This document shows, piece after piece, positions 1-4,538 of a stretch of 4,538 nt of DNA (position 1 is the first letter of the stretch; every line of letters starts with the position of its first letter). The notes beneath the pieces are model-generated. The model did not search any database. It was not told the origin of the DNA and saw only the letters and a list, made by a program, of their open reading frames with translations. The translations under genes and the position numbers were made by a program. Location of the stretch: IMG/VR virus record IMGVR_UViG_2734482587_000007; one strand, given 5' to 3'. The DNA comes from a virus (taxonomy: Duplodnaviria > Heunggongvirae > Uroviricota > Caudoviricetes).

Positions 1-55
1 GTCTGGGGAATATCTCCCCGGCAGCCTTCAGGGAAAAATATCATCAGATGGCTGC

Positions 56-409
56 TTAAAAAAAGAACAAATGGTAGTGTCCGCTATTGCCAGTACACCT
101 CAATTGCTCTGCGGCTTCGCTCAGAGCTGGCGTATGTTCCCGGCCTACTGATTCACACAGGTAATCAACGAAACCGGACACCAGTTTTCGTTCGCGAGGC
201 GTGATCGCCCCACCGACCGGAGTCCAGTAATCGAAACCCAGTTGCAGGAGTTTGAAAAAACGCTTGTGGAATGCGTAGTTACACACACGCTTAAAGTCTG
301 CGTGTATCCACTCACCTATTTTGATTTGATGCAGAAAATCGCAACTCTCCGGCGTCGCCGGGAGAAGTAATCCGGAAGAGGTTTGTTTGACCAGTTGTAT
401 ATGTGCCAT
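56..409 (-). CDS. hypothetical phage protein (117 aa), second gene of a two-gene unit
   Basis: Complete minus-strand ORF. ATG at 409-407 is preceded by GGAG about 8 nt upstream on the coding strand; stop TAA at 58-56. The ORF track's 56..451 version starts at an upstream TTG, which I consider less likely. No family recognised by eye. Confidence 0.5.
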   Translation of the reverse strand: MAHIQLVKQTSSGLLLPATPESCDFLHQIKIGEWIHADFKRVCNYAFHKRFFKLLQLGFDYWTPVGGAITPRERKLVSGFVDYLCESVGREHTPALSEAAEQLRCTGNSGHYHLFFF

Positions 410-447
410 CGGCTTTCTCCGGTGGCACGGTGTTACACAGCAGGAGT

Positions 448-735
448 TCAATCCTGCTCAAGATTGTAGATGAGTTTATTCTTCAGCAAAAGCAGAAAAC
501 CAGCCTTAAAACCAATCTCTTTCAAAACCCGTAATGATGTGACAAATTCGTCCTCACGCAAAATAAAACCGTCCGTCAGAAGTCCATTACAAAAATAAAA
601 TAACACAGCACCGCTCTTCCTTTGTTGAGATTGCAAACATCTAATGCGGCAATGGCTGACAATCGCTCCATTCTCAACGCGCACAGCATAGAGGCCATTT
701 TCACTAAAAATTTCACGCAATTCTTCGATTTTCAT
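448..735 (-). CDS. hypothetical phage protein (95 aa)
   Basis: Complete minus-strand ORF with ATG at 735-733 and a purine-rich GGAAGGA upstream; stop TGA at 450-448. Ends 38 bp before the next gene's start on the same strand. No family recognised. Confidence 0.5.
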   Translation of the reverse strand: MKIEELREIFSENGLYAVRVENGAIVSHCRIRCLQSQQRKSGAVLFYFCNGLLTDGFILREDEFVTSLRVLKEIGFKAGFLLLLKNKLIYNLEQD

Positions 736-816
736 CTTCAGAATCCTTCCAGATAAATAGCTCTCCCCTGTTCGGGGTCCATCCCTCTTCTCCCTGCGCG
801 CTACTTAAGTGAGTCG

Positions 817-844
817 ATTCTATCTGCGAAGGTGCGCGAATCAA
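817..844 (-). promoter_or_regulatory. putative sigma70 promoter for the 735..56 gene pair
   Basis: On the minus strand: TTGATT (844-839), 16-nt spacer, TAGAAT (822-817). It lies between the hok terminator and the ATG at 735. Hexamer match only; not tested. Confidence 0.3.
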
Positions 845-864
845 ATTCACCGGAAATAAACAAC

Positions 865-907
865 AAAAAACCCGCCGAAACGCTGAGAGATCACAGCGAT
901 GGGCGGG
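865..907 (-). terminator. rho-independent terminator at the 3' end of the hok mRNA
   Basis: On the minus strand a two-part GC stem (GGCGGG 907-902 with CCCGCC 876-871, inner CAGCG/CGCTG 899-895 with 885-881) is followed by a U run (plus-strand A6 at 865-870). It lies about 80 nt after the hok stop. Confidence 0.55.
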
Positions 908-984
908 TTAAGTGCGGGTGCGTTGAGGATGCCTGACACATCAGAGGTGGGCGGGGATGGGATCAGCTCCCCGCCCGGTCACTC

Positions 985-1140
985 TTACTTCCTGGATTCG
1001 TAGTCTACGAAGACAGCGACCTCCGTCTGGCCGGTTCGGATTCGTACCTCACAGAGGTCTTTCCTCGTTACCAGTGCCGTCACTATGACGGTTAAACAGA
1101 TGACGATCAGGGCGATTAACATCGCCTTTTGCTGCTTCAT
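985..1140 (-). CDS. hok: Hok/Gef-family type I toxin (51 aa)
   Basis: Translation is MKQQKAMLIALIVICLTVIVTALVTRKDLCEVRIRTGQTEVAVFVDYESRK. This has the Hok/Gef single transmembrane helix and the conserved RKDLCEV..R.GQTEVA core, and is closest to HokD/RelF as I recall it, with a different C-terminal tail. ATG at 1140-1138, stop TAA at 987-985. Confidence 0.9.
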   Translation of the reverse strand: MKQQKAMLIALIVICLTVIVTALVTRKDLCEVRIRTGQTEVAVFVDYESRK

Positions 1141-1197
1141 AGCCTGCTTCTCCTTGCCTTTCGGCATGTAAGAGGCTAACCTACATGTGCAAAGCAT
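985..1197 (-). CDS. mok: Mok-like in-frame leader ORF (70 aa) overlapping hok
   Basis: An in-frame upstream ATG at 1197-1195 gives MLCTCRLASYMPKGKEKQA followed by Hok, resembling the chromosomal mokC/hokC arrangement as I recall it. GAGG lies about 9 nt upstream. Confidence 0.55.
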   Translation of the reverse strand: MLCTCRLASYMPKGKEKQAMKQQKAMLIALIVICLTVIVTALVTRKDLCEVRIRTGQTEVAVFVDYESRK

Positions 1198-1250
1198 GAA
1201 ATTGGCCTCAGATTAATGTTAAGCGTCTTGCCGGACGCGTAATGTTAACT
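1188..1250 (+). ncRNA. sok: putative Sok-like antisense RNA (approximate ends)
   Basis: Inferred from locus architecture: the antisense RNA should cover the mok start/SD (ATG 1197-1195, SD near 1207-1210). A weak plus-strand promoter is TTGCCT 1154-1159, 17 nt, TAACCT 1177-1182. A GC hairpin sits at 1223-1238. No clear U-tract terminator was found, so the 3' end is a guess. Confidence 0.3.
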
Positions 1251-1316
1251 GGGGCTTTTCTCTATCTGCCTTTTGGTGTTCATGCCTGAAGCAGATAGCC
1301 TCAAGCACCCGCAGTC

Positions 1317-1346
1317 ATTCTACTTACCTCGCCAATATGAAATCAA
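1317..1346 (-). promoter_or_regulatory. putative sigma70 promoter of the hok mRNA
   Basis: On the minus strand: TTGATT (1346-1341), 18-nt spacer, TAGAAT (1322-1317). The predicted start near 1310 yields a 5' end GGGUGCUUGAGGCUAUCUGC, which resembles the hok mRNA 5' end of plasmid R1 as I recall it. Confidence 0.45.
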
Positions 1347-1367
1347 TCAGAAAGGTGCCCCATAAAA

Positions 1368-2054
1368 TCACTCCTTCTCTTCTTTACCGTAGTGGAGTTG
1401 ACCAATTTTGATAAGAGGGCGTCCCTGAGATTTGCGGTGTAGATTGGTATCGCGCAGAGAATACACACAGCCACAATATTCCTGCTGATAGAATTTTTCG
1501 CGCTTGCTGATTTCAATCATACGGGACGAGCCGCCCTGCTTGCGCCAGTTATAATCCCAGTACACCATGCCCGGATAATGCGCGACGGCTCGCCGCCCAC
1601 AGTCGTTAACCTGCTGCATATTTTTCCAGCGTGAAATGCCCAGTGAACTGCTGATCACACTGAAACCATTTTCAGCGGCGTACAGCGCTGTCCGCTCAAA
1701 ACGCATGTCAAAACACATGGTGCAACGGATCCCTCGTTCGGGCTCCCATTCCATTCCTTTGGCTCGTTCAAACCAGTTGTCTGTGTCGTAATCAGCATCA
1801 ATAAACGGCACGCCGTGTTGTTCAGCAAAGCGAATATTCTCATCCTTACGAATTAAATACTCTTTCTGAGGATGAATGTTCGGGTTGTAGAAAAAGATGG
1901 TGTAGTCGATTCCCGAGGCCTGAAGCGCCTCCATCACCTCACCGGAACATGGAGCACAGCAAGAGTGCAGTAGTAGTTTGTTTGCCCCGTTTGGGAGCTC
2001 CAATTTGGGCCGTTTGAAATCAGCAACTGTCATAAATATGTTTATTGGGGTCAT
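1368..2054 (-). CDS. queH: QueH-like protein (DUF208, epoxyqueuosine reductase family), 228 aa
   Basis: The translation contains [11 protein letters not shown] near the N-terminus, CTMC mid-protein and EYCGCVYS near the C-terminus, the cysteine pattern I associate with DUF208/QueH. ATG at 2054-2052 (alternative ATG at 2033), stop TGA at 1370-1368. Assigned from motif recall only. Confidence 0.7.
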
Positions 2055-2201
2055 AAAAATATCAAAGAGTGTAGCATTAGAACGGGGCTATCGGAAACAG
2101 ATGTGTGACTGCTCCCCGCCCTTTCGGGTGGTCTCCTGATGATTTGAGGGTGCAGAAATCCCTCCGGTTAAGGATTAAATTTTTAACAGTGCTAAATTTA
2201 A

Positions 2202-2558
2202 TTATTCAGTTCTGGATTTTGTCGCCCTGCGTATCCGCGCTTTCGCGTTACGCTCAATCTGTATCAGCTTTTCTATATTTCTCCGCCTTTCCTGTTCCTC
2301 CTGGCGCAATAGCCTTACATCATCTGCCAGTCTGGTTTCTCTTTTTGCCACAGAGAGCATCCAGTCAAACGGCTCCACAACCGCACCGCAGATTTTACAG
2401 CGGACCTGACGCTCTTTTTCGTCAACCCGTACAGAGGCGTGATGGCAATATGGTCTTTCCGATGGCTCATAAAGAAAATTAACCTGATTACGAGGGTCAT
2501 CCTCTTTTACCGGAAATAAAACGATATTGCTTAACTCATCTTCTGGTTTTATTTCCAT
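2202..2558 (-). CDS. hypothetical protein with putative Zn-ribbon (C-H-H...C-x2-C) and basic, coiled-coil-like C-terminus (118 aa)
   Basis: ATG at 2558-2556 with AAGGAG 6 nt upstream. An alternative in-frame ATG at 2615-2613 directly abuts the upstream gene's TGA (2618-2616) and would add 19 residues. The protein contains YCHHASV...RCKICG followed by an R/E/K-rich tail. Confidence 0.55.
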   Translation of the reverse strand: MEIKPEDELSNIVLFPVKEDDPRNQVNFLYEPSERPYCHHASVRVDEKERQVRCKICGAVVEPFDWMLSVAKRETRLADDVRLLRQEEQERRRNIEKLIQIERNAKARIRRATKSRTE

Positions 2559-2615
2559 GCTCCTCTCCTTTGATGCGAATGCCAGCGGTAATTGAAGCCT
2601 GATAGCTAATTTCAT

Positions 2616-3038
2616 TCACAGTATCGCCTCCTGAAAATTACCCTGATAGAAAGCCAGTACACGCTGCATAGCTTCGCTCTTCCGGCACTCGCGACAGATT
2701 ATATTCAGGCGCCTGTCGTAGCGGCGTATTTCTCCGTCAGGTAATGACCAGATAAGGTCCGGATCAACAACAACCGGTTTCCTCACCTTTACTCTCGAGA
2801 GTTTTTTGCGGGCGCTTTGCCAGTCCTTGCGAGCCTGTTCAGACGGGAATAAGCCGTAGCCAGAATTATATACATCACCACTTGCGACCAGTTCTATGCA
2901 TAAGCGACCGACAGACGCACGACTGATACCTGTTTCATCTGACAACTGCCGAATCGTGACCCGACCGTCCTGATGCACGAGTTCCACAATTCGCGTCTTC
3001 AGTTCTTCCCGCTGTTCGGGAGTAAAAGGTTTCGCCAT
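2616..3038 (-). CDS. hypothetical small DNA-binding protein with putative HTH/winged-helix N-terminus (140 aa)
   Basis: ATG at 3038-3036 with AGGAGG 5 nt upstream; stop TGA at 2618-2616. The segment TIRQLSDETGISRASVGRLCIELVASG looks like a helix-turn-helix. It starts 14 bp after the DnaC-like stop. Confidence 0.65.
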   Translation of the reverse strand: MAKPFTPEQREELKTRIVELVHQDGRVTIRQLSDETGISRASVGRLCIELVASGDVYNSGYGLFPSEQARKDWQSARKKLSRVKVRKPVVVDPDLIWSLPDGEIRRYDRRLNIICRECRKSEAMQRVLAFYQGNFQEAIL

Positions 3039-3052
3039 AAATCCTCCTGAAA

Positions 3053-3769
3053 CTACTTAACAACCCTCGAATGGCTAACATTCGGACGCCAGCTCTCCCA
3101 GTTAAAATTCACCCAGCGCCCGNNNNNNNNNNNNNNNNNNNNNNNNNNNNNNNNNNNNNNNNNNNNNNNNNNNNNNNNNNNNNNNNNNNNNNNNNNNNNN
3201 NNNNNNNNNNNNNNNNNNNNNNNNNNNNNNNNNNNNNNNNNNNNNNNNNNNNNNNNNNNNNNNNNNNNNNNNNNNNNNNNNNNNNNNNNNNNNNNNNNNN
3301 NNNNNNNNNNNNNNNNNNNNNNNNNNNNNNNNNNNNNNNNNNNNNNNNNNNNNNNNNNNNNNNNNNNNNNNNNNNNNNNNNNNNNNNNNNNNNNNNNNNN
3401 NNNNNNGATAGCTGCCGCTAAGTGATTCTTCCCGGTACCAGGTTTTCCGCTGAACGCAAAATTTGTACACCCGGTCATCAGTTCATCGGCGATGGATTTC
3501 GCCTGGCTTAACGCGTATCGCTGGCCGTCGTTCTGCACCTGGTAATTCGCAAACGAGCATTTACGGTGCAACGGCTGGATGCCTGAGCGATTCAGAATTT
3601 TTTCCACCCGCAACTGGCGATTCAGGCGGTTGATCTCCTCGCTACGTTTCTGGCCTTCAGCAAGTTGCCACTCGCGCCACTCCGCTACCGTTCTGAATGG
3701 GGCGGTTACATGTGGCGGGGTCAGTCGGCGGATGCGTTCCAGAACGCCGCCTGTCGCAATATTTTTCAT
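3053..3769 (-). CDS. phage DnaC-like helicase loader (IstB/DnaC AAA+ family), interrupted by an N gap
   Basis: The N-terminal 120 aa, including FSGKPGTGKNHLAAAI (Walker A), aligns by eye with E. coli DnaC. ATG at 3769-3767, 6 bp after the initiator stop. The middle of the gene is an N run (3123-3406), so the real length and frame continuity to the stop TAG at 3055-3053 cannot be verified. Confidence 0.8.
   Translation of the reverse strand: MKNIATGGVLERIRRLTPPHVTAPFRTVAEWREWQLAEGQKRSEEINRLNRQLRVEKILNRSGIQPLHRKCSFANYQVQNDGQRYALSQAKSIADELMTGCTNFAFSGKPGTGKNHLAAAIXXXXXXXXXXXXXXXXXXXXXXXXXXXXXXXXXXXXXXXXXXXXXXXXXXXXXXXXXXXXXXXXXXXXXXXXXXXXXXXXXXXXXXXXXXXXXXXGRWVNFNWESWRPNVSHSRVVK
3123..3406. other. 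assembly gap or masked block (284 N)
   Basis: Uninterrupted run of n inside the DnaC-like gene. Confidence 1.
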
Positions 3770-4123
3770 GGTCCGTTACCCCCTGAAGCCTGGCGGGATC
3801 GCACTGTCCGGCAACGAGACGGTGTTAACCTGTCGGAGCAACGTCTCAGGCCGAACACCTTTCGGCGCGAACAGGCCCTGGTATTCATTGGCGATGCTGT
3901 GTCGAATCACCTGCTCAGGTGTAAAACCCTGCTGACGGAATTTTTCCAGTTCCCGTATCGCCCCGTTAGCGCCCTGCTCCGTTCGAATCGGTTTTCGCAA
4001 TGCCTGTCTGAACCGGACCCACTCATGCCAGAGTGTTTCCGGCAACCAATCGGGCAGCTCAATAGCCTCCGGCTCGAATTTTTTAGACGCTCGTTTTTGG
4101 CGAGGGGGAGATCAGTATTTAGA

Positions 4124-4144
4124 TCTTCCTCTTCCTCTTCCTCT
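4124..4144. repeat. hexanucleotide repeat (TCTTCC)3 encoding a poly-Glu stretch
   Basis: tcttcctcttcctcttcctct at 4124-4144; on the minus strand, in the linker frame, it reads GAG GAA repeated (EEEEEE). Confidence 0.9.
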
Positions 4145-4168
4145 GGTAACGCTTTTTGATCCGTTTGT

Positions 4169-4187
4169 GTAACGCTGGCAGCGTTAC
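4169..4187. promoter_or_regulatory. 19-bp palindrome GTAACGC-TGGCA-GCGTTAC, putative initiator-binding iteron
   Basis: Perfect 9-1-9 dyad read directly from the sequence, located in the linker-coding part of the initiator gene. Related half-sites: GTAACGC at 4146-4152 and an everted pair GTTAC (4214-4218) / GTAAC (4229-4233). Confidence 0.45.
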
Positions 4188-4375
4188 CTTTTCGTTTCAG
4201 TTCGCGTATTTTTGTTACTCGCTCGTTTGTAACCGCCCGTTTTTTTTAGAGCTTTTTCCGTTATGACGTTCAAAGTTAGGTAGAGAAAGCCCTCCGTCAT
4301 TTTCGACCAGCCATCCAACCTGAATTAACGCATCAGCAAAACCAGACATAAAAGTGATGCGATCTATTGCACTTT

Positions 4376-4398
4376 TTGTAACGCCGCGAGCGTTACAA
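4376..4398. promoter_or_regulatory. 23-bp palindrome TTGTAACGC-CGCGA-GCGTTACAA, second copy of the same dyad
   Basis: Perfect 9-5-9 dyad with the same GTAACGC/GCGTTAC arms, about 209 bp from the first copy and inside the initiator N-terminal coding region. Confidence 0.45.
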
Positions 4399-4538
4399 TC
4401 TGCATTACCGTCTATCATTTGTTGATCCGCCCATGCCCAGAAGCGAATAACCTGAGGTAGCCTGAGTTTAACGGACACTCCTTCCTGAAATAGAATGGCA
4501 TCAGAAGGAGCTAATAATGAGCAGAAAAACCCAACGTT

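Follow-up and report, generated by a model that had tools for sequence, protein, structure and literature searches.

Two enzymes with unrelated folds and cofactors are known to reduce epoxyqueuosine (oQ) to queuosine (Q), and both bear on the gene described here. The Escherichia coli enzyme, QueG, requires cobalamin (PMC4646009), and Frey et al. 1988, as cited in PMC4646009, are credited with reporting that oQ reduction depends on cobamides in both E. coli and Salmonella. QueG is one of four cobamide-dependent enzymes of E. coli, and most of the bacteria that use cobamides cannot make them de novo (PMC11841063). QueH has been characterized as a cobalamin-independent reductase (summarized in PMC5615194), and Staphylococcus aureus keeps both QueG and QueH, which are differentially expressed (PMC13443448).

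[quoted passage not shown] 2019, PMC6884629). The locus described here is similar in placing a queuosine-pathway gene on a phage but differs in that it has a lone QueH without those partners. Our literature search returned no paper on a phage-borne or prophage QueH (PMC6206895, picked up as pairing QueH and prophage, was dropped because the match was to the author name Quehenberger), and prophage carriage of queH seems to be undescribed, as far as the literature was searched.

The window, by which we mean the whole 4,538-nucleotide stretch of DNA that was analyzed (IMG/VR record IMGVR_UViG_2734482587_000007), contains nine or so genes, all co-oriented on the minus strand, and E. coli FDAARGOS_944 has the identical DNA within a complete prophage, which is integrated beside ybhA/modC. 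We consider it likely that one of these genes codes for a functional, cobalamin-independent QueH that was captured once by a lambdoid phage and acts as an isozyme, letting the lysogen complete Q when B12 is scarce. The identification of the gene adds nothing new in itself, as the family, the chemistry, and the protein name are all in databases already. The new part is ecological, namely a conserved and widespread prophage copy of the last step of queuosine synthesis that is redundant with the B12-dependent enzyme of the host.

Identity of the gene and its start codon

The open reading frame at positions 1368 to 2054 on the minus strand codes for 228 amino acids at its longest. It was originally predicted to be a QueH-like (DUF208) gene, and a search with the Pfam QueH profile (PF02677; IPR003828) bears this out with an E value of 1.9e-65 and a score of 220.6 bits, against a cutoff of 23.5. 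The match runs from end to end, with residues 27 to 201 aligned to model positions 1 to 174 of 175, and the top PDB match is the Thermotoga maritima QueH (7lc5; E value of 5e-22, residues 27 to 203 against 4 to 178). The exact protein sequence is present on at least 1,000 contigs at NCBI, and its RefSeq name is already "epoxyqueuosine reductase QueH." The NCBIfam profiles gave no QueH match, so the name assigned by PGAP must stem from another rule, and it is the Pfam and PDB matches that settle the identity. Judged by sequence, the protein is a full-length member of the QueH family, as securely as computation can make it, and is presumably catalytic.

The true start of queH is almost certainly Met8 of this reading frame, with the ATG at 2033 to 2031, giving a coding sequence of 221 amino acids at positions 1368 to 2033 on the minus strand that ends with the stop codon at 1368 to 1370. 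We take Met8 as the start because its ATG is invariant in an alignment of prophage and chromosomal homologues, whereas ATT stands in place of the ATG at 2054 in Enterobacter and in strain A10, the latter also having an in-frame TAA farther on, because the amino acid replacements among alleles cluster in codons 2 to 6 of the maximal reading frame, and because PGAP likewise calls a QueH of 221 amino acids. The assignment of the coding sequence as a whole draws in addition on the Pfam and PDB matches, the cysteines, and the structural model. The in-frame upstream extension of seven codons (positions 2034 to 2054, minus strand), four of which vary among alleles, probably belongs to the 5' leader rather than to the coding sequence. 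Read directly, the sequence shows no obvious Shine-Dalgarno motif ahead of either candidate start. The distance to the upstream reading frame (2202 to 2615) depends on the start chosen, and the 147-bp noncoding gap that had been noted there is correct for the reading frame of 228 amino acids but becomes 168 nucleotides when measured from Met8.

Conserved residues and predicted fold

The window protein has seven cysteines, C32, C33, C36, C111, C114, C194, and C196, in the numbering of the 228-residue frame that is used throughout (numbers for the 221-residue protein are lower by 7). We aligned it with the QueH of T. maritima and with 63 family representatives that diverge from one another, sampled from a set of 1.84 billion clustered proteins (65 sequences in all), and C32, C33, C111, C114, C194, and C196 are invariant in 65/65 sequences, paired with T. 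maritima C9, C10, C87, C90, C169, and C171, respectively. In the solved enzyme the six QueH cysteines (CC...CxxC...CxC) ligate metal centers, and the conservation of the metal ligands relative to a structurally characterized QueH, a check proposed at the outset, is thus confirmed. Eight further residues (N59, E65, R69, E106, R110, K144, Q191, and G195) are also invariant in all 65 sequences, and all are present in the window protein. The same residues proved to be invariant in a separate alignment of 42 sequences, and the ligand positions never vary among 22 nucleotide alleles of the prophage gene. QueH has reportedly been validated in Acinetobacter baylyi.

The seventh cysteine, Cys36, lies within the N-terminal CCAPC motif at the position of T. 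maritima Asp13. We considered whether it could mark a divergent, phage-specific subfamily and dropped the idea, since cysteine is the majority residue of the family at this position (61/65, the other 4/65 having aspartate). The catalytic Asp13 is the residue mutated in PDB entry 9dco (D13N), and the T. maritima mutational data are not transferable one-to-one to Cys36.

An AlphaFold2 model built from the 42-sequence alignment (pLDDT of 95 and pTM of 0.91) has the QueH fold, with an adenine-nucleotide-alpha-hydrolase-like Rossmann core. The top five Foldseek matches are all T. maritima QueH entries, with TM scores of 0.90 to 0.92 and rmsd values of 1.2 to 2.0 Å (0.92 and 1.2 Å for 7lc5), and the next matches, to TtuA/LarE-type PP-loop proteins with E values of about 1e-4, are ten orders of magnitude weaker. 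The window protein therefore has its family, fold, and six cysteines in common with the T. maritima QueH (7lc5, 7lc7, and 9deu), although the two are only ∼30% identical and differ at the Asp13/Cys36 position. It also has a basic C-terminal tail of ∼25 residues past the Pfam domain, a feature found in other Enterobacterales QueH proteins (those of Enterobacter, Scandinavium, and Kluyvera, and of Erwinia, Serratia, Proteus, and Providencia), which are of the same length.

The queH cassette and its neighbors

Upstream of queH are a replication-initiator-like (O-like) gene, a DnaC-like ydaV gene, a DUF977/Ren-like gene, and a small zinc-ribbon gene; downstream are hok/mok/sok, a small PHROG-340 gene, and a NinB-like DUF1367 gene. 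The ydaV gene is partly masked by a run of 284 N. The original prediction had placed queH in the prophage replication/nin region just before a hok/sok cassette, and both parts of this description stand, the first with the O-like gene and ydaV on one side and the NinB-like gene on the other. The hok/mok/sok type I toxin-antitoxin cassette (positions 985 to 1310, minus strand) includes a hok coding sequence at 985 to 1140 (Pfam Hok/Gef, E value of 1e-22; annotated hokD by PGAP), a mok-like reading frame of 70 amino acids at 985 to 1197, and sok at 1135 to 1310 (Rfam, 117 bits), all on the minus strand. The DUF977/Ren-like gene at 2616 to 3038 (minus strand; Pfam DUF977, E value of 1e-33; PHROG 142, "Ren-like exclusion protein") is a near-constant neighbor, being upstream of queH in 83/90 prophage and viral loci. 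The zinc-ribbon-like gene at 2202 to 2615 (minus strand; 2202 to 2558 in the PGAP annotation; phrog_1621, E value of 5e-56) lies between DUF977 and queH in only about 13/90 of these.

We compared ten queH-bearing prophages or loci and then 90 prophage and viral loci, and the BLASTN breakpoints recur at ∼1362 to 1364 and ∼2081 to 2104 (loci L002, L003, L005, L006, and L084 to L089), placing the edges just past the stop codon and about 50 to 70 nucleotides upstream of the start. These define a queH cassette at positions 1362 to 2104 on the minus strand, a homology block that is common to all of the prophage contexts and to loci of Enterobacter hormaechei and Scandinavium; over this ∼740-nucleotide block, the DNA is 83 to 85% identical to the queH loci of the latter two. 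The cassette and its flanks cannot be told apart by GC content. The adjoining spacer (2105 to 2201, minus strand) is specific to this context and is not common to other queH prophages. It contains a GC-rich hairpin, CCACCCGAAAGGGCGG, at ∼2113 to 2131 that has no U-tract; we dropped this as a significant structure, as its z score against shuffled sequences is −1.09 and it is absent from the other queH prophages.

The genes at the downstream edge are more varied. A hok gene is downstream of queH in 70/90 loci and a cytosine methyltransferase in 13/90, and other downstream neighbors include an NgoMIV-type restriction-modification pair (O157:H7 Z1768), a Kiwa KwaB-like gene, and a DUF1971 gene. 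In sister prophages, where DUF977 and hokD likewise form the flanks, the slot that queH occupies here is taken up by unrelated cargo, namely DUF7167 or hypothetical genes. Because the boundaries recur, the presence of the gene is variable, and other cargo occupies the same slot, queH qualifies as accessory cargo, located at the edge of a slot in Rac/Qin-type lambdoid prophages that is variable and rich in defense genes. The proposal that it is cargo rather than core replication machinery is thereby upheld, and its nonprophage relatives in the Enterobacteriaceae agree with this. Like the morons and ren-nin accessory genes of lambdoid phages, the queH cassette is a discrete, foreign, and variably present insertion of different origin between conserved phage genes, and it has a candidate promoter. 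It differs from them in that no flanking terminator was found, a scan of the window calling none, and in that its promoter is only a candidate.

The candidate is an extended −10 element, TGcTACACT, at positions 2068 to 2076 on the minus strand, starting 43 nucleotides upstream of the ATG. It is part of a block, TCTRATGCTACAC, that is conserved in the prophage and chromosomal copies, whose flanks are otherwise unalignable. The element is present in 88/90 prophage and viral loci, and in many chromosomal queH loci of Enterobacterales a similar element (TGnTAnAnT-type, TATATT, or TAAACT) lies equally far from the start. A two-hexamer promoter scan did not call it. On the strength of its conservation, we regard the element as a putative promoter for queH itself. 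It is equally possible that queH is expressed during lytic growth by read-through from the phage early operon, as all of the genes are co-oriented.

Distribution and origin of prophage queH

E. coli prophages commonly carry a gene that acts at the tRNA-specific end of the queuosine pathway. The queH gene is present in 995 of 5,426 complete E. coli genomes (18%), where it is almost always single copy and chromosomal, and close relatives are found on 189 IMG/VR viral contigs. Since queG is present in every E. coli genome (5426/5426), the prophage QueH is always a second, nonhomologous isozyme. The assumption made at the outset that enterobacterial hosts normally use QueG is thus correct for E. 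coli, but it does not extend to the order Enterobacterales, in which many genera have a chromosomal QueH. Complete K-12 assemblies have part of the hok region of the window only, without queH, and the annotated epoxyqueuosine reductase of MG1655 is queG.

Among the best 120 homologues listed, which are 75 to 99% identical to the window protein, those with a named source are nearly all annotated as QueH, and most are from Enterobacterales; the Enterobacterales among the matches listed include Erwinia, Photorhabdus, Providencia, Proteus, Gibbsiella, Pantoea, and Serratia symbiotica. The window protein shares 85 to 92% amino acid identity with the QueH proteins of Enterobacter and Scandinavium and 78 to 86% with those of other Enterobacterales. 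The gene is chromosomal in Enterobacter, Erwinia, Serratia, Pectobacterium, Proteus, Providencia, Rahnella, and others. Among 80 species-representative genomes, prophage neighbors were seen beside queH at Escherichia and Shigella loci only, where all of the copies are inside lambdoid prophages. In contrast, the chromosomal copies of other Enterobacterales are without prophage neighbors, and their flanks differ from genus to genus and, where checked, consist mostly of ordinary chromosomal genes, as illustrated by Serratia marcescens, in which queH is flanked by genes for a radical-SAM protein and glycogen phosphorylase (glgP), and by Kosakonia, in which the flanks are a sulfatase-family protein gene and mqo. 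An exception to these ordinary chromosomal flanks is E. hormaechei B56, in which queH adjoins an integrase-family fragment. A mobile clade with 80% identity across Pseudomonas, Lysobacter, and Salinicola was considered and dropped, as the flanks are genus specific and nonprophage. We note that some of the odd taxon labels (Pseudomonas, Lysobacter, and Salinicola) may reflect assembly contamination.

The prophage alleles group together in a neighbor-joining tree as a single tight clade that is nested within the Enterobacteriaceae and is sister to Scandinavium, E. hormaechei, and Kluyvera. The DNA homology of the E. hormaechei and Scandinavium loci to the prophage gene continues through the 5' leader and the −10-like element. 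This pattern fits a single capture of an Enterobacteriaceae queH gene, leader included, by a lambdoid phage lineage.

Records from phages themselves are few. A search of protein sequences from phages returned matches of 31 to 50% identity on short, unannotated human fecal contigs labeled "Bacteriophage sp." Two records named Acinetobacter phage MD-2021a (78% identity) were set aside as evidence for phage carriage, since they belong to a mislabeled bacterial assembly of 328 to 379 kb; in the one of the two that was examined, queH has soxR, cynX, and tadA as neighbors.

Purifying selection and the proposed role

The prophage queH gene is clearly kept for its protein product and is not a decaying passenger. 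The frame of 221 amino acids is intact in 89 of 90 loci, and all 90 sampled reading frames are intact, as the copy in strain A10, which differs by an indel, is also undisrupted and is a QueH coding sequence of 669 nucleotides in the PGAP annotation. The 90 loci have 22 nucleotide alleles that translate into only 9 protein alleles, and the pooled pN/pS is 0.044. Pairwise dN/dS values between the window and the other alleles are 0.04 to 0.11, with dS up to 0.18, and the two most divergent alleles compared give a dN/dS of 0.07 at a dS of 0.29. Such strong purifying selection in the presence of a host isozyme implies that the gene confers a real advantage, for which B12 independence is the most plausible candidate.

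We propose that an Escherichia lineage of Rac/Qin-type lambdoid phages took up queH once, as a cassette of ∼740 nucleotides with its own leader and a probable extended −10 element, and that the cassette came to occupy the accessory slot where the nin region starts, with the Ren-like gene on one side and hok/sok on the other. The product would be an iron-sulfur, cobalamin-independent enzyme catalyzing the last step of queuosine synthesis, the reduction of oQ to Q, presumably at position 34 of tRNA-Asp, -Asn, -His, and -Tyr. QueG is predicted to catalyze the same reaction on the same tRNAs and accompanies the prophage gene wherever the latter occurs, but it has an unrelated fold and cofactor and is core chromosomal, whereas queH is phage-borne in 18% of genomes. 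E. coli is not known to synthesize B12 de novo. As QueG is cobalamin dependent, a lysogen expressing QueH, perhaps from the candidate promoter of the cassette, could finish Q without scavenged B12 and so gain a lysogenic-conversion ("moron") benefit. The arrangement would be comparable to that of MetE, which is kept beside MetH, or to the coexistence of QueG and QueH in S. aureus. The searchable literature yielded no report on the activity, expression, or tRNA modification of the prophage QueH protein, and the papers searched describe no phenotype that separates oQ-tRNA from Q-tRNA; a gain in fitness from the last step is what we infer.

A bolder form of this proposal is that the prophage QueH is a lysogenic-conversion or conflict factor that alters the anticodon chemistry of four tRNAs through B12-independent completion of queuosine, and we regard it as unlikely. 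If it were true, about a fifth of E. coli strains would be affected, including O157:H7, ST131, and APEC lineages, with selectable effects on the translation of NAU/NAC-rich genes, on virulence and biofilm traits, or on sensitivity to anticodon toxins and competing phages, and QueH would be the first enzyme devoted to the tRNA-specific branch of queuosine synthesis to be known from a phage.

The strong purifying selection despite a host isozyme is also what would be seen if QueH were selected in conflicts between phage and host, with the Q or oQ state of the tRNA acting against anticodon-targeting toxins or nucleases or favoring NAU/NAC translation for the phage, and if this were why the gene is retained in a defense/counterdefense hotspot of the prophage. 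The location of the gene lends some color to this, as the slot elsewhere contains restriction-modification systems and a Kiwa KwaB-like gene, and a Ren-like gene and a toxin-antitoxin system adjoin it here; Q status is, moreover, linked to biofilm and to the translation of virulence genes (PMC10570037). However, proximity to a defense hotspot is weak evidence, since the same slot carries many unrelated morons, and no PADLOC-DB model matches QueH at an E value of ≤0.01. This explanation leaves the chemistry as that of QueH and departs from the one we favor only in the benefit that is selected. We know of no nuclease that tells oQ from Q. On balance we consider a primary role in conflict to be rather unlikely.

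It is quite improbable that queH is a neutral hitchhiker, carried along by the hok/sok addiction module and the success of the prophage. Its redundancy with queG in every E. coli genome, its tight linkage to hok/sok in 70 of the 90 loci, and K-12 assemblies that do without queH, with queG as the annotated reductase in MG1655, are all in keeping with such a passenger. A neutral gene is expected to have a pN/pS near 1 and to be disrupted frequently, however, and the value of 0.044 over 22 alleles that are separated by at most ∼0.29 synonymous substitutions per site, together with the 90/90 intact frames, argues otherwise. The cassette also persists where other cargo replaces hok.

Although phages do carry queuosine- and archaeosine-pathway genes for DNA modification (PMC6884629) and queH lies beside a restriction-modification pair in some prophages (O157:H7 Z1768; 13/90 loci), it is highly improbable that QueH serves in 7-deazaguanine DNA modification or another non-tRNA pathway, such as one that lets phage DNA evade restriction, as no DpdA/TGT-like, FolE, QueC, QueD, or QueE gene is annotated over the ∼32 kb of this prophage that lie between its integrase end and the baseplate genes, none is annotated in six other queH contexts either, the deazaguanine DNA modifications described in PMC6884629 are of the preQ0 and archaeosine types, and with 85 to 92% identity to Enterobacter QueH and all of the family-invariant residues in place, nothing suggests a change of substrate. 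A DpdA-based system, with a transglycosylase and preQ0 genes in the same element, is thus found neither in the ∼32 kb nor in the six contexts, and the 7-deazaguanine pathway that the original prediction had offered as an alternative finds no partner genes here. To our knowledge, no oQ-based DNA modification has been described.

Phage annotation resources miss queH in spite of its prevalence in prophages. PHROG 3217 matches the window protein with an E value of 2e-138 but is labeled "unknown function," and the N-terminal CCAPC motif falls outside its profile, which starts at residue 41. A megablast search of a curated isolated-phage collection returned one record only, that of phage HannyBb, in which the gene is called hypothetical.

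Genomic setting of queH

The slot directly downstream of queH, where hok/sok is the usual neighbor, is a prophage defense hotspot in other strains. In O157:H7 Z1768 an NgoMIV-family restriction enzyme and a C5 cytosine methyltransferase directly follow queH (locus L085, 2806-4816), and in WCHEC96200 the position is held by a Kiwa KwaB-like protein and its partner (locus L089, 3153-4792). A DUF1971 gene lies directly downstream of queH in A10 (locus L087, 4037-4375). On the other side of queH, between it and DUF977, the window carries a minus-strand gene (2202-2615) whose zinc-ribbon-like product (phrog_1621, with a weak TFIIB zinc-ribbon match) is of unknown function; the same arrangement is present in only ∼13 of the 90 queH loci, and this gene is a further variable insert of the DUF977-queH region.

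The window also codes for a DnaC-like replication protein of the ydaV family (open reading frame 3053-3769, minus strand), the middle of which is masked by a run of 284 N at 3123-3406; the gene is unmasked in the identical locus of the E. coli FDAARGOS_944 prophage. Elsewhere in that prophage locus, four tRNA genes (Gly, Thr, Arg, and Ile; 17102-17412) have the Q-like region on one side and the lysis genes on the other, and none of the four queuosine-bearing tRNAs (Asp, Asn, His, and Tyr) is among them.

The hok/mok/sok cassette and the K-12 relic

The Rfam "sok" model (RF01794) scores 117 bits at 1135-1310 of the window on the minus strand, which is the hok strand. The expected orientation of Sok RNA is antisense to the leader of the hok mRNA, and the model thus appears either to represent the hok mRNA sense or to span the entire regulatory region. 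A promoter-like TTGATT-18-TAGAAT (1346-1317, minus strand) directly 3′ of the queH stop codon is a candidate hok/mok promoter.

Complete K-12 assemblies match the window at ∼91% over about 250 nt (∼903-1154), corresponding to only part of the hok region and annotated as hokD, and both the sok/leader region and queH are absent from those compared. As the Qin-type prophage of NCTC10537 has the gene order DUF977, queH, hokD, rem, and DUF968, the queH-carrying segment seems to have been lost from the K-12 relic.

Annotation of QueH homologues

The PHROG family phrog_3217 is labeled as "unknown function," and its 188-position profile starts at QueH residue 41, past the CCAPC motif at the N terminus; an internal methionine is probably taken as the queH start in many phage records. 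This family should be annotated as QueH. In phage HannyBb (PP925841), queH is CDS0046 (locus L002, 6001-6687), annotated as hypothetical. We note that an additional small open reading frame overlapping CDS0046 is annotated in this record.

Two "Acinetobacter phage MD-2021a" records in the phage collection (CAKLQH020000001.1 and CAKLQF020000001.1) are 328 to 379 kb long, and in the stretch examined of CAKLQH020000001.1 a QueH 78% identical to that of the window is encoded amid ordinary bacterial soxR, cynX, tadA, and ycaQ; these look like bacterial contigs with a wrong phage label. Five further loci (L051, L080, L071, L062, and L081), from assemblies labeled Pseudomonas lundensis, Pseudomonas piscis, Martelella alba, "Candidatus Avacidaminococcus," and Sphingomonadaceae, code for QueH proteins that share 77 to 86% identity with the copy in the E. 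coli prophage, and the placement of some of them among Serratia-like or Proteus-like sequences suggests mislabeled or contaminated assemblies, or horizontal transfer.

Follow-up and report, generated by a model that had tools for sequence, protein, structure and literature searches.

Conserved 19-bp dyads beside a polypurine tract form a candidate replication origin inside the initiator gene of a decayed Rac-like prophage

Origins embedded in the gene of their own initiator are a known kind, and for temperate phages with initiators outside the λ O family, most origins lack annotation. In phage SPP1, oriL lies within gene 38, the replisome-organiser gene, and the ori and crr regions of phage P4 form two separated clusters of initiator-binding repeats. 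Iteron plasmids encode winged-helix initiators (RepA, RepE and π) that bind short repeats beside an unwinding element. In phage λ, 19-bp inverted-repeat iterons and an AT-rich tract lie in the middle of gene O (PMC7466680), and an active origin, oriJ, has been reported for the Rac prophage (PMC3945230). Here, we compare with these systems a stretch of 4 538 nucleotides of viral DNA (IMG/VR record IMGVR_UViG_2734482587_000007), which is referred to as the window. The initiator family that it belongs to is unexpectedly broad and sharply defined.

The window is a fragment of a Rac-like E. coli or Shigella prophage that has decayed. Its closest sequence matches are E. coli prophages (~98–99%), followed by “phage Rac” of strain 442/2 (93%), and the minus strand is the coding strand of all its genes. 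The initiator gene, at the ydaU position (3776 to about 4453, minus strand), is adjoined by ydaV (3053–3769, minus strand), which encodes a DnaC/IstB-like helicase loader and whose intactness cannot be judged because positions 3123–3406 are masked (a run of 284 N). Next to ydaV are the gene of a 140-aa DUF977 protein with a winged-HTH signature (2616–3038, minus strand) and a zinc-ribbon ORF (2202–2615, minus strand), and further downstream in the prophage are genes for QueH, an epoxyqueuosine reductase (1368–2054), and for a hokD-type toxin (985–1197), both in agreement with the annotation of an intact relative, L001. At the opposite edge, the left end of IS600 (IS3 family; 4449–4538, plus strand, by its IS600 annotation) truncates the initiator gene; the same 90 bp occur in more than 3 000 E. 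coli records, chromosomes and plasmids alike, with up to 43 copies per genome.

Three lesions in the initiator gene emerge when it is aligned with intact 262-aa genes. The IS600 end has taken the place of the first ~34 codons, with the junction at 4449–4453; intact relatives have A6 where the coding strand here has A8 (the T8 run at 4240–4247), a +2 frameshift; and a 10-bp deletion at approximately 4103–4110 has taken away one copy of a TCCCCCTAAA direct repeat. An earlier interpretation of this DNA, hereafter the sequence-only reading, placed its candidate sites in an initiator gene, which in the window is a pseudogene, and the A8/T8 run that it noted next to the sites is the frameshift itself, a decay mutation and no part of an origin. 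The cis sites and the purine tract described below are identical to those of intact relatives, so that in this decayed prophage the candidate origin sites survive while the initiator is dead. Since the initiator is a pseudogene, the origin of the window would be a relic, and it could fire only with a related initiator supplied in trans.

The heptamer GTAACGC, counted together with its complement GCGTTAC, occurs six times in the window against 0.45 expected, a number reached by none of 200 shuffles, and five of the six copies fall within 4146–4396. Four of these five are paired in perfect GTAACGC-N5-GCGTTAC dyads, of which the window holds two against 0.06 expected. The distal dyad, site I (GTAACGC-CGCGA-GCGTTAC; 4378–4396, both strands), consists of heptamers at 4378–4384 (plus) and 4390–4396 (minus), and its arms extend to 9 nt (4376–4384 and 4390–4398). 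The proximal dyad, site II (GTAACGC-TGGCA-GCGTTAC; 4169–4187, both strands), consists of heptamers at 4169–4175 (plus) and 4181–4187 (minus). The fifth copy is a half-site at 4146–4152 (GTAACGC on the plus strand, GCGTTAC on the coding strand, where it is read Ala-Leu-Pro). These two dyads with identical 7-bp arms, the half-site and the non-random clustering were all claimed by the sequence-only reading and are borne out; the everted pair that it placed at 4214–4233 is present too (GTTAC at 4214–4218 and GTAAC at 4229–4233), but only as pentamers, which we regard as degenerate relics of half-sites. Seven of the 13 GTTAC/GTAAC pentamers of the window lie within 4100–4420, where ~0.6 is expected, and some relatives have GCGTTAC without a mismatch (gene nt 335) in place of one member of the pair. 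A further degenerate half-site with one mismatch, GCATTAC (4402–4408, minus strand), lies 12 bp from site I; relatives from Serratia, Yersinia and Rouxiella, as well as phage Rac of strain 442/2, have GTAACGC without a mismatch at the equivalent position. In total, the window has only two full dyads, 209 bp apart, with one perfect and one degenerate half-site, and it contains no run of four or more closely spaced tandem iterons. A DnaA-box scan of 4100–4450 returned no site. Away from the cluster, the sixth heptamer (GCGTTAC, 2245–2251) stands alone within the zinc-ribbon ORF, at its 3′ end; the intact L001 has it too, and as a single copy it is at chance level.

Within the intact protein, site I codes for a loop of the N-terminal domain (aa 53–59, DCNARGVT) that has low confidence in the AlphaFold2 model, and site II codes for the disordered linker between the domains (aa 122–129). 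Together with the half-site at 4146–4152, site II encodes aa 122–136, which have pLDDT values below 50 and lie between the N- and C-domains.

The half-site at 4146–4152 abuts a 21-nt polypurine tract, (GAGGAA)3 on the coding strand (4124–4144, minus strand; polypyrimidine on the plus strand). This tract with the adjoining 4105–4123 is a candidate DNA-unwinding element. The sequence-only reading had pointed to a moderately AT-rich stretch at 4079–4125, which has only 57% AT against 51% for the window; the purine tract is the better candidate and is itself barely AT-rich there (52–58% AT against the same 51%). Across the family, a polypurine run, typically TAGAGAAGAGAAGAGAAGAGAAGA, directly follows the last linker half-site, with a gap of 1–2 nt in 34 loci, and the junction GCGxxAC-C(T)AGAG... 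is conserved among loci. The median longest purine run is 19 nt, compared with 6 nt in background windows (95th percentile, 9), and at +10..+40 the AT content exceeds the locus mean by 17 to 21 points. In addition, the tract is read in all three frames across relatives.

Our preferred explanation, to which we give a probability of roughly three in four from these sequence comparisons, is that the dyads are binding sites of the prophage’s own initiator and, with the adjoining polypurine tract, constitute its origin, located inside the initiator gene. The winged-helix-like N-domain would bind GTAACGC-N5-GCGTTAC as a dimer and would also bind the extra half-sites, phased 11–12 bp apart. The sites are distributed over a cluster in the linker-coding segment, another ~200 bp upstream in the N-domain coding sequence and, in enterobacterial members, a third just before the start codon. 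As the sites form separated clusters rather than a tandem array, looping or wrapping is suggested, and we infer that initiators bound at the clusters could assemble a complex comparable to the λ O-some. This complex would melt the adjacent (GAGGAA/GAGAA)n tract, and the O-like C-domain with its DnaT-like tail would then recruit the DnaC-like loader YdaV and the host DnaB. Inverted repeats in the linker segment, a putatively meltable tract, an O-type C-domain and an adjacent loader gene together reproduce the logic of oriλ, and for this reason the locus is read as an origin.

The comparison with oriλ can be made point by point. As in λ and in other lambdoid and Stx phages, the candidate origin lies within the initiator’s own gene, in its middle, linker-coding segment; the putative binding unit is also a 19-bp inverted repeat; and the last site is adjoined by a purine/pyrimidine-asymmetric tract that may melt easily. 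The protein, like λ O, would have two domains, an N-terminal one that binds DNA and a C-terminal one that recruits the loader encoded by the next gene (PMC7466680). However, λ has four to six tandem iterons, whereas the sites here form two or three clusters about 200–280 bp apart, one of which lies in the coding sequence of the DNA-binding domain itself, and the half-sites also occur as direct repeats with 11–12-bp phasing. Moreover, the tract here consists of purines in (GAGAA)n or (GAGGAA)n repeats and is only weakly AT-rich in the window, and the N-domain has no detectable relation to that of λ O (no Pfam match and no Phage_rep_O N-domain). The sequence-only reading’s analogy with λ gains support from the conservation of the sites, from the linker position beside the purine tract and from the joint change of word and N-domain described below.

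The initiator itself consists of a winged-helix-like N-domain without a Pfam match, a linker and a λ-O-like C-domain; the winged-helix fold match is weak. It matches PHROG 2509, annotated as “replication initiation protein”, and its C-terminal half matches PHROG 678 (“O-like”) and the O-annotated proteins of Gifsy-2 and mEpX1. A Pfam scan of the intact protein found no family at E ≤ 0.01, DUF1376 included, and across Pfam and NCBIfam the sole match was a weak one to the C-terminal tail of DnaT; likewise, nothing beyond weak DnaT-tail matches came from searching PDB sequences with a profile. The residues concerned are the last ~20 of the protein (…SLPDSAIPPGFRG; 3776–3835 in the window, 4370–4430 in L001), which weakly resemble the tail of E. 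coli DnaT, a replication-restart protein (NCBIfam, E = 0.006; PDB entries 2ru8, 6aep and 9zbt, E = 0.2–0.7). This likeness hints at a docking peptide that may be common to proteins partnering a helicase or its loader.

To assess conservation, 88 diverse loci were compared, comprising 80 from a scan with one genome per species and eight phage loci; their hosts include Enterobacterales, Pseudomonas, Burkholderiales, Xanthomonas/Xylella, Planctomycetota, Verrucomicrobiota and others. Heptamers number 388 in the segments from −100 to +480 of the gene but 19 in 190 kb of flanking DNA, a 76-fold difference in density. Both clusters, in the N-domain loop and in the linker, are present in 80 of the 88 loci, with one to five heptamers per cluster in relatives, and site I is at the same position in 82. 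The dyads at gene nt 149 and 358 are kept even in phages that have only the N-terminal half in common with the Rac-like genes, at 51–66% identity (Klebsiella ST11-OXA245phi3.2, E. coli ZX5 and TL-2011b, and Enterobacter BUCT554), and phages of Xylella, Ralstonia and Pseudomonas (42–47% identity) carry the same word in the same places. Conservation beyond coding constraints, which the sequence-only reading named as a check, is therefore found down to 42% protein identity and across phyla.

A third perfect dyad is located 31–33 bp upstream of the ATG in intact close relatives (77 of 80), and the IS600 insertion has removed it from the window. In enterobacterial relatives generally, an upstream perfect dyad lies 12–43 bp before the ATG, over the ribosome-binding region, and this position lends some weight to the strongest rival explanation, that the initiator binds the dyads solely to hold down its own expression, with the dyads as autoregulatory operators or roadblocks and the true origin elsewhere. 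Plasmid Rep proteins offer a general precedent, since they bind inverted repeats as dimers and thereby repress their own promoters. We nevertheless consider this explanation improbable. The upstream dyad is present in just 14 of the 88 diverse loci while the intragenic clusters are found in 80, and repression does not account for the conserved polypurine/AT-rich tract, read in three frames, that invariably adjoins the linker cluster. Moreover, operator and origin functions are not mutually exclusive, and the upstream dyad of enterobacterial members may also autoregulate the initiator gene while the intragenic sites serve as the origin.

The DNA word goes with the type of N-domain. In divergent members of this N-domain family, which form sister clades, a variant replaces the word: GTCACGC at both clusters in two loci (L140 and L173) and in Vibrio phage 1.211.A, and at the linker cluster only in a further locus (L167); GTTGCGC at both clusters in L137; and GTCCGC at both clusters in epsilon15 and BUCT711, where the distal cluster is at nt 55–101. 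All word classes end in ...AC-C(T)AGAGAAGAG. Conversely, the dyads are kept in phages with the same N-domain but unrelated C-domains, and the gene of the K-12 Rac protein YdaU, in which the C-domain is shared (85% identity) and the N-domain is of the DUF1376 type, contains no GTAACGC. Across these comparisons, the word evidently changes together with the N-domain type.

This pattern also bears on a second rival, in which the dyads are operators for the DUF977 HTH protein (2616–3038), for CI/Cro/YdaT regulators or for a host factor. DUF977 does carry a winged-HTH signature and its gene is ~1 kb away, and the sequence-only reading had put it forward as a possible binder. Yet DUF977 homologues are confined to 24 phage records, all from Escherichia or Shigella, and none was found in the dyad carriers ZX5, TL-2011b, BUCT554, Klebsiella phi3.2, Usme, VW-6S, PAN70 and QkW1; on this distribution the DUF977 operator was rejected. 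The immunity regions and neighbouring genes likewise differ among dyad carriers, the immunity regions completely, which argues against phage regulators, and a common host factor is unlikely because the hosts span several phyla. The only constant partner of the dyads is the N-domain encoded by the same DNA, and we regard any other binder as very unlikely.

The K-12 Rac prophage offers a further comparison. Its oriJ/YdaU-YdaV region has the same genomic position and an adjacent ydaV, and the C-domain is 85% identical over 119 aa, with a BLASTP alignment that covers aa 144–262 only. In place of GTAACGC, the K-12 ydaU linker has TGTTCA(AAC) repeats with a 33-bp period. These lie at gene nt 360, 393 and 426 (L007, NC_000913.3 1419000–1425500; ydaU 2120–2977), with an inverted copy at 453 and others at 149 and −21. 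It is plausible that they are the iterons of the classical oriJ, at the equivalent linker position. As both the N-domain and the linker repeats differ, K-12 Rac and the present family would represent two origin specificities built on a common C-terminal module.

As in iteron plasmids, the same word is used both inverted and direct, and a dyad at the start of the initiator’s own gene may act as an operator; unlike in those plasmids, the repeats are embedded in the coding sequence of a phage gene, the match to the winged-helix fold is weak, and no sequence homology to Rep families was detected in the Pfam/NCBIfam scans or the PDB profile search. P4 and SPP1 differ in that their initiator families are unrelated to the present one, and in that the clusters here are separated by ~200–280 bp and not by kilobases.

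The spacing of the sites is regular. Consecutive heptamers are 11, 12, 23 or 24 bp apart in inverted and direct arrangements alike, which corresponds to helical phasing. In Rac-like and Serratia/Yersinia genes, a 12-bp (four-codon, “DCNA”/“KCNA”) insertion duplicates the left arm of site I, giving heptamers in the order +,+,− at gene nt 149, 161 and 173; this is an iteron gain through in-frame duplication. The geometry speaks against a third rival, in which the palindromes act as RNA or DNA hairpins, for example as an antisense intrinsic terminator formed by 4169–4187 followed by CTTTTCGTTT. A scan of 3700–4538 did return one terminator-like match, and it is this dyad, on the plus (antisense) strand, but promoter- and terminator-like matches there are at chance level (one terminator-like match against 1.2 expected), and the sole promoter-like match is inside IS600. 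In addition, the other dyad has no T-run, the spacers vary freely, and in relatives 30 pairs of heptamers are direct (“++”) repeats 12 bp apart, an arrangement unable to form hairpins. A hairpin function is thus hardly credible.

Codon usage at the sites indicates that selection targets the DNA word and not the peptide. Where site I encodes G-N-A-x-x-V-T/S, the glycine codon is GGT in 70 of 71 loci (background 19%), the valine codon is GTT in 69 of 71 (background 29%), and the asparagine codon is AAC in all 71. The linker word is read in differing codon phases, as xNA or VTx and as ALP or xVT, and the second dyad in ST11-OXA245phi3.2, ZX5, TL-2011b and BUCT554 is in a codon phase different from that of the Rac-like genes. 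Among close relatives (n = 78; 96–100% identity, from a single-sequence viral-contig scan, and too close for a deep comparison), the arms vary at three of 35 positions and the spacers at seven of 10 (Fisher p = 2.5e-4), and in the upstream dyad five different spacers occur between identical arms. Part of the conservation of site I is at the protein level, because the site overlaps the conserved peptide GNAxxVT. The explanation that the repeats are a by-product of a peptide motif (GNAx/xVT) or of chance, which could point to the x-N-A-x-x-V-T encoded in the same frame by both dyads of the window, was rejected and has a negligible probability, since synonymous codons are fixed against background usage, one word specifies NA, VT or AL depending on its codon phase, the frame of the third half-site is a different one, and shuffles never match the observed count.

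The breadth of the family has wider implications. A 69-aa N-domain segment that the window encodes matches 3 636 cluster representatives (50% identity clusters) at E ≤ 1e-3, so that the candidate family comprises ~3 600 such clusters without a Pfam model, in hosts from Enterobacteria to Planctomycetota and Verrucomicrobiota. We tentatively propose, at somewhat less than an even chance, that this is an undescribed and very widespread family of phage and prophage initiators, each carrying its own two-part origin, with the word in loop and linker, a simple specificity code, GCG-NN-AC, of which at least four variants occur naturally, and a (GAGAA)n tract common to all of them. Literature searches, which covered few subscription journals and concerned oriJ, ydaU, the 19-mers, the heptamer flanks, the purine tract and epsilon15-like origins, returned no description of the motif and no binding, unwinding or replication experiment on any member. 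If the proposal is true, nature would have provided a collection of orthogonal origin/initiator pairs, and thousands of prophages could have their origins located directly by a sequence signature. Together, the word at two fixed places of the gene and the purine tract make a simple DNA signature by which the origins of this large, unnamed initiator family can be sought and tested in many bacterial phyla. The element also illustrates clearly how a DNA signal shapes coding sequence, with fixed synonymous codons and one word in several frames. Furthermore, the natural specificity variants suggest how origin/initiator pairs could diverge and so avoid cross-talk between co-resident prophages.

A separate feature lies just past the purine tract, at the start of the C-domain. 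There, a C5...G5 inverted repeat encodes PPxNPPRG and is conserved in many homologues; it is found at about 4096–4110 in the window and at gene nt 452, 424, 434 and 525 in four other loci (L010, L013, L014 and L007, respectively). This repeat may add to the origin, or it may be conserved for the protein motif alone. The deletion of a TCCCCCTAAA repeat unit in the window falls at this inverted repeat.
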